Virus record (IMG/VR): IMGVR_UViG_3300048605_000012 | Source: a virus | DNA: 42,513 nucleotides | Strand: one strand, 5' to 3' | Program-made: the position numbers and the translations under genes | In this document: positions 1-42,513 of the stretch, in pieces | Layout of the letters: each line of letters starts with the position of its first letter | How positions within the stretch are numbered: the stretch's first letter is position 1 | The notes under the pieces: generated by a model | Databases searched by the model: none | Told to the model about the DNA's origin: nothing | What the model saw: the letters and a program-made list of their open reading frames with translations, nothing else

Positions 1-123
1 GGAAAATGGATGATTTTTTTCGATTTTCCAACTAGCCGAGAAGTTATGAAGAATTATTGTAGAGAAGCTGTTGAAAAAGAAATTATACCTTCCTCTAAAT
101 TGAGTAATAGACCTAATCCAGCA
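1..123. repeat. Terminal direct repeat copy 1 (identical to 42391-42513)
   Basis: Base-by-base identity with the last 123 nt of the window. It lies inside a coding sequence. Confidence 0.95.
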
Positions 124-360
124 GGTCAAGGTGTAGCATGTTTTTATCTTGAAATCGATGATTATGAGGGACACAAAAAGATCATAGAATTTCTTATAAG
201 TCATAATTTAATTCGTAAAACCAAAAATAATGAAAAATTTTATAATATGTCATTCAAACTAGATTCTCAAACAAAAAATAATGAATATAAAGAAAATTTT
301 ATTTCAAAACTTACTTTGGATAAGTTTATTGACTTAAAAACAGGTGATTGGTTAAAATAA
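1..360 (+). CDS. C-terminal part of a wrap-around gene (full gene 42322..42390 plus 1..360, about 142 aa). Bles03/DUF1917-like small protein, fifth gene of the accessory operon.
   Basis: The reading frame is open from window base 1 and continuous with 42322-42513. Motifs GKWMIFF and GVACFYLEIDDYEGHKKIIEFL resemble the DUF1917/Bles03 pattern (from memory). A bidirectional terminator follows. Confidence 0.6.
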   Translation, partial: GKWMIFFDFPTSREVMKNYCREAVEKEIIPSSKLSNRPNPAGQGVACFYLEIDDYEGHKKIIEFLISHNLIRKTKNNEKFYNMSFKLDSQTKNNEYKENFISKLTLDKFIDLKTGDWLK

Positions 361-361
361 A

Positions 362-393
362 AAATCCCCCTACTCAAATGAGTAAGGGGATTT
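362..393. terminator. Bidirectional rho-independent terminator between convergent genes
   Basis: Hairpin AAATCCCC(C)TACTC-aaat-GAGTA(A)GGGGATTT, flanked by an A-run upstream and a T-run downstream. Confidence 0.8.
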
Positions 394-396
394 CGT

Positions 397-1350
397 TTAC
401 CATGGAAGTTTATTATTGTTCAATGCTGTTTGCAATGCTTTCACCATATTTGAAGTCGGGCTGATGATTCCATCTTGTGTGGTACCCAAAGCTTGTTGCA
501 TTGCTTTGATTGTGTTCTTTCCACACAAGCCGTCAACTGCACCATTGTAGTAGCCTTTTGCTTTCAAGACCTTCTGAATAGCACGAATAAGGTCAGATCC
601 GATCAATGTAGTGTCGAATTGTGCCGAATACAAGTTAGCGTTACACGCTTCTTTGTATTGGTGACTTACTTCGCCATCCTTGTAGGTATCGTGATACTCT
701 TGCAGACGTGTGGTTACTGCAGGTCCCCACTTGCCATCAACGGATAAAGTTGTAAATTGCTCAACAATGTTCGAGGATGTGTTGCCAGATAACAGACTGT
801 TCACTTTATTTTGCACCTGAGTCGCATCATATCCTGCAGCTTTTAATGCCGCATTTCTTGCGTCACCATTTCCCCACAATCCATTAATCACTTCTCTAGC
901 TACCGCTTCAATAGATTTTCCGCCTGTGGTTGTATTTTCTGTAGCTACAATACGATAAAAATGATGTGGCAGACGAGTGCTCATGTACGAGTCATGGCTA
1001 TCGGTATGGATTCCGTTCCAATAGTATGAACAATGAATGAAACTCTTATTACTTAGGAAGATACCTGTATGTCCCCCTGACCCATTAGACTGACCAGGAG
1101 TACCAGCAACAAAAATATCTCCACGCTTCACTTCTGATCGACTAATTTCTTTCAATTTAGTACCTGACATTGCAAATAATGTTTCAGTGTTACCCATGGA
1201 CCCGCTAGGTAGAAAACCACCTGCGATCATGGCCAAGAATACTGCAGAAGAACAGTCGTAGCTTTTAGGACCCAAACGACTTGTCATTGAATAGTTTACT
1301 TTACCTTCACGGTCTAGAAACCATTTGATCATATTTTCAATTGAAGACAT
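397..1350 (-). CDS. Endolysin: N-terminal Amidase_5-type peptidoglycan hydrolase, one CW_7 (Cpl-7) repeat, and C-terminal PG_binding_1-like repeats
   Basis: Motifs VNYSMTSRLGPKSYDCSSAVF, NGLWGNGDARNAALKAAGYDATQVQNKVN and KAKGYYNGAVDGLCGKNT. It follows the holin. Confidence 0.85.
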   Translation of the reverse strand: MSSIENMIKWFLDREGKVNYSMTSRLGPKSYDCSSAVFLAMIAGGFLPSGSMGNTETLFAMSGTKLKEISRSEVKRGDIFVAGTPGQSNGSGGHTGIFLSNKSFIHCSYYWNGIHTDSHDSYMSTRLPHHFYRIVATENTTTGGKSIEAVAREVINGLWGNGDARNAALKAAGYDATQVQNKVNSLLSGNTSSNIVEQFTTLSVDGKWGPAVTTRLQEYHDTYKDGEVSHQYKEACNANLYSAQFDTTLIGSDLIRAIQKVLKAKGYYNGAVDGLCGKNTIKAMQQALGTTQDGIISPTSNMVKALQTALNNNKLPW

Positions 1351-1353
1351 GGA

Positions 1354-1602
1354 TTATTCCTCCTTCTTATCTGTGAACTCCTGACCGTCTCCATAATCTA
1401 GTTTTTGTTCATCTTGATATTGGCTGCTAGCGATATTCAAGAACACACCGGCTAAAGTTGCAGCAGCCGTGATCGTCCCAACAATGATTTCTGTTGAAAA
1501 TCCATATAAACCACCTAGAGTTACGATAAACGCCGTGATACCTGGCACCCCAACGGTTAAAACTTTTTTAGCTAGATCATACTGTTTGTTTGTTAATTTC
1601 AT
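1354..1602 (-). CDS. Holin (82 aa, two TM segments, charged C-terminal tail)
   Basis: Hydrophobic segments VGVPGITAFIVTLGGLYGF and IIVGTITAAATLAGVFLNIA, with an acidic/basic tail. It lies directly upstream of the endolysin. Confidence 0.8.
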   Translation of the reverse strand: MKLTNKQYDLAKKVLTVGVPGITAFIVTLGGLYGFSTEIIVGTITAAATLAGVFLNIASSQYQDEQKLDYGDGQEFTDKKEE

Positions 1603-1613
1603 GATAGTTCCTC

Positions 1614-2078
1614 CTAATGTTCATCAATTTCTTTTTGTTGCAGAATACCTTCATCACGTACATTTAAATTAGATACCTTGGCACGTAATGTGTCGCCAGT
1701 TCCATTTCCACCTAGATTCTTATAGGCTTCAAATAGATAATCAAAGTTGTTCAACTCACCAACAGTGATATATCCACGCTTAATGTACTCATCTGCTTTG
1801 TTCCAAATTTGGTTGTGCAAAGAAGCTTTCTCAGCTTTAACGATTTTCTGACTTCTGACCTCTGCCATTGCTTGATAATCTTCTACTTTTTGTAGACGTT
1901 TATCTTGGTCATTATTTGCCGTTTCTAAAGCTGTGATTGTCTGCTCCCTAAGTTCGTTCTCAGCCCTTTTAGCTTTAACTAGCTTAGTGACCCATGTACC
2001 TACTCGCCAAAGGGTAGCCAGTAAGCCGCTGCCAAATACTGCTGCCCAAAAACTATTGATCTCCAAAAATTCTTTCAT
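1614..2078 (-). CDS. N-terminally membrane-anchored coiled-coil protein of the lysis-proximal region (154 aa from MKEFLEI)
   Basis: The internal ATG at 2078 has the RBS GGGGGAAATTAGA. There is one TM segment (FWAAVFGSGLLATLW). Function is unknown. Confidence 0.6.
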   Translation of the reverse strand: MKEFLEINSFWAAVFGSGLLATLWRVGTWVTKLVKAKRAENELREQTITALETANNDQDKRLQKVEDYQAMAEVRSQKIVKAEKASLHNQIWNKADEYIKRGYITVGELNNFDYLFEAYKNLGGNGTGDTLRAKVSNLNVRDEGILQQKEIDEH

Positions 2079-2137
2079 TCTAATTTCCCCCAACTGAACA
2101 TATGCCACCTACTTTCATAAACTAAAAAGAGCAAGCT

Positions 2138-2386
2138 TTACGCCTGCTCCTCCACTTCATTTAATAAATCATCTTCAATAGCCCAGACTTTTTCTTGAAA
2201 CTCGTCAACGTCCTTACGGCATTCCACGCGATTCTGCCGATATAGATTTTGATCCGTGATCGATTGGTTAATAGTGGTGTTTCCTGCACTGTCTGTTGTG
2301 ACATTTGCGGATAAGTAAATTGCTTGTTGTCCATTGACTTTTGATTCACCAGTGATACTAATTGATTTTTTAACTCCTAATGCCAT
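2138..2386 (-). CDS. Hypothetical small late protein (82 aa from MALGVKK)
   Basis: GGAGGAAAC RBS upstream of the ATG at 2386. The position is between the tail and lysis genes. Confidence 0.6.
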   Translation of the reverse strand: MALGVKKSISITGESKVNGQQAIYLSANVTTDSAGNTTINQSITDQNLYRQNRVECRKDVDEFQEKVWAIEDDLLNEVEEQA

Positions 2387-2421
2387 GATAGTTTCCTCCA
2401 ATTTTTTTTTTAGAAAGCTAG

Positions 2422-2835
2422 TTACTCAACGTTTTCCTTTTCAAACTCATCTAGCAGCCGATCATATACTTCGGCGTCCTTTCCGGATAACATGCCATCG
2501 TAGTCTTCTAAGATTCGAGGAATTTCATCAAAATTCCGGGCATACATGCCACCTTCAATTACGACTTCTTCTTCCATGAGGATTGCTTGTTCCTTGTTGA
2601 ATCCAGCTACATCTTTCGCATCTTGACTCTCGCCATCTTTTAGTTGTCCATTTTCATCCAACAAATTGAATTTTTCCATGAGTGCCTTTTCTTCATCTGA
2701 TAATTCTTTGAACGCTTCTCGGATCCGCTTGACTAATTTTGTACGATGGCGGCTGTCTTTGTTTGCCTTGAGTGTCATATCTTCTAAGAAATTGATTGCC
2801 GGCGCTAATTCGCTGTTCTTTAAAGTGATTTTCAT
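2422..2835 (-). CDS. Hypothetical late protein (137 aa, acidic)
   Basis: ORF with the RBS GGAGGAATTAC. It lies downstream of the tail-tip gene. Confidence 0.65.
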   Translation of the reverse strand: MKITLKNSELAPAINFLEDMTLKANKDSRHRTKLVKRIREAFKELSDEEKALMEKFNLLDENGQLKDGESQDAKDVAGFNKEQAILMEEEVVIEGGMYARNFDEIPRILEDYDGMLSGKDAEVYDRLLDEFEKENVE

Positions 2836-2845
2836 TGTAATTCCT

Positions 2846-2885
2846 CCATAAAATAAGAGTTAGAAGCTATGCAGCTTCTAACTCT
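2846..2885 (-). terminator. Rho-independent terminator overlapping the stop codon of the 1522-aa tail gene
   Basis: A perfect 13-bp stem AGAGTTAGAAGCT/AGCTTCTAACTCT (2856-2868 with 2873-2885) and a 4-nt loop, followed on the minus strand by TATTTTAT. Confidence 0.65.
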
Positions 2886-5800
2886 TTTAGTTTGTTTTTC
2901 AATTGACTTACTTCTTTTTTTAGAGATTGGATCTCCTGCTCATGATCACTAAGGATAACATTTTGATACATGGTCAAACGATCATAAGCTAAACCTTCAA
3001 CTTGACCAGAAGAACCATATAAAACGACTTCCTTTAATCCTTTATTATCGAAATCATCAGCCACAAACCCGTAATGCCTTTGTGGTTTGTCTCCGCGAGC
3101 AATTTCAGCTTTATCGTACCAAGATGAAGGGAGAATAGACAAAAACCGTTTTGCTTTAGAAATTACTTCATCGGCCACTTGAATATCTTCTTTATACTTT
3201 CTTGCAGAAGTCGATCGACCTATAGTTCCTGCATTTGTTATAAACATATTTGATGCACTAGAATAGGTTCGATTATAAATGGCCATGCTCCAAATTCTTG
3301 GCGTACTATCCAGACCTAGCGAAATACCTGCAGGAGCATTAGAAAAATAACTATCACCGCCATTATTTAATTCTAATCGATCGGTTTTTAAAGTCATATT
3401 CGCTCCAGAGTAAACATCTAATTTTATCTGGTTATACTTAGCTTCAATTGGCGTGTATAATGAACCACTTTGATTATGCTTTATACGAACCCCATATTCT
3501 CCTTCCACAGAAAGATATTTGTCTCCATCCATTTGCATGACATAGCTGTCCTTGTTACCGGTGACAATTCTTTTTGCTTCCACGGTATTTGTACTAATAA
3601 ATCTGAGTTTTGCGTTCACTGTGTTGTTGAAGTTAACTATTGCGTCCACATTTCCCAAACCGTACATTTTCCACTCCATATTCGTTCTTGAAGACGTATC
3701 TGGAATTTGAAAGATTGGCATAGAAGTTGTATCAGTTGCTGATCCGGTATTTATTGAAAATACCTCTCCAGGCATCTGCACAATGGCTAATCCCACAGGT
3801 TCTTTCGACACATAGATAGGCTGGATTCTGGCTAATTCGTTTGTGCTTCTTCTAAAATAAATGCTCCCTTTTAGAAGTTCCATACTATATTCACCGGAAT
3901 CTGACTGAGTTATTCTCCCACCAGTCAGATCAATTGCATTTAAAGTGCCCGACACAATGCTATTCGCATTTAAGTTGATAATGTTCACATTTGAAGCGTT
4001 TAGCGTTCCAGTGGTAATCTTGGTTGCTGATAGACTACCGATTTTAGCATCAGTGATCGCTGCATCCGCAATCTGAGCAGTGCCAACTGCGAGATTTGCT
4101 ATCTGCGCTCTACCGATAACACCGTCTTCAATAGTAGTCTGGCCGGTTATCCGAACTTTATTACCGGCAATTAAAATTTCTTCTGTAGATAAGTTGATTT
4201 GATTGATTACATCATCTTTTTGAACCCTAACATTCAATTGGTCACCCAAACTACTAATCTGACTTGTGTGACCATTAGCTAAGTCCGTTGTTTGTTGCCA
4301 TTGACTAGCCAACTGTGTTACCTGAGACTGATCAGCCTTGTTAGAAACTGTAGTCTGAATAGTATCCACACGTTGAACAAAACTAGAGAATTTGACCACA
4401 CTGACTTGATCTTCTGGAGATGGTACCCAGTCATTGACGATGGTTCCCTCAGCAATCATAGCGTGCCAGATAATAAATTCTAAATCATCCGCCACCACAT
4501 TTCGATAGAATACAAACTGCATGGCAGCTGTACCAGCAGCTTGCTTAGCTGGATTCCAAACTAATCTTGCGGTTGTTCCGGCTGGCACATCTAAGAACTG
4601 GCTGATATTATTGTGGACTCTCATCGCTTTCGTTCCAGTATTGCTGATATAAATACTATGGATGTAGTTTACATTAGCAGTTATGATACGGTTAGCTCGA
4701 AGAGTACCAACAATGACGTTAGTTCCTCCAGTCACATTGTGTTTGACTGCATTTGTAGCTTTCCATTCAGTTACAGATTGATTCTCGGTATAAGTTATTG
4801 TAGATCCTAAATAATTTGCCACCTTAGGGGATTCAGAATTAGGTAAATAATTTCTAGCCCCTACCGACAAGTTATCAAGATCATTTTTAACACTGCTAAC
4901 TGTACTGCTTAGTCCGGAATAGCTCGATTGTAAACTGCCAATTTGAGTAGTGTGTCCATCAGTTTTTGTATTTAAGGCAGTGATTTGACCAGCTTGAGTA
5001 TTTAAAGACGATTCAACAGAAGTCACTTTTCCACTAATCGTTTCTACATCAGTTTTATTAGCCTTAATTTCTATCTGCCCAGCCATTGTTGTGATTTGAC
5101 CTTCAGCAGTTGATACTCTTCCTGTTAGAGTATTAACTGTACTTGAATCAGCCTTTTGGGTGATAGCATTAGTATTTTGTGTGATCTTAGTCGTTTGATT
5201 TCCGACAGTTCCTTCAAGTGTGTTAAATTTATCTTGGCTGACTTTTCGTGAAAGCTCACCGTTGATTTCACTTAACTCAACTTTTACTTCACCATCTACT
5301 TTATTTGGATCTTTTATCCAAGTATAGTCTTCTGGATTTGTTGATTTTTCATTGCTAAAACCAATATACGTTGGATAGGCGTTGGTAAAGTCGTCGGCCG
5401 GCGCCGGTGTGTAAATTGTAGCTGTATCAGTTGCCGATTCTGCCTTTTCTATTTTAACGTTAGTGATCTCAAAAAAATCACTAGTATCATAAACACTATA
5501 AAACTCAATCGTATCGTAATCTAGCGTTGCGTCCGTCCGTTTAGTAAGAACCGTGTTTACTTCTAACCGTGTTTTTTCGGTCCCTACATTACGAATTAGC
5601 TTACTGGTAAAGATGAAAGGTCCCTTACGATTTGAATTATAAACGGTTAATTGTAGTCCTTTAAGCATTACAATGTCAAAAGATATAACGGCCCTATCGC
5701 CTGATTCAAAATTGTCGACCCAGGTGGTCCCGATATTAAGAGTTTGGTATTCTTTTCCCGATCTAGCTGCAGCTTCCAGGTCGCCGATTTTGGCGGTTTG

Positions 5801-7435
5801 ACTACCTAAAAAATAGTTTTCGTTAGGGTACTGCGTCGTAAAGCGATCAGTACCATCAGCACTCCAAGCGTAAGCTGGGAACATGCCTAATTCTTTAAAC
5901 TTATCAATTGCTGCCTGCGCATCGGTCTTAGCACTGTTAGCAGCGTTCAATGCGTTTTGAGCATTTGAAACTGCCAGCTGTGCATCTTGCTTTGCTGTAT
6001 TGGCGTTTGATATTGCGGAAGAAGCGTCAGCTTTTGCTTGATTAGCTGCAGCATTTGATTGATCTGCTTTCACACTAGCTTCATTAGCTTTACTTACAGC
6101 ATTGTTGGCGTTACTTAATGCATTGGCAGAATCCGTCTTCGCTTGATCAGCTGCTTCTTGAGCATTTTCTCCTGCTTGTTTTGCCTGTTCGATTTCTTTT
6201 ACCAAATCAGGATCTGTTGCAGTGGATACTTTAAACACCCAATCCAATTCTCCAGAACTATTTTTCTCGTATACCCAAATCTCAGTATCTACACCATTTG
6301 GCTTAAACCAAATATCGCCTTCTTTTGGATCTATAGGCTCTGTTTGATCGTAGTAATTGCTGTTCCATTTATTGGCACTAAGAAGAGATTCAACATAATC
6401 CACTCGTTGATTTAAAGGACCACGGTATCTATAAGTTGCCTGTGAACTTGAATTGGTATTTGCTTTTGATTCTGAAGACATTCCACCATTAAAGGTGATA
6501 TTGTACGACAGATTAGGGACAGAATATCTAGTACCGTCTTTATCAACAATATAGATCCAGTCTCCTGCTTCCAAAATGGGACTTCCACGCCACTTCAATT
6601 CGTAAGGAAAATAATTAAGTGTCTTGACTAGTTCCCACATTTGATTCAAATGTGTTTGAGTCATCACTTTATTCTCAAGCTCAACTTGTGATCCATTGGT
6701 AGAACCAACGCGAATGACATCCGTTTCTTCTTCACCGGTTTTCACCGTGATGCCACCAATTCGATAGCTGTTCTCATTTTTAGTAAATCCCTTTAACATG
6801 TATGATTCTGGAGTGATTTCAAAGTTTGTGGGTGCTAGTCTTTTTATTGTTAATTCACCCTTGCGGTTAAAACTTGCAAAACCACCTTCAAACTGAGCAA
6901 TCAAACCGATTGCTTGGCGAAACGTATATCCTACAGGTTTCTGAACCCACTCAGTTCCAAGAGAAGCAAATGAGGCTTGATCAATTTCAACACCTGCTAA
7001 ATTAGCTATTTCTAACGCAACTTCCCGATATGGCTTAGGATAGGTTAATTTTGATTCATATATTCCTTCCATATAAATCATTTTGTCATTTGCAGTAATT
7101 GTAGTCTTATTACTGTTTCTATCACGCTCAAAGTCTGTTATAAAAAAATGACCTAATTTAGTGAACTGATATTCACCATTAATTAAAATCCCCAACTCTG
7201 GTTCAATTTCTAAATCTTCTTTCACTGTTTCAATAATTGTTGGAAAAACTACCTGAACCGAATTCAGAGGGGTTGAACCAATCTGAAACACTTCACCCGA
7301 TATACTGCCAGAATTAAAAGAGAGTGAGGTAATTTCCTCACTCCCATAGGTGATATCATTCATTTTTAATCTGATTGACAATTGCCTTGATGTATTAAGC
7401 CAAGCAGCATGAATTTCTTCACTTGTGGCTAACAA
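2867..7435 (-). CDS. Tail-tip / tail-associated lysin-like fibre protein (1522 aa) with a prophage-tail N-terminal domain, an Ala-rich coiled coil and a C-terminal S74-type intramolecular chaperone domain
   Basis: TTG start with an RBS, sited after the TMP and a small tail protein. An A/N/Q-rich heptad stretch lies near aa 415-515. The C-terminal region (STSARKYKEDI ... YGFVADD ... GLAYDRL) plus a terminal coiled coil is typical of autoproteolytic chaperone domains. Confidence 0.8.
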   Translation of the reverse strand: MLATSEEIHAAWLNTSRQLSIRLKMNDITYGSEEITSLSFNSGSISGEVFQIGSTPLNSVQVVFPTIIETVKEDLEIEPELGILINGEYQFTKLGHFFITDFERDRNSNKTTITANDKMIYMEGIYESKLTYPKPYREVALEIANLAGVEIDQASFASLGTEWVQKPVGYTFRQAIGLIAQFEGGFASFNRKGELTIKRLAPTNFEITPESYMLKGFTKNENSYRIGGITVKTGEEETDVIRVGSTNGSQVELENKVMTQTHLNQMWELVKTLNYFPYELKWRGSPILEAGDWIYIVDKDGTRYSVPNLSYNITFNGGMSSESKANTNSSSQATYRYRGPLNQRVDYVESLLSANKWNSNYYDQTEPIDPKEGDIWFKPNGVDTEIWVYEKNSSGELDWVFKVSTATDPDLVKEIEQAKQAGENAQEAADQAKTDSANALSNANNAVSKANEASVKADQSNAAANQAKADASSAISNANTAKQDAQLAVSNAQNALNAANSAKTDAQAAIDKFKELGMFPAYAWSADGTDRFTTQYPNENYFLGSQTAKIGDLEAAARSGKEYQTLNIGTTWVDNFESGDRAVISFDIVMLKGLQLTVYNSNRKGPFIFTSKLIRNVGTEKTRLEVNTVLTKRTDATLDYDTIEFYSVYDTSDFFEITNVKIEKAESATDTATIYTPAPADDFTNAYPTYIGFSNEKSTNPEDYTWIKDPNKVDGEVKVELSEINGELSRKVSQDKFNTLEGTVGNQTTKITQNTNAITQKADSSTVNTLTGRVSTAEGQITTMAGQIEIKANKTDVETISGKVTSVESSLNTQAGQITALNTKTDGHTTQIGSLQSSYSGLSSTVSSVKNDLDNLSVGARNYLPNSESPKVANYLGSTITYTENQSVTEWKATNAVKHNVTGGTNVIVGTLRANRIITANVNYIHSIYISNTGTKAMRVHNNISQFLDVPAGTTARLVWNPAKQAAGTAAMQFVFYRNVVADDLEFIIWHAMIAEGTIVNDWVPSPEDQVSVVKFSSFVQRVDTIQTTVSNKADQSQVTQLASQWQQTTDLANGHTSQISSLGDQLNVRVQKDDVINQINLSTEEILIAGNKVRITGQTTIEDGVIGRAQIANLAVGTAQIADAAITDAKIGSLSATKITTGTLNASNVNIINLNANSIVSGTLNAIDLTGGRITQSDSGEYSMELLKGSIYFRRSTNELARIQPIYVSKEPVGLAIVQMPGEVFSINTGSATDTTSMPIFQIPDTSSRTNMEWKMYGLGNVDAIVNFNNTVNAKLRFISTNTVEAKRIVTGNKDSYVMQMDGDKYLSVEGEYGVRIKHNQSGSLYTPIEAKYNQIKLDVYSGANMTLKTDRLELNNGGDSYFSNAPAGISLGLDSTPRIWSMAIYNRTYSSASNMFITNAGTIGRSTSARKYKEDIQVADEVISKAKRFLSILPSSWYDKAEIARGDKPQRHYGFVADDFDNKGLKEVVLYGSSGQVEGLAYDRLTMYQNVILSDHEQEIQSLKKEVSQLKNKLKELEAA

Positions 7436-7445
7436 ATTTCCTCAC

Positions 7446-7802
7446 CTACCTCTCAATAAAACTCATCGTTAAGCCTTCCCACTTTGGCAGTTTATCATGC
7501 CAAGAGTATGCTGGAGCCGTTCGATCACCGACATAGAATGTTTTTGTAACAATGCCACCTTCCATGGGATCTGGATAAGTGACTTCAAAAAATACCGGCA
7601 TCACCGCTTTTAAAATTGGTGAAATTTCTGCATCAGTTAGCGGACCCCACTCAAGGTCCATTTTCCTTTTTGTGGTTAGATAATCACGGGTCATATCACC
7701 TTTGGCGTTACGACCAGAATCACCATCAACCGCTTGGATACCAGCTGTAAACTTTTTAGGATTCTTGATCGTAACACCATTTATTTTTAAATATCCAGCC
7801 AT
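7446..7802 (-). CDS. Small tail protein in the distal-tail-protein position (118 aa)
   Basis: Sits between the TMP and the tail-tip gene. No motif was recognised with certainty. Confidence 0.5.
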   Translation of the reverse strand: MAGYLKINGVTIKNPKKFTAGIQAVDGDSGRNAKGDMTRDYLTTKRKMDLEWGPLTDAEISPILKAVMPVFFEVTYPDPMEGGIVTKTFYVGDRTAPAYSWHDKLPKWEGLTMSFIER

Positions 7803-7816
7803 AAAATCACTCCTTC

Positions 7817-10800
7817 CTATATGTTTAACTCGGTATACCCAAGCTGTTGATGGTATTTGTTGATTTCTTTAACTGCAATACGTCCGAATTCTTTACCGCC
7901 AATATTAATGACAATATCACCATTTGGCGCTTGTGTTGGCGTTGCTCCCAATGCAGAAATAGCATTCATCAATGTGGTTACCATAGATGAAGTGAAGTCT
8001 TTCATACCGCCACCTTCATAGTTCATTTGATTGTTGTTACTAAACGTACTGTTAGACGGTGTGAACGTTGGTTCTTGGAACATTTCCGGCAACACTATAC
8101 TTGAATTGAACATATCCAGTCCAAGATACTCAACGGCTTGTTGAATCAATTCAGCGGCACGTTGTGGTTTCTCTAGTGGAATAACCATCTCTTTCTTGTT
8201 TCCTTCGCCCATACGGTATAAACCGTCTTGATTGACTATGCCGCCGTTTTCATAACCTACAATTCTTCGACCAGTTGGTCCCCAACCTCTGCGACCATAA
8301 GGTAGGTCATACCGCCAATTTGAATTATTGAAGAAAGCTAACAATTGATGATAGCCATTAAAAATATTTTCATAGCCGCGAAGTTTATAAGCATTAAACG
8401 TGGACGGGATATATTGAAGCAGGCCTCTTGCTGGGTTCCCATTTGCCATGTTTATATCCCACACAGCTGAGCTTTGAGTAATACTCTGATTACCACCAGA
8501 CTCTCTTTGAATTTGAGCGAGAACTCCATTAATTTCAGAACTGCTAATCCGCTGTCCTAGTTTGCTTGCAGCCTGTTTGATTTTCGATGTCCATCCACCA
8601 TTACCTACAGCAGCACCGCCGATTGCACCAAACGAAGCATTTTTGTCGATATCGCTTGGTCCAAGAGATCCATTGATATGCAAGTGATCGTAGTGGTCAT
8701 TCTGCGGCCATCTTACCCAACTGCCACTTGATCCAGTACCAGACATTCCTTTACGGTCTCGAACTTTCCCTTGAGTGATTACATAAGCTACTTTTGATGC
8801 AAAGTTATCAAACACCCAATTGGCAGGAGCCATGTATTTAGATGATCCATTCATACTTGCTGGATACGCAACGTCAATTGCCTGATGCTTCCCATGGGAA
8901 TGAGGGTCCCCTGGTCTGAAACCAGAGGTGATTCGCATACCTGGATATCGATCGACAGTCTTTCTAGCGATATCGTATAGGTATTTGTATACACCCCAAC
9001 TTCCCATTGATCCATCAAACGAACTATTTTGTGCTTCATGTCCTGCAGCAAATTTTGATTTAAACCATTCATAGGAACCCTCAGCAACAGTTCCAACAGC
9101 TCCTTTAGCCATTGATAATGCTGGCTCAAAAGCATTACTTAAATTAACAAATTTGGAAACTGCAGCATTCAATAACTTTTTAGGATTAGATGCATAAGAC
9201 CAAATGTCTGAAGCAATTTCTTTTGCACCATTCCACTTTTCTTTGAACCAGTCACCTATTCCGTTAGCATAGGCCGGCACTCCGTACATTGCAGCAGTCT
9301 TTGGACCACTCAACACAGATGTTCCTTTTGGCAAATTTACCATCAAATTTCGCTGTGCCGGGAAGATACCTGTGCGACCGTCTGGCGTACGATAGGCTTC
9401 TTGATAGTTAGATCCTAATCCATCATTGACTAAAGCAGGCCCACCCGGGTGATATCCAGTACCTCTTGCATATTTGGGGACTTCCCACGAAGATAGCGTA
9501 CTTTTTCCAGCTCCCACCTTTTTTAGAACCCAGTTGATACCATCAATGACGCCATTAACACCCTTACCTATTACACTAATCATGCCATTGAAGATCTTTC
9601 CAGCACCATCTTTTACAGACTTAACACCATTACTTAAACCTTTTCCGATTTTGCTTCCAAGACCATTTGCCCAATCGCCAATCTTTTCAAAAACACTCGA
9701 AGCAGTAGACTTCATCGAATTTAAAGAATTGCTCATATTTGTTCTTAATGTTGAAAAAGCATTGCTAGCGTTATTCTTAGCTGCTCCGGCCTGGTTTGAA
9801 ACCTTATCTTTGATTTCATCCCATTTTGATCGCGTATTGCTCCAAGTCTCAGACCATCGATCAGAGACATTTCTTTTTAATTCTTGCAGTCTTGTTGAAG
9901 CATTTTCCTTAGCGGTTTTGGCTTTAGACGAAATAGTAGTAGAAAAGTTATCCCAAGTGTCCTTGGTGTTTTTCTTAACATCTGACCATCTGTTACTTAC
10001 AGATTTCCAAATATCAGAGGCTTTATCAGAGACTGTTTTTTTCGCATCATTCCATTTTTCGCTAGTCCACTTAGTAACTTTTCCCCAAGCTTCTGAAGTG
10101 GCCGTTTTAATGCCATCCCATTTTTCTCCAATCCATTTACCAAGTTTCCCTGCTGCTTCTTTAATCGTATCCCAATTTTTCCAAAGTAACACACCTGCAG
10201 CTACAGTTGCAGCAATCGCAATGGTTATTGGCCCACCTAAAACTGCTACTACTCCACCAATTGCACTGCCCACAGCCGATAGAATTCCAGCAAGTCCACC
10301 TATTGAACTGAGGAAACCGAATATTGAACTCAATACTCCGACGACTGTAGATAAGATACTTAATAATTTTAAGGTCGCCACAAATGTTCCGAAAACAATT
10401 ACAAAGTTAGAAAAACCTTCAGAGTGCTTGGTTATCCAATCCCCTATATCAGATAATACGTCGGCTAAAGATTCTATGAATTCAACAACTACTCCGCCAG
10501 TCCATGTTGCTATAGGTTTTAAGAAGTTATCCCACAACCATTTAAAAGCAGGCTTTAACCCCTCGATAATTCCGTTTAGTAAATTTAGAGCACCACTAAG
10601 TAAATCTAAAAATGCCGGTATGACATTTTCTATAGTAAATTTTGCTAACGGCAGTAAAACATTCTCATAAAACCAAGCTAGTCCAGCTCCTATATTTTCC
10701 GCTAGCGGCTGAATAGATTTCAATAAACCCTCAATAGACGACAATAAAGGAGTAAAGTTAAGCTTCTTACCCCACTCTTCGGTAGCTCCAGCCATTACAC

Positions 10801-12964
10801 TTATTTTTTCTAATAAGCCATCAACAATTTCAAGAATAGTTGAAAAGATAGATTCACCAACACTGCCAGCTTTCCATGCCTCTGAGAATTGGTTAGCTAT
10901 ATTTGATACTGCATTATTTAATTTTGTAACGATTTCTAACAGATTTCCCAAAATTGATTCGCCTAGTCCGTTGTCATTCCATGCATTTCTAAATGAATTC
11001 GCTACTTCATGCAATAAGCCCAGAATCGAATTCCACAAATCAAAATACGATTGAATCAGGCGTGTTCCTCGTCCGTTGTCTTCCCAAGCTCGTCTGAAAG
11101 CACTAGCGATATCACCAATTATTCCGAGTATATCTGCAAGCAGGATTAATATATTTTCTATGAAAAGCCGTCCTGTACCATTGGTCCAAACTTCCATAAA
11201 TGACCTGCCGATAGCAGAAGCCAAACCTATTACTTCACTTAATGCATATTTCCAAGCATCGATCACTCGTTGTCCTTGATTTTTCCATGCATCTTGGAAA
11301 GGCTTGAAGAAATCCTTCAACAAGTTTTGGATGTCTTTCATCCATTTAGGCGTAGAATAGGTACCAGTTGCAGCTCCAAAATCAATACCAGGAGCAGAAT
11401 CTTCTTTCTTTTCATCATCTGTATCCATCGTTAGCTTGTTGATTTGGTCAAATCCCATGAGAGACTTTTGTAGTTTCTTCACTTTTTCATTGGCTTTATT
11501 TGCGGAAGAACCAGTATCGTTTAGCGCTTGGATATTGTCATACAATCCACTAGCGCCTTGTTTTGCTGCATCATATGTTGTCCCGAATAGCATTGCAATA
11601 AAGGAAGCTAGCTGCCCTGTGAGCTGTGCCACCGTACTCATTAACGCATTCAATGCTGGTAAGATTGCCGTATATATTGGATAAAATGCCGTCATCAGGT
11701 TGACTTTAATCTGATTCAACGAAGCACTGAATTGATCGTTCGTTTTCAATGCTGACATCATACCGCTAGCCAGTTTAGTAATTGCGCCACCTAACAGCTG
11801 ATAAACGACCAATGAAGGTAATAGATATTTCATCGACTGGCCAAAAGCGTTCGTGCTTCCTGTCATTCGATTTGTTCCAGCTGTAACTTTGTTGGAATTA
11901 CTAGAAAATAGACTTCCGAACTTTCCAATAAATCCAAGAGAGTTCCTCAAGCCATTTCCGACGCTCCCAAATCCGTGTGAAACTGCATTGGACATACGGT
12001 TGAATACTCCGCCATATTTAGAAACAGCTCGCTCAGATTGCTTCAACCCTGAGCCTGTCATACTTGCACCGTTAGAAGCATTACCAGTTTGAATGGAGGA
12101 TTGGCCCAATGCAGAGTTAACTCGTTGTAGAGCCTTTCTCAATGTTTCTGCTCGATCTTCTGTTTGGGAATACTCCTTCTGTAGACGATCATTATCACTG
12201 ATTAATTTATTCATCTTGATTGATTGTTTTTGAATCTCACCAGACGTTTTCAGTGATTGAGGAGTATCCTCATAGTTCTTGAATCCAGATGTAAAGCTGC
12301 CAGTTGGCACACGTTGATCGTTATATTCTGCCTTTAATGTTCGAATTCGTTTTCTCATCGCTTCGATTTGAGACTCGTTTTGACTCATACCTTTTGTAAT
12401 GTTGTCCAGTGAAGAAGGAACTGCATCAAGTTCCCGTTTGATGGTATTACCCAATCCAGCTGCTTGATCTTTGAACTTCGTCATTTGCGCTTGCGCTCGG
12501 GCGATCTGTTCATCATATTTAACGACTTTGCCTGTATCCCCTTGACTCGATGCCGTTTGTCTTTGCGATTTCAGATAAGCAACCTTTTCTTGCGCTGCTT
12601 TCGCTTGGCCCATTTTAGCGTTGATTTCATTGATCATCGCATCAATTTCTTTGGTTACTTTCGGACGAGCTTTGCGAATACCAGAAGAAAAATTGTCACC
12701 AGCAGCTTCAGATGATTGCTTTGTCGATCGTTCGAAGTTTGATAACGTCTTCTCGAGTGCTTGATTCATTTTTTCTAGTTGTTTTGTGAAATTGCTAGCA
12801 CCTTTTTCAATATCCATATTCTTCTCAGTACGATCCATAGAGTTACCGGACATTTGTTGGATTCGACTCATAGCACTTTCAATTTGTGGCAGCACTCGTT
12901 CCAAAGACTGCTCAACTCTGGCAGTATTAATATCGAGGAGTACCTCAAGCGTTTCTAATTCCAT
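7817..12964 (-). CDS. Tape measure protein (1715 aa) with embedded M23-type peptidase and lytic transglycosylase (SLT) domains
   Basis: Size and position fit a TMP. A central hydrophobic Gly/Ala-rich block and an 11-residue-spaced Trp repeat (KWIGEKWDGIK...RWSETWSNTRSKWDEIK) are present. The M23 motifs are HGKHQAIDV and DHYDHLH (about 8660-8960). The SLT motifs are QIQRESGGN and GLLQYIPSTF (about 8330-8560). Confidence 0.9.
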   Translation of the reverse strand: MELETLEVLLDINTARVEQSLERVLPQIESAMSRIQQMSGNSMDRTEKNMDIEKGASNFTKQLEKMNQALEKTLSNFERSTKQSSEAAGDNFSSGIRKARPKVTKEIDAMINEINAKMGQAKAAQEKVAYLKSQRQTASSQGDTGKVVKYDEQIARAQAQMTKFKDQAAGLGNTIKRELDAVPSSLDNITKGMSQNESQIEAMRKRIRTLKAEYNDQRVPTGSFTSGFKNYEDTPQSLKTSGEIQKQSIKMNKLISDNDRLQKEYSQTEDRAETLRKALQRVNSALGQSSIQTGNASNGASMTGSGLKQSERAVSKYGGVFNRMSNAVSHGFGSVGNGLRNSLGFIGKFGSLFSSNSNKVTAGTNRMTGSTNAFGQSMKYLLPSLVVYQLLGGAITKLASGMMSALKTNDQFSASLNQIKVNLMTAFYPIYTAILPALNALMSTVAQLTGQLASFIAMLFGTTYDAAKQGASGLYDNIQALNDTGSSANKANEKVKKLQKSLMGFDQINKLTMDTDDEKKEDSAPGIDFGAATGTYSTPKWMKDIQNLLKDFFKPFQDAWKNQGQRVIDAWKYALSEVIGLASAIGRSFMEVWTNGTGRLFIENILILLADILGIIGDIASAFRRAWEDNGRGTRLIQSYFDLWNSILGLLHEVANSFRNAWNDNGLGESILGNLLEIVTKLNNAVSNIANQFSEAWKAGSVGESIFSTILEIVDGLLEKISVMAGATEEWGKKLNFTPLLSSIEGLLKSIQPLAENIGAGLAWFYENVLLPLAKFTIENVIPAFLDLLSGALNLLNGIIEGLKPAFKWLWDNFLKPIATWTGGVVVEFIESLADVLSDIGDWITKHSEGFSNFVIVFGTFVATLKLLSILSTVVGVLSSIFGFLSSIGGLAGILSAVGSAIGGVVAVLGGPITIAIAATVAAGVLLWKNWDTIKEAAGKLGKWIGEKWDGIKTATSEAWGKVTKWTSEKWNDAKKTVSDKASDIWKSVSNRWSDVKKNTKDTWDNFSTTISSKAKTAKENASTRLQELKRNVSDRWSETWSNTRSKWDEIKDKVSNQAGAAKNNASNAFSTLRTNMSNSLNSMKSTASSVFEKIGDWANGLGSKIGKGLSNGVKSVKDGAGKIFNGMISVIGKGVNGVIDGINWVLKKVGAGKSTLSSWEVPKYARGTGYHPGGPALVNDGLGSNYQEAYRTPDGRTGIFPAQRNLMVNLPKGTSVLSGPKTAAMYGVPAYANGIGDWFKEKWNGAKEIASDIWSYASNPKKLLNAAVSKFVNLSNAFEPALSMAKGAVGTVAEGSYEWFKSKFAAGHEAQNSSFDGSMGSWGVYKYLYDIARKTVDRYPGMRITSGFRPGDPHSHGKHQAIDVAYPASMNGSSKYMAPANWVFDNFASKVAYVITQGKVRDRKGMSGTGSSGSWVRWPQNDHYDHLHINGSLGPSDIDKNASFGAIGGAAVGNGGWTSKIKQAASKLGQRISSSEINGVLAQIQRESGGNQSITQSSAVWDINMANGNPARGLLQYIPSTFNAYKLRGYENIFNGYHQLLAFFNNSNWRYDLPYGRRGWGPTGRRIVGYENGGIVNQDGLYRMGEGNKKEMVIPLEKPQRAAELIQQAVEYLGLDMFNSSIVLPEMFQEPTFTPSNSTFSNNNQMNYEGGGMKDFTSSMVTTLMNAISALGATPTQAPNGDIVINIGGKEFGRIAVKEINKYHQQLGYTELNI

Positions 12965-12974
12965 GCTTTCTCAC

Positions 12975-13457
12975 CTACCTTTCTTCTAGAAGTTTTCTTC
13001 TCTCTCGTGTTGCGTTGATTGCGTGTGCTTGGGCTAGGAAAATTTCTTGATCCCGCTTCATCGCGTCTTGCTTTGATTCCTCTTCTGTTTTGGCTTCCTC
13101 AACTGCTTGCTCAATCTGTTTGAGAAATGGATATGCGTCTTCAAATTTTGGAAACTTCTTCGGATCGTTAAAAGCAAAAACAGCTAAGCGTTGCTGAGAA
13201 TAGTCAAACATTGCTTTTTCCTTCAACTCATTCTCTTTAACTTTCTTGTTTGCTTTCACTTGTATCATAATTTCTTCAAGCGTCATTCCCCAGTACTCAG
13301 TAGCAGGGATTCCTGCTTCAACCGCTTGAGGATACATGTGCTCAAGCATTTCAGATAAATTAGAGAAGTTTTTTACAGAAGACTGTCTTCGCTGTTCGTC
13401 TGATCCAAAGATTCCCCATCTGTCGGTTCGTTCTCCGTTTCTTTCTTTCCGAAAAAA
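12975..13457 (-). CDS. Tail assembly chaperone, -1 frameshift extension (gpT-like part, expressed as a fusion with 13373..13780)
   Basis: The -1 frame is open from about 13463 through 12975 and overlaps the 3' end of the upstream gene. The slippery heptamer T_TTT_TTC lies at 13457-13451. Confidence 0.7.
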   Translation of the reverse strand, partial: FFRKERNGERTDRWGIFGSDEQRRQSSVKNFSNLSEMLEHMYPQAVEAGIPATEYWGMTLEEIMIQVKANKKVKENELKEKAMFDYSQQRLAVFAFNDPKKFPKFEDAYPFLKQIEQAVEEAKTEEESKQDAMKRDQEIFLAQAHAINATRERRKLLEER

Positions 13458-13780
13458 CCTGCTTCATCCAAGAATTCATTCACTTCACCAAATAGATCCA
13501 TAGTTGTTTTCCCAGAATCTAGGTATTGTTCGAATGCTTCAGTGATAACTTTATCCGTTACACCGCTTGTTTTATTTGCACCTTGCAACACGATCAGCAA
13601 ACTATTTGATGGAGGTAATTTGATTTCTCCTTGTTTCTTAACGAATAAGCCCATGATGCCTTCATCTAATCGTTTTTCAATTGCTAAAACGGCTTTACCA
13701 TCCAATCGGAGTTGTAAAGTTAGATCCCCTAGTTCGAATGGTGTTGTGTGTGGAAATTGTGCAATATTGTTTTTTGACAT
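13373..13780 (-). CDS. Tail assembly chaperone (gpG-like, 135 aa)
   Basis: Sits between the major tail protein and the TMP, has an acidic C-terminus, and is followed by an overlapping -1 ORF. Confidence 0.75.
   Translation of the reverse strand: MSKNNIAQFPHTTPFELGDLTLQLRLDGKAVLAIEKRLDEGIMGLFVKKQGEIKLPPSNSLLIVLQGANKTSGVTDKVITEAFEQYLDSGKTTMDLFGEVNEFLDEAGFFGKKETENEPTDGESLDQTNSEDSLL
13451..13457 (-). promoter_or_regulatory. Programmed -1 ribosomal frameshift slippery site (U_UUU_UUC)
   Basis: The heptamer is in register with the zero frame (GGT TTT TTC). The -1 frame is open across it into 12975..13349. Confidence 0.65.
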
Positions 13781-13798
13781 AGTTATTTTCCTCCTAAG

Positions 13799-13825
13799 AT
13801 AAAAAGGCTAGTCTTTCGACTAACC
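13799..13825 (-). terminator. Rho-independent terminator after the major tail protein/Ig extension
   Basis: On the minus strand, GGTTAGTC-GAAA-GACTAGCC is followed by TTTTTATC. Confidence 0.7.
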
Positions 13826-14110
13826 TTCCTCTGGTTCTGTTAATGTTAAAACGTGTGTGTCTTTTTTATTCCCGGCATTTGTTGTACCTGTTGTTGTATA
13901 GGTTCCTGGCGGCACATCTGCAGTCCAGGTAATATTCCCAGTGTTCGATACTGCTAAACCTGCAGTAGTTGGTGCAATTGTATACTTAACAGTTTTATCA
14001 GTAGCATCACTAGGTGATACAGTTGCTGTCAATTGACGATTTGATGCAGTCCCCGCAACTGCGGTAGATGTCTTCGGTGACAAAGTAACCGACTCGGGGT
14101 TGATTACTTT
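13820..14110 (-). CDS. Ig-like (Big_2-type) C-terminal extension of the major tail protein, reached by a -1 frameshift
   Basis: The -1 frame is open from 14137 across the MTP stop codon. The sequence VTLSPKTSTAVAGTASNRQLTATVSPSDATDKTVKYT...GNITWTA is Big_2-like. There is no RBS or ATG of its own. Confidence 0.6.
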   Translation of the reverse strand, partial: KVINPESVTLSPKTSTAVAGTASNRQLTATVSPSDATDKTVKYTIAPTTAGLAVSNTGNITWTADVPPGTYTTTGTTNAGNKKDTHVLTLTEPEEG

Positions 14111-14517
14111 GCCGGCGCAGGTGTCATAGTCGGCCCTTCACTAACAACCACACCTAAGTTAAATCCAATGGCTTGATTGACTTCTGCGCCATCAAATTTG
14201 TAATATGGTTCTCCAGTAAACTCTGATTTTAATCCATCTGGATATGTGATTGTCCAATCGACCGATTTTTTTGATTCAACCAAGGCGTGAATATCACGGA
14301 AGTTATCTCCTTGATATACGATCGCAAATTCTAAGTTGTCAGTATCTTCGATACCTTTGATATAAGCTTTCTTTTCTGATCCCAAGTGTGTAACGTCTAC
14401 TTTCTCTGGGTCACTACCCAAAGCCGGGATAGATTTAACTGCTGCAACAGTTTTTGTCGTTGAACCATCTTTATATGTTAAGACAGTTCCTTTTGATAAT
14501 AGTCCTGCAAAATCCAT
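14104..14517 (-). CDS. Major tail protein (137 aa)
   Basis: Sits upstream of the chaperone pair, has a strong RBS (AGGAGGAATTAC), and is followed by a frameshift-accessible Ig domain. Confidence 0.75.
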   Translation of the reverse strand: MDFAGLLSKGTVLTYKDGSTTKTVAAVKSIPALGSDPEKVDVTHLGSEKKAYIKGIEDTDNLEFAIVYQGDNFRDIHALVESKKSVDWTITYPDGLKSEFTGEPYYKFDGAEVNQAIGFNLGVVVSEGPTMTPAPAK

Positions 14518-14529
14518 GTGTAATTCCTC

Positions 14530-14895
14530 CTATTTTTTGTATACATATTTTGTAACATTATCAACTACAGCTGTTACTTCAACGATGATCCGCTTTAGAT
14601 CAGCCGTGTTAGCATCTTTAGCGGTACCAGAAAAACCAATACTACCGAATGTGCTTAAAACACTTTCAGCAATACTGGTCTGGCTTTTGTCTCCGTACAA
14701 TTCAACTGTGATTGTCCAATCTGTTTGTAACTCATTACCCAACGAATCGATCTGATGTGGTTTATTGGCTGTCCGATAAATTGCTAATGGGAATGTATTC
14801 CAACTTGAAGGATAGTCCGTCGCAATCTTTTTGATGTCAGTGACAGCTTGTAATACTTCAACGGTGACTGTCTTCATCTTCACACGTTCCATCAC
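14530..14895 (-). CDS. Tail completion / head-tail joining protein (121 aa)
   Basis: Assigned by synteny. Its start overlaps the upstream stop (GTGATG). Confidence 0.55.
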   Translation of the reverse strand: MMERVKMKTVTVEVLQAVTDIKKIATDYPSSWNTFPLAIYRTANKPHQIDSLGNELQTDWTITVELYGDKSQTSIAESVLSTFGSIGFSGTAKDANTADLKRIIVEVTAVVDNVTKYVYKK

Positions 14896-15443
14896 TTCAA
14901 CTCCCTTAACTTGCGTTGTACATGTTCTTTGTAGATTTCTGGCGCTTCACCGATCAAATCTACTAAAGAAGGATACAAGAACGGTCGTGCTGGCTGTCCT
15001 ATGGTAATGTAGAAGTCTGTACCTTGAACAGTCACACGAGGAATACCGTATATAGCTTCTAAATCCACCGCAACATCTTTCGCTGGGATAAACCATGCTG
15101 TTTGCGAATAGACTGGTGTAAATCCTTCTGGCAAATCTTTAGGACTAGCTTCACCGACAGGACCTGTACCAACTTCGCGAAATAGTGCTTCTTGCTTGTC
15201 GGACCAGACACGTCCAACAATTTGGTTCTGTGCATTAATCACGACTTCGTTTTTCAAACTACCCAACAATTCACCACTAGAATATTTCATGCTAGATGAC
15301 AATCGCAGTTCTGCGGCTTGCTTAATCAACTCGGTGATTTCAAAAGTCGCATCCCACATCGCATCATCCAAGATTTGCGGTATCGCTTTGACTTTTCGCC
15401 GTAAACTTTCAAGGCCTTTGATTTCAACTCCCACGATTATCAT
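14892..15443 (-). CDS. HK97 gp10-like head-tail joining protein (183 aa)
   Basis: Assigned by synteny and size. The N-terminus VGVEIKGLESLRRKV is typical of this family (from memory). Confidence 0.55.
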   Translation of the reverse strand: MIIVGVEIKGLESLRRKVKAIPQILDDAMWDATFEITELIKQAAELRLSSSMKYSSGELLGSLKNEVVINAQNQIVGRVWSDKQEALFREVGTGPVGEASPKDLPEGFTPVYSQTAWFIPAKDVAVDLEAIYGIPRVTVQGTDFYITIGQPARPFLYPSLVDLIGEAPEIYKEHVQRKLRELK

Positions 15444-15774
15444 TCCTTTCTAGCATAATGTTCTTGTGTGTCGAAAATGTCTGGATAGATTTGATTGTGA
15501 AATCTGGCTCTTCATCTTTGCCAACATATACGCAAACGCCATCTAGTTCGTTATGTGCCTCGTTAATCACAAAACCTTGGTATTTACATGCTTTCATTGT
15601 TTCGAGCTTGCTGCCATAGATTTGGGCATTTATCGTACCACTTGCAGCCTGTACATTCATACGCAACTCAATTGGTTCAAATGGGTATGTGATTATTTCT
15701 TCTGCTTCTTCGTCATGAGTGACTTTTCGCTTTTTTAGGTAGACTGTTTGCAAGTCTCGTTCTCTAAGTCTCAT
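15424..15774 (-). CDS. Head closure / head-tail adaptor protein (116 aa)
   Basis: Assigned by synteny between the connector and the gp10-like gene. Confidence 0.5.
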   Translation of the reverse strand: MRLRERDLQTVYLKKRKVTHDEEAEEIITYPFEPIELRMNVQAASGTINAQIYGSKLETMKACKYQGFVINEAHNELDGVCVYVGKDEEPDFTIKSIQTFSTHKNIMLERNDNRGS

Positions 15775-16106
15775 CTGAACGACCTCACTTTTGCTACTCT
15801 ATAGCGATTGAGTTTTGATCGAATCTTTGCAGGAATACCAATTTCGAACGATTGAGATACACCGCCCTCAGTACGGGCTGTTTCCCCTTCGTTGCCTTCA
15901 GTATTTCTGCGAAAGATATACAAATCTTTAACAGAAGATGGCATATTGCCCACAAGCACATCACGATTGCAATAATCCAAGGCATCATACATGGCATCTT
16001 TGATATCATCTTTCAATACCTCAATAGCCGTTGGATCCGTGATAGAAAACTTACGCCCTAGTTCGACAGCAAGCGTATCTAGGACGACTTGGTTTTGTTC
16101 TTTCAT
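15771..16106 (-). CDS. gp6-like head-tail connector protein (111 aa)
   Basis: Assigned by synteny directly after the capsid genes. Its end is coupled to the next gene through an ATGA overlap. Confidence 0.55.
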   Translation of the reverse strand: MKEQNQVVLDTLAVELGRKFSITDPTAIEVLKDDIKDAMYDALDYCNRDVLVGNMPSSVKDLYIFRRNTEGNEGETARTEGGVSQSFEIGIPAKIRSKLNRYRVAKVRSFR

Positions 16107-16119
16107 AAGCTATCACACC

Positions 16120-16380
16120 TTACAAAGTTACTTGATTGTCATTCATTAGCTGAATCAACGCATCCCGATCAGCTTCTTCAGGAATATCAATCTCTGCAGC
16201 CTCAAGCGCTTTGCGCAAAGTAGCTTCTTTGACTCCCTTGAATGGAACATTTTCAATTTCTTCGATTTTATCAAACAAATCATCATTCATATGTTCGTTT
16301 TCAATCGTTAGTTCTTTACCAGAAACATATCGTTTCCCCGCATAAAATACGGGGATATCTTTTACTTTGACTTTAAACAT
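16120..16380 (-). CDS. Hypothetical small head-module protein (86 aa)
   Basis: ORF with an RBS immediately downstream of the major capsid gene. Confidence 0.6.
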   Translation of the reverse strand: MFKVKVKDIPVFYAGKRYVSGKELTIENEHMNDDLFDKIEEIENVPFKGVKEATLRKALEAAEIDIPEEADRDALIQLMNDNQVTL

Positions 16381-16391
16381 TGTTTTTCCTC

Positions 16392-17414
16392 CTATGCGAT
16401 TGGTTGTGCTTGGAATACTTCATCAGCAGCTGCAAATGAAGGCAATGCAGTTGCAACAGCTTTCGTCCAAGTTCCGACAGGATCACGCGTTTCATCGTAA
16501 ACAGATGCCAATACATTGCTGACAAGCGTAGTATCAACTGCTGGGTCACGAGTTAAACGCGTTTCTTCAGCGGTTGGCCCATATAATGTTTCACCCAACA
16601 AGTCGTCATTGAACATTGCAAATTTGTTTTCTGGGAAATATTTCTTAGTAGTATATTTCCCATTAGCTTCCTGTACTTTGTATTTTTCATCGTAAGTACG
16701 GATCACTGGATACCCATGAGTTTCCATGAACGCATCCAAGTCAGCTTGAGAAACTATACGACCAGAATCTTTACCGAAGATTGCAGCAATGATTTTAGGA
16801 TGGGTAGCAAGCGCACGATAAATTTTGCGAGAAGTCAATGCACGAGTTGGCTTAGTATCCAATACATCAATCCAACGTTCAATATCAGCTAATGGATCAG
16901 AATTTTCATTCGTCCATACATTTGTGCCAGTCAAAGCTTCTTTATGTTCAGCAGGCACATGGTAATCAAGCGTGAAGTTCAAACCATTTTCTTTAACAGT
17001 CACTTGGCCAGCAGCTAATACTTCCATCCGCATAGCTTCAACACGAGCCCGGACACCAGCTACTAACTGATCGATGTCATTGTAGACTTGACCTACTACA
17101 TATGCTTGTTCTGCAGGCGTGCGTGGATTCTCTAATGCAATGATGTCTGTTTCTTTCAATTGCATTTTGCGTTTGATCAAGCTCAGTTCCAACTCTTGCT
17201 TATTAGCAATACGGCTGCCAATTTCCGCCTCAGTATCGAAGTCGTGGATAGATGCCGCGATAGGGATACGGCTACCACCGCTTAATTGATCCAATTTCAA
17301 AGAAGGTTGTTTGCGTTCAGGGAAAAGAGTTTCACCTAGCAAAGGTTTATATTCGCGATCACGAACATAGCTTAAAACTTCATTCTGTGTAAATAATTCC
17401 ATAATTGTTGGCAT
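16392..17414 (-). CDS. Major capsid protein (340 aa, gpE-like family)
   Basis: Size and position fit. The N-terminal pattern LFTQNEVLSYVRDREYKPLLGETLFPERK resembles the capsid-E family. Confidence 0.8.
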   Translation of the reverse strand: MPTIMELFTQNEVLSYVRDREYKPLLGETLFPERKQPSLKLDQLSGGSRIPIAASIHDFDTEAEIGSRIANKQELELSLIKRKMQLKETDIIALENPRTPAEQAYVVGQVYNDIDQLVAGVRARVEAMRMEVLAAGQVTVKENGLNFTLDYHVPAEHKEALTGTNVWTNENSDPLADIERWIDVLDTKPTRALTSRKIYRALATHPKIIAAIFGKDSGRIVSQADLDAFMETHGYPVIRTYDEKYKVQEANGKYTTKKYFPENKFAMFNDDLLGETLYGPTAEETRLTRDPAVDTTLVSNVLASVYDETRDPVGTWTKAVATALPSFAAADEVFQAQPIA

Positions 17415-17436
17415 GTTTATTTCCTCCTGCTTTCTT

Positions 17437-17763
17437 TTATTCTCCGCTGCCAGCGGCTACTTTTGGTTTTTTGTTAGCATCTAAGAAAGTGATATTCTTC
17501 AATGAAGTGATTGCAGCATCCGTGGGTGCTTCTGGCAAACGATCAGCCAAAACATAACCACCTACAAGGATCGCTACTGGTTGCGAGCCTGTTTCGGCAT
17601 CCGCAGTTACTGAATTAAATACAATACCTAAAGCTGTAGCGTCATTCGCTGGATAGATTTCACCTGCTTCGAAAGATTTGTCAGCTTGATAGGTAAAGTT
17701 TTGAAATTTTGCACTAGCTAAGAAGTTTAAATGCTCAGCTGTTTTAATTGGTTTTACGTACAT
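17437..17763 (-). CDS. Putative head decoration / accessory capsid protein (108 aa)
   Basis: Sits between the scaffold and major capsid genes. Confidence 0.45.
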   Translation of the reverse strand: MYVKPIKTAEHLNFLASAKFQNFTYQADKSFEAGEIYPANDATALGIVFNSVTADAETGSQPVAILVGGYVLADRLPEAPTDAAITSLKNITFLDANKKPKVAAGSGE

Positions 17764-17784
17764 TTGTTTTTCCTCCTATTTTTT

Positions 17785-18450
17785 TTATTTCCAAAAGTTG
17801 TCGTTTTCTGCTTTTGCACGACTGTTTGCATTTTTGGCATATTGACTACCGATTGATTCTGCACCTGAACCACCACCGTTACCTGCTGGGTTATCAGCTG
17901 ATCCTGCAAGACGAATGTTGACTGCTTGTTCAACTGCTTCACGAAAGGCTTTAGATACATTGCCATAAGCTTCATCCAAATTCTTTTCATCACCGCCGAA
18001 CAGTGGTGCCAAAACAGTTGAGAGCGAATCAGGCAGTTTATCAGTAGCAAGCCGTTTGATTGTACCCGCTTCGTCTTTATCCCGCTTCAGAGCCACACGA
18101 TCGGCTTCTAATTGATCACGTTCTTGTTGCAACTCGTATTGCGCTTTTTCTTCGGCAGACATTTGACCTTTTTTCTCAGCATCTTTGATTTTTTTATCTG
18201 CTTCTTCTTGCCATTTAGCCTGTGCTGTTTCGATAGCTTTAGAAATACGTTTGTCAACAACAGAATCAAATTCAGATTGGCTGGTAAAAGAAATTGTTTT
18301 ACTTTCTCCATCGCCTTCACCGCTACCTTGACCACCGTCTGCACCATCACCATCGCCACCATCAGCAAAGAATTGCAGTTTCATCTTCATCAACCGATTG
18401 CCGCATTTTTGTCCTACAAATTGGTCCATTAACAATTTATTCTCTTTCAT
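17785..18450 (-). CDS. Scaffolding protein (221 aa from MKENKLL; DUF4355-like)
   Basis: RBS AAAGGAGAAAGCT before the ATG at 18450. It has the MKLQFFA motif, a Gly/Asp-rich linker and coiled-coil content. Confidence 0.75.
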   Translation of the reverse strand: MKENKLLMDQFVGQKCGNRLMKMKLQFFADGGDGDGADGGQGSGEGDGESKTISFTSQSEFDSVVDKRISKAIETAQAKWQEEADKKIKDAEKKGQMSAEEKAQYELQQERDQLEADRVALKRDKDEAGTIKRLATDKLPDSLSTVLAPLFGGDEKNLDEAYGNVSKAFREAVEQAVNIRLAGSADNPAGNGGGSGAESIGSQYAKNANSRAKAENDNFWK

Positions 18451-18615
18451 AGCTTTCTCCTTTACCCATGCACACTCAAAACAGGCATAACAAAAAGCAC
18501 CCCATCCACGCATTCGCCCAAACACAGTGCTCTCACTTTTGTATTCTATTTTGAACCCACACACGTTATTAGATTATTGCTCACTTAATTTGTAAAGCCC
18601 CAAGTAGCTAATGGG

Positions 18616-19902
18616 CTATTTTGCTTGCTGATAAGCTTTTTTTAATTTGTTATAGCCATTTTTGTTGCCGTATTTCAAGTTTTGGTACTCATTTAGGTTT
18701 ATCGGCGAATCTTTCTTACCCAAAACATCTTTCAACGACCTGTATTCAGCATTGTCACGCTTGGCATTGACTACTTTTCTCCTCTGTATAGCAATTTCAT
18801 CATCCGAATACTTTTCTTTCAGCTTATTCATCCAGTCGTTATAGGTCGTATCATCTCTGATCGGAATAACTTTACTGCTGATAGGATCTAATGCGTTTCT
18901 AGGTAGATTCAGAGTACGTTTACTGTACATGACAGCTATTGTTCTACACCAAGGATGAAACGGCGGATACGTTCCGCTAGCACCGTTTACCTTAGCTTCA
19001 GAAACTGGATAAATTTTATGATCTTTAGCTTTACAGATTTCAGACGTTCGCAAATCCAACACAGCAACAAGCATGTACTCTTTTACGCCGTTGTCTTGCC
19101 ACGCTTTTAGTTTTGCTTGGTTAGCCATGTAATTAGCTTCTGTACGAATCAAACGCCTAGCGACACCAATGGAACGGTCAAATTCACTAGCTATTGCCTT
19201 AGTCATTTCAAACTCAGACATGCCAGTCATAGACTCGACAGTGAACAACTCTTCTAGCCTAGCTGCCAAAGCTTCAGTATCTCCCCATATCCGTTTAGAA
19301 TAATTCGATCCATGCCAGTGGCTATCAAGGATGTTTTTTGTATACCTGGTCGATAGTTCCTTAAACTGATAATCCTTCTTATTCCAGACCTCGATGACTA
19401 TGCCATTCTTAGCATTCTCTTGCGCTTTTCGGATGACTGATTCAGCCGTTGCCTCACGATACGATTCGTGAATAGCATCTACATAGAATTCCGTCTGCTT
19501 TTCTAGTTGAATATCAGCAACTTGCTTAGAAACTAAAAAAGACTTGGCTTTCAAGTCCTCCGCACGAGTGATGCGCTCTTTAAATGCTAATGCTTGCAAT
19601 CTGTTTTTTGCTGAAGCTTGTAATTCAGGATCTTTAATCTGTTTAGATAGTTTTCTCAACTCTGTTAAATCTTCAACTGATGTTGTTTGGTTCAGTATCC
19701 GTTTAGCCTCATCCTCAGATAGTCCAGATCGTTGCTGAGAGCGAGTAAATAGCTTCCTAACCTTTTGGGTTAAATATGTTTGTGCTTGTCTATACGCTTT
19801 CGCCACAGCTTCCTCAACTTTGATTGCATCATCGTTTATCTTTTGTTCAGCATCAACATTGCGGCGTTCCCAGTAGGATAGCTTGCGTTTCTTTTGAGCC
19901 AT
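18616..19902 (-). CDS. Head morphogenesis protein (SPP1 gp7 / Mu F-like, 428 aa)
   Basis: Sits downstream of the portal. Motif: TYPPFHPWCRT. Confidence 0.8.
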   Translation of the reverse strand: MAQKKRKLSYWERRNVDAEQKINDDAIKVEEAVAKAYRQAQTYLTQKVRKLFTRSQQRSGLSEDEAKRILNQTTSVEDLTELRKLSKQIKDPELQASAKNRLQALAFKERITRAEDLKAKSFLVSKQVADIQLEKQTEFYVDAIHESYREATAESVIRKAQENAKNGIVIEVWNKKDYQFKELSTRYTKNILDSHWHGSNYSKRIWGDTEALAARLEELFTVESMTGMSEFEMTKAIASEFDRSIGVARRLIRTEANYMANQAKLKAWQDNGVKEYMLVAVLDLRTSEICKAKDHKIYPVSEAKVNGASGTYPPFHPWCRTIAVMYSKRTLNLPRNALDPISSKVIPIRDDTTYNDWMNKLKEKYSDDEIAIQRRKVVNAKRDNAEYRSLKDVLGKKDSPINLNEYQNLKYGNKNGYNKLKKAYQQAK

Positions 19903-19914
19903 TTAATCAGCTCC

Positions 19915-20118
19915 TTATTTCACCCCACCAGTTAAAATGCTGATAGAAAATTTTAAAGCTTGCTCTTCGTTAAATCCCTCTTCTAAACATTTATCGAACA
20001 AATATTTCCCTTGCTTCGCTATATAATCAAAACTTTTTTGCATTTCAAAGAAAGTAGCTTCAAGTGTTTGATTGTTCTCGTTCATCTTCATTAGCTCTTT
20101 TAACTGTTGTTCATTCAT
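19915..20118 (-). CDS. Hypothetical small protein (67 aa from MNEQQLK)
   Basis: GGAGGA RBS. The start overlaps the portal stop by 8 nt. Confidence 0.55.
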   Translation of the reverse strand: MNEQQLKELMKMNENNQTLEATFFEMQKSFDYIAKQGKYLFDKCLEEGFNEEQALKFSISILTGGVK

Positions 20119-21550
20119 CTTCTTCGTCCTCCTCTGGCTCATCATCCAAATCTGAATGACTATCTTCAGCTTGTACACCTAACACTTTAGCTTGGAGTTT
20201 CATGTTTTCCTCTTTTTGCTGATTCAGCATTTCAACCACTTCTTGTGGATTATCGATATCATCCAACCAACCTAAGCTAATTAATAACGGTATAAACTCT
20301 TGCGATTCCTTGATCTGATTTATGATATCCGATCGGTTGATTGGCAAGTTAGGTTTAAATTTGATAGTTGTTCCTTCGACATCCACATTATGACCTTTTA
20401 CATTCAAAATATTTTGCAACAGTTCCAAACGCTGCATGATCCCATCTTCCAAGTATCCAATTTTGATTGACAATACAAGCAGCAATCCAAACAACTTATA
20501 TTTCATTGCTTCTCCGGATTGAGTACCAGCAAAGTTTTCATCATTCAGATTAGGTACATAGGTAGTCTTGTGGAAATCATCAAGTAAAGAGTCAGCAAGT
20601 GTTTGTACTTGAGTTTCATCAAACGTGTTAGTAGCATACTGAAAATCTCCACCATCTGATTTTGCTGGCGCTTCAATGGCCATGGTTCCATTTATCTCTT
20701 CTGGTTTTTCATCTGGCAAACCAAATCCGAACATAATCATAATCGCTTTGACGAAGTTTTTCTTGTCTTTGATACGATCAGTTTGCAGAATATTATATCC
20801 ATCAATCTGAGACAGTTGCTGCTCGTAGTCGCCTTGCTTTTCTTCGTTGTTTCTAAACTCAACCACAGGCACATCCTTGTAGTAATGTGATTTAACTTTA
20901 GGATTCGGAGATTTATTGATTAGGCTTGTAGGATCTAATCGCTTCGTTTTAGATAGATAAGTGATCACCCACTTTTGAGTGTAAACTGTTATCTCCCAGA
21001 ACGTTCTTCTTTTCAAGTCTCGTTTCTTGACCATACGAACAGCAAATAGTTTCGTGCGATCGATAGTATCATCAACCACTAAAAACATCCCTCTAGGGTC
21101 AATCCAAGCAATTTTAGGCACTGTTTCCGGAACATCGTTTCCTTCTGTGCCAGGTTTAATAGCAAGGTAATGCAACTCAAGACCCATGCCCATTGTTGAT
21201 AAACCTTTTTCTAGTTCCTTGTCGTGTTTCTTAATTTTCATCTTTTCTAATGCATCGGTAACTGGTGTAATATCTTTATCCTTTGCTGGTGCATAAGAGA
21301 CAGGAGCGCCCACTGTGAATCCCACCATCATATCCGTTACATATTTAGCATTGTTGACAAAGATTTCATCCATATCGTGTGGCGTTCGGATCTTCGTTTG
21401 TCCGACCTTATGTGGTTTACCTTCGTAGTAATCAAACAACATATCAAGCCGCGGTATTTCTTTTTTATGCTCATCCATGCAAAAATTGATTACTTCCATA
21501 CTTGGGTTATTAATATCACCAGCTAATTCACGATCAATAGCGATTGCCAT
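20111..21550 (-). CDS. Portal protein (479 aa, SPP1 gp6-like)
   Basis: Size fits, it directly follows terL, and it has an acidic C-terminal tail. Confidence 0.85.
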   Translation of the reverse strand: MAIAIDRELAGDINNPSMEVINFCMDEHKKEIPRLDMLFDYYEGKPHKVGQTKIRTPHDMDEIFVNNAKYVTDMMVGFTVGAPVSYAPAKDKDITPVTDALEKMKIKKHDKELEKGLSTMGMGLELHYLAIKPGTEGNDVPETVPKIAWIDPRGMFLVVDDTIDRTKLFAVRMVKKRDLKRRTFWEITVYTQKWVITYLSKTKRLDPTSLINKSPNPKVKSHYYKDVPVVEFRNNEEKQGDYEQQLSQIDGYNILQTDRIKDKKNFVKAIMIMFGFGLPDEKPEEINGTMAIEAPAKSDGGDFQYATNTFDETQVQTLADSLLDDFHKTTYVPNLNDENFAGTQSGEAMKYKLFGLLLVLSIKIGYLEDGIMQRLELLQNILNVKGHNVDVEGTTIKFKPNLPINRSDIINQIKESQEFIPLLISLGWLDDIDNPQEVVEMLNQQKEENMKLQAKVLGVQAEDSHSDLDDEPEEDEEDE

Positions 21551-21563
21551 TCTTTCACCTTCT

Positions 21564-22859
21564 TTATTCCATCCATGTAGGACGATTAGTAATTTTAACT
21601 TTGTTGCTCTTGAAGATAATCGTGTAAACGAAATATCTTACGGCATCCATTGCATGGTCATTTTGCTTTATAGGCTTATCCTCTCCACGATCCATTGCTT
21701 TAGAATCCCATATATAAGAACTAAATTCCTTTAGGGTATTCACACAAGAGGAATTAAACGCTATTTTTTCTTCGTTAAGAAGAGTACCAACAAAACGAAT
21801 GCCATCTAGCACATCATTTTTTGCTTTTCTTATTTTGAAGTTTCTCTTCTTTAATTCGGCAATAAAAGAAGCAGCGGACGGATCCACAATCACTTCTTTA
21901 ATACGGATGCCTTCTGTAAACTTCTGTAATTCATCAGCAAATTCACTATCGGTCTTTTGTTTCTTGCTATCACGTCCAGAATAATAGAATTCTTTTACGC
22001 AATACCAGATGCCATCTTTGCCTTTTTGCCACAACAAAAATACGGTAGCGTTCTGCGTACCGTAGTCAATGCTTATATAATTATCACCAAAGATGAAATC
22101 AACTAATTTATTGTAGACATGCTTTGATTGATCAAACATATCGTAAATGATACCTTCAGCAACTGTCCACAAACCAAGAATATACCGTTTGTAGAAGACT
22201 CCTGAATACATGCTGCGATATCTCTTCTTGATAGACTCATCTAAACTAAGATTGTCATCCATCGTAAAGTGAAGATACACCAAATTTTTTTCTTTAATCT
22301 TGTCAATCCAATTCAGTTTGAACCAATGATATGGGCCATCTGGGTTGCAGTTAAACCAAAACTTGGAACCTTTCTCGGAACAACGCCCAGTCGCTTGGTT
22401 TACAAAGGATTCTGGCATAAGTGCTACTTCATCAAAAAACATGCCAGCTAATGTAATACCTTGAATCAAGTCTTGAGATCGTTCATCTTTACCACCAAAA
22501 ACATAGAAGTAATTGGTATTGCCTTTTTTAGTGACTTCCAGCATGTTGTCAGCACGATGGTCTTTGTAACGATATCCTCTTGATAGAAGCATGAGTTTTA
22601 ACCAAAAAAGAACATTCCGCCGAAATGAGCCGATTGTTTTACCTGCCATACCAAGGTTTTTGCTGTCAAATGTTGACATAGCCCACATGACATAAGATAA
22701 ACACATTGAAATAGTCTTGCCAGAACGAATAGCGCCATCTGCTATGATCCCGTCTTTATCTTTGACAGCAGACTTTTTTGTCCACCATGTAAGAATCATC
22801 TTCTGCTTTTTGCTGAAAGGTTTGAATTTGAAAACCGCCTGTTTTACTCTTCTGGCCAT
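21564..22859 (-). CDS. terL: Terminase large subunit (431 aa)
   Basis: Walker A-like GAIRSGKT, and synteny with terS and the portal. Confidence 0.9.
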   Translation of the reverse strand: MARRVKQAVFKFKPFSKKQKMILTWWTKKSAVKDKDGIIADGAIRSGKTISMCLSYVMWAMSTFDSKNLGMAGKTIGSFRRNVLFWLKLMLLSRGYRYKDHRADNMLEVTKKGNTNYFYVFGGKDERSQDLIQGITLAGMFFDEVALMPESFVNQATGRCSEKGSKFWFNCNPDGPYHWFKLNWIDKIKEKNLVYLHFTMDDNLSLDESIKKRYRSMYSGVFYKRYILGLWTVAEGIIYDMFDQSKHVYNKLVDFIFGDNYISIDYGTQNATVFLLWQKGKDGIWYCVKEFYYSGRDSKKQKTDSEFADELQKFTEGIRIKEVIVDPSAASFIAELKKRNFKIRKAKNDVLDGIRFVGTLLNEEKIAFNSSCVNTLKEFSSYIWDSKAMDRGEDKPIKQNDHAMDAVRYFVYTIIFKSNKVKITNRPTWME

Positions 22860-23704
22860 AGTTCTTCACCTTCAGCTTCCAATGCTGCCAAGAAACCATC
22901 GTCTTCCATATCAAACTCTTCGCTGCCATCCTTATTCTTAGCAATAGCCGCAGCAATCTGCACTTCTCGCAACCGATCACCGCCAAGATATTTCATGAGT
23001 TCTGACATGGCTTTTTGTTTGTCATAAAGTTTGACCGATATGCCGTCTTTCCCCTTTTTGACTTCTTGAATAAGCGTACCATCAACCTCTTCACTACTCT
23101 TCAGTGCAACCTGTGATGATTTGTACGTTTCTAACTCCCCAGTAAACTCGTTAAACACCTCTCGCTTCTCACCAGCATCATCATACTCATATAGTTTGTG
23201 TTCTGTTGATGAGAACTCAACGAAATCAGTGATATCAGCAAACGCCTGCTTTGCGTATTCTCTTATCAGATCTTTTACATCAAGAAAGACATCTTGCTGC
23301 AATTCCGCCTTCAGCCTTCTTAACTCGACCTTTATGCTATCTTTTGCTATCAATCTTATGCTGTTAGACCTAGCGGAATTATAGTCGCATCCATACGCTT
23401 GTTGATACGCCTTCGTTGCATTAAATGATTGTAAATAGTAAAGACAGAACAACTTTTGTTGCTCTGTCAGGTCATCGTTATTAATTATTAATTGCGGTGA
23501 ATCATTTGCCTTATCGGAGTGTTCCTTTTTATTCGGAGCGCTCCTTTTGGAATCGGAACGCTCCCAGTTATCTTGTGATTTCCATTTTCTGATAGTTGAC
23601 GGACGTTCTCCTAATTCCTTGGCTATATCTACTAAAGGTCGTTCTTTTGATTTTAGCCACAATTTATAGGCTTTATCTCTATTTGGGTTTCTTTGTCTAG
23701 CCAT
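22844..23704 (-). CDS. terS: Terminase small subunit (286 aa)
   Basis: N-terminal HTH (LVDIAKELGERPSTIRKWK) and the Terminase_2-like core LTEQQKLFCLYYLQSFNATKAYQQAGY. It overlaps the terL start. Confidence 0.85.
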   Translation of the reverse strand: MARQRNPNRDKAYKLWLKSKERPLVDIAKELGERPSTIRKWKSQDNWERSDSKRSAPNKKEHSDKANDSPQLIINNDDLTEQQKLFCLYYLQSFNATKAYQQAYGCDYNSARSNSIRLIAKDSIKVELRRLKAELQQDVFLDVKDLIREYAKQAFADITDFVEFSSTEHKLYEYDDAGEKREVFNEFTGELETYKSSQVALKSSEEVDGTLIQEVKKGKDGISVKLYDKQKAMSELMKYLGGDRLREVQIAAAIAKNKDGSEEFDMEDDGFLAALEAEGEELWPEE

Positions 23705-23750
23705 CCATTCACCACCACCTCACAGTCTGTGTTGTTTTGTAATAGTATGT

Positions 23751-23779
23751 AAAAAAAGACACCCTGTTTTTAGGGTGTC
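23751..23779 (-). terminator. Rho-independent terminator between the 133-aa gene and terS
   Basis: On the minus strand, GACACCCT-aaaaac-AGGGTGTC is followed by TTTTTTT. Confidence 0.8.
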
Positions 23780-23785
23780 AACCAA

Positions 23786-24184
23786 TTATTTTTTGAACCA
23801 ATCAAGATAGCTTTCTATCGATTTTAAATCAAATAGTTCGCCATTACCCTCATAGACGGCTTTTCCATCTCTATAAATGATATCGTCAATCTTTGTTGCA
23901 TCTAAAACTCCCGGCTCATACACTATAACCTCGATATGTGAATCTCCATCATAATCGACTTTTATTTGGCGGTCTCCGATGCTGAGTACAGTTCCTCTAC
24001 GGTTCCCAGTTTTCGCTACGTTGATATTGTTCTGATTTTCATCGATGTTAAGATCCTCAGTCAATTTATTCTTTAAATTAAAGAATTCACTTGCGATATC
24101 ATCTATAACGCGCTTCATTATCGTCAGCTTAGATGTTTCAGGTAGTTGACTACCTACATATTCTTTCAACTCTTCGTAATTCAT
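23786..24184 (-). CDS. Hypothetical protein (133 aa from MNYEELKEY), first ORF of the late region
   Basis: RBS GGAGGGTGATAAGC before the ATG at 24184. The longer track ORF (to 24403) runs through structured non-coding RNA and has no RBS. Confidence 0.65.
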   Translation of the reverse strand: MNYEELKEYVGSQLPETSKLTIMKRVIDDIASEFFNLKNKLTEDLNIDENQNNINVAKTGNRRGTVLSIGDRQIKVDYDGDSHIEVIVYEPGVLDATKIDDIIYRDGKAVYEGNGELFDLKSIESYLDWFKK

Positions 24185-24208
24185 GCTTATCACCCTCCAT
24201 TCAAAACA

Positions 24209-24237
24209 ATAATAATTGTTATTTAGAACGAAAGCAA
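24209..24237 (-). promoter_or_regulatory. Possible sigma-A promoter for the 133-aa gene (TTGCTT-17-TATTAT)
   Basis: The hexamers lie at 24237-24232 and 24214-24209 on the minus strand, just downstream of the leader terminator. Confidence 0.35.
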
Positions 24238-24240
24238 TGT

Positions 24241-24264
24241 AAAAAAGCAGCCCCGAGGGACTGC
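24241..24264 (-). terminator. Rho-independent terminator ending the structured leader RNA
   Basis: On the minus strand, GCAGTCCC-TCG-GGGCTGC is followed by TTTTTT. Confidence 0.8.
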
Positions 24265-24570
24265 AAAGTAGGAAGTACCAAAGATCATGTGAGTAATCTA
24301 ATCGACAACTCCCAAAGCCACTGGTGAGGACTTGAACCTCACTTACGAGTCGTACACATTCTATGCATAGCCTCTGCATTTCCCCGGTCTGCCACAGTGA
24401 CATAAAATTAAGACGGCTAGCGAATGAAGATAAGGAGTGTGTTCAACTCCATTCATTTTAAATTTTTGGGTGCCGTCTTAATTAAATACAGGGCGCTGAA
24501 AGGTAATCACGAAAGTAGGTCTGCCAACGAATCATAAAGGAGTGCGCCCTGATATTTAAAAATTTCTACA
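24265..24570 (-). ncRNA. Structured untranslated leader / candidate ncRNA (about 300 nt, three helical domains)
   Basis: Domain A (24489-24551) is closed by CAGGGCGC/GCGCCCTG. Domain B (24408-24481) is closed by TTAAGACGGC/GCCGTCTTAA, with nested GAATG/CATTC and GGAGT/ACTCC helices. Domain C (24317-24401) is tRNA-like. There is no RBS-preceded ORF. Confidence 0.55.
24317..24401 (-). other. tRNA-like element (acceptor-like stem plus canonical T-arm, no anticodon arm)
   Basis: On the minus strand, GTCACTG pairs with CAGTGGC. The T-arm is TGAGG-TTCAAGT-CCTCA, with the GGTTCAAGTCC consensus. No 5-bp anticodon stem or proper D stem can be drawn. Confidence 0.45.
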
Positions 24571-24575
24571 ATACT

Positions 24576-24621
24576 ATTGTATCACTGGATTTGTTGCATG
24601 TGTGTGCATGTTTTGTGCATG
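24576..24621 (-). promoter_or_regulatory. Candidate activator-dependent late promoter: three helically phased CATGCA(C/A)(A/C) repeats upstream of a TACAAT -10 box
   Basis: Plus-strand TGTGCATG lies at 24603-24610 and 24614-24621, and GTTGCATG at 24593-24600. The -10 TACAAT is at 24581-24576 on the minus strand. There is no good -35. Confidence 0.4.
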
Positions 24622-24623
24622 GG

Positions 24624-25142
24624 CTACCAATCATTAATCATGTCGATACCAAACAGAACTACCGATAAATCTTCAAGCGCTTCTTTACAGTTGCGACTAA
24701 TAGTAGAACGATCAACATGTAATTGCTCTGCTAATTTATCATCATTCAACAATGGACGCTCAATAAACTTTTTGTTAATGATTCGCCACTTCCGCTTGTC
24801 TTCCGGCTTACCTGTTGAAAGACAAATCTCCTTATAAGCTTCTAGGCATATATCAACATGCTTCATAAGCTTAACTGATTTCGCTTTATTTTGCATCAGT
24901 AAATCGAGGTTCAACCACTTATGCTCCCAAAATGTTCCTTGCACTTCCTCTACATGCTCCTCAACCGCTTCACTATGGGCTTTTAACTTGTGATAGTTGT
25001 TCATCAGCAATCTTGTATTGTGAAAAGCTCTTTTCTTGAACTGTTTTTTCTCATATTCCCTGTCTTTTTGAATTCCTTTCCTAATTTTTAGAGCTAGTTC
25101 ATCTAATTGTTTATCTGAAAGTTCATGAACATTAATTTCCAA
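24624..25142 (-). CDS. Late-gene transcriptional regulator, ArpU/RinA-like sigma region-4 HTH protein (172 aa from the TTG; the track ORF extends to 25196)
   Basis: The C-terminal LAEQLHVDRSTISRNCKEALEDL is a sigma-70 region-4-like HTH. It is the last gene before the packaging genes. The TTG at 25142 sits 8 nt after GAGGAGG. Confidence 0.65.
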   Translation of the reverse strand: MEINVHELSDKQLDELALKIRKGIQKDREYEKKQFKKRAFHNTRLLMNNYHKLKAHSEAVEEHVEEVQGTFWEHKWLNLDLLMQNKAKSVKLMKHVDICLEAYKEICLSTGKPEDKRKWRIINKKFIERPLLNDDKLAEQLHVDRSTISRNCKEALEDLSVVLFGIDMINDW

Positions 25143-25206
25143 TAACTGGACCTCCTCTTTATTTCCACCTTGACTCGGGCGTCTAGATGAATACATTTCT
25201 TTTTTA

Positions 25207-25238
25207 TTTACATTATTTTAATAATCGAGGTATATAAT
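25207..25238 (+). promoter_or_regulatory. Sigma-A-like promoter for the plus-strand small gene (TTTACA-18-TATATAAT)
   Basis: Hexamers at 25207-25212 and 25231-25238. Confidence 0.5.
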
Positions 25239-25262
25239 ATAATTATGAAAGGGGTGAAGACC

Positions 25263-25424
25263 ATGAGTGAACAATTACAAGTACCTTTTGTACACATCAC
25301 TTTAAATACTATTTCAAATCTTTTTCTTGTTTATTATGAAAACAATCCAGAAGTTTTTGCATGTGGTATAACTATAGAAAAAGCTTTAGATAATCTGTAC
25401 AAAGTTACTAGCAGACACTACTAA
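25263..25424 (+). CDS. HicB-like (antitoxin N-terminal domain-like) small protein, 53 aa, not in the ORF track
   Basis: RBS AAAGGGGTG. The sequence is MSEQLQVPFVHITLNTISNLFLVYYENNPEVFACGITIEKALDNLYKVTSRHY. The segment VYYEN-PEVFACGITIEKAL matches the HicB/UPF0150 pattern (from memory). It has its own promoter and terminator. Confidence 0.5.
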   Translation: MSEQLQVPFVHITLNTISNLFLVYYENNPEVFACGITIEKALDNLYKVTSRHY

Positions 25425-25441
25425 AAAGTAGTGCTTTTTTT
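25416..25441 (+). terminator. Terminator of the 53-aa gene
   Basis: CACTAC-taaaaa-GTAGTG followed by CTTTTTTT. Confidence 0.5.
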
Positions 25442-25516
25442 ATTTTCCAAAATGTAAGCCATGTTGATGTTCTTCATCAATGATTAAAACTCTTCAAGGT
25501 CTTACCAAGGACTTTT

Positions 25517-25693
25517 TTATTTAATGTTCCATTTACCTTGGCTTTTTCTAGCAACTTGCGCTTCTCCTTTTTTACTTTCGATTTTTTCTTTGGCAATGGC
25601 TTCTTTCTCCTTTTCATCTAATTCTTTACCGAAAATCACACTTGCAAATACTGTGCCAAAAAGTGCCACGGCTACTAACACTGCGAAATCCAT
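25517..25693 (-). CDS. Small membrane-anchored protein (58 aa, not in the ORF track)
   Basis: RBS AGGGGGA. It has an N-terminal TM segment (MDFAVLVAVALFGTVFASVIF) and a Lys/Glu-rich tail. Confidence 0.5.
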   Translation of the reverse strand: MDFAVLVAVALFGTVFASVIFGKELDEKEKEAIAKEKIESKKGEAQVARKSQGKWNIK

Positions 25694-25696
25694 CTT

Positions 25697-25897
25697 TCAT
25701 CCCCCTGCTTCCATCGCATCCCTGACTAACGGATCGTTGATAATAATCTTGTACTTCATCTGCTCATGCTGCAGCTGTTCATGTAACTGCTCAATTTGCT
25801 TTTGTTGGTCCACAATTGTATAGGATAGCCAACTCAAGCCGGCGATCGTTAGCAGTATTGATACCATAGCTAGTACTGTGTAATGATTAACTTTCAT
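25697..25897 (-). CDS. Small membrane protein (66 aa)
   Basis: One TM segment (VLAMVSILLTIAGLSWLSY). It overlaps the upstream gene end. Confidence 0.55.
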   Translation of the reverse strand: MKVNHYTVLAMVSILLTIAGLSWLSYTIVDQQKQIEQLHEQLQHEQMKYKIIINDPLVRDAMEAGG

Positions 25898-26375
25898 TGG
25901 CTTTCAACTCCCAAAATGGCGCCAATTTATATAGTTTTCCGACTTCTCTATTCAGCGAACGAACCATACTTTCTAGTACAGTCGCCCTAGTTCCGATTGT
26001 GACATTTCGCTTTTTGGCTTTTTTAACGCTTGTTATGCCGATGTTGTGGCTGAGTTCATCAAAAATCAAAATGCCCTCATGATAGTATTTCCAACCTAAA
26101 TCTTGATCGGCTTGGATTGCTTCCCATAGTTCGTTAGTTACCACGAGATAGTTATAATCACCGATAAACGTTTGACCTGCCTTTGATTTCAAATCAGCTA
26201 GCGTGACTTTGATCTCATAACAGCGAATCGTGTTATCTGTTGAATACGTGATATAGTCCACTCGCTCTTTGCCGTACCAACCGATAGTGACTTCAAAACA
26301 TCCGAAAACACCCATTTTATTTGTATAGTTCCATAAGCATTTCTCTGCTTGTCTGGTTAAATTTGTTTTACTCAT
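25887..26375 (-). CDS. PD-(D/E)XK nuclease-like protein (MmcB-like, 162 aa)
   Basis: The pattern GCFEVTIG...RVDYITY...CYEIKVTLADLKS is consistent with a D...E-x-K nuclease core. Confidence 0.45.
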   Translation of the reverse strand: MSKTNLTRQAEKCLWNYTNKMGVFGCFEVTIGWYGKERVDYITYSTDNTIRCYEIKVTLADLKSKAGQTFIGDYNYLVVTNELWEAIQADQDLGWKYYHEGILIFDELSHNIGITSVKKAKKRNVTIGTRATVLESMVRSLNREVGKLYKLAPFWELKANES

Positions 26376-26919
26376 CGGCTTGTTCCAACAGTTCTGGGTT
26401 CTCGTAGATGTTGCCTAAAATAGTTATATCGCTAGATGCTAAGTTAAAATTGTGCAAGAATATTTCTTCTAAATCTTCCGCATCAGGTAAACTCGTAGAA
26501 ACAGAAATACCATCAATTTCACTAGGTATAGGTTGGGGAGTGTCGAAATCATACTTGGCATCTTTGATTACCCATGCTGTTCCTGTTTCATCTGTATCAA
26601 CCACACCGATCATATGATTTTCTTGGTAATAGCCCATAGGCCACTCTTCCCAAAAGATATCAATGATGTCACCTCTATAAACGTCCTTTTCTTCATCGTC
26701 TTCGTGGGAATCTGACATATACCCTTTCAAGCCAGTGGATTGCATCAGCACACACGTACCTAAGCCATCATCATCTAATGCAGACCATACGTCCCTTGGC
26801 TTACCGTTATCAACTACCCTAAATTTAACTTGTGTATGTTGCACTTCGCTAAAGCCTAAACTGGTCACTTTACCCATAAGTTTGTCATTTTTATCCCACG
26901 CTCTAAATTTTGGTACCAT
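26368..26919 (-). CDS. YopX family protein (183 aa from MVPKFRAWDK)
   Basis: The N-terminal KFRAWDKNDKLM signature is present. GGAGGG RBS. Confidence 0.7.
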   Translation of the reverse strand: MVPKFRAWDKNDKLMGKVTSLGFSEVQHTQVKFRVVDNGKPRDVWSALDDDGLGTCVLMQSTGLKGYMSDSHEDDEEKDVYRGDIIDIFWEEWPMGYYQENHMIGVVDTDETGTAWVIKDAKYDFDTPQPIPSEIDGISVSTSLPDAEDLEEIFLHNFNLASSDITILGNIYENPELLEQADE

Positions 26920-26920
26920 C

Positions 26921-27115
26921 TTATCCCTCCTGTTCAATCAAACGAATAGCACGACCGCAAGCAAGCTCATTGTTAAATCTGTAAATATTTTTCCTTACAG
27001 AATCCAGATTTTCTTCTTTAACTTCTTGATTCATTTTGTATGAAAAATTTGCCCAATCATTAAAGGAATCAAGCCATCCTTGTTCTTCGTTGTCAGTAGT
27101 AATGATATATTTCAT
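26921..27115 (-). CDS. Hypothetical small early protein (64 aa)
   Basis: ORF with a GGAGGG RBS. Confidence 0.6.
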   Translation of the reverse strand: MKYIITTDNEEQGWLDSFNDWANFSYKMNQEVKEENLDSVRKNIYRFNNELACGRAIRLIEQEG

Positions 27116-27117
27116 TC

Positions 27118-27627
27118 TTATCCCTCCTGTTCATCCTGTTGGATTTGATCAATCAAATTAATGACTTGACCTTTGCTTAGATTACCTTTGATCCCCAATA
27201 TTTTCTTTTTCAGATTCAGTTTAATCGCAGCCGTAGTTTCCTTTGAAACCTTGTCAGATACTCTTTCAGCAATTTTCTTTTCTTGTCTTTTTAACTCGTA
27301 GACTTCATCAGCTAATTGCTTTTTTTCGATCATCAGCGTATTATTTTTTGATTCTAGATCTTCTATCCGAGACTTATAACGGTCGATGCTGTATAGTCTT
27401 CCATTCAAATCCGCAATTGTTTTTTCTTTGTTCTCCAGTACGACTTTCAAGGCTTCAAATTGCTGCAGATCATTTTGAAGTTTTTTGATTTCAGAATCTT
27501 TCTGTTCAATTTGCAATTCCAAAGCCTTTTCTTTCTCATATCCTTGGACTACATATTTTTTCAGATTATCTACGGGAATTTGATCAGCTAAATCATATTC
27601 TTTTTTCTTCTTTGTTAATCCGAACAT
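27118..27627 (-). CDS. Coiled-coil early protein (169 aa)
   Basis: Heptad-rich K/E/L sequence. GGAGGG RBS. Confidence 0.6.
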   Translation of the reverse strand: MFGLTKKKKEYDLADQIPVDNLKKYVVQGYEKEKALELQIEQKDSEIKKLQNDLQQFEALKVVLENKEKTIADLNGRLYSIDRYKSRIEDLESKNNTLMIEKKQLADEVYELKRQEKKIAERVSDKVSKETTAAIKLNLKKKILGIKGNLSKGQVINLIDQIQQDEQEG

Positions 27628-27671
27628 CTTATCCCTCCGTTCATGATATAATCGCCATAGGAGGCGATCGT

Positions 27672-27932
27672 ATGAAAATTACTGTTGATCTAAACTCAGT
27701 TGTTCCAATAGCCGTCATTGATGCTGTTAATGAAATGATGTATCCATTACGAGTCATCGAATTAAGCGATGATCCTAACGAATTTCTGAAACAACTGAGT
27801 ATTTACATAAATGAGTATTCTGATGAATTTTCTGAAATTCTTAAGCAACAGTTTATGGTTAGAGTGACCGAACGTGTTGCAGTTGATCTGAAAACACAAG
27901 GAATTTCAATAGTTCCAAAAGAAGACTCTTAG
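27672..27932 (+). CDS. Hypothetical acidic protein (86 aa from MKITVDL), opposite strand to the neighbours
   Basis: The RBS AGGAGG lies inside a small hairpin (27651-27668). An extended -10 TGATATAAT is at 27644-27652. Confidence 0.55.
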   Translation: MKITVDLNSVVPIAVIDAVNEMMYPLRVIELSDDPNEFLKQLSIYINEYSDEFSEILKQQFMVRVTERVAVDLKTQGISIVPKEDS

Positions 27933-28036
27933 TGGGTCTTTTTTCCGTTATCGCTGACGATTACTGACTTATTTGTTTTTTTACAATCTAAAGATTTTTT
28001 ATTATCAAAAAATCAAATAACGATATTTTCAATTCA

Positions 28037-28067
28037 TTTACATTAATTCTATTAATTAGTATATAAT
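28037..28067 (+). promoter_or_regulatory. Sigma-A-like promoter of the 102-aa moron (TTTACA-17-TATATAAT)
   Basis: Hexamers at 28037-28042 and 28060-28067. Confidence 0.55.
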
Positions 28068-28089
28068 CTAACTGAAAGGTGGTTTATCT

Positions 28090-28398
28090 ATGAAAAAAAT
28101 TTGTTTTGTCTTAGTGCTCAATAATGTAATGTCGTATACGCCATTATCTCCGGGACTTCTTTTTAAAAAAGATACAAGCCTTAAAGATTATTTCTCTCAG
28201 TTTTACGATGTTTCAGTAAATTATCTTAGGGACAAAGATAATGTTGACTACTTGGTCCTTCCTGAGCCATTCGTTCCTTTTGATAATGAAAACAACCTTC
28301 CTATCATAAAAGTTCCTTCTAAATTCTTTCTGACTAAAGATTTTGAAAAAATTAAAGAGTACATTGATGACTACTTTAAAGAAAACGATGATAAGTAA
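28090..28398 (+). CDS. Hypothetical protein (102 aa) with a hydrophobic N-terminus; moron-like cassette
   Basis: RBS AAAGGTGG, own promoter and strong terminator, and very AT-rich coding sequence. Confidence 0.6.
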   Translation: MKKICFVLVLNNVMSYTPLSPGLLFKKDTSLKDYFSQFYDVSVNYLRDKDNVDYLVLPEPFVPFDNENNLPIIKVPSKFFLTKDFEKIKEYIDDYFKENDDK

Positions 28399-28426
28399 CG
28401 CTATCCTCGATCGTTTATAGCCCCTA

Positions 28427-28456
28427 CTGGTTGATATCATTATCAATCAGTTTTTT
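28427..28456 (+). terminator. Strong rho-independent terminator of the 102-aa gene
   Basis: A 10-bp stem CTGGTTGATA/TATCAATCAG with loop tcat, followed by TTTTTT. Confidence 0.8.
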
Positions 28457-28476
28457 ATTTCGTCGGATAGCTGACT

Positions 28477-28695
28477 TCAATTTGCTTTTTGATTAGTTAT
28501 CCGATTCAAGAATTCTTTTTCAAATAGTATAGTGTTAGTGTTGAACCAATTAGCCAGCTTTAAATCATCACCACTAAGCCAATGTGTTCCGTTTATTAAC
28601 CAATCAACGTCCGCACTATATAAATCATGCAAAGATCGATATTTTTCAGATAGTCGGTTAATTTCATTAATTACCATAACTGGTATTTTCTTCAT
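28477..28695 (-). CDS. Hypothetical small early protein (72 aa)
   Basis: ORF translationally coupled (ATGA) to the upstream 55-aa ORF. Confidence 0.55.
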   Translation of the reverse strand: MKKIPVMVINEINRLSEKYRSLHDLYSADVDWLINGTHWLSGDDLKLANWFNTNTILFEKEFLNRITNQKAN

Positions 28696-28859
28696 CGAAG
28701 TTCCTCCGATTTCAGTCTTGCTTTCAATTCTTCCAGATCCTTTTCAGCAAATATTCTGTTTCCATGCCATTTTGAAATGAACTCAAAGTCGTTAGTTTCC
28801 AGCGCTTCTTCTAGAGCAGCGATTTTCTTTTCGATAATTCTCAAACTTGCTTTGCTCAT
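28692..28859 (-). CDS. Hypothetical small coiled-coil protein (55 aa, not in the ORF track)
   Basis: RBS GGAGGGAAAAC. The sequence is MSKASLRIIEKKIAALEEALETNDFEFISKWHGNRIFAEKDLEELKARLKSEELR. Confidence 0.5.
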   Translation of the reverse strand: MSKASLRIIEKKIAALEEALETNDFEFISKWHGNRIFAEKDLEELKARLKSEELR

Positions 28860-29303
28860 GTTTTCCCTCCAGTTTTCTATTTTGGTGGATAGTGGAATTA
28901 CTCTCTGTAATAATCATAGATTTCTAAGTAGCCAGATATATCACTCGGAAGATAATCAGACGTCGTCACAATTATTTCTTGTAATAGTGTTTTGCTTAAT
29001 TCCACTAGATCATTTAAATCACCCAAGTTGATAATCTCTATAGACAACAAACTGTAACGAATTATTTAGTTTAATCCGAGCTTTGTCAGTGCGTTATTTA
29101 GCTAGAAAGTAACCGCTATTCCTATACCAATGTTTTTAATTTTTATATTACAGTTTTCTTTCTATAATATTTTGTACCAATTTAGCAATATTTTTCTCAT
29201 GAAATTTTCATAGTTTTTTCCATTATTTTTTCACTAAAAACATATCGATAGTATACTTAAATTATTTAATTATCCGATATTTCTTTAAAGGACTTGAAAT
29301 GTA

Positions 29304-29621
29304 ATGAGAAGCCAGAAACAAATTACAATAAAAGATTTTTTTAATACTAAGAGTAATATCATTAATTTACTAAATTCAATTAATCAGGATAACAAAAAAG
29401 AACTCGAATTCGTTTTTTCAAAATTTTTTCCATATGGTAAAATAAAAATTTTCGATCTTTTCCAAAATAAGCCTTTACATAAAAAGGTTTGTCGACAATC
29501 AGTGCCTTCCTATCCTCAACCGATTACTTTTTACAATCAAAATTATTATCCAAGCATTTGTAGAGTTTTTATTCTATTCAAATTATTATTCATACATAAT
29601 CTACTTCACACTGTTCAATAA
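29304..29621 (+). CDS. Doubtful ORF (105 aa) in a very AT-rich gene-poor stretch
   Basis: The RBS is weak and the C-terminal half is low complexity. It may be non-coding. Confidence 0.25.
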   Translation: MRSQKQITIKDFFNTKSNIINLLNSINQDNKKELEFVFSKFFPYGKIKIFDLFQNKPLHKKVCRQSVPSYPQPITFYNQNYYPSICRVFILFKLLFIHNLLHTVQ

Positions 29622-29653
29622 CGTAATTATTTCTAGTTTTCAATCTCTGTCGA

Positions 29654-29830
29654 TTAGCTACTCTTCTTAAATTTTTTTACGCTCAATAGCGTTGGTTGCA
29701 AATAGTATTCAAAGGCATAAAATTTCTCGCAACTTGGACACTGTTCCTCTGTAAATTCTTCTTCAGGAGCGATTTCGTGAATTTCAGTTTCATAAATCGT
29801 CCCACAATATGGACATTCGATACCTAACAT
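29654..29830 (-). CDS. Zinc-ribbon small protein (58 aa, not in the ORF track)
   Basis: RBS GAGGAGGA. There are two CxxC pairs (CPYC ... CPSC). Confidence 0.6.
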   Translation of the reverse strand: MLGIECPYCGTIYETEIHEIAPEEEFTEEQCPSCEKFYAFEYYLQPTLLSVKKFKKSS

Positions 29831-29872
29831 AATTTGTCCTCCTCTATTCCGTTATCTCTTCCAATTCTGGAA

Positions 29873-30175
29873 TTATTTCAGGTCACTGGATTTAACGAAA
29901 ACACCATTGACCATCTTCCCAGTTCGCCCTTTGATTTCGTCATAAGCGAAATTCAAGCACTCGTATAAATCCATGTCGTTTTGCAAAGCTAAAATAATAA
30001 TGGTCACAGCAACATCTCCGATGCCATCGCGTAATGCATCTTGGTCATTTCTAGCTAATGCAGCCGCAACTTCTCCGACTTCTTCGACAACTTTCAGCAT
30101 TTGCTTGCTGGAATCTGCCTTATCAAGTCCCTTGTTTTTCGCCCACTGCTCTACTGATTCAATTAATACATCCAT
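29873..30175 (-). CDS. mazG: MazG-like nucleotide pyrophosphohydrolase (100 aa)
   Basis: EEVGEVAAAL ... DGIGDV ... YDEIKGRTG is the typical phage MazG EXXE/DXXD helical core. Confidence 0.8.
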   Translation of the reverse strand: MDVLIESVEQWAKNKGLDKADSSKQMLKVVEEVGEVAAALARNDQDALRDGIGDVAVTIIILALQNDMDLYECLNFAYDEIKGRTGKMVNGVFVKSSDLK

Positions 30176-30192
30176 GTTATTCCCTCCAATTT

Positions 30193-30233
30193 AAGTTATG
30201 CACATATCCACAAAGTTATGCACAATATATTGT
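30193..30233. repeat. Tandem 12-bp direct repeat AAGTTATGCACA (x2, 20-bp pitch) abutting the 12-bp palindrome ACAATATATTGT, upstream of mazG
   Basis: Copies at 30193-30204 and 30213-30224. The palindrome is at 30222-30233. Confidence 0.8.
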
Positions 30234-30263
30234 AGGAACGTATTTTCGCCCACTATATATTGA

Positions 30264-30461
30264 TTACTTTGTTCTTTTATAGCCCAATTCAATCAAAAAC
30301 TCTTCCCTTTGGTTCAAAGCGTTACGATAAATCGCCTGTACACCAATTTGATCCGCATAGGCTTTTCCTTCTTGACTAGTAATAAAACGATAGGTCCTTG
30401 CTGTTTCATCTACTAAAATCGCGTGAAATTCGTTGTAATAAATTCTTTTCAAAATATTCAC
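30264..30461 (-). CDS. Hypothetical small protein (65 aa)
   Basis: ORF abutting the recombinase stop. Confidence 0.55.
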   Translation of the reverse strand: MNILKRIYYNEFHAILVDETARTYRFITSQEGKAYADQIGVQAIYRNALNQREEFLIELGYKRTK

Positions 30462-30462
30462 C

Positions 30463-31461
30463 TCAACTTACAAACTTTTGATGGGAGATCTTCACTTCAT
30501 CATCATTGATCATCGAGTAAGCCATCGTAGTCTCAATATTTTCATGACCGAGGAACCTAGAAACGAGTTCTATCGGCATCCCGTGTCTTCTCGCAAGTGT
30601 TGCGGCTGTCCTTCTGAATCTGTGTGGGTGAACATTCAAAACACCTGCACGTTCCCCTAGACGATTGACCAACTTTTGGATTCCGGCATTAGTCATCTCT
30701 TTCCCTCTCGTCTGTCCATAAAATAATGGACCAGTGATGTGAGGCACCTCTTTTAAGTAATAATTCAATGCCAGCTTTGCCTTGGCATTAAAGTATAAAG
30801 TTCTTTGCTTGTTGCCTTTTCCAATCACTTCAATCGAATCATTTTCTTGGTCATAGTTACTAAAATTGAGAGAAACCAATTCAGAGACTCGACATCCAGT
30901 ACTCAATAGCAGTTCGATGATTAGCGTTTCTTTCGCATTAGATGCAGCAATTCGTAGCTTTTCAACTTCAAGCTCGCTGAATTCTTGTTTGCGCCTTTTG
31001 GGTACTTTTATCTTTTCCACCCTTGCGCCAGGATCTCGATCGATAAACTCTTCGATATACAGCCAGTGAAAGAACCTAACGATGCAGCCACGTTCACGAG
31101 CAAGCGTACCTTTAGATATTCGATCCTGAATTTCCCTGTTGGCAATAAACAATCGAATGTCATTTGTGGTGATATCCTTAAACGGCTTTCTAAGCTTGCT
31201 CATGAAGAAGTTGATCGTCTGCATATAAAGTTTCAACGTTCCGTCTGAAAGCCCCTGAATCTTCTTTGACACCATAAATTGATGGTATGCAGCTGCATCG
31301 GATCTCTCATCATAGATCACTACATCAGTTGAAGTTTTAACTAAGTCGAAGGAATCCAAATGCATCAATAGAAGCATATTTACTTTCCTAAGTTGTTCTG
31401 GATCCAAATCATTTTCTAAATCTCCAACAATTTTATTAATCAGCGACTCCTTGTTGGTCAT
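30463..31461 (-). CDS. Second tyrosine recombinase, XerC/XerD-like (332 aa)
   Basis: The catalytic region is GCRVSEL ... HPHRFRRTAATLA ... LGHENIETTMAYS (R, H-x-x-R, H, Y). It has an N-terminal SAM-like core-binding domain and no arm-binding domain. Confidence 0.85.
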   Translation of the reverse strand: MTNKESLINKIVGDLENDLDPEQLRKVNMLLLMHLDSFDLVKTSTDVVIYDERSDAAAYHQFMVSKKIQGLSDGTLKLYMQTINFFMSKLRKPFKDITTNDIRLFIANREIQDRISKGTLARERGCIVRFFHWLYIEEFIDRDPGARVEKIKVPKRRKQEFSELEVEKLRIAASNAKETLIIELLLSTGCRVSELVSLNFSNYDQENDSIEVIGKGNKQRTLYFNAKAKLALNYYLKEVPHITGPLFYGQTRGKEMTNAGIQKLVNRLGERAGVLNVHPHRFRRTAATLARRHGMPIELVSRFLGHENIETTMAYSMINDDEVKISHQKFVS

Positions 31462-31470
31462 CGTTCACTC

Positions 31471-31653
31471 CTAACCGAAACTCTTTCGAATTTCATATTC
31501 GTGGTCGATCAACTCTTTCAATGTATCTTTGGGATATAATTTCTTGCCCGACCGCTTTTGATGCTGCACACACAACCACTGAAACTTTTCGATGGTTGCA
31601 TCATCCATAGCGTATCTGGGTCTTTTTTTCTTCGTAGCCAACAGGTGGGACAC
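31471..31653 (-). CDS. Small basic protein, possible ribbon-helix-helix DNA binder (about 55-60 aa, start codon uncertain)
   Basis: KKKRPRYAMDDATIEKFQWL resembles an RHH N-terminal strand plus helix. It lies immediately upstream of the recombinase, and 12-bp repeats overlap its start. Confidence 0.4.
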   Translation of the reverse strand: MSHLLATKKKRPRYAMDDATIEKFQWLCVQHQKRSGKKLYPKDTLKELIDHEYEIRKSFG

Positions 31654-31677
31654 CTCCTATGAAATGGTGGGACACCT
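31644..31677. repeat. Tandem 12-bp perfect direct repeat GGTGGGACACCT (x2, 22-bp pitch)
   Basis: Copies at 31644-31655 and 31666-31677. One copy overlaps the RBS and start of the RHH-like gene. Confidence 0.85.
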
Positions 31678-31683
31678 TGAGGG

Positions 31684-31989
31684 TTACTCCTTCCAGCGGT
31701 AAATTCGCCCTTGTTTATCAGGTTTCCCACTTTGGATTAAATTTTTAACAGTGACTTTGGACTTCTTGCATTTCTCACTAACGGTTTTCTTATTTCCTGT
31801 AAAAATGACGTCCCCTTTATACAGGACCTCAACTAAACGTTTTTCAGGGTTTACACCTTCATAGAGATCCTTCCGAAGCTTTTCCCATTCTCTTTTGGCA
31901 TCGGGGTCTTTTTCAAGATCGACTTTTTCCGCAAGGTAAACCATCCGTTGCCGGCGAATCTTTTTTTCAAGACTTTTTTCTTTATCCAT
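31684..31989 (-). CDS. Hypothetical protein (101 aa) with a NUMOD-like C-terminal DNA-binding motif
   Basis: The motif VSEKCKKSKVTVKNLIQSGKPDKQGRIYRW is present. The assignment is tentative. Confidence 0.4.
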   Translation of the reverse strand: MDKEKSLEKKIRRQRMVYLAEKVDLEKDPDAKREWEKLRKDLYEGVNPEKRLVEVLYKGDVIFTGNKKTVSEKCKKSKVTVKNLIQSGKPDKQGRIYRWKE

Positions 31990-31993
31990 CTAA

Positions 31994-32839
31994 CTAACCA
32001 CCTCCCTTTTTGTTTAGATAGGCTTGGACCTTAGCATTTATTTCCGCTTGGCGTTCTGGGGCAATTTCAGGCTCTGGTTCAGGATTAACGAACCTTTCAG
32101 GCAATGGTTCTTCTCGAATAAAAGGTTTCTTCATTCGCTTTTGGTTACTTGTTTCTTTTTTTATCTCAAACTTGAGACTGTCAAATTTTTCTCTCAGCTT
32201 TTTAGCACTTCTGATATTGCCAAACCAAAACTCACTTGAAGGAAGCCAATTGATCACATATTCCATTTGTTTGATAGTACGATCATCCTTTTCCTCCATA
32301 AGGCGGATAACATCTGCCCATTTTTCCAAGTTGGCTTTTTTCATTTCTTTAGGAAAATCATATATCAAATTATTTTTAAGCTTCGAAGCAAGCGTGAAGT
32401 GTTCGGTAGAATACTTCACAGGAGGAGTTTCAACTTCTTCTTTATTTGTATTATTAAATGTATTATTAATAGATGTATTATTATCTTGATAGATTTCTGG
32501 GTGAGGGGTCACCCATTTTTCTGGGCTACACCCTACATTTTTCTGGGTGGGGCCGTCTAGAATTCTGATATACCTAGCTTCAATTTCCTTAGTCCCTTTT
32601 TTGTATTTGACCTCTCTGTATATGAACCCCCTATCTTCAAGGGACTTAAGCCAATTTTGAATAGTAGACTTACCTACTTTATACTGACTGGCGAAATAGT
32701 CATTACTTGCCCAGCAATAGCCTTTTTCATTGCACAAGGCGGTAATTTCTCCGTACAAAAGTTTTGCGTTAGGTATTAAAGTATCGTCATATCTAACACT
32801 GGCAGGAATTACTGCAAAATAACTTCGGTGATCACTCAC
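31994..32839 (-). CDS. Replication initiator / replisome organiser with an N-terminal winged HTH (282 aa from the GTG)
   Basis: The GTG at 32839 follows GAGGAGG. The N-terminal domain reads YFAVIPASVRYDDTLIPNAKLLYGEITALCNEKGYCWASNDYFASQYKVGKSTIQNWL. Confidence 0.7.
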   Translation of the reverse strand: MSDHRSYFAVIPASVRYDDTLIPNAKLLYGEITALCNEKGYCWASNDYFASQYKVGKSTIQNWLKSLEDRGFIYREVKYKKGTKEIEARYIRILDGPTQKNVGCSPEKWVTPHPEIYQDNNTSINNTFNNTNKEEVETPPVKYSTEHFTLASKLKNNLIYDFPKEMKKANLEKWADVIRLMEEKDDRTIKQMEYVINWLPSSEFWFGNIRSAKKLREKFDSLKFEIKKETSNQKRMKKPFIREEPLPERFVNPEPEPEIAPERQAEINAKVQAYLNKKGGG

Positions 32840-33557
32840 GATACTCCTCCTCAATAGCTTTCTTGAACAAATCTTCCGTTTCGTATTCTTCATCAAATCG
32901 CATAATTTGGGCGTTGTTCATAATGCCGATCTTGATCAATGCCTCTTGGTCTAAGTAGACTGGTTTGATTTGATATTTTTGAATAAACTCTTCTTGACCT
33001 AAGTTGTGAGCGATATTGTGGTACTTCCAACTCAAAGCAACAAATGGAAACTTCCGATGATCGACTTTGTTCCTGTGTCGGTTTCCTACCGCTGTTACAT
33101 GGTGGATCTGCGCGCCTGATTGACCAGTTACTGCGCATTTGCGGTATTTGCAGCAGAAGTAGAAGAAACTATCGTGTTCCAGAAGATAGTTATAACGCCT
33201 AGGCAGTTGAACCCCTTCTGCAACAACGTATTCGATTAGAAAGTCAATCCATCGGTTCATCTCTGATTTACTAGCCTCAGCATGGCTGAACTCACAATCG
33301 TACGTATTTTGATAAATGTTTCGCATTTTCTCTTTCGCTTCATAGCGTGGAATATTTTCACTCTCAGCAATATCTTTGATCAATGAATGAGACAATGCAT
33401 TTTGCTTCGCACTTCTGGGGTCATTATCTATAAACTGAATTTCTGCGAATCCCTCCTGTCCCCTGCGGATCGTTTCAAGGTGCTCAGGATTCACATTCTC
33501 GTCAACTTCCAGTAGAAATCTGTTCCCCTGTTGCTTTAGAATCTTGGCTAGCATCAC
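32832..33557 (-). CDS. HNH-like nuclease domain protein (DUF968-like, 241 aa)
   Basis: Carries a Cys/His cluster, CCKYRKCAVTG...IHHVTAVGNRHRNKVDH...YHNIAH. Confidence 0.5.
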   Translation of the reverse strand: MMLAKILKQQGNRFLLEVDENVNPEHLETIRRGQEGFAEIQFIDNDPRSAKQNALSHSLIKDIAESENIPRYEAKEKMRNIYQNTYDCEFSHAEASKSEMNRWIDFLIEYVVAEGVQLPRRYNYLLEHDSFFYFCCKYRKCAVTGQSGAQIHHVTAVGNRHRNKVDHRKFPFVALSWKYHNIAHNLGQEEFIQKYQIKPVYLDQEALIKIGIMNNAQIMRFDEEYETEDLFKKAIEEEYRE

Positions 33558-34468
33558 TCAATCACTTCTATAACATCAATTTTTAATTCAACAATTCGTT
33601 TGTTTAGCTCAAAAAATTTTGCTTCCGATCCTCCAAGCTTTATAGTTGAGACTTTTTCATAAACCGGCGTTTCCCTTTCTCCGACTGATTCTTCTTTGAT
33701 TTCGCCAGTCTCTAAGTCAATTGGCACCGAGGGGACATGCTCTTTTTGTTTGACTTCTTGGATAACTTCTTCGCCTATAGCGATACGAGCTTTTTGCTCT
33801 GCCACGACTTGATTGATTTGATCAAAGACTTCTTGCAATTCGTGGCCTTGATCGATCCAACGAACCCAAGAGAATGGATCTAAGCCAACAGCCTGCGCAT
33901 AGCTTTCAACTGCTTGTTTATTCGCTGCTAATGTTTGTTTCTTTGTCACGATTTCATTAATGGTATCTGTGATTTCTTTACTGATCGCTTTTGTTAATTC
34001 ACCCTTAGCAGCAGTGAATGAACCTTTATTTGTCCATCGATCAGAAATTTCAATTTCACTTGGATCGACACCTAATGCACTGCACAGATCCTCTATTTTT
34101 TCTTTCACTTTCTGCAATCGGGAATCACGTTCTTTCGTTTCGAACTTTTCGAGGCTCTGAGAAATTCCTTCTTTTGCCGCTTCCATCTGATTAACAAATG
34201 TCTTGATCTTGGCTTCAAATGCTTTTAACGGCTCTGAATACCCGTTTTTTACTTCTTTTCGTTTTTCTTCCAGCAATTTGATAATGTTATTCAGAGACGA
34301 TCGTGCATCTTTAGCTCCTTGGATGTCTCCTTCACTAAAGGTCAAACTTTTGTAATGATTGGCGGTATTTTTAACAAGCGCTTCAAGCTCTGCTTCATTT
34401 TTGATTTCAATGGTACTTGGTGTATAGTCAATCTGAATTGATGTGTCTGTTTTGATTAATTCATTCAT
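33554..34468 (-). CDS. DUF1351-like protein (304 aa from MNELIKT), partner of the Sak annealase
   Basis: RBS GGGGGAA before the ATG at 34468. It is coiled-coil rich and syntenic with Sak. Confidence 0.6.
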   Translation of the reverse strand: MNELIKTDTSIQIDYTPSTIEIKNEAELEALVKNTANHYKSLTFSEGDIQGAKDARSSLNNIIKLLEEKRKEVKNGYSEPLKAFEAKIKTFVNQMEAAKEGISQSLEKFETKERDSRLQKVKEKIEDLCSALGVDPSEIEISDRWTNKGSFTAAKGELTKAISKEITDTINEIVTKKQTLAANKQAVESYAQAVGLDPFSWVRWIDQGHELQEVFDQINQVVAEQKARIAIGEEVIQEVKQKEHVPSVPIDLETGEIKEESVGERETPVYEKVSTIKLGGSEAKFFELNKRIVELKIDVIEVIE

Positions 34469-35225
34469 CAGATATTTTCCCCCATGTAAATGATTTAGTT
34501 TCATTCTTTTTCGGTACTGCTTGTTCAGATATTTTAGCTTTCTGAATTTTTTCCGCTTCAAGTTTCAAACGATTTGCACGATTCAAAATAGACCCATACT
34601 CATTTTTATTTAATTGATCAAATGGTGTTTGTATTTTTGTGTTTTCTCGTATATTTGCAACAAGGATTTCAAAATCAGTGTCTGTCGCTTGAGCAACAAC
34701 ATTGAGTATTTCGTCCAAATAGCCGACTTGTTCCTCGCTAATTAGTTCTGGCTTAGAAATATCTTCTGGCATATCTTCCCCTGCATATAGATACAAGCCT
34801 AATCCATGTTTGGCCAACGCTTTAACAAAGCAGCGTTTATTACTAGTGTTAATTTGAAAACTGTTAGGATTAGATACTGGATACTTGGCTTTTTCAACAA
34901 TTGGCAGCCATTCTGTTTCTGCCTTACCTTGAAATGTCACAGTGTTTCTCACGAAAAATCCTTGTGGTGTTTTTAAATAAGGGACCGTAACCCCTTCAAT
35001 CATTCGAAATTGATTATCAAACATTGGAAATTCGTGTACTTTTTCTGATGCCTCTGGATCGATACGCTTCATTTCTCGCCATCCGTATGACCACGAAAGA
35101 TATTCAAGAGTATATTCTTGAGGCTCTCCTTGCTTGTCTGTATATTTTTGGACATTCTTTTTAACTGCTTTCTTTATGTCTCGGTTGTAAAGATCCTCAA
35201 AAGGAACAATTGCTTTTATTGTCAT
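34461..35225 (-). CDS. sak: Sak / Rad52-like single-strand annealing protein (DUF1071, 254 aa)
   Basis: Motifs: YLSWSYGWREMKRIDPEA and KALAKHGLGLYLYAGED. Confidence 0.75.
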   Translation of the reverse strand: MTIKAIVPFEDLYNRDIKKAVKKNVQKYTDKQGEPQEYTLEYLSWSYGWREMKRIDPEASEKVHEFPMFDNQFRMIEGVTVPYLKTPQGFFVRNTVTFQGKAETEWLPIVEKAKYPVSNPNSFQINTSNKRCFVKALAKHGLGLYLYAGEDMPEDISKPELISEEQVGYLDEILNVVAQATDTDFEILVANIRENTKIQTPFDQLNKNEYGSILNRANRLKLEAEKIQKAKISEQAVPKKNETKSFTWGKISDE

Positions 35226-35410
35226 AACGGCACCGGCTTTCCTAGTTTTGATTTGCAGTACTCCAACAGGTCATCCTCATGGATGAAGTGATCATCAATG
35301 GAATAGACTAGATCACCTTGGTATAAGGGATTGCCACGCCAATCAAATGCAATCGGATCTGGTTCATCTGGCGGCAATTGTCTTGCCCCTAGACTGTCAA
35401 ATGAATTCAT
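35222..35410 (-). CDS. Hypothetical small protein (62 aa)
   Basis: RBS AAGGAGA. Its stop overlaps the sak start. Confidence 0.55.
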   Translation of the reverse strand: MNSFDSLGARQLPPDEPDPIAFDWRGNPLYQGDLVYSIDDHFIHEDDLLEYCKSKLGKPVPL

Positions 35411-35436
35411 AGTATAATCTCCTTAACTAATAATGT

Positions 35437-35589
35437 TTACATTTGGTCTACACTAGCGGGAACTGGTGTAGACTCTTTTTTTCGTTTCATTCGTTCGATA
35501 TGTTGTCTAGATCGAATTAACGGCTTGTTGTGTCTGTACCATCGATCAGCAATGACTTTACCAATGCATAGCGCTTCTGCTCTACTCAT
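35437..35589 (-). CDS. Possible small basic protein (50 aa, not in the ORF track)
   Basis: The ATG overlaps the upstream stop (ATGAGTAG), with a GGAGAG RBS. An 8-bp hairpin lies inside it. Confidence 0.35.
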   Translation of the reverse strand: MSRAEALCIGKVIADRWYRHNKPLIRSRQHIERMKRKKESTPVPASVDQM

Positions 35590-35761
35590 ATCGCTTCACT
35601 CTCCGTTCAAAAGTTGCTTCGTCATACAGCATTAGCCACCATATAGCTAAAACTGGAAAAGCAATTTTTAACCACGCTGGTACATCTCCTGTAATCAACA
35701 CCCCAACAGCAAATGTGGAGAGAATTAATGCTACACGTCTGAGCCAATACACTTTTTTCAT
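35582..35761 (-). CDS. Small membrane protein (59 aa from MKKVYWL, two TM segments)
   Basis: RBS GGAGGA. There is an ATGA overlap with the Rha stop. Confidence 0.55.
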   Translation of the reverse strand: MKKVYWLRRVALILSTFAVGVLITGDVPAWLKIAFPVLAIWWLMLYDEATFERRVKRYE

Positions 35762-36471
35762 GCCCGATCCTCCATATCCAATTCTGTTTGAATCTGATTG
35801 ATTCGTTCCTTGGTTACAGATGACGGTTGCCAATGATCAATAAAACCCAGAACCTTTTGAAAATCCTTGTCTTTGATACGGCCACGATTTGGAACGTTGA
35901 ACAATTGTTTGATGCTAGATCCCAAATCCTGAAACAGCATGCTTTTTGCGCCTTGCCCAAGATGTTGATCCTTGCAGATCTGATAGACTTTCTTTTGAAC
36001 CGCACGATCGATTGTTCCTTTGTCTTCAGTAGTGATCAACTTATTTTCTTCGATGTCTACCAGACGAGTGTTGATGTTATCAAGGCGTTGATTTGTTTCT
36101 TCGTTTGCTTCTAAAGCAAGTTTTGCTAATTCACGAGGCGAAGTTGGAATCTGTGGCTGCTGTTTGATGCGATCTTCCATTTTGTTGAATGCATCAATGT
36201 ATTTAAGCTTGAATTGCAATGCAGCCTTCCCTGTGAATCCCATAGCCAGCAATGTGAAGCCGTCTCGATTCATGATAATTTGCGGATAAGTTTGTTTATT
36301 TTGCGGATGGACGTAATTATCTTCAAAAAATAAGTCTGTCCAATTTTGGACACCCTCTTTTAAATTCAACAGGTCTCTTAATACGTGCTGATGTTTCTTT
36401 CCGAATACTTCTGCAACTTGTAAACTACTTGTTACCGCTTGCTGATCTTTCATAATTGCTAAATTTGTCAT
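35758..36471 (-). CDS. Rha-family phage regulatory protein / antirepressor-like (237 aa)
   Basis: The N-terminal TSSLQVAEVFGKKHQHVLRDL ... MNRDGFTLLAMGFTGKAALQFK is the Rha signature. Confidence 0.75.
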   Translation of the reverse strand: MTNLAIMKDQQAVTSSLQVAEVFGKKHQHVLRDLLNLKEGVQNWTDLFFEDNYVHPQNKQTYPQIIMNRDGFTLLAMGFTGKAALQFKLKYIDAFNKMEDRIKQQPQIPTSPRELAKLALEANEETNQRLDNINTRLVDIEENKLITTEDKGTIDRAVQKKVYQICKDQHLGQGAKSMLFQDLGSSIKQLFNVPNRGRIKDKDFQKVLGFIDHWQPSSVTKERINQIQTELDMEDRA

Positions 36472-36489
36472 TTTTCAATTTCCTTTCTT

Positions 36490-36538
36490 TGGTATAATTT
36501 CCTTATCAGTCAGTGGTCGGCTGAAATAATTGATAAGG
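36490..36538 (+). promoter_or_regulatory. Extended -10 promoter (TGGTATAAT, 36490-36498) and a 5' UTR hairpin (CCTTATCA/TGATAAGG, 36501-36538) overlapping the RBS
   Basis: Read directly from the sequence. The 3' arm of the hairpin overlaps the AAGGGGGTG Shine-Dalgarno. Confidence 0.5.
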
Positions 36539-36549
36539 GGGTGAAATTT

Positions 36550-36831
36550 ATGGCTCTCTATGCAATCACGTATGATTTGCACAAACCTAAACAAGATTAC
36601 GAAACTCTACATGATACGATTAAATCTCTAGGTGCTTATTCAAAAAGATTCGATTCATTTTGGCTCATAGATACATCGTTATCTGCATCAGAAATACGAG
36701 ATAAAATCAATAATGTCATTGATTCAAATGATGTCGCACTAGTGATAGAGGTTCGCAAACATTGGGCTTCGCATAATCTTCCTAAAGAAGCTGTTGATTG
36801 GCTTAAAAGCGATAAGCGAACTTTTAATTAG
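36550..36831 (+). CDS. Small ferredoxin-fold-like protein with a Cas2-like sequence pattern (93 aa from MALYAITYDL), opposite strand to the neighbours
   Basis: YAITYDL...DYETLHDTIKSLG...DSFWLIDTSLSASEIRDKINNVIDSNDVALVIEV mirrors the beta-alpha-beta-beta-alpha-beta pattern of Cas2/VapD-type proteins. This is inference only. Confidence 0.35.
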   Translation: MALYAITYDLHKPKQDYETLHDTIKSLGAYSKRFDSFWLIDTSLSASEIRDKINNVIDSNDVALVIEVRKHWASHNLPKEAVDWLKSDKRTFN

Positions 36832-36997
36832 AAGAATCAACACCTGTATTAGATCTCATATCTTCAAATGGGATCTTTTTGATTTCAATTGATATAACGG
36901 AATCATCAATATTTAGTAAAACTAATCGTTCTATCTCGATGCGAGATAATTTGGAATGTTTTTCTCCATGGCCACCTTCATCAATAATTAAATCCAT
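36824..36997 (-). CDS. Hypothetical small protein (57 aa, not in the ORF track)
   Basis: RBS AAAGGAGGAAAT. Its 3' end overlaps the 3' end of the convergent plus-strand gene by 8 nt. Confidence 0.5.
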   Translation of the reverse strand: MDLIIDEGGHGEKHSKLSRIEIERLVLLNIDDSVISIEIKKIPFEDMRSNTGVDSSN

Positions 36998-37031
36998 TAA
37001 TATTTCCTCCTTTACATTTGTTCAAATGTTT

Positions 37032-37154
37032 CTATTCTTTCGAAACACTATTAGGATAATGAATAATTTTCACTAATTTTTGCTCTAGGTTGCTTCCGAC
37101 AGCTTGGAGCAATTTTGTTATTTCCCCTGGTGTTGCCTCGATTGTAATTTTCAT
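37032..37154 (-). CDS. Possible micro-ORF (40 aa)
   Basis: RBS GGAGGGACCAAA before the ATG. Confidence 0.35.
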   Translation of the reverse strand: MKITIEATPGEITKLLQAVGSNLEQKLVKIIHYPNSVSKE

Positions 37155-37170
37155 TTTGGTCCCTCCTTTT

Positions 37171-37458
37171 TCATGCAACCTCTGAAGGTTTCAATTTTTT
37201 TGATCTATAACGGTTAGCTTCTTTCCATTTCAAATACCAAAGGAATGTTCCAAGGTGAATCCAAGTTACGCTATGGGTTGGTTTTAAAACGCCCTCTTTG
37301 AATTCAGGAATACTCTCCATCTCTTTTTGATACGTATTTAAAGTAGTACGAGATAACCCATTGAAACGAATCATTAAATCTTCACGCCTATCCCATTCAG
37401 AAATCGAAGTCTTATCCGTAGCCATTTTGATTAATTCCGGAATAGTTGGTTTTTTCAT
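37171..37458 (-). CDS. DUF771-like DNA-binding protein (excisionase-like, 95 aa)
   Basis: The second gene of the cro operon. The pattern WIHLGTFLWYLKWKE and its position fit DUF771 proteins of Lactobacillales phages (from memory). Confidence 0.45.
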   Translation of the reverse strand: MKKPTIPELIKMATDKTSISEWDRREDLMIRFNGLSRTTLNTYQKEMESIPEFKEGVLKPTHSVTWIHLGTFLWYLKWKEANRYRSKKLKPSEVA

Positions 37459-37670
37459 GCTTTTTCTCCTTTCTGTTCTTGATTTTCTTTTTCTAATAAC
37501 ATCTCAATAGAAACGTTCAAGTAATTAGATACTTTCAACAACTTTTCAGCTGAAGGCATTGATTTATTCCATTTAGAAATATAAGATGAGCTAAATCCTA
37601 AATCCCTCTCCATTTTGTTAATAGAAACATCTTTTTGAAACGCAAGTTTTTTAATTTTTTCATACAACAA
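37455..37670 (-). CDS. cro: Cro-like XRE-family HTH regulator (71 aa)
   Basis: The HTH is VSINKMERDLGFSSSYISKWNK. It is divergent from the cI-like gene. Confidence 0.8.
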   Translation of the reverse strand: MLYEKIKKLAFQKDVSINKMERDLGFSSSYISKWNKSMPSAEKLLKVSNYLNVSIEMLLEKENQEQKGEKA

Positions 37671-37712
37671 TCAAAATCCCTCCTTTCTATTAGAATATTT
37701 TCTAAAAAACTA

Positions 37713-37741
37713 TTGACACACCTCGGAAAATATTCCATAAT
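37713..37741 (+). promoter_or_regulatory. Rightward near-consensus promoter (TTGACA-17-CATAAT) with the operator GGAAAATATTCC in its spacer
   Basis: The -35 is at 37713-37718, the -10 at 37736-37741, and the operator at 37725-37736. Confidence 0.6.
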
Positions 37742-37836
37742 AAAAGCACAACGAAATAAGCGTATGCCACCAAACATTATCGCTATTTCATCCACTGTTA
37801 CGTGGGTTATTTTGTGTACCTTTGTCTCACACACAT

Positions 37837-37865
37837 AATATATCACGGAATATTTTCCACGTCAA
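37837..37865 (-). promoter_or_regulatory. Leftward near-consensus promoter (TTGACG-17-TATATT) with the same 12-mer operator in its spacer
   Basis: On the minus strand the -35 is at 37865-37860 and the -10 at 37842-37837. The operator is at 37847-37858. Confidence 0.6.
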
Positions 37866-37876
37866 CAGAAAAATAT

Positions 37877-37892
37877 GAAAAATTTTCCGAGG
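37877..37892. promoter_or_regulatory. Third operator copy (CCTCGGAAAATTTTTC on the minus strand) next to the cI RBS
   Basis: It matches the 37721-37736 site (CCTCGGAAAATATTCC) at 14 of 16 positions, in inverted orientation. Confidence 0.55.
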
Positions 37893-37899
37893 TGTAAAA

Positions 37900-38244
37900 A
37901 TGGACGTTTTGGGTAAAATAAAAGAGCTGGCTAAACAGAGGAATATTAGCCTTGCTGAGTTGGAAAGGCGTACCGGGTTATCAAGCGGTTCAATTACTAA
38001 ATGGGGAAAAAGCGCTCCATCTGTAGACAAATTAGCGAAAATCGCTGAATATTTCCATGTGTCCACTGATTATCTTTTAGGAAGAACAGATAACCCACAC
38101 ATGGGTATGTCCGAAAAACAAAAAGAATTGACCATAGAAGAAGCTTTAAAATCTGTTATGAGTTATAACGGTAAAGAAGTTTCTGAAAATGACCGTGAAG
38201 TATTAGAGAGGATTGCAAAAGCATACTTGGACGGAAAAATATAA
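37900..38244 (+). CDS. cI-like XRE-family repressor (114 aa)
   Basis: The HTH is ISLAELERRTGLSSGSITKWGK. It is followed by an ImmA-like gene. Confidence 0.8.
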   Translation: MDVLGKIKELAKQRNISLAELERRTGLSSGSITKWGKSAPSVDKLAKIAEYFHVSTDYLLGRTDNPHMGMSEKQKELTIEEALKSVMSYNGKEVSENDREVLERIAKAYLDGKI

Positions 38245-38256
38245 GAGGGTGTTTGT

Positions 38257-38613
38257 TTGGATGCTCAGATTTTAGAAATTGTTGAAAAGTTGAACATAAC
38301 AATAGTTTATGATGAGTTTTTGGAAGATCATGGAAAATATCTTCCGATTGTAAATATTATCGCATTGAATAGTAAGTTGAATGATTTTGAAATGAAGAGG
38401 GCTTTACTTCATGAATTGGGTCATGCTTGTGAGGATCAAGATAATTACGAGCTTTATAAACTCTCATTTGTCTTAAAGTCAAAAATGGAATATGCTGCAA
38501 ATAGATTTATGATAAGCTATTTCACCAGCGAATACGATGATATCTATAATTACAGTCAATTAATAGAAGAATTTAGTATTGGGATGGGCTACGATGTTAA
38601 ATATGCAAGATAA
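38257..38613 (+). CDS. ImmA/IrrE-like zinc metallopeptidase (118 aa, TTG start)
   Basis: Carries the HELGH motif (LLHELGHACED). The pairing with an XRE repressor is classic. Confidence 0.75.
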   Translation: MDAQILEIVEKLNITIVYDEFLEDHGKYLPIVNIIALNSKLNDFEMKRALLHELGHACEDQDNYELYKLSFVLKSKMEYAANRFMISYFTSEYDDIYNYSQLIEEFSIGMGYDVKYAR

Positions 38614-38703
38614 AAATACCCCTATCAAAGGACCAGCTTCGATAAGGGTTACTCATTTCTGAGATAGTACAAATATATTATATCAGAGAAATGAGGAAAG
38701 AAG

Positions 38704-39645
38704 ATGAAAAAAGTCGTACCGTGCTTATTGTTTGTTGGTTTAATAATGACCGGATGTTCTAATAATGAAGAAAGTACAACTCCCCCAACTGATACAACTT
38801 CTCAAACGACTTCTGTTTCTGAAGAACAGAAAGCTGACTTCGAATATGGGAAAATCATTACTGACGAGTTTGAACTTACTTATAAAAATTCTGAAATAGT
38901 TAAAAGTCCGTCTGAAGATGGCTATGGGTTATATATAACGTATTCATTAAAGAATACTTCAGATAACAATATCACACCTATTGATATTATTAATGATTAC
39001 GTTTTATTTAAACAAGAGAATGAAACTTCTGAGGTTGATCTCGATAACACCTACTATAGCTTAGATGCATTTGGATCAACAGATGATGTCGAATCATATA
39101 ATGAGCAAGTTGATAAAGAAAACTCTCGTTCTGATGAACTGTTACCCGATAAAACCGTGGACATAATAGAGACTTACTCTCTGGACAACTTAGATTTCCC
39201 AGTTAAAATGATAGCTATGTATGAAGATAAAGAAATAGGTATTTATGAAATTGATTTGACTGAATTAGAAAAGCCTGAAGAAACAAAATCTTTAGCCAAT
39301 ACAAATAATCCCAATGAAGATAGTTCCTATAACGAAGGCCTTTCCGATATGCCAGCAAGCTGGCAAGAAGGTGAAGCTGAGTGGGAAAAAGCAAAGGCTG
39401 AAGGCTGGACAGCCGAGGATTGGGAAGAAGCAGTCAGAGCTAGTGAAAACGAAACTTATGTAGTAGGTTCCGGTCAATATGAAGATTCATTTAATGGTAG
39501 TCAAGCTGAGCAAACAACATTGCCTGAAGGAACTTCTGAAAATGCAAGACGTATATATAATGAAATAAAAAGTATTCAAGATAGAGAATTAACATCTGGT
39601 GAAATTCAAACATTAGAAGCAATCGAACAAGGCTATTACGAGTAA
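38704..39645 (+). CDS. Lipoprotein (313 aa) in the lysogeny module, candidate superinfection-exclusion factor
   Basis: Signal peptide with the lipobox LIMTGC, a Thr/Ser-rich linker, a beta-rich domain and an acidic Trp-rich C-terminus. Confidence 0.7.
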   Translation: MKKVVPCLLFVGLIMTGCSNNEESTTPPTDTTSQTTSVSEEQKADFEYGKIITDEFELTYKNSEIVKSPSEDGYGLYITYSLKNTSDNNITPIDIINDYVLFKQENETSEVDLDNTYYSLDAFGSTDDVESYNEQVDKENSRSDELLPDKTVDIIETYSLDNLDFPVKMIAMYEDKEIGIYEIDLTELEKPEETKSLANTNNPNEDSSYNEGLSDMPASWQEGEAEWEKAKAEGWTAEDWEEAVRASENETYVVGSGQYEDSFNGSQAEQTTLPEGTSENARRIYNEIKSIQDRELTSGEIQTLEAIEQGYYE

Positions 39646-39747
39646 ATAAAAAACACGCCCCTCCGACCAAAGACAGGCGTGCAAAACAAAATAAACGATA
39701 GGCTTATTTAGTCATGCCTATTGTATCAAAGAATTGAGGTATACACA

Positions 39748-40887
39748 ATGTGGAGCGAATCTTTAGGCAACGGAAGATATAAGTTTATAGAAAGATACAA
39801 AGATCCCTATACCGAAAAATGGAAAAAGACAAGTACTGTTCTAACAAGTGATTCTTCCAGAGCCTGGAAGAATGCACAGAAAATATTAGACAAAAAAATA
39901 GAGGAAGCTTTAAGTAATTATGATAAATCTGACATCACTTTCAAGGAGCTTTACGAAGAGTGGTTTGTTTATTATCAACAACATGTAAAAAGAACAAGTT
40001 GGACCAAAGTTCCAAAGATGATGAAACATATTCAAAAAGTTATATCTGACGATGTTCTTGTTCGAAATATAGACGAGAATATGATTCGTAATATTACAGA
40101 AAAAATGTATACTTTCGGTGACCTATCCTTGAATTATACGAAACAGACCAAGACGACCCTTTCAATCATGTTGAATTATGCAGTTGAGAAAAAGTATATT
40201 AAACAAAATCTAGCGCTGAATGTCAAAATTCAAAGAAAAAAAGCTGAAGAAGAAAAAAGAAAAAAGAACATGGATGAAAAATACCTTGATCAAAGCGAAA
40301 TGACAGAGTTGCTTGTATATATGAGAAAATCTACTAAAAGATTATTGCACGCTAACATTGCAGAATTGTTATATTTAACAGGCCTAAGATACGGAGAGTT
40401 ACAGGCATTACAAGTAAAGGACTTTGACGGGAGTACTTTGGATATTAACGGCACATTGGACTATTCTTTCTTAAAAATGGCAGATGCTATAAAAACTTCA
40501 CCTAAAAATATCTATTCTAAAAGAATAGTTTCTTTGCCTAATAGAGCAGTAAAAATTGTTAATGAAATCATAGAACACAACTCTTTAGTATTTGGCTCCC
40601 AAAGTAACGAGGATTATATATTTAAATCATCTAGAGGTACTCCGTTGTCTCTCCATAGCTTTAATATGGTACTGCATAGAGTTCAAGACGAACTAAAATG
40701 GGATAAAAACTTATCCTCACACATATTCAGACATAGTCATATTTCTTTACTAGCTGAATTGAATCTTCCTTTAAAAACCATAATGGAGAGAGTCGGACAT
40801 TCCGATGCCAACACGACTTTATCAATTTATAATCACGTGACCAAAAAATCCAAAGAGCAGGTTATCGATCGATTAAACAATTTGTAA
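39748..40887 (+). CDS. int: Phage integrase, tyrosine recombinase (379 aa from MWSESLGNGRYKF)
   Basis: N-terminal arm-binding-type domain. Catalytic motifs are GLRYGEL ... HIFRHSHISLL ... VGHSDANTTLSIYNHV. Confidence 0.9.
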   Translation: MWSESLGNGRYKFIERYKDPYTEKWKKTSTVLTSDSSRAWKNAQKILDKKIEEALSNYDKSDITFKELYEEWFVYYQQHVKRTSWTKVPKMMKHIQKVISDDVLVRNIDENMIRNITEKMYTFGDLSLNYTKQTKTTLSIMLNYAVEKKYIKQNLALNVKIQRKKAEEEKRKKNMDEKYLDQSEMTELLVYMRKSTKRLLHANIAELLYLTGLRYGELQALQVKDFDGSTLDINGTLDYSFLKMADAIKTSPKNIYSKRIVSLPNRAVKIVNEIIEHNSLVFGSQSNEDYIFKSSRGTPLSLHSFNMVLHRVQDELKWDKNLSSHIFRHSHISLLAELNLPLKTIMERVGHSDANTTLSIYNHVTKKSKEQVIDRLNNL

Positions 40888-40906
40888 TTTGCCCCTTTTT
40901 TGCCCC
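40888..40906. repeat. 19-bp direct repeat TTTGCCCCTTTTTTGCCCC, copy 1 (attP arm-type site candidate)
   Basis: Identical to 41103-41121. Each copy holds two TTGCCCC units 11 bp apart. Confidence 0.85.
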
Positions 40907-40936
40907 TTTTGTATAAAAATTAACATTAAACAAACA

Positions 40937-40968
40937 AAAGAACCCCTATAAATAGAGGTTCTTTTATT
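40937..40968 (+). terminator. Terminator downstream of int
   Basis: Hairpin GAACC(C)CTA-taaa-TAG(A)GGTTC followed by TTTTATT. Confidence 0.6.
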
Positions 40969-41102
40969 ATAACTACATCATGCCGCCCATCTAAGATTGT
41001 CTGACACACTCATTTCTACCAGTATAAAAATGCCTATATAATAACCTTTTGATCAATTTAATTTATAAAAACAATTCAACTAGTTCGAACTAATAAAGTT
41101 AT

Positions 41103-41121
41103 TTTGCCCCTTTTTTGCCCC
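41103..41121. repeat. 19-bp direct repeat TTTGCCCCTTTTTTGCCCC, copy 2
   Basis: Identical to 40888-40906. Confidence 0.85.
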
Positions 41122-41140
41122 CTATTCTTTATTTAATTCC

Positions 41141-41169
41141 TTTACAAAAAGAACAAACGTTCGTATACT
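41141..41169 (+). promoter_or_regulatory. Near-consensus sigma-A promoter (TTTACA-17-TATACT) of the five-gene accessory operon
   Basis: Hexamers at 41141-41146 and 41164-41169, with an exact 17-nt spacer. Confidence 0.65.
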
Positions 41170-41200
41170 GAGGAAGAAGTAAACAAGAGGAGTGGTCAAA

Positions 41201-41521
41201 TTGAAATATAATGATTTTAAAAACCTTTTGGAAAACCGTCTATCTGGTTACGAAGTATTTATGCAAAAAGCCGAGGAATTCCAAATTGCTAAGAATAAAC
41301 TGCGTTCCGGAAAGGCTAAGTGGAACGATAAAAAAGTTAACAAAGCAATTAACGGTATGTGGGATCAAGCTGCACAAAATATCTATCAGACTGTTAAAAA
41401 TATGGATAAGATTCCAAACAGTCGATCCTTAGACCCTTACAATGATTGGCTTAAATTTATGGAAAGTAGAAATCTATTTGAAGTACTGTCAGATTCTCTT
41501 GCTGATGTCGAAATGGAATAG
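41201..41521 (+). CDS. Accessory operon gene 1, hypothetical (about 107 aa; TTG at 41201 or GTG at 41192)
   Basis: RBS GAGGAG lies 8 nt before the TTG. No family was recognised. Confidence 0.6.
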   Translation: MKYNDFKNLLENRLSGYEVFMQKAEEFQIAKNKLRSGKAKWNDKKVNKAINGMWDQAAQNIYQTVKNMDKIPNSRSLDPYNDWLKFMESRNLFEVLSDSLADVEME

Positions 41522-41532
41522 GAGCGATTGAT

Positions 41533-41823
41533 ATGCAAATACCATTGGCGCATCAAAGAACCTATGCACTCGAAAGATATTACTACGAGTTTATCGAAAG
41601 AATGGGTCCCGCCCACTTACTTTACGATCAGTTTGTTCGGACGATGGAAAACACCGGCAAACCTTTTTTTACCGTCCCTTCGGGCTATTCAAAATATTCT
41701 GAGGTGCTAGCTTTTGTTTTTAAAAAAGACGGAGATAATTATCTGTTCGATCACGTTAGAACGCAAGACAAGATTCTTCGAAAATACGACCCTAACATAA
41801 AATACAAACCGGGCGGGAACTGA
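41533..41823 (+). CDS. Accessory operon gene 2, hypothetical (96 aa)
   Basis: GGAG RBS, tightly spaced after gene 1. Confidence 0.6.
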   Translation: MQIPLAHQRTYALERYYYEFIERMGPAHLLYDQFVRTMENTGKPFFTVPSGYSKYSEVLAFVFKKDGDNYLFDHVRTQDKILRKYDPNIKYKPGGN

Positions 41824-41824
41824 A

Positions 41825-42091
41825 ATGAATCTTATTACTCAATACGAGCAAGGCTACCTACCTATTTCTGAGTTCATAAATGAATTTCCAGACAGTATTT
41901 CTGAGTCACAGGAAGCTTTATACGGCGCAAGATGTATTGAATTTTATGTCGCTGTCGCATTAGGTAAAACAGATTGTTGCTATCATGTACAACGCTATGG
42001 AGGCGATTGTTATGAAATCGATGAAAGGCTATGTATCGAAGATACGAGTACTGAAGATGAGCAAGGCCCCTTTGGTGCGGTTTTCGCTTGA
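41825..42091 (+). CDS. Accessory operon gene 3, hypothetical acidic Cys-rich protein (88 aa)
   Basis: The start is 1 nt after the gene 2 stop. Confidence 0.6.
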   Translation: MNLITQYEQGYLPISEFINEFPDSISESQEALYGARCIEFYVAVALGKTDCCYHVQRYGGDCYEIDERLCIEDTSTEDEQGPFGAVFA

Positions 42092-42287
42092 TGAAGTGAA
42101 CTGTTTGATCGCAGCTCATAGTCTGAACTTTTTGGCAGATGTAGATGAAGGAATGGAAATCATTGTCGCTGGTGATTTTAAAGATCGCAAACAGTTTTTT
42201 GTGAAGAAGTATTCGGTGATTGGTAAGACGAAGATCATGATTGAATTTGAAGCAATGAACAAACAACTAATTGCACCTTATAACTGA
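42012..42287 (+). CDS. Accessory operon gene 4, possible OB-fold-like small protein (91 aa from MKSMKGY)
   Basis: The ATG at 42012 lies 8 nt after GGAGG. It overlaps gene 3 by 80 nt in another frame. Confidence 0.5.
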   Translation: MKSMKGYVSKIRVLKMSKAPLVRFSLDEVNCLIAAHSLNFLADVDEGMEIIVAGDFKDRKQFFVKKYSVIGKTKIMIEFEAMNKQLIAPYN

Positions 42288-42321
42288 AAATGATATTGTA
42301 ATTATAATGGAGGCGATATCA

Positions 42322-42513
42322 TTGGAAAACATTGTTAACAGCTCTTGGGAATACTTTAAAACAGAAGCAACTTTAGATCCTTCTAAGGTAGGAAAATGGA
42401 TGATTTTTTTCGATTTTCCAACTAGCCGAGAAGTTATGAAGAATTATTGTAGAGAAGCTGTTGAAAAAGAAATTATACCTTCCTCTAAATTGAGTAATAG
42501 ACCTAATCCAGCA
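42322..42513 (+). CDS. N-terminal part of accessory operon gene 5 (wraps to 124..360 of the window)
   Basis: The TTG at 42322 lies 8 nt after GGAGG. The frame runs without a stop to the window end and is identical to bases 1-123. Confidence 0.6.
   Translation, partial: MENIVNSSWEYFKTEATLDPSKVGKWMIFFDFPTSREVMKNYCREAVEKEIIPSSKLSNRPNPA
42391..42513. repeat. Terminal direct repeat copy 2 (identical to 1-123)
   Basis: Base-by-base identity with the first 123 nt of the window. Confidence 0.95.

Follow-up and report, generated by a model that had tools for sequence, protein, structure and literature searches.

A modular leader RNA with an exchangeable tRNA-shaped cargo precedes the late genes of temperate Enterococcus phages

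What occupies the long gap between the last early gene and the late operon of this Enterococcus prophage, and how are late genes transcribed across it? In the window (the whole stretch of 42,513 nucleotides that was analysed, IMG/VR record IMGVR_UViG_3300048605_000012), this gap measures 439 bp (24185-24623), not 434 bp as given in an earlier note on the same DNA, and it holds a structured unit (24241-24584, minus strand) made up of a promoter core, hairpins A and B, a cloverleaf (C), a further hairpin (D) and a strong intrinsic terminator. The elements of the locus, in the direction of late transcription, are as follows.

24624 to 25196, minus strand: regulator gene of 190 aa, from the ORF listing; last gene of the early region, in the ArpU/Ltr late-activator position
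24594 to 24621, minus strand: a triplet of direct repeats (CATGCAC, CATGCAC, CATGCAA) at a spacing of 10-11 nt, probably the operator of the activator
24576 to 24584, minus strand: extended -10, TGATACAAT, read from the sequence
24482 to 24559, minus strand: hairpin A (core 24489-24551), from inverted repeats; fold z = -3.0
24406 to 24483, minus strand: hairpin B, from an inverted repeat; B alone folds at z = -5.8
24316 to 24401, minus strand: cargo slot, a tRNA-like cloverleaf of 85 nt (24317-24401) plus a discriminator U at 24316, from the consensus fold
24269 to 24314, minus strand: hairpin D with loop UUACUCACA, starting 2 nt after the cargo discriminator, from pairing across relatives
24241 to 24264, minus strand: intrinsic terminator, GCAGUCC-CUCG-GGGCUGC plus U6, with a 7-bp stem (5 GC pairs) and a 4-nt loop
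23751 to 24184, minus strand: ORF132 with its own terminator (23779-23758), between the leader and terS
22844 to 23704, minus strand: terS, which opens the packaging genes of the late operon (terminase small subunit by phrog_2606, E = 2.6e-83)

The earlier note had proposed a discrete, structured and untranslated RNA on the late-gene strand, running from a promoter by the regulator gene to an intrinsic terminator, and this is borne out. The minus strand of 24235-24580 folds at -102.2 kcal/mol (z = -3.9), a stability reached by none of 100 shuffled sequences. All three domains that had been described are present, but the fourth conserved hairpin, D (24314-24269), had been overlooked. The claim that no ORF in the gap follows a ribosome-binding site also holds, in that no SD-preceded ORF was found there. 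Neither of two mechanical ORFs (starts at 24456 and 24403) has an SD, and both are interrupted in relatives by 1-2-nt indels, which fall at 11 alignment columns; in locus L002 the ORF passes through a tRNA. The 31-aa ORF and the mechanical 205-aa extension that begins inside the tRNA-like unit were rejected as genes on these grounds, for want of an SD and of preservation in relatives.

The upstream control region resembles those of Ltr (ArpU/RinA) systems, especially that of phiFL2A, in having three short repeats after the regulator stop codon and a terS-led late operon downstream. In phiFL2A, ArpU binds three 7-nt repeats that occupy this position, and terS expression depends on them; only for that phage and for staphylococcal phages has it been demonstrated that the regulator binds its repeats and is required for terS transcription (PMC3753634). 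Three direct repeats of about 7 nt after the regulator stop are a feature of Ltr/ArpU late promoters (PMC3753634), and the window has them right after the stop codon; by analogy, they are probably the activator operator. The earlier note had seen the -10 box (an extended -10, 24584-24576) and the strong terminator downstream, but not these CATGCA(C/A) repeats, which lie directly upstream of the -10 and occur as a triple repeat once in the window, with 0 expected by chance.

The regulator itself had been called ArpU/RinA-like, of which the position and the type of repeat stand but family membership does not: neither Pfam nor NCBIfam gave a match to ArpU (TIGR01637), and BLASTP against a 138-aa ArpU gave E = 0.1. 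The window protein best matches phrog_1558 (unknown function), with weak C-terminal matches to phrog_36 and phrog_248, which are transcription-regulator families. Relatives with the same leader carry a true ArpU at this position (TIGR01637, E = 4e-37 and 6e-16), ending 72-87 nt before domain A, and the repeat sequence differs by regulator family, each family having its own. Conservation among relatives starts at the -10 column (TAnnAT); the transcript is predicted to start near 24569, which would place the start of A about 10 nt further on.

The same unit occurs at about 55 related Enterococcus phage loci, with identity averaging 88.5% across A and B and 93% across D. The conserved stretch extends from the -10 element to the U run of the terminator; beyond it, unrelated versions take the place of the regulator and its repeats on the upstream side and of the genes on the downstream side. 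Similarity among the close relatives is partly built in, because these were collected by exact 20-mers. Among species-representative genomes, matches to exact 18-20-mers were confined to E. casseliflavus and one Bacillota MAG, apart from six in unrelated taxa that are consistent with chance; such words also retrieved 11 metagenome contigs, and blastn against a phage collection returned 2 records of the window type and 19 Enterococcus phage records of a longer type. The earlier note had recognised no known Rfam family, and Rfam agrees: the whole window at the gathering score, and 24100-24700 at E <= 10, gave one chance snoRNA match only, and the related leaders gave true tRNAs only. Literature searches found no description of the leader RNA, which belongs to a modular RNA family of Enterococcus temperate phages that is described in no database.

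The unit is under RNA-level selection on the late-gene strand. Conservation and covariation, which the earlier note had proposed to look for in related phages, are both present: the closing helix of B and the T stem of C covary, and changes in D are of the wobble kind only. Across 42 sequences, 98.6% of the cells in the 17 pairs of D are paired, as against 42-59% in register-slid controls, on which this contrast rests, the shuffle control being uninformative for D. Nine pairs change on one side only, interchanging G-U, A-U and G-C, and one changes on both sides; since such switches are C-A mismatches on the opposite strand, the RNA is assigned to the late-gene strand.

This evidence bears on whether the conserved element might instead be a signal in DNA, either a site for packaging (pac/cos) or, between early and late modules, a conserved recombination linker. 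The element does lie at a mosaic boundary of gene modules, and several public records (L001, L002 and L041) start or end within it. However, contig breaks are expected at a repeat common to co-resident prophages, and substitutions keep RNA pairing on one strand only. Moreover, the ends of the EG-TP1 record are an assembly overlap of about 130 nt rather than physical ends, and the element precedes at least three unrelated terS families as well as several non-packaging genes; on the overlap and the unrelated terS families a pac/cos site was rejected, and we consider a DNA-level function of any of these kinds very improbable.

Hairpin A is closed by the GC-rich 8-bp helix that had been described at 24489-24551 (CAGGGCGC/GCGCCCTG, 24489-24496/24544-24551), and continues via TTAAATA/TATTTAA. 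Among 39 sequences this helix is invariant except for four G-U and two A-C changes; one inner pair switches from A-U to U-G, with U-U there in nine sequences. The closing helix of B is perfect, as claimed, but of 12 bp rather than 10 (AATTAAGACGGC/GCCGTCTTAATT, 24406-24417/24472-24483). Inside it lie an A-rich loop on the 5' side, the apical hairpin GGAGU-UGAACAC-ACUCC (24450-24434) and a 3' side rich in U. The nested helices GAATG/CATTC and GGAGT/ACTCC both exist, but as written they have one G in common, and GAAUGGAG/CUUCAUUC is a competing pairing. Within the close-relative set there is hardly any variation in A and B. Other Enterococcus phage leaders have B-like modules with six different closing helices (10-13 bp) around the same core, and compensatory changes occur in seven of the eight modelled B closing pairs, in a covariance-model alignment that leans toward the structure used to build it. 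The B of E. faecalis types contains CGUUCUCAA, boxA-like in appearance and absent from the window type.

Domain C had been called tRNA-like, and its consensus fold is indeed a cloverleaf: the acceptor has 7 bp, the D stem 3 bp and the 'anticodon' arm 10 bp, and a UUCAAGU loop closes a T stem of 6 bp. Covariation is seen in this T stem across 20 variants (pairs 2-4), and the acceptor stem shows wobble changes only. As in tRNAs, the 7-bp acceptor (GUCACUG/CAGUGGC) is stacked on a T arm of UUCRAnY type (GUGAGG-UUCAAGU-CCUCAC); the 'anticodon' arm, with its internal loop and 3-nt apical loop, lacks the 5-bp stem and 7-nt anticodon loop of a tRNA, and no CCA is encoded. With tRNA membership defined as at least 29 bits on RF00005 or an ARAGORN call, C falls outside: ARAGORN called no tRNA in the whole window, and the RF00005 model found none in 24100-24700 even at E <= 10, whereas true tRNAs in the same slot of relatives score 60-62 bits on this model.

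The position of C is a swappable cargo slot. Across relatives it holds tRNA-Pro(UGG), tRNA-Lys(UUU), Pro plus Ile(GAU), or tRNA-like scaffolds of 51-276 nt, tRNA-Lys(UUU) being the commonest true tRNA. An acceptor stem and a T arm are the sole parts common to all cargos, the 51-nt version being entirely without an anticodon arm. A 9-mer, TGGCAGACC, had been reported to recur in A and C; it does, with exactly two copies on the minus strand of the 42.5-kb window (0.18 expected; 2 of 100 shuffles reach two), but it is no defining feature because relatives with other cargo do not have the second copy, and as a functional repeat it was rejected, being absent from relatives with tRNA-Pro or tRNA-Lys cargo.

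Past the cargo, 40 of 42 distinct leaders have a stable hairpin that starts 0-3 nt beyond their final tRNA or tRNA-like unit. Scored as a start within 3 nt and an MFE of -8 or below, such a hairpin is found in 83% of leaders and in 14.5% of random 50-mers, and the hairpins fall into two unrelated classes. The element that ends the leader has the GC-rich hairpin and U run of an intrinsic terminator and is retained in relatives, either as the same hairpin with compensatory stem changes or as an unrelated one (AAAGCGGUCC...GGACCG plus a U run) at the same place.

We favour, with a probability of about 0.6, the reading that this is an activator-driven late-operon leader in which RNase P and RNase Z release a tRNA-shaped cargo and D caps the 5' end of the RNA downstream. 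The regulator would bind the three direct repeats and fire the adjacent promoter, and RNA polymerase would put out, in order, A, the long B, the tRNA-shaped cargo, D and the terminator. To judge from the shape of the cargo, host RNase P and RNase Z would then excise it, leaving a 5' A-B RNA of about 170 nt, the cargo itself and a 3' piece beginning with D. The cargo retains features for these enzymes (acceptor stacked on T arm, no CCA, U after the discriminator) and should therefore be cut out; the real tRNAs in the slot of relatives point to such processing as the core mechanism, and for a cargo that tRNA models do not recognise we infer the same cleavage. D, lying 2 nt from the new monophosphate 5' end, should therefore shield the downstream RNA from 5'-end-dependent decay. 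The terminator would halt most polymerases, with a discrete RNA of about 330 nt as the result, and the fraction that reads through would express the late genes.

A published 5' end fits the processing reading. E. faecalis phages phiFL1-3 and phiEf11 have a longer leader made of related modules, which in phiFL2A are a B-like hairpin, a GUCACUG tRNA-like unit, a tRNA, a hairpin and a terminator-like hairpin. The paper on phiFL2A regards the intergenic region as a promoter with a terminator and mentions no RNA element; it reports as the late start a 5'-RACE end at a G 118 bp before the terS ATG (PMC3753634). This G is position 1877 of locus L119, 2 nt past the 3' end of a tRNA-Arg (1801-1875) and about 650 nt from the repeats to which ArpU binds. 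The published late start is thus probably a site of tRNA processing, and the real promoter may lie about 650 nt upstream, by the ArpU repeats. Hammerhead-like CUGANGA/GAAA strings in the phiFL2A leader were set aside, as ribozyme models gave no match in L091 and its relatives, where the leader is near-identical.

Processing alone leaves a strong terminator directly before essential late genes unexplained, and it assigns A and B no necessary role although they are the most conserved parts. A further point against the favoured reading is that a weak sigma-A promoter (TTTACA-17-AACAAT) may lie past the leader terminator. Two strong terminators (24264-24247 and 23779-23758) stand between the window's only activator operator and terS, which is followed by a PBSX-type terL, so read-through is required for the late genes. 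ORF132, which carries the second terminator, looks from its sequence like an inserted accessory gene: TTTTTTACAT is found on both flanks of the insert, and the sequence past the second terminator matches that directly after the leader terminator in L003, L012, L042 and EG-TP1. In many relatives, too, terminator-bearing accessory genes lie at the junction of leader and late genes. An rli28 match in L122 was traced to a type I toxin-antitoxin cargo downstream of the leader, outside the leader itself.

The comparison with lambda PR' and 6S RNA drawn in the earlier note is apt as a layout, given these two terminators. In lambda PR'-6S-tR' with Q, a late promoter, a short leader and a strong terminator precede late genes for which the terminator is overcome, and with HK022 put a structured RNA is promoter-proximal. 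The window leader differs from both in its tRNA-shaped processing unit, absent in lambda and HK022, and in having no demonstrated Q-like protein, Q-binding site or put-like two-stem fold; the literature calls the regulator an activator. The suggested likeness to HK022 put and Bacillus EAR found no support: nothing links the hairpins to either, and among the families in Rfam none of any kind matched at the gathering score or at E <= 10, the chance snoRNA aside.

The leader nonetheless lies where a cis-acting processive antitermination RNA would have to lie, promoter-proximal and upstream of terminators to override. Nascent A and/or B might make polymerase resist the leader and inserted-gene terminators, perhaps with host Nus factors; the leader directly follows the only activator operator and is separated from terS by two canonical terminators, it is constant while regulator families vary, and tolerance of terminator-bearing genes in many relatives is what one would see if terminators did not stop late transcription. 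Of the phage proteins, ArpU alone is required for terS expression, even in S. aureus (PMC3753634). In phiFL2A, a 12-bp hairpin with U5 lies about 30 nt before terS, downstream of the RACE 5' end, and terS-reaching transcripts therefore cross a terminator-like hairpin. Against this, phiFL2A reporters transcribed from Pcad into the leader without ArpU were silent (PMC3753634), whereas an RNA acting on any polymerase should have rescued the signal; excision of the cargo would detach A-B from the elongating polymerase; no Rfam family is similar; and a strong promoter with a leaky terminator accounts for the same data. Antitermination by the leader RNA itself is possible but unsupported, and we think it unlikely.

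The cargo raises another alternative, in which the terminated RNA of about 330 nt is itself the product, a late platform whose scaffold delivers and stabilises small structured RNAs or spare tRNAs that work in trans; decoys or replacements in the face of host defences that target tRNAs would be one example. Two unrelated terminators kept at one site suggest selection for a discrete RNA. At least 12 different inserts (0-225 nt) occur in the scaffold, one with a compensatory hairpin change (GGCAU/GUGCU to GGUAU/GUACU), although they match no known RNA family. Anticodon nucleases often target tRNA-Lys(UUU), the commonest true cargo. A, B and D would then be a small analogue of GOLLD and ROOL, which are likewise phage-borne and tRNA-associated; in GOLLD a variable linker, sometimes with tRNAs, separates conserved 5' and 3' parts (PMC12286853, PMC5737381), and here too tRNAs lie within or beside the variable part (the criterion of PMC12286853). 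But GOLLD and ROOL are of 500-800 nt or longer, with pseudoknotted, ornate, cage-forming folds, whereas the window element has simple hairpins over about 250 nt, and their Rfam models found no match in the window. The unit also occupies the very place through which transcription of the late operon must pass, so that a role in cis is hard to avoid, and we regard a purely stand-alone product as quite unlikely.

The preferred reading, processing of an activator-driven leader, has precedents in tRNAs and tRNA-like folds whose cleavage by RNase P/Z defines the ends of neighbouring RNAs: the tRNA-tufB operon of E. coli, the T4 tRNA cluster (stable species 1 and 2 RNAs), mitochondrial tRNA punctuation and MALAT1-mascRNA. 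None of these is known to be a phage late-operon leader with conserved flanking hairpins and exchangeable cargo. In keeping the acceptor stem and T arm and replacing the anticodon arm with other RNA, the cargo resembles tmRNA and YrlA, but it has no G3-U70 pair, tag reading frame or Ro-associated context, and neither tmRNA (ARAGORN) nor YrlA (Rfam) was found in the window. Scaffolds with inserts in place of the anticodon arm mirror the laboratory 'tRNA scaffold' used to express RNAs. A more speculative version, which we hold to be doubtful, is that the leader is a natural tRNA scaffold: a shell derived from tRNA-Leu (acceptor, D arm, 6-bp T arm), excised by RNase P/Z, might, at late times, launch and stabilise a changing set of small structured RNAs or of spare tRNAs; the probable setting would be an arms race against host defences directed at tRNA or RNA, and A and B might also make the late transcription complex resistant to terminators.

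A conserved RNA unit thus lies at the late-gene control point of Enterococcus temperate phages, including the transducing phiFL phages and phiEf11, in a region previously viewed as plain promoter DNA, and phage tRNAs can be exchangeable cargo in a fixed RNA frame, beside tRNA-like scaffolds with diverse inserts. It is now testable how late transcripts of Gram-positive phages pass terminators, why phages pair tRNAs with structured RNAs such as GOLLD and ROOL, and whether tRNA-shaped RNAs serve as processing signals or anti-defence tools.

All features of the leader lie on the minus strand, inside the gap of 439 bp between a 190-aa gene and the next SD-preceded ORF, after which come terS and a PBSX-type terL:

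24624, minus strand: end of the 190-aa gene upstream of the gap
24621-24594, minus strand: three direct repeats CATGCA(C/A), with no other copy in the window
24584-24576, minus strand: extended -10, TGATACAAT
24551-24489, minus strand: hairpin A, core
24483-24406, minus strand: hairpin B, closed by a perfect 12-bp helix
24401-24317, minus strand: cloverleaf tRNA-like unit (domain C), by folding
24314-24269, minus strand: hairpin D
24264-24241, minus strand: canonical terminator
24184, minus strand: start of the next SD-preceded ORF

The leader stretch folds with z = -3.9, more stably than any of 100 shuffles, and the structured RNA that the earlier note placed in this gap is confirmed, with hairpins A and B, tRNA-like C, the -10 and the terminator all present on the minus strand. 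The overall layout described there stands, but the lengths given for the gap and for the B helix had to be revised (to 439 and 12 bp), two helices said to be nested in B overlap one another, and the count of three domains was incomplete, hairpin D having been overlooked. No known Rfam family had been recognised in the region, and Rfam searches of window and leader indeed gave zero matches; ARAGORN detected neither tRNA nor tmRNA in the window. The fold of domain C is a cloverleaf in which the 'anticodon' arm closes on a 3-nt loop.

A blastn search against a phage collection matched only the E. gallinarum phage EG-TP1 and one faecal contig; in their alignment with the window A, B, D and the terminator are near-identical, and domain C is wholly different. 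Exact 20-mers taken from B and D gathered a close family of about 55 loci with the leader, from viral contigs, metagenomes and E. casseliflavus NBRC 100478. The stretch conserved in all of these has the -10 as its first column and the terminator U run as its last, and mean pairwise identity is 88.5% for A+B and 93% for D. The leader is always preceded by a small regulator gene, whose end is 72-87 nt from A. This gene occurs in three forms that cannot be aligned with one another and that each have a distinct set of direct repeats; two of the three are bona fide ArpU (TIGR01637), and the form in the window is recognised by neither Pfam nor NCBIfam. Downstream, the loci have terS genes from at least three families, or else accessory genes (DUF4145, DUF5677, membrane proteins).

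Across 42 distinct sequences of D, 98.6% of cells are paired, falling to 42-59% when the register is slid. Of the 17 pairs, nine alternate between G-U, A-U and G-C and one has both of its bases changed; breaks are rare and occur as singletons (for one-sided changes a shuffle control gives no information). On the opposite strand these switches would be C-A mismatches, which places the constraint on the late-gene strand, and we regard the pairing as moderate evidence for RNA structure on that strand. It is accordingly very improbable that the element is a signal at the DNA level: the pairing changes are strand-specific, the terS families behind the element are unrelated, and the ends of the EG-TP1 record are an assembly overlap. 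We rejected these termini as physical ends, as some 130 nt are repeated at both; the end repeat of this 'complete genome' (L001, L173; PQ571292.1) spans the tRNA-like unit, D and the start of the terminator, and the termini are arbitrary.

Hairpins A and B hardly vary in the close family, with four G-U and two A-C changes in the closing helix of A. About 25 more distant loci were recruited with an ArpU protein as query; they are the E. faecalis phages phiFL1-3, phiEf11, IME197 and VEsP-1, whose leaders of 650-800 nt contain tRNAs including Arg, Trp, Cys, Glu and Asn. No match to A+B or D was found in these leaders by nhmmer; B-like modules were located at the same place both by a descriptor search and with a covariance model. 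They share a core (A-rich strand, GRRG-UGAAnnn-CYYC hairpin, U-rich strand) whose closing helix, 10-13 bp long, is of six different kinds. With shuffled flanks, closing helices of at least 10 bp arose in 6.5% of trials and of at least 12 bp in 1.4%. Compensatory changes occur in seven of eight B closing pairs, in a model-based alignment biased towards its own structure. The distant leaders also contain the GUCACUG tRNA-like unit; between it and the B-like hairpin, phiFL2A (L119, 1420-1625) and the related loci L091, L101 and L112 have an extra non-coding domain of about 200 nt, without an Rfam match.

Between B and D, 77-682 nt apart across relatives, lies a cargo slot. True tRNAs identified there by ARAGORN and Rfam are Pro(UGG), Lys(UUU), and Pro with Ile(GAU). 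The Pro(UGG) and Lys(UUU) cargos (loci L003, L005, L009, L014 and others) have identical acceptor, D and T arms and differ in the anticodon arm alone; their body has a Pro-type C1-G72 pair, and the two look like a single tRNA body on which the anticodon arm was exchanged. The window and further loci have tRNA-like units that share one shell, with acceptor GUCACUG/CAGUGAC, a 6-bp T stem and usually a tRNA-Leu-like D arm; the shell is without an anticodon arm, having nothing or a structured insert instead, for a total of 51-276 nt. T-stem pairs 2-4 covary (C-G, U-A, A-U; A-U, G-C; A-U, U-A), and the acceptor stem has wobble-pair changes only. The earlier note had made its claim depend on covariation or conservation in related phages; covariation is seen in the T stem of C and, in the model-based alignment, in the B closing helix, and A and B are near-invariant in the close family. 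Every cargo combines an acceptor stem stacked on the T arm with the lack of an encoded CCA and a U after the discriminator, which are the requirements of RNase P and RNase Z. The shell could possibly be read as a tRNA scaffold; that the leader is a stand-alone, trans-acting RNA platform is unlikely.

The inserts in the shell are many and unrelated, of up to about 225 nt. Insert versions measure 276 nt (L150, L158, L159), 159 nt (L094), 140 nt (L025, L048), 129 nt (L127, L130) and 114 nt (L132), the last scoring 29.8 bits on Rfam tRNA, barely at threshold. The slot of L054 (between 4903 and 5348) holds two tRNA-like units, of 91 and 85 nt, separated by a GC-richer spacer of about 240 nt with no Rfam match. 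A large 155-kb phage contig with a tRNA island (L131; 198-1132, 4215-6255) also has the tRNA-like shell, and a weak, below-threshold YrlA-like match at 6010-6110.

In 40 of 42 distinct leaders the last tRNA-shaped unit is followed within 0-3 nt by a stable hairpin; counting hairpins that start within 3 nt and have an MFE of -8 or lower, the share is 83% of leaders versus 14.5% of random 50-mers. Two sequence classes, unrelated to each other, make up these hairpins: D in the present leader and RGURGC-loop-GCYRCUU in those of the E. faecalis phages. In Firmicutes, RNase J1 attacks 5'-monophosphate ends that have no hairpin nearby, so a post-cargo hairpin would protect the RNA downstream. We propose that the leader is a processing cassette heading the late transcript, from which RNase P and RNase Z would excise the cargo; excision would free A-B, and D would cap the downstream RNA.

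Published data on phiFL2A (Quiles-Puchalt et al. 2013) bear on function. ArpU binds three 7-nt repeats right after arpU, terS expression depends on these repeats, and ArpU is the sole phage protein required, even in S. aureus; the 'start' found by 5'-RACE was placed at a G that precedes the terS ATG by 118 bp (PMC3753634). In locus positions (L119, NC_013643), arpU ends at 1200, the repeats occupy 1204-1232, an unannotated tRNA-Arg(ACG) 1801-1875, and the terS ATG is at 1995. The published G is position 1877, 2 nt past the 3' end of tRNA-Arg and some 650 nt away from the operator, and is therefore probably a processing site; this 5' end is very probably a product of RNase Z, with the promoter adjoining the repeats. 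Downstream of it, about 30 nt before terS, stands a 12-bp hairpin followed by U5; RNA with the published 5' end crosses both, so some read-through occurs in vivo.

Two unrelated versions of the leader terminator are kept in relatives, which indicates that selection acts on termination here. In the window terS is preceded by a second terminator as well, that of an inserted ORF, and there is no second operator, so late expression needs read-through. Promoter strength combined with leakiness, the regulator, or an action of A/B on the polymerase may bring this about. An antitermination RNA is a rather unlikely explanation, because read-through from the upstream Pcad promoter in phiFL2A stopped inside the intergenic region when ArpU was absent (PMC3753634), which argues against purely RNA-driven read-through.

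By layout the promoter region resembles Ltr/ArpU late promoters, although the window's regulator fails the ArpU family test, and the cargo is tRNA-like in shape but fails tRNA tests. Conserved flanks around tRNAs recall GOLLD, whose linker sometimes holds tRNAs, yet the leader differs from it in size and fold and gives no model match. We found no description of the leader RNA in the searchable literature; it belongs with known kinds, namely phage tRNA units and late leaders.

Directly after the leader terminator, ORF132 (23751-24184, minus strand; phrog_20555, function unknown) has its own SD and terminator and the look of an accessory gene. The insert has TTTTTTACAT on both flanks, and the sequence after its terminator is that found directly after the leader terminator in L003, L012, L042 and EG-TP1. 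Between leader and terS region, L122 has a type I toxin-antitoxin-like pair at 10643-10957 (Rfam rli28, 143 bits; RatA, BsrG); with the DUF4145 and DUF5677 genes of other loci at the same spot, it marks a hot spot where accessory cargo is inserted. In L115, a more distant phage, ARAGORN calls a tRNA at 3815-3892 in the late leader; its anticodon, UUA, would decode the stop codon UAA.

Follow-up and report, generated by a model that had tools for sequence, protein, structure and literature searches.

A tRNA-shaped element without an anticodon arm ahead of viral terminase genes, and its relatives in phages of enterococci

Introduction

Large ornate RNAs of phages, ROOL and GOLLD, have been described near tRNA islands, and the family to which the present element belongs is not described there (PMC5737381; PMC12286853). 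Our own searches of the literature and of Rfam gave only ROOL and GOLLD papers, and no paper or model was found that describes this family, which is defined in the present analysis and termed class B. Like ROOL (RF03087) and GOLLD, class B occurs in phages and prophages of Lactobacillales beside tRNAs, and in phage phiSHEF16 one of its members adjoins ROOL. It differs from ROOL in its unrelated sequence and in its size, the element described here being 85 nt long as against about 580 nt for ROOL.

A likeness of another kind exists with tmRNA and YrlA, in which, as in class B, the "upper half" of a tRNA (acceptor, T arm and D loop) is kept and the anticodon arm is replaced by other RNA. The termini of YrlA form a Ro-binding stem, whereas those of the present element form an acceptor stem; unlike tmRNA, the element has neither G3-U70 nor a tag reading frame. 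The same proposed logic, in which a tRNA-shaped module defines the ends of an RNA and stabilises a payload, applies to MALAT1 mascRNA, the TMERs (tRNA-miRNA RNAs) of MHV68, the species 1/2 RNAs that lie in the tRNA cluster of T4, and the "tRNA scaffold" of Ponchon and Dardel. However, these four systems are eukaryotic, herpesviral, coliphage or artificial, and they have no sequence relationship to class B. Processing has been demonstrated experimentally for them and is predicted for class B.

Phage tRNAs and tRNA islands provide a further comparison. Class B elements share slot, strand, and leader and trailer context with tRNA-Lys(UUU), tRNA-Pro(UGG) and tRNA-Met of sister phages, and have a tRNA-Leu-like D arm, T loop and acceptor stem; unlike a phage tRNA, the 85-nt element has no anticodon arm, and its acceptor/T helix comprises 13 rather than 12 bp. 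Here we describe this element in a stretch of viral DNA of 42,513 nt (IMG/VR record IMGVR_UViG_3300048605_000012, hereafter the window), together with its relatives in other loci.

Results

Architecture of the element

The element lies on the minus strand and is composed of the following parts.

24317..24401, minus: whole tRNA-frame RNA gene of the class B family, 85 nt (from the sequence and covariance model R1, described below)
24395..24401, minus: 5' strand of the acceptor stem, GUCACUG, which pairs with 24317-24323
24376..24394, minus: U8, G9 and the D arm, GCA(G) - ACCGGGGAA(A) - UGC, with a 3-bp stem GCA/UGC and with A14 and GG in the loop
24343..24375, minus: central insert of 33 nt in place of the anticodon and variable arms, containing the palindrome CUAUGCAUAG
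24324..24342, minus: T arm, with a 6-bp stem GUGAGG/CCUCAC (paired in relatives) and the canonical T loop UUCAAGU
24317..24323, minus: 3' strand of the acceptor stem, CAGUGGC, then U73, with no encoded CCA (from the sequence)

Read from 24401 to 24317 on the minus strand, the element is GUCACUG-UG-GCAG-ACCGGGGAAA-UGC-(33-nt insert)-GUGAGG-UUCAAGU-CCUCAC-CAGUGGC. The initial annotation, made from the letters of the window, had drawn a 7-bp acceptor-like stem GTCACTG/CAGTGGC with one G-U pair, a T arm TGAGG-TTCAAGT-CCTCA and a D stem of at best 3 bp. All three are confirmed at 24317-24401 on the minus strand, the single wobble in the acceptor stem being U2-G71 and the D stem being GCA/UGC. An extra base had also been placed before the 3' acceptor strand; this base, a C, is indeed present, but it is not unpaired, as it pairs with the G on the 5' side of the T stem and extends that stem to 6 bp. 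The sixth pair is present in all relatives, and ARAGORN also draws the extra G and C in two of them. The resulting acceptor/T helix has 13 bp (7+6), as against 12 bp (7+5) in canonical tRNA. The elbow nucleotides are complete in the window copy (U8, A14, GG, U54-U55-C56 and A58), and the bases 3' of its acceptor strand are TTTGGG. The motif GGTTCRANYCC, for which 0.13 occurrences are expected in the window, was found twice, once in the T arm of the 85-mer.

A canonical anticodon arm (5-bp stem, 7-nt loop, U33 and R37) cannot be drawn in the 85-mer, in agreement with the earlier failure to find a 5-bp anticodon stem there, and ARAGORN at default settings returns zero tRNA and zero tmRNA genes for the whole window. 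Relaxed settings applied to the element yield only an 86-nt "tRNA-???" with a 2-nt anticodon, and the full cloverleaf of an ordinary tRNA is thus found in neither mode. Rfam, including RF00005, gives nothing at gathering scores in the window and nothing at E<=10 in 23300-25500. The 85-mer therefore cannot decode: it has no anticodon arm, and neither ARAGORN nor the Rfam tRNA model RF00005 recognises it. The initial description, an acceptor stem and T arm without an anticodon arm and hence not a normal tRNA, was right in this respect, ARAGORN at default settings and Rfam calling nothing. It had proposed three readings, and the closest of them is a tRNA mimic, although the suggested parallel with YrlA does not hold, since the YrlA model of Rfam gives no match at E<=10 and the architecture differs. 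The tmRNA search of ARAGORN was empty as well, and the pair at 3-70 is C-G in place of G3-U70; the ROOL model (RF03087) has no match in the window.

The minimum free energy of the 85-mer alone is unremarkable (z = -0.67), and the case for the element consequently rests on comparison with its relatives. For the insert, neither the minimum-free-energy fold nor folding of the alignment gives a supported structure. In the middle of the insert, at 24361-24370 (minus), lies the palindrome CUAUGCAUAG, perfect over 10 nt and reduced to 8 nt in the L017 and L059 variants, a potential site of dimerisation or of a tiny hairpin. The insert segment UAGAAUGUGUAC may resemble an enterococcal CRISPR repeat. 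A search for antisense targets gave no above-chance complementarity to the leader unit elsewhere in the window, and none between the 85-mer, the 140-nt type or the trailer and the genome of the proxy host E. casseliflavus.

Genomic context

The element sits in a 440-nt gap between two genes. Its immediate neighbours are, upstream, a regulator gene encoding a 190-aa protein (phrog_1558) with weak similarity to transcription regulators and, downstream, an ORF for a 133-aa protein of unknown family, followed by the terminase genes terS and terL and, by position, the portal gene. The gap contains the following further features.

24489-24551, minus: leader hairpin HP1, an inverted repeat, near-invariant in 29 related loci
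24406-24483, minus: leader hairpin HP2, an inverted repeat followed by a U-rich run, near-invariant in 29 related loci
24241..24316, minus: conserved 3' trailer of about 50 nt, UUGGGAGUUGUC...CUUCCUAC, and intrinsic terminator (from a terminator scan and the conservation profile)
24247-24264, minus: stem and T run of this terminator (from the terminator scan)

In the 29 related loci, a near-invariant block runs from a -10-like TACAAT through HP1, HP2 with its U run, a variable slot and the trailer to the terminator, and column identity outside the block falls to about 45%. Upstream of the block, the gene comes from either of two late-activator-type families (43 loci); downstream, it falls into at least 17 unrelated clusters. 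HP2-like hairpins are also found 5' of class B members in more distant genomes. A hairpin was predicted for the trailer, and the trailer variants that were inspected show mismatches without compensation; we therefore claim no structure for it. A T-box-like trailer, in which a UGGN box would pair with NCCA, was likewise rejected, the candidate UGGU not being conserved. A second strong terminator and the 133-aa ORF lie between the RNA module and terS (23751-24264 of the window), so that the late genes would need read-through of both terminators.

To collect the contents of the slot between HP2 and the trailer, viral, genome and metagenome collections were scanned for the patterns of the conserved flanks. 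Real tRNAs and class B elements are exchangeable in this position: 27 loci carry a true tRNA-Lys(UUU) or tRNA-Pro(UGG), sometimes with a second tRNA (class A), 15 carry an element with the acceptor stem of the window copy (class B), and one (L121) carries a tRNA-Met; the trailer comes after class A tRNAs and class B elements alike. In L126 a real tRNA lies about 140 nt downstream. Neither a tRNA nor a tRNA-like element directly follows the leader hairpins in L115 and L119/L120, and L071 has one elsewhere in the locus. The absence of such elements from some sister leaders implies that the element is dispensable for the leader. Chance similarity, which had been expected to show itself as absence of the element from syntenic leaders, is contradicted by the finding that such leaders carry the 85-mer, a relative or a true tRNA.

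Within class A, the Lys(UUU) and Pro(UGG) versions (L004, L011, L034 and others) are virtually identical in the acceptor (C1-G72), D and T arms and differ only in the anticodon arm and a few bases of the variable loop, which looks like an anticodon-arm swap on one scaffold.

Two similarities within the module of the window are also seen. The interior of HP1, UUUAUGAUUCGUUGGCAGACC (24518-24538), is 76% identical over 21 nt to UUUAUGUCACUGUGGCAGACC (24386-24406) on the minus strand, which comprises the 5' leader, acceptor strand and start of the D arm of the element; it could be the remnant of an earlier copy, or offer an alternative for pairing. The stem at the apex of HP2, GGAGUUGAAC (24441-24450), is complementary at 9 of 10 positions to the T-arm segment GUUCAAGUCC (24328-24337), and likewise to class A T arms, so that an alternative pairing of the HP2 apex with the T arm is possible from the letters.

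The class B frame and its inserts

A scan with the class B 5' 18-mer retrieved 77 further viral loci. Altogether, about 50 unique closed elements (53 listed) of 74-161 nt have a common frame around unrelated centres. The frame begins with GUCACUG-UG-GCGG...CGC and ends with a 6-bp stem, a 7-nt loop and CCAGUGAC; its 7-bp acceptor stem, GUCACUG/CAGUGRC, is accompanied by U8-G9 and a 3-bp D stem with a loop able to form the tRNA elbow, and the 6-bp stem usually bears a T loop. The acceptor stem, U8-G9, the 3-bp D stem and a 6-bp T-like stem with a 7-nt loop adjoining the 3' acceptor strand are all present in the window copy, as in the 53 unique elements. The inserts range from 17 to about 110 nt across types, and that of the 85-nt type is unrelated to the inserts of other members. 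Position -1 is U in most of the 53 elements and G in tandem second copies with a GCTTCG leader; none of the 53 encodes CCA, and the discriminator is, in decreasing frequency, U, A or G.

Two subtypes of the frame can be distinguished. Subtype 1 has a GG-containing D loop and a T-loop-like loop (UUCGAUU and similar), and subtype 2 has the D loop AAGUAGAAGA with loops such as GGCAGUG, AGCAUUA and UGCAAUC/UGCGAUU. An identical insert of the 88-nt type is found on both subtypes (L137 vs L165). In L088 two different types are arranged in tandem; L127, L149, L153 and L192 have two elements each. Frame and insert thus act as independently moving modules.

Pairing in the frame was assessed in a main alignment of 28 sequences, from which the 85-nt type was excluded, and in an earlier 10-row alignment of the T stem. 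The frame covaries: 99.1% of its cells are paired in the 28 rows, with 98.8% pairing and compensatory changes at 5 of 6 pairs in the T stem (100% and 3 of 6 in the 10 rows), 100% pairing and one compensatory pair in the D stem, and 99% pairing in the acceptor stem, the sequence of which is almost invariant. Shuffled and slid controls fell far below the observed pairing, which 0 of 500 shuffles reached. Covariance model R1 was built from the 28-row alignment, i.e. without the 85-nt type, and its sole match in the window is 24401-24317, end to end (model positions 1-115), with 52.8 bits and an E of 1e-12; the 85-mer is thus a member of the family. As regards detection by existing tools, ARAGORN calls just 2 of the 53 elements, with the aberrant anticodons AAA and AAC and without U33 or without R37, the Rfam tRNA model gives no match at E<=10 to the class B elements tested, and in 139 kb of class B loci the gathering scores of Rfam are reached by three true tRNAs only.

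Some members depart from the common frame. A relative in genome G119 has a different acceptor stem, TGCTAAG/CTTAGCA, which is still fully complementary. In this locus (L212; G119:C1:1483450-1483750, minus), the relative with UGCUAAG/CUUAGCA begins 3 nt after a class B element and keeps the 6-bp T-stem design, and the tandem pair occurs three times in G119. In L116 (G024:C2, about 2700-2770) a truncated member is found, in which the 5' half, consisting of the acceptor strand and D arm, runs into a terminator hairpin, with no T arm and no 3' acceptor strand.

Conservation of the 85-nt type

Seven loci (L031, L017, L059/L096, L073, L103 and L088) carry the 85-mer with 95-100% identity, whereas between these loci identity is 49-96% in the leader hairpins, 58-94% in the trailer and about 50% in the flanking genes. 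No other piece of the locus is as well conserved, the whole type having only four variable sites, one of them in the insert. This high identity across loci could reflect recent horizontal spread and not purifying selection on the insert.

These data bear on whether the 85-mer is a decaying tRNA pseudogene, a passive passenger in the late leader, as one of the initial readings held. The derivation from a tRNA is clear from the D and T arms, the anticodon arm is missing, ARAGORN and Rfam reject the 85-mer, and the L059/L096 variant breaks the 1-72 pair (G1-C72), as might be expected of decay. However, the 85-mer is the most conserved segment of its locus, the stems are kept paired by compensatory changes in about 50 relatives, and members occur in lytic myophages as well as in 31 of the 134 species genomes of Enterococcaceae. 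Such conservation and covariation exclude neutral decay, and we regard a pseudogene as highly improbable.

Distribution, ancestry and neighbouring RNAs

Strong R1 matches are found in 31 of the 134 Enterococcaceae species genomes. Among 151 sampled Lactobacillales genomes, 13 have such matches, 7 of these 13 not being in the Enterococcaceae set. Members occur in temperate and in large lytic phages; named phages with members include 4995_1 and vB_ElaS_B1578, and in the latter the element follows a gene annotated as ArpU family. A prophage of E. casseliflavus NBRC 100478 has a member of the 140-nt type (G001:C6:21022-21161), and the E. gallinarum phage EG-TP1 has one of the 91-nt type. In the 150-kb lytic Schiekvirus myophage phiSHEF16, an unannotated member is located in a tRNA island, 13 nt after a ROOL RNA (259 bits). 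Judging from these matches, class B is apparently a large, uncatalogued family in phages of enterococci and their relatives.

Weak R1 matches (about 31 bits, 85 nt) appear in nearly every Enterococcaceae genome, and the two that were inspected proved to be host tRNA-Leu(UAA), which has a D arm very similar to that of the frame. The resemblance suggests that the class B frame derives from a tRNA-Leu-like ancestor similar to host tRNA-Leu(UAA). The D arm of the window copy itself is too diverged to be assigned to a parent tRNA. An ancestry from tRNA-Ser(CGA), to which the L010-type D arm matches at 16 of 17 nt, had been considered and was superseded for the family as a whole by tRNA-Leu(UAA).

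The initial annotation had also proposed a captured 3' tRNA fragment that could act as a secondary recombination site, and a DNA-level role may be broadened to include a secondary attachment site or a part of the packaging site. The element has inverted repeat ends (GTCACTG/CAGTGAC), it lies upstream of the terminase genes, and the slot is evidently a recombination hot spot for cassette exchange. A captured 3' half, however, does not account for the 5' acceptor strand and D arm, which are complete, nor for the RNA-specific tertiary nucleotides, which are kept; in a BLAST comparison of the 3' half with the genome of the proxy host E. casseliflavus NBRC 100478, only 17-nt matches to the T arm were found. 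Against a packaging site, what follows the module varies, with at least 17 unrelated clusters of downstream genes and different small terminase subunits, and members stand in the tRNA islands of lytic phages that do not integrate and do not have the packaging genes in common. An attachment fragment or a packaging site is therefore unlikely in the extreme, and is to our minds the least probable account of the element. The record ends of EG-TP1 fall in this region and had made it a candidate packaging site; they represent a terminal assembly overlap, and the module accompanies different terS genes.

Near class B members we noted a conserved and structured RNA (about 290 nt; ..GCAACCGAGG ... GUAGGUUGCU with a terminator) that has no Rfam match. 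It is located at L204:2509-2800 (phiSHEF16), in L125 downstream of 5474, at L088:4990-5245 and in L117 downstream of 1388, and BLAST also matches the region in other large Enterococcus myophages. Its motifs come after class B in 40 of 71 contexts. The order in phiSHEF16 is ROOL, class B element, 290-nt RNA, and in L088 the 290-nt RNA is flanked by two class B elements.

Such arrangements would suit an element that is processing punctuation only, i.e. a handle for RNase P and RNase Z that separates the leader hairpins from the trailer or from large neighbouring RNAs and carries a functionless insert. The two class B elements that bracket the 290-nt RNA in L088 and the one between ROOL and the 290-nt RNA in phiSHEF16 are in line with this, as are the exchange of real tRNAs for class B elements within one set of conserved flanks and the fact that the conserved part of the family, acceptor plus T arm, is a minimal substrate for RNase P and RNase Z. 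However, a functionless insert would not be expected to show next to no variation within the 85-nt type beside diverging flanks, or to move in identical form between frame subtypes; distant loci keep the frame and not the trailer, and a mere handle needs no sequence-invariant acceptor stem or D arm. We consider punctuation as the sole function unlikely, albeit worth retaining.

Discussion

With slightly more confidence than doubt, we read the 85-mer as a gene that is intact and encodes a tRNA-shaped RNA with no decoding role, and as one allele (the 85-nt type) within a large phage family, in which the frame serves maturation and the insert is the working part. RNase P, RNase Z and the CCA-adding enzyme recognise the acceptor and T-arm part of tRNA, and tRNA precursors without an encoded CCA are matured by RNase Z in Bacillota. 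Since the conserved part of class B is what these enzymes recognise, the frame would serve excision and stability. In the mechanism we envisage, the element occupies an accessory "RNA slot" that directly follows the leader hairpins of the late transcription unit; host RNase P at the 5' end, RNase Z at the 3' end and the CCA-adding enzyme would release and finish the RNA from the late leader transcript, and the tRNA-like frame would confer tRNA-like stability on the excised product. The 13-bp acceptor/T helix and the missing anticodon would keep it out of translation.

The insert is favoured as the working part because it is type-specific, conserved within its type and shuffled between frames. 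It may thus be a type-specific effector carried on a natural "tRNA scaffold" for small RNAs, with a host defence or a host RNA-binding factor as plausible candidate targets.

A different possibility places the function in the frame itself, which would act as a decoy or sponge and sequester or misdirect a host factor, such as a nuclease of a tRNA-targeting defence, a modification enzyme or a T-box leader; the inserts would just block decoding. Conservation of the acceptor stem and D arm goes beyond what pairing requires and extends to the sequence itself, as for a surface recognised by a protein, and the neighbouring allele class in the slot is tRNA-Lys(UUU). This tRNA is the target of the anticodon nucleases PrrC/RloC and PARIS, and phages supply replacement copies of it. 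The element also heads the late transcription unit, from which late expression would be expected. Nevertheless, the discriminator varies between U, A and G, the two frame subtypes differ in their elbow loops, inserts that are hypervariable and yet conserved within types are left unexplained, and no partner protein was found. We judge a decoy distinctly improbable, although not to the degree of a pseudogene.

Returning to the scaffold reading, we would tentatively extend it to a more general proposal, which we hold as a conjecture with less in its favour than against it: phages of Lactobacillales may use one tRNA-Leu-derived frame to express, mature and stabilise fast-evolving effector inserts directed against host defences or RNA-binding machinery late in infection, perhaps together with the cage-forming ROOL and the 290-nt RNA. 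If the reading of class B is correct, a widespread class of phage RNA genes has been missed by current annotation pipelines, the short list of tRNA-shaped RNAs with a non-decoding use would gain an addition from bacterial viruses, and the engineered tRNA scaffold would have a natural counterpart. Members are found beside ROOL and beside anti-defence phage tRNAs, and their role could accordingly bear on the function of ornate phage RNAs and on the manipulation of tRNA biology by phages. In practical terms, a covariance model such as R1 would let annotators label class B elements in place of gaps or pseudo-tRNAs.

Two observations concern the public records. The region is contained in 22 ant-gut metatranscriptome runs, as assembled contigs, which cannot show RNA ends or expression; in three of these runs contigs end at 24439 or 24456, inside HP2, which we attribute to graph branching at a sequence common to several phages. 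Finally, PQ554527.1 ("Acinetobacter phage D2SVT") and PQ283533.1 (Enterococcus phage vB_ElaS_B1578) gave equal identity and score over the tested stretches, and the host label of PQ554527.1 looks doubtful.

Follow-up and report, generated by a model that had tools for sequence, protein, structure and literature searches.

The usual way to make sense of a simple tyrosine recombinase is by the site next to it. To our knowledge, the site adjoins the gene in every characterised member, namely Cre, XerS, XerH, FimB/E, the hsdS invertases and Rin. The single-recombinase Xer modules (XerA, XerS/difSL and XerH/difH) have their cognate site beside the gene, the hsdS invertases and Rin lie next to the inverted repeats on which they act, and the lambda-type integrases combine a beta-sheet arm domain with a gene position next to attP. 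Some phages also encode, besides a true integrase, recombinase-fold proteins that are repressors controlling lysogeny, such as MrpR/YopR of SPbeta and SroF of phi3T. In MrpR, only three of the seven catalytic positions are preserved, and recombination by this protein was not observed (PMC10516654).

Here, we analyzed a window of 42,513 nucleotides, the circularly assembled genome of a temperate Enterococcus siphophage, in which a gene on the minus strand (30463-31461) encodes a Xer/Cre-type tyrosine recombinase of 332 amino acids. In contrast with the systems mentioned above, this gene has no cognate site next to it, its product lacks the arm domain of the lambda-type integrases, it does not lie next to attP, and it is located in an early lytic operon without nearby inverted repeats. 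The original prediction had offered four roles for the enzyme (multimer resolution, inversion, second-site integration or a captured mobile module), and positive evidence was obtained for none of them.

Results

The recombinase and its active site

The recombinase ORF is preceded by an AGGAG ribosome-binding site located 7 nt upstream. Pfam matches were found at residues 61-135 (Phage_int_SAM_4, 7.7e-11) and 166-320 (Phage_integrase, 4.9e-29), and the PF00589 score of 101.7 bits, compared to a curated cut-off of 27.1, assigned the protein to the tyrosine recombinase superfamily. The residues R191, E194, K215, H280, R283, H306 and Y315 were invariant in 29 homologues (32-93% identity) and matched the catalytic residues of XerD in the alignment. 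The full catalytic set initially read from this 332-residue ORF was thus confirmed by the Pfam matches and the seven invariant residues, and the alignment revealed no degeneracy of the active site, with all seven catalytic residues kept. Further, dN/dS values of 0.08-0.12 over pairs that are 76-97% identical showed that the gene is under purifying selection; this is also true of the neighbouring small genes, with values of 0 to 0.25 over the whole set.

The AlphaFold model (pLDDT 88) showed a two-domain fold with a helical core-binding domain and a catalytic domain. The predicted layout comprises an N-terminal two-helix hairpin (residues 3-35), a disordered linker (residues 36-54), a four-helix core-binding domain of the Xer type (residues 55-136) and a catalytic domain (residues 163-330) that holds all seven catalytic residues. 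Foldseek searches with this model retrieved XerA, lambda Int, IntI4, XerD, XerH and Cre, each with a probability of 1.00. While the Xer-type core-binding domain was predicted correctly, the claim that an arm-binding domain is lacking held only for the lambda type: no Arm-DNA-bind Pfam match was obtained, and two helices and a linker occupy the N-terminus in place of a beta-sheet domain, but these helices form a conserved module of 35 residues in the AlphaFold model, and the linker bears a conserved motif (VIYDExSDxAAY). If it works like XerA, XerD and Cre, the enzyme would assemble as a tetramer on a pair of short, ~30-bp sites of the same sequence and would exchange strands via a 3'-phosphotyrosine at Y315.

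Operon setting and neighbouring genes

As proposed earlier, the phage encodes a separate integrase besides the recombinase. This canonical phage integrase of 388 amino acids (39721-40887, plus strand) belongs to the lysogeny module, ~9 kb from the recombinase gene, and its homologue in a related locus (L004) sits at the prophage end beside groEL. It is this integrase, and not the recombinase, that accounts for phage integration. We take attP to lie next to the lysogeny integrase gene, following the placement given in the original prediction; the position of the recombinase gene in the early/replication region, distant from attP so placed, was also verified. Neither a promoter-like nor a terminator-like site was detected between the recombinase gene and the early promoter at ~37.85 kb, and the gene may therefore be co-transcribed with early replication and recombination genes. 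Such co-transcription, read from sequence alone, suggests that the recombinase would be made once the phage infects or is induced, but not during lysogeny. No partition gene was found among the ~25 ORFs of the window that were scanned with Pfam, PHROG and NCBIfam, PADLOC gave no match and hence no defence-system assignment, and the Rfam and tRNA scans returned no RNA element.

A small basic gene indeed lies ahead of the recombinase gene (31471-31641, minus strand). It encodes 56 amino acids from a TTG start at 31641, which is the start chosen by gene callers in L004, or 60 from a GTG at 31653. The ribbon-helix-helix character attributed to its product found no support, as the protein had no match in Pfam, PHROG or NCBIfam and its model retrieved zero Foldseek matches at E<=0.001; the family consists of six clusters, which is too small for a profile. 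The AlphaFold monomer (pLDDT 67) has coil at residues 1-13 and helices at residues 14-31 and 38-55, i.e., a predicted shape of a basic tail and two helices.

Two copies of GGTGTCCCACC with a 22-bp pitch (31644-31676, minus strand) overlap the Shine-Dalgarno sequence and the start of the 56-aa gene, and three copies are present in another locus (L018). The 56-aa gene and its repeats were found without the recombinase in two loci (L172 and L173). Since each of the two genes occurs without the other, the proposed partnership between their products had to be abandoned, and the 22-bp repeats were rejected as a recombinase site because they accompany the 56-aa gene in recombinase-less phages. The true companion of this gene, as judged from the sequences compared, is the upstream 101-aa gene (31684-31989, minus strand), with which the 56-aa gene and its repeats travel and which encodes an early protein of phrog_5224, a family with no function assigned.

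Downstream of the recombinase gene, the expected small ORF was present (30264-30452, minus strand), encoding 62 amino acids from a TTG start or 65 from a GTG at 30461. However, it is not paired with the recombinase, as in a recombinase-less phage (L154) it directly follows the homologue of the 101-aa gene. In the intergenic element at 30194-30262 (minus strand), the (near-)palindrome ACAATATATTGT occurs twice, together with three DnaA-box-like 9-mers, which read TTATGCACA, ATATCCACA and TTATGCACA on the plus strand. This element was considered as a dif-like site and discarded: comparison by hand with the candidate host dif (ACTTTGTATAATATATATTATGTAAACT, picked out by its match to the Bacillus subtilis dif sequence) gave 16 identities in 28 positions, and its repeats are DnaA boxes. 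The element was also found in at least nine Enterococcus phage contigs without the recombinase, and its predicted identity is that of a DnaA-box cluster and not of a recombinase site.

Phylogeny, distribution and loss

Phylogenetic placement, which had been suggested as a check, resolved the recombinase and its relatives (43-97% identity) as one clade (SH-aLRT 100) distinct from the chromosomal XerC/XerD. The hosts carry their own XerC and XerD, which are 24-29% identical to the recombinase and form a separate clade (support of 99). Clades adjoining hsdS/hsdR (Type I restriction-modification) or tail-fibre/holin genes share a polytomy with the recombinase clade, whose member described here has early-operon genes as neighbours and not hsdS or tail-fibre genes. 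A search of the literature yielded no precedent for this clade.

Members of the clade always had the replication genes on one side and the late region on the other. The prophages that carry them vary in their recombination proteins (Sak, ERF or RecT; RusA, RecU or neither), initiators (DnaD-like or Rep-type) and terminases (pac or cos), and they differ in integrases and attB sites. Recombinases of 43-76% identity have wholly different neighbour genes. Their occurrence is sporadic, with a clade member in 12 of 134 Enterococcaceae species genomes. The original prediction had asked whether the gene might be a standard, conserved component of the phage group with a replication role; it is recurrent, but only at this frequency, and no known replication-associated role attaches to it.

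Loss of the gene was frequent. It is missing in at least 7 of the 25 loci that share its upstream gene, and stops, frameshifts or deletions interrupt it at 4 of 13 close loci. The unit of presence and absence is the recombinase gene alone. Recombinase-less loci retain the final ~19 nt of the ORF (CAGAAATTTGTTAGTTRA), with only microhomology at the junction, which identifies them, at the level of sequence, as deletions and not as clean site-specific excisions of a cassette. In the related prophages, which are chromosomally integrated, the recombinase gene lies in the interior, and it is the other integrase that determines the ends. Taken together, the gene appears to be a single-gene accessory cassette that is predicted to be catalytically competent.

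Search for a target site

The flanks of divergent clade members, covering ±10 kb per locus for most of them, contained no common motif, and no words of 13 nt or more were shared among divergent loci outside coding homology. Shared 11-14-mers were considered as a conserved site and dismissed, as they were only A/T-rich words and the YopX start. The intergenic gaps of 9-35 nt beside the recombinase genes held only ribosome-binding sites, no window of raised synonymous-site conservation was detected inside the recombinase gene, no dyad (lox-like 13-8-13 or similar) was present near it, and the search for dyad sites near the sister-clade modules returned nothing recurrent. Recombinase sites might, however, co-evolve with the enzyme and would then be missed by word searches between members that are 50-76% identical.

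The dif-like and inverted-repeat sites suggested earlier were likewise searched for in the phage, and none was found. The best match to the candidate host dif (21 of 28 positions) lies inside the int gene, shuffled sequences reach 18-20, and a dif mimic on the phage was thus rejected. Inverted repeats in the whole window, in the local 6.5 kb and in the tail region were chance-level pairs only, neither inversion nor rearrangement was seen among 14 related loci, and no repeated attC-like sites were found in the window.

Three further candidates were rejected. A perfect 12-6-12 palindrome (2856-2885), located where the tail gene ends, is a hairpin that bears a T-run; it was present in only one other viral contig and therefore does not co-occur with the recombinase. 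A 530-bp moron cassette (27943-28483), considered as a co-travelling target, was found in three recombinase-positive contexts and was absent from most others. Finally, neither of two host genomes offered an obvious candidate target, and a host hsdS shufflon was rejected as one: the first genome lacks hsdS (G001) and the second has one ordinary hsdS (G002).

Discussion

The interpretation that we tentatively favour, at somewhat short of even odds, is that the recombinase is a dispensable, catalytically active, trans-acting enzyme of the lytic programme with an unlinked target. The gene moves among phages that have no replication, packaging or integration module in common and carries no conserved site, which argues against a target that is inherited along with the gene as a phage site. 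Instead, the enzyme might act on DNA common to all these infections, such as the host chromosome or a co-resident element, or might recognise a structure in the DNA and not a sequence. The gene would confer a conditional benefit and is easily lost. Because no target was found, the case for its product acting in trans on host or other DNA is one from absence.

Beyond this, it is possible, though on balance unlikely, that the recombinase acts in trans on DNA absent from the phage, or reads DNA structure, as a tool of host takeover or of conflict between elements. A host target could be dif or another conserved chromosomal site, where FtsK-independent recombination might block division or remodel the chromosome; alternatively, a co-resident mobile or defence element could be attacked. 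If true, such trans action would explain why a lone, site-less gene recurs in the early operons of Lactobacillales phages and probably also in those of gut Clostridia, Fusobacterium and Selenomonas phages, one more locus being on a Methanobrevibacter contig.

Resolution by a Cre/loxP- or ResD/rfsF-like enzyme, which would convert dimers or concatemers into monomer circles at direct repeats of a phage-borne site, is a doubtful alternative. Multimers would stem from theta replication and the phage annealing protein, and monomers would favour single-copy lysogeny or circularisation. Such a role is consistent with the early operon that the gene shares with replication genes and Sak, with Xer resolvases as its nearest characterised relatives by sequence and fold, and with the lack of a cis site pair for inversion, as expected of one site per genome. 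However, no lineage has a conserved site beside or inside the gene, and the sole nearby dyad-plus-repeat element is the DnaA-box cluster, which is also present in recombinase-less phages. Further, the replication and packaging modules that accompany the gene are unrelated to one another, the gene has often been lost, and the prophages are integrated rather than plasmid-like. For multimer resolution of an episomal or plasmid-like form, as originally suggested, no dif-like site was found in the phage, and the related prophages are chromosomally integrated.

The single gene that forms the presence/absence unit, and its recurrence within many unrelated flanks, could also point to a self-mobile or captured cassette, i.e., a selfish element that inserts itself into early operons or an additional integrase that uses another attB. 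We regard this as improbable, since gene-less loci keep the ~19 nt mentioned above with microhomology junctions, as expected of deletions, flanking repeats are absent, and the gene is internal in every prophage while the other integrase sets the ends. Moreover, phage mosaic genes commonly move singly without mobility of their own. The same observations speak against two of the roles put forward at the outset, namely a captured mobile module, given that recombinase-less loci are not clean excisions, and second-site integration, given that the related prophages integrated via the other integrase.

A remote phase-variation invertase, which would flip a tail-fibre tip in the manner of the Rin shufflon, or a promoter elsewhere in phage or host, is very improbable. 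Sister clades do adjoin hsdS or sit between tail-fibre and holin genes, but neither the tail region nor the surroundings of the gene contain a credible inverted-repeat pair, the 14 related loci have no inverted segment, the two host genomes have no hsdS shufflon, and a location in the early operon would be odd for phase variation. Nor was positive evidence obtained for the inversion of a nearby segment proposed earlier, as the phage has no inverted-repeat pair.

Lastly, a non-recombining DNA-binding regulator of the recombinase fold is hardly credible: Foldseek matches at ~1e-7 include MrpR (8a0a) and SroF (9rd5, 9rgl), and such phage regulators therefore exist, but MrpR keeps three of seven catalytic residues (PMC10516654) while all seven are invariant here across 32-97% identity, identity to MrpR and SroF is just 11-13%, and the recombinase gene is an early-operon accessory outside the lysis-lysogeny control region.

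Many temperate phages thus carry, in their early lytic operon, an intact and strongly conserved simple recombinase as a lone gene with no linked site. Discovery of its substrate could show that phages employ site-specific recombination in a new way, in their DNA metabolism or in conflict with the host, and could also supply genome engineering with a new, compact recombinase and its site. For annotation, such genes should not be taken to indicate that a phage has a second integration system, that it lives as a plasmid or that it carries a mobile island.

Among known recombinases, XerA (PDB 5hxy, 4a8e) and XerD (PDB 1a0p) were the best matches in sequence and fold. XerA scored 206.3 bits with the NCBIfam model, under the equivalog cut-off of 220, and 2e-16 in Foldseek, and XerD was matched by phmmer at 4.4e-25. 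The phage enzyme shares with both of them the two-domain layout, all catalytic residues and the lack of a lambda-type arm domain. It differs in its additional N-terminal two-helix module, in being phage-borne and dispensable, and in having no dif-type site beside its gene or elsewhere in the phage. Scores with the models for chromosomal XerC (149.3 vs. a cut-off of 335.15) and XerD (143.9 vs. 329.6) were far lower than required, as was that with the integron integrase model TIGR02249 (64.8 vs. 265).

Cre/loxP of phage P1 and ResD/rfsF of plasmid F are likewise simple tyrosine recombinases carried on mobile replicons beside other functions, and multimer resolution is a plausible task for the phage enzyme as well. 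In both, however, the site lies beside the gene and the replicon is in a plasmid state, in contrast with the absence of a linked site and the integrating phage described here; the structural likeness to Cre is distant (~11% identity, 3e-8). The hsdS invertases and Rin are family members in the broad sense (32-43% identity to the recombinase), but hsdS-associated members fail to align with it over the N-terminal ~60 residues.

The phrog_5696 modules of gut Clostridia, Fusobacterium and Selenomonas phages consist of an HsdM-N-terminal-like protein and a recombinase within an early operon. There, the recombinase is preceded by a protein of ~230 amino acids with N6-methyltransferase motifs X and I-III and no NPPF motif, whereas the Lactobacillales clade has no HsdM-like neighbour. 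One further locus of this type was observed on a Methanobrevibacter contig without any recognisable phage gene. The recombinases of the phrog_5696 modules are of the same family as the one described here, share its N-terminal extension and occupy the same place, following the replication genes and preceding YopX and terminase.

Sequence and predicted fold of the recombinase

The second tyrosine recombinase (332 aa; 30463-31461, minus strand) was analyzed with Pfam, PHROG, NCBIfam and AlphaFold. It matched the Pfam family Phage_integrase (4.9e-29) and the SAM-like core-binding domain (7.7e-11), its PHROG matches were integrase families, and its top NCBIfam match was XerA (206 bits, against a required 220); XerC and XerD scored far short of their own cut-offs. 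In two alignments of homologues (11 and 29 sequences, 32-93% identity), R191, E194, K215, H280, R283, H306 and Y315 were invariant, so that the active site is not degenerate; by alignment, these seven residues coincide with the catalytic residues of E. coli XerD.

The AlphaFold model (pLDDT 88) comprises four parts: an N-terminal pair of helices (residues 3-15 and 21-35), a linker (residues 36-54) that contains invariant residues despite being disordered, a four-helix core-binding domain and the catalytic domain. Foldseek ranked XerA first, followed by lambda Int, IntI4, XerD, XerH and Cre. The catalytic set, domains and fold thus bear out the original prediction of a Xer-like enzyme. Its further statement that an arm-binding domain is missing held for a lambda-type arm domain, but overlooked the extra helical N-terminal module of the model.

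Phylogeny and distribution

A protein search returned hundreds of relatives. Those with a named source at 72-97% identity belonged to the E. casseliflavus group, except for one partial Listeria monocytogenes record, and the others were metagenome proteins. In a maximum-likelihood tree of 97 proteins, in which genomic contexts were assigned to groups, the early-operon recombinases of Lactobacillales formed a clade of their own (SH-aLRT 100), clearly apart from host XerC/XerD (support 99). This clade stands in an unresolved polytomy with four further groups, namely recombinases following an HsdM-N-terminal-like protein (in early operons of phages from gut Clostridia, Fusobacterium and Selenomonas, and at a single locus of a Methanobrevibacter contig in which no phage gene was recognised), those with tail-fibre and holin genes on either side (phiCp-D and TPELB_ph1 among them), those of Type I restriction-modification loci, and a Treponema clade.

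Among distant relatives, 35 of 80 (loci L023-L065) have this HsdM-N-terminal-like protein (~230 aa, phrog_5696) ahead of the recombinase; examples of such pairs are L076 7310-8993, L061 7265-9029 and L063 7215-9002, and locus L025 carries two in tandem. The protein shows motifs X and I-III of N6-adenine methyltransferases (GQFFTP, NEPSCGGGG, QDLD...) and ends ahead of the catalytic NPPF motif.

Clade members were found in 12 of 134 Enterococcaceae species genomes, three of which had two copies; within the casseliflavus genus set, one genome of eight had a member, and that copy was broken. The gene is therefore a minority feature and not a standard conserved component of the phage group, which would have counted against the original prediction. 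In all annotated prophage contexts, it had the replication/recombination genes on one side and the YopX-to-terminase region on the other. Around it, the annealing protein (Sak, ERF or RecT), the junction resolvase (RusA, RecU or none), the initiator (DnaD-like or Rep-type) and the packaging type (pac or HNH/cos) varied, as did the integrase and attB of recombinase-bearing prophages (beside groEL or beside lepA).

Separability of the neighbouring genes

The ORF upstream of the recombinase most likely starts at TTG 31641 (56 aa; 31471-31641), which gene callers also choose in the prophage locus L004; for the downstream ORF, the likeliest start is TTG 30452 (62 aa; 30264-30452). Since both, together with the 101-aa gene (phrog_5224; 31684-31989), showed dN/dS values of 0-0.25 with substantial dS, we regard these three minus-strand ORFs as real genes. 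The 56-aa family comprises six clusters. AlphaFold predicted a basic tail and two helices for its member here (pLDDT 67), for which Foldseek gave no match; a ribbon-helix-helix fold is thus no more than possible.

The proposal that the small ORFs are partners of the recombinase was refuted, as each occurs without it. In locus L154, a 62-aa homologue directly follows a 101-aa homologue, with neither 56-aa gene nor recombinase, and L172 and L173 carry a 101-aa homologue, GGTGTCCCACC repeats and a 56-aa homologue, again without the recombinase. Locus L174 has the 56-aa homologue and the recombinase separated by another gene. Further, RusA and a 91-aa gene precede the recombinases of 73-76% identity (L003, L006); SSB precedes one of 51% identity (L020), and dUTPase, RecU or DUF1599 genes precede others. 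Such variable, separable neighbours indicate that the recombinase is a single-gene unit, its adjacent genes lying here by mosaic chance.

Two copies of the GGTGTCCCACC repeat, at a 22-bp pitch (31644-31676), extend over the start of the 56-aa gene and its Shine-Dalgarno sequence, and three copies occur in the related locus L018 (5769-5823). The repeats were always linked to the 56-aa gene and the 101-aa gene upstream (window, L018, L172-L174), and may be an operator or translational control element of this two-gene module. As a recombinase site they were rejected, because they belong to the 56-aa gene and are present without the recombinase.

Loss and decay of the recombinase gene

We examined 25 viral contigs, all with the 91-aa gene found upstream of L006-type recombinases. 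The recombinase was present in 14, reduced to its first ~109 codons in one and absent from at least seven. Empty loci retain CAGAAATTTGTTAGTTRA, the final six codons of the ORF, joined a few bases past the stop codon of the 91-aa gene, with differing genes beyond; by their sequence, these loci are deletions involving microhomology at most. Comparison of L125, L126, L134, L138-L140 and L143, which lack the recombinase, with L136 showed the last ~19 nt of the ORF kept and followed by at least five different genes. This remnant (…AAATTTGTTAGTTRAGAATCGGRAGAAAT…) acts like a common border sequence in the exchange of modules.

In the close clade, four of 13 loci were damaged, although single cases could be assembly error: a stop at codon 316 (L011), a frameshift after ~residue 229 (L017), the first 122 codons missing (L018) and three stops (L019).

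Genome layout

An exact 123-bp terminal direct repeat (1-123 = 42391-42513) indicates a circular, or circularly permuted, assembly of ~42.39 kb. At the DNA level, its close relatives belong to Enterococcus, being phages and prophages from the E. casseliflavus/gallinarum group. The minus strand carries most of the genes, in an order typical of temperate siphophages: genes for lysis and tail (0.4-13 kb), those for head and packaging (16-24 kb), an extended early operon (24.6-37.8 kb) and a divergent lysogeny module with cI-like, ImmA-like and DUF5067 genes and the integrase (39721-40887). A 22-nt inverted repeat (91% complementary; 37718-37739 and 37874-37895) flanks 134 bp of the cI-like/early divergent promoter region and probably represents repressor operators.

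An opposite-strand moron cassette of 530 bp (27943-28483) encodes a 102-aa protein whose N-terminus is hydrophobic. The cassette is 93-98.5% identical in the phages L006, L016 and L019, whereas the DNA around it is just 66-80% identical, which suggests recent horizontal spread. A perfect 17-nt match in inverted orientation (~0.05 expected by chance) links the gene for the 1522-aa tail protein (3722-3738) with the DUF5067 gene (38786-38802), and may reflect a domain or linker that a protein of the virion has in common with a surface protein expressed from the prophage.

Search for a target site

The dif-like or inverted-repeat target envisaged by the original prediction was not found in the phage. 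A sequence resembling B. subtilis dif in a genome of the casseliflavus group (ACTTTGTATAATATATATTATGTAAACT) was taken as the candidate host dif; its best phage match was 21/28, inside the int gene, and shuffled sequences reached 18-20. Inverted repeats were sought in the window as a whole, in the local stretch of 6.5 kb and in the tail region, and the pairs obtained were at chance level only. The flanks of divergent members had no common motif, no words of at least 13 nt were shared beyond coding homology, and no stretch of the recombinase gene showed unusual synonymous conservation. Neither of two host genomes examined contained an hsdS shufflon.

Two further candidates were considered and rejected. 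The intergenic 70-bp element at 30194-30262 contains, in minus-strand reading, two (near-)palindromes ACAATATATTGT at a 33-bp pitch, then three 9-mers (TTATGCACA, ATATCCACA, TTATGCACA) that differ from the DnaA box consensus, TTATNCACA, by one mismatch or none. It is the sole DnaA-box cluster of the genome, and the same element occurs, in differing gene contexts, in at least nine Enterococcus phage contigs without the recombinase, which excludes it as a recombinase site; it may instead serve as an origin that depends on DnaA, or as a site that titrates DnaA or has a regulatory role. Dyads of the form 11-(6-8)-11, sought across the genome, were for the most part terminators. A perfect 12-6-12 palindrome (2856-2885; AGAGTTAGAAGC-tatgca-GCTTCTAACTCT), which overlaps a tail-gene stop codon and precedes a T-rich run, is best read as a terminator or an RNA hairpin, and was dismissed as a target because only one other viral contig has it.

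Possible roles of the recombinase

Since purifying selection has kept the enzyme intact, catalytic activity is the default reading of its sequence. No promoter-like or terminator-like signal was detected between the early promoter (~37.85 kb) and the recombinase, which should therefore be made along with the replication proteins. The gene moves among phages without any other common module and brings no site; mosaicism would soon part it from a distant phage-borne site, which argues against a phage-borne sequence-specific target, unless one was missed by the searches. We tentatively favour a trans-acting accessory of the lytic programme, expressed with the replication proteins from the early promoter, whose unlinked substrate would be host DNA, co-resident DNA or a DNA structure.

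Such a missed phage site would be required by a Cre/ResD-like multimer resolvase, which we consider unlikely. A self-mobile cassette or second integrase is improbable: site-specific excision was ruled out at the empty loci, which keep the ORF tail and show microhomology at most. A remote invertase appears slightly more doubtful still, no inversions having been found among 14 related loci, all colinear with the window. A non-catalytic regulator of recombinase fold, as occurs in SPbeta-like phages, is very improbable, because the active site has decayed there to 3/7 residues (PMC10516654), whereas all seven are kept here.

Comparison with known systems

In the literature, for which journal coverage was incomplete, we found no description of this clade or its role. 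The present analysis adds the structure of the clade and the evidence that the gene is lost; it also separates the supposed partners from the recombinase, identifies the nearby element as a DnaA-box cluster and supplies several explicit negative tests. Membership tests place the recombinase outside chromosomal XerC/XerD, the XerA/XerS/XerH modules, Cre/loxP, shufflon invertases and integron integrases, and also outside lambda-type integrases, its N-terminal module not being of the lambda arm-binding type. It likewise differs from the SPbeta-like regulator in its complete active site (7/7 rather than 3/7 residues; PMC10516654). By sequence and predicted fold, it would work like a simple recombinase of the Xer/Cre type.

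Follow-up and report, generated by a model that had tools for sequence, protein, structure and literature searches.

A small group of genes that runs against the late operon lies between the attachment site and the lysis genes of a viral genome recovered as one stretch of 42,513 nucleotides (the window), which raises the question of what these genes do for the phage. An earlier note on this DNA had read them as a single operon of lysogenic-conversion, defence or anti-defence cargo. Positions 1-123 and 42391-42513 of the window are identical, and this terminal overlap of 123 nt marks a circularly permuted genome of 42,390 bp, so that the wrap-around of the cassette across the ends of the window is genuine. 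This temperate siphophage belongs to the Enterococcus casseliflavus/gallinarum group, and as a prophage it carries the cassette at its host-proximal end.

The five small plus-strand ORFs described earlier are present and encode proteins of 106, 96, 88, 91 and 142 aa (about 107 had been given for the first). Gene g1 (41201-41521) has a TTG start with GAGGAG 8 nt upstream and ATG at the same position in relatives, and belongs to phrog_7823 (function unknown). It is followed by g2 (41533-41823), g3 (41825-42091), g4 (42012-42287) and g5, which also has a TTG start and runs from 42322 to 42513 and then from 124 to 360. Spacings from g1 to g5 are +11, +1, -80 and +34 nt; the tight coupling noted earlier thus holds for the 80-nt overlap, but there is a single 1-nt gap rather than several. 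The late genes and the convergent lysin gene (397-1350) are on the minus strand, in agreement with a single, closely spaced plus-strand unit that has a promoter at its head, lies between attP and the lysis genes and is directed opposite to the late operon. A hairpin terminator with a 15-bp stem (361-394) lies between g5 and the lysin gene and is common to both. The scan scored this hairpin in the minus-strand direction, and its plus-strand T-tail is weaker (TTTCGTTT).

On the other side, a terminator-like plus-strand hairpin (40933-40968; 17-nt arms, 88% complementary) follows the integrase gene and forms the upstream boundary of the attP region. The phage side of the attachment site (40974-41140) begins where identity to integrated copies starts; by blastn, the window matches one such copy, L108, at 100% identity from position 40974 onward. 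A repeat search found the direct repeat TTTGCCCCTTTTTTGCCCC within this attachment region (41100-41121) and again at 40885-40906, and the two copies may be integrase arm sites. Host genes (PTS EIIC, GH1, GntR, GT2), the junction, the cassette and the lysin gene follow one another in integrated copies L108, L110 and L111, with the cassette about 230 bp from the junction, so that the proposed location at the prophage end adjoining the host can be seen directly. No tRNA was found at the L108 host junction by tRNA search.

The cassette is headed by a sigma-A-type promoter (TTTACA-17-TATACT; plus strand, 41141-41169). A bare match to the consensus is no better than chance in this region (7 promoter-like sites against 6.5 expected), and it is conservation that bears out the near-consensus promoter placed after attP by the earlier note: of 67 distinct related cassettes, 44 have exactly this sequence, whatever their first gene, and most of the other 23 come without upstream sequence. 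That note had missed a second element in the promoter. Within the 17-nt spacer, abutting the -10 hexamer, lies a LexA (SOS/Cheo) box, AGAACAAACGTTCG (41150-41163), which matches the Gram-positive LexA operator consensus CGAAC-N4-GTTCG (PMC9578287, Table 1; PMC4234289) at 13 of 14 positions and is the sole site in the 42.5-kb window with at most one mismatch to it. Across the 39 unique promoters of the 44 distinct cassettes, no variation is seen in the -35 hexamer, GAAC, GTTCG or the -10 hexamer, whereas N4 occurs in 12 versions and the sequences farther upstream show no relationship. When tested for features of a Gram-positive LexA regulon, the cassettes showed a dyad operator, its overlap with the core promoter, conserved half-sites around a drifting spacer, and the presence of the same element before canonical SOS genes (the Y-family polymerases described below) in related genomes. 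Judging from motif identity, position and conservation, the cassette appears to be LexA-controlled. A LexA box in the promoter predicts silence in an unstressed lysogen and induction by DNA damage, which would be the opposite of classic lysogenic conversion and makes constitutive expression in the prophage state unlikely.

At least 120 copies of the same promoter turned up in Lactobacillales in an exact-pattern scan limited to a single genome for each species. Downstream of these copies, among the matches listed, are 32 Y-family polymerases (Pfam IMS, 2.5e-28), 35 divergent YolD-like proteins (7 of 19 match PF08863, best E 1.4e-4), 23 g4-like proteins and 15 g2-like proteins. Most g2 and g4 loci of the genome scan were picked through the promoter pattern, so that their association with the promoter is inflated in that set; the sets seeded with proteins agree. 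The order Y-family polymerase, YolD-like gene and g4 occurs behind the SOS promoter at four loci (L134, L162, L186 and L196), the reverse order at L123, and a YolD-like gene followed by g4 at L139. A sister prophage (L325) carries integrase, SOS promoter, Y-family polymerase, g3, g4 and lysin in succession. Among 65 distinct metagenome g4 loci, a protein-seeded set, 14 have a YolD-like gene before g3-g4, at least 11 have g2-g3-g4 and three have a Y-family polymerase before g3-g4, with the SOS promoter upstream in nearly all untruncated multi-gene cases. The g2, g3 and g4 families recur in LexA-box operons with translesion polymerases, mostly at loci with no similarity to the integrase or lysin of this phage within 8 kb.

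The presence of g2, g3, g4 and the alternative head genes in a LexA regulon with Y-family polymerase and YolD operons points to damage tolerance, not to defence or anti-defence. This agrees with the proposal that YolD, together with UvrX or YqjW, forms a LexA-controlled Gram-positive counterpart of Pol V that is partly prophage-borne (PMC6511836). The cassette of the window lacks both a polymerase and a YolD-like gene, so that its own link to translesion synthesis is one of guilt by association. None of g1 to g5 matches PF08863 in Pfam, YolD-like proteins being confined to an alternative head gene (c5) of sister cassettes, and alignment of the g2 and g4 profiles to the YolD-like c5 profile with hhalign gave a probability of 0.2% for each.

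Comparison of related loci shows that the cassette is modular and mix-and-match rather than a fixed five-gene system. All five genes occur together in only one of 40 fully flanked distinct relatives and two of 65 distinct metagenome loci, so the earlier expectation of one co-occurring unit fails; only g3 and g4 are inseparable (26 of 26), and this overlapping pair is the constant part. The head slot is filled by g1 and g2 in the window, whereas sister prophages and chromosomes have either a Y-family polymerase or a YolD-like protein there. The tail slot after g4 holds g5 in the window and genes for Abi_2, TIR or lipoproteins in other relatives. No cassette gene was found to be universal among the phages.

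Gene g1 is an optional head gene, always followed by g2 where it occurs in relatives. The g2 product is basic (pI 9.1) and belongs to the DUF5960 family (PF19385), with a score of 36.7 bits (E 5.5e-9) that exceeds the Pfam gathering threshold of 24.1; members of its cluster are labelled 'DUF5960 family protein' in RefSeq, and in other genomes g2 comes first after the SOS promoter. This was the sole Pfam match for g1 to g5. PHROGs gave unknown-function families for g1 and g4 only, NCBIfam gave no usable matches for the cassette proteins, and PDB sequence searches with the five single sequences and with profiles of g5, g4, g2 and the YolD-like family gave nothing significant. A resemblance of g2 to TAF1 (PDB matches of E ~0.003 spanning 40 residues) was treated as chance.

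The g3 product is acidic (pI 4.05), which had suggested, with its Cys-rich composition, a DNA mimic. Residues 1-62 form its conserved module, and its last 26 residues (63-88) are overprinted on the N-terminus of g4, where diversity by codon position follows the g4 reading frame. The acidity stands, but overprinting of the tail with selection in the g4 frame weakens the DNA-mimic idea. A programmed frameshift fusion of g3 and g4 is unlikely, as g4, in the +1 frame, starts from a GGAGG-N8-ATG of its own and is called as a separate product. As the hub gene of the cassette family, g4 forms 444 clusters at 90% identity, with motile enterococci as the source of nearly all of the 120 listed, and it also occurs without g3, directly after YolD-like or Y-family polymerase genes with a LexA box upstream. 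Its basic product (pI 9.4) is plausibly OB-like, as the earlier note suggested: the model is beta-rich (all-beta with one short helix), two of 19 family members match the SSB family PF00436 (best 1.4e-4) and there are single tRNA_anti matches. The SSB matches, however, are below cut-off, the model is of low confidence (pLDDT 63), and Foldseek found no match to it below E 0.08.

Two small overlapping genes that are always together, the first encoding an acidic and the second a basic protein, could also be a toxin-antitoxin pair of type II, serving prophage stability or abortive infection. We regard this as very unlikely, given that searches of Pfam, NCBIfam and PADLOC returned no toxin-antitoxin or defence family, an 80-nt overlap with a relaxed g3 tail and variable stop position is atypical of such pairs, and g4 is found without its supposed antitoxin behind the genes named above.

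The resemblance of g5 to Bles03/DUF1917 holds at the level of the fold. Its AlphaFold2 model (pLDDT 81, pTM 0.79) has Bles03 (1ztp) as its top PDB match in Foldseek (E 5e-4, TM 0.53), followed by eIF4E/4EHP (TM 0.5-0.59), and a DUF1917 protein as its top match in the BFVD viral library. The g5 sequence of the window has no match to Pfam Bles03/DUF1917 (PF08939) even at E<=10, and 14 of 61 family members match below threshold (best E 0.0016). These repeated sub-threshold matches and the model liken g5 to Bles03/DUF1917 (PF08939; 1ztp, 2q4k), with its eIF4E/phosphothreonine-lyase fold (PMC4159009), for which the proposed lyase residues are K136, Y158 and H106 in SpvC numbering; near-invariant residues in the g5 family are G24, K25, W26, K56, F108 and K109. 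Unlike Bles03, g5 is a stand-alone bacterial and phage domain of 142 aa found in restriction-modification operons and in fusions with nucleases or helicases. Genes for homologues occur between hsdS and hsdR of type I restriction-modification operons and beside GmrSD, and the fusion partners within the family are SNF2, RNase_T, HNH and RNase HII domains. No LexA box was found at g5 homologues elsewhere, and co-transcription of g5 with g1 to g4 is assumed because no terminator was found between them. Most probably, g5 encodes independent cargo that binds nucleic acids or nucleotides, from a family whose other ties are to restriction and defence loci, and a defence-type role for g5 alone is possible.

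These contexts, together with the Abi_2 and TIR genes in the tail slot and the position of the cassette at the prophage end, converging on the lysin gene, speak for a coherent five-gene defence, anti-defence or lysogenic-conversion system whose products act together and are expressed from the prophage end. We nevertheless consider such a system improbable, because its five genes are so rarely found together, no family in PADLOC-DB 2.0 matches g1 to g5 at E<=1, the promoter carries a LexA box, and g2, g3 and g4 recur with translesion polymerases in LexA-box operons that mostly show no similarity to the integrase or lysin of this phage within 8 kb. The earlier assignment to defence or anti-defence cargo thus finds no match in PADLOC, with the gene families pointing to damage tolerance instead; its analogy with Listeria acr loci likewise finds no HTH gene among g1 to g5 in Pfam and no significant PDB sequence match to any of them.

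Predicted expression on DNA damage brings two further roles into view, both concerned with the switch from lysogeny. In the first, a product of the cassette, made under LexA control, would act as an antirepressor or activate the ImmA protease and so inactivate an ImmR-type repressor, relaying the SOS response to induction. The phage repressor (37900-38244; HTH_3, with Pfam HTH families only) has just 114 aa, too short for an S24 self-cleavage domain, and is followed by an ImmA-like M78 peptidase; the only LexA box of the phage is in the cassette promoter, outside the immunity genes (37900-38613), and Gifsy prophages likewise keep, outside the immunity region, a LexA-controlled unit with a terminator before it, whose genes include one for an antirepressor (PMC3121763). 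In the second, a small basic product (g2 or g4) encoded next to attP and made on induction would be the excisionase, or recombination directionality factor. Cassette proteins are 75-90% identical across phages, whereas repressors are only 31-45% and integrases only 24-37% identical, and the attP flanks of phages that share cassette proteins are unrelated. Specific partners would be expected to co-vary, and cassette genes do not co-vary with repressor type as would an antirepressor matched to its cognate repressor. The same families also occur in polymerase operons away from any similarity to the integrase and lysin of this phage within 8 kb, no single cassette gene is carried by every phage, and Pfam gave no excisionase or HTH_17 match. 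Because the cassette is far more conserved than its companion integrases and repressors, the excisionase and specific-antirepressor ideas were set aside; an SOS-to-induction relay is unlikely, and an excisionase hardly credible.

We therefore favour, as the more probable account, a prophage cassette that LexA represses and DNA damage induces, with ties to translesion synthesis and one independent cargo gene. In an unstressed lysogen, transcription would be blocked by host LexA bound at its operator (41150-41163) between the -35 and -10 hexamers. Once DNA damage had led RecA to stimulate cleavage of LexA, the promoter would be released, and transcription would run through g1 to g5 towards the terminator shared with the lysin gene. 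We infer these switching steps from the sequence. The g3-g4 pair, and probably g2, would be accessory or regulatory parts of Gram-positive Pol-V-like damage tolerance, or modulators of the SOS state, and the prophage would make their products at the moment of induction. More tentatively, g3-g4, for which DUF5960 and YolD-like proteins would be interchangeable adaptors, may form a hitherto unrecognised part of a LexA-controlled Pol-V-like mutasome of Lactobacillales, or an SOS effector that acts independently of a polymerase. If so, prophages would spread g3-g4 without a polymerase, tuning host mutagenesis or RecA/SOS signalling at induction. The pair could also be the missing link from DNA damage to inactivation of ImmA/ImmR-type repressors, and the cassette thus offers a possible DNA-damage sensing route for phages with such repressors. 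A popular moron site of enterococcal prophages thus seems to be tied into the SOS response of the host and not to lysogeny, which would change the timing of its cargo, including defence-like g5, Abi_2 and TIR. As enterococci are important carriers of antibiotic resistance, prophage-borne modules for damage-induced mutagenesis would be relevant.

Listeria acr loci, which include an AcrIIA1-like HTH autorepressor, exemplify the hot spot for morons and defence genes that temperate phages have between their lysis module and attachment site. The cassette shares this genomic position and a variable tail slot, with Abi_2 or TIR in relatives, and differs in its LexA operator, in head and core genes related to SOS and translesion operons, and in having no AcrIIA1-like HTH regulator. 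Varhimo and colleagues (in 2007) are said to have described a streptococcal SOS mutagenesis cassette with the order hdiR-umuC-ORF3-ORF4. That cassette, cited in PMC8565304, likewise joins a Y-family polymerase and small uncharacterised ORFs to a damage-responsive repressor in Lactobacillales, but it is under HdiR, not LexA.

LexA-controlled phage units include that of Gifsy (a dinI homologue with an antirepressor), Tum of phage 186 and AntC of N15; Tum and the Gifsy proteins GfoA and GftA are antirepressors that inactivate the phage repressor (PMC3121763). Like these, the cassette has a LexA operator in a promoter outside the immunity region with a terminator-like hairpin before it, encodes several small proteins, and accompanies a repressor that is not of the self-cleaving type. 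Unlike these, it has an ImmR/ImmA module and a Gram-positive host, and there is no sequence relationship.

A close parallel is with yolD-uvrX and yqjX-yqjW of B. subtilis, LexA-controlled operons of which uvrX-yolD is on prophage SPbeta (PMC6511836). The cassette of the window differs in holding no polymerase or YolD-like gene, and g2 has no detectable YolD-like similarity. It shares with them a Cheo-box promoter, an operon of small proteins that is predicted here to be damage-inducible, and the capacity to be prophage-borne, and the corresponding slot of sister cassettes is taken by a YolD-like gene or a Y-family polymerase. For the Gram-positive counterpart of Pol V, subunit composition is unsettled, with the role of YolD only inferred, and g1, g2 (DUF5960), g3 and g4 are absent from that analysis (PMC6511836). 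With its repeated occurrence after genes for Y-family polymerases or YolD-like proteins, behind the same LexA operator, the g3-g4 pair supplies new candidates for a part in translesion synthesis.

Bases 1-123 of the window are identical to 42391-42513 (123 nt), indicating a circularly permuted temperate phage genome of 42,390 bp, with Enterococcus gallinarum phages EG-TP1 and phiEG37K as near relatives. Five plus-strand genes, all present as the earlier note had described them, make up the cassette: g1 (41201-41521, 106 aa), g2 (41533-41823, 96 aa), g3 (41825-42091, 88 aa), g4 (42012-42287, 91 aa) and g5 (42322-42513, continuing at 124-360, 142 aa), with intergenic spacings from g1 to g5 of +11, +1, -80 and +34 nt. 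Between g5 and the convergent lysin gene (397-1350) is a strong hairpin (361-394). Integrated copies on metagenome contigs have the order host genes, junction, cassette and lysin, and the junction maps to window position 40974, which in a lysogen puts the cassette at a distance of ~230 bp from host DNA, confirming the proposed position at the prophage end. The cassette at this end could also encode an excisionase, which we consider highly improbable. Genomes of E. casseliflavus, E. gallinarum and E. innesii contain exact copies of g1 and proteins closely related to g2 and g4, under the annotation 'hypothetical protein' or 'DUF5960 family protein'. The attachment region is bracketed by a 22-nt direct repeat, TTTGCCCCTTTTTTGCCCC (40885-40906 and 41100-41121; 95% identical, 215 nt apart), and relatives with related integrases have similar GCCCCTTTTTTGCCCC pairs upstream of the promoter; the TTTGCCCCTTTTTTGCCCC repeats may be integrase arm-binding sites.

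The consensus-like promoter TTTACA-17-TATACT (41141-41169) is one of 7 such sites observed in the region versus 6.5 expected by chance, so the bare consensus match is no proof. In an alignment of the upstream regions of related cassettes, a block (TTTACA-N4-GAAC-N4-GTTCG-TATAMT) is kept in 44 distinct cassettes, with 39 unique sequences among them, regardless of whether the first gene is g1, g2 or c5 (an alternative, YolD-like first gene of sister cassettes), and regardless of upstream sequence, including unrelated integrases and attP flanks. The -35, GAAC, GTTCG and -10 elements are invariant within the block, and 12 variants of the N4 between half-sites occur. In Bacillus subtilis and Staphylococcus aureus, the operator of LexA is CGAAC-N4-GTTCG (PMC9578287 Table 1; PMC4234289), and the copy inside the window promoter, AGAACAAACGTTCG (41150-41163), is the sole such site in the phage genome at up to 1 mismatch. 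The alignment shows that the cassette promoter holds a conserved dyad of LexA-box sequence, a putative SOS box.

The exact promoter pattern was scanned in one genome per bacterial species, yielding at least 120 sites, nearly all in Lactobacillales, with Enterococcus (E. faecalis included), Vagococcus, Carnobacterium, Desemzia, Pediococcus, Ligilactobacillus and Listeria among the matches listed. Behind the pattern, among the matches listed, are c5-family proteins (n=35), Y-family polymerases (n=32; Pfam IMS 2.5e-28, IMS_C, IMS_HHH), g4-like proteins (n=23), g2-like proteins (n=15) and a 72-aa membrane protein (n=10). The c5 family consists of divergent YolD-like proteins, with PF08863 matched by 7 of 19 (best E 1.4e-4). 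Y-family polymerases with YolD partners have been proposed as the Gram-positive equivalent of Pol V, under LexA control (PMC6511836), and because such genes sit behind the pattern, the element is predicted to behave as the SOS operator of the bacteria that carry it. At the level of sequence, the scan shows SOS polymerase genes in other genomes to use the same predicted promoter as the cassette. The conserved 72-aa membrane protein (MKSMRR...; loci L133, L143, L166, L190 and L203, from Enterococcus villorum, mundtii, durans and others) has two perfect LexA boxes in tandem in its promoter and might inhibit cell division during the SOS response, as proteins of the SosA/YneA kind do. In Macrococcoides, the scanned SOS-box promoter pattern precedes a 413-aa protein (loci L117, L142 and L216) whose N-terminus looks like that of a DNA cytosine methyltransferase (FAGxGG motif).

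Related cassettes on viral contigs numbered 67 distinct examples, 40 of them with enough flank to judge. Within these 40, g2 accompanies g1 in 6/6 and occurs without g1 in 24/30, g2 lacks g3-g4 in 11, g3-g4 lack g2 in 7, and g4 accompanies full-length g3 in 26/26, a pairing that might also be that of a toxin and its antitoxin, which we regard as very unlikely. A second, metagenome set seeded with g4 proteins (65 distinct loci) contains the architectures YolD-like, g3, g4 (14 loci), g2, g3, g4 (at least 11), g1, g2, g3, g4 (at least 6) and Y-family polymerase, g3, g4 (3); nearly all of its untruncated multi-gene loci have the SOS promoter 5' of the first gene. The five genes are not a unit: all five occur together in 1 of the 40 flanked cassettes, a near-identical relative, and g5 is found in any architecture in 2 of the 65 metagenome loci. 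The coherent five-gene accessory or defence system that the earlier note had proposed is unlikely.

Gene order across these loci shows a modular architecture of head (the first-gene slot), core (g3-g4) and tail (the slot after g4). The slot of g1-g2 in the window is occupied by a translesion polymerase in a sister prophage, in which the integrase is followed by the same SOS promoter as in the window, a Y-family polymerase of 451 aa, g3, g4 and lysin (L325:2413-4249). Further operons in the genome scan are polymerase-YolD-g4, g4-YolD-polymerase, YolD-g4 and g2-g4, most of them without similarity to the window phage integrase or lysin within 8 kb. The tail slot is a cargo site, occupied in relatives by an Abi_2 protein, a LysM lipoprotein, other lipoproteins or a weak HEPN-like protein. 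Enterococcus phage EFC-1 (E. faecalis; L234:1699-2883) has the same layout as the window with different cargo: an integrase, a near-consensus SOS-box promoter (box CGAACATGCATTCG), a g4-like gene, a 'TIR protein' gene and lysis genes.

The g4 family comprises 444 clusters at 90% identity, nearly all of the 120 listed being from motile enterococci; more remote members are found in other Lactobacillales, on megaplasmids adjoining DUF5960 genes and in Latilactobacillus prophages. The N-terminus of g4 is conserved as well as its remainder. Nucleotide diversity at g4 codon positions 1/2/3 is 0.12, 0.05 and 0.24 in the 80-nt g3/g4 overlap (42012-42091) and 0.11, 0.08 and 0.38 in the non-overlapping part of g4; read in the g3 frame, the order in the overlap is reversed (0.24, 0.13, 0.05). 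The g3 stop codon is displaced in 18/45 relatives. Because the wobble pattern of the overlap follows the g4 frame, the g4 start at 42012 is real, and the last 26 residues of g3 are largely a by-product of overprinting dominated by the downstream gene. This weakens the suggestion that the acidic, Cys-rich g3 is a DNA mimic, although its acidity holds (residues 1-62, pI 4.25). The OB-like fold suggested earlier for g4 is plausible. An AlphaFold2 model of g4, of low confidence (pLDDT 63), is all-beta with one short helix and had no structural match below E 0.08; sub-threshold matches were obtained to the SSB family for two g4 family members (best 1.4e-4) and to tRNA_anti OB families for single members.

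In the head, g2 is a bona fide member of DUF5960, a family with no mention found in the searched literature, and its profile shows no similarity to that of the YolD-like family; g1 matches only phrog_7823, a function-unknown family. At above 40% identity g5 has few homologues (6 clusters), and a profile search yielded 330 representative clusters. The g5 model is good (pLDDT 81, pTM 0.79); in the PDB it matches human Bles03 best (1ztp, E 5e-4, TM 0.53), followed by eIF4E and 4EHP, with phosphothreonine lyases ranking below these, and its top match in the viral structure library is a DUF1917 protein. The resemblance to Bles03/DUF1917 proposed earlier thus stands for the fold, which the model shows to be Bles03-like, and fails for formal Pfam membership: the window protein has no Pfam match, and PF08939 was matched below threshold by 14/61 family members. 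The lyase proposal for Bles03 itself is purely computational (PMC4159009). Fusion partners of g5 family members are SNF2 helicase, RNase_T exonuclease, HNH and RNase HII domains. Free-standing homologues are located inside type I R-M operons between hsdS and hsdR, beside a GmrSD enzyme (L241:4001-4414, L245, L243 and L254 for these two kinds) or at prophage ends, with no LexA box at any of these free-standing loci. We read g5 as independent cargo from a defence-associated family, predicted to bind nucleic acids or nucleotides. Upstream of one lone homologue (L006:380-517) stands a long inverted repeat (ACGATTACAATATTGTGA ... TCACAATATTGTAATCGT) in place of the SOS promoter.

In the mechanism we propose, LexA would keep the operon repressed in the lysogen and DNA damage would switch it on, with g5 presumably transcribed together with g1-g4, and g3-g4 with g2 or YolD-like heads may act in damage tolerance or modulation of the SOS state. 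Alternatively, a cassette product could link the SOS response to prophage induction, for which there is precedent in Gifsy prophages (PMC3121763). Such a relay would suit a lysogeny module (37900-38613) in which a 114-aa ImmR-like HTH_3 repressor, marked by Pfam with HTH families only and with no S24 self-cleavage domain evident, is paired with a short ImmA-like M78 peptidase (118 aa), and a phage whose only LexA box is in the cassette promoter. It is nevertheless rather unlikely, as cassette proteins share 75-90% identity between phages whose repressors share only 31-45%, and the same families occur in polymerase operons without similarity to the window phage integrase or lysin. The ImmA-like gene is separated from the integrase by a 313-aa lipoprotein-like gene (DUF5067; 38704-39645), likely a moron expressed in lysogeny and possibly with a role in superinfection exclusion.

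Prophage loci under LexA control have been described before, as have YolD/UvrX operons carried by prophages. Undescribed in the searched literature are the promoter-cassette family at enterococcal prophage ends, its constant overlapping g3-g4 pair, and the repeated pairing of g3-g4 with Y-family polymerase, YolD-like or DUF5960 genes.
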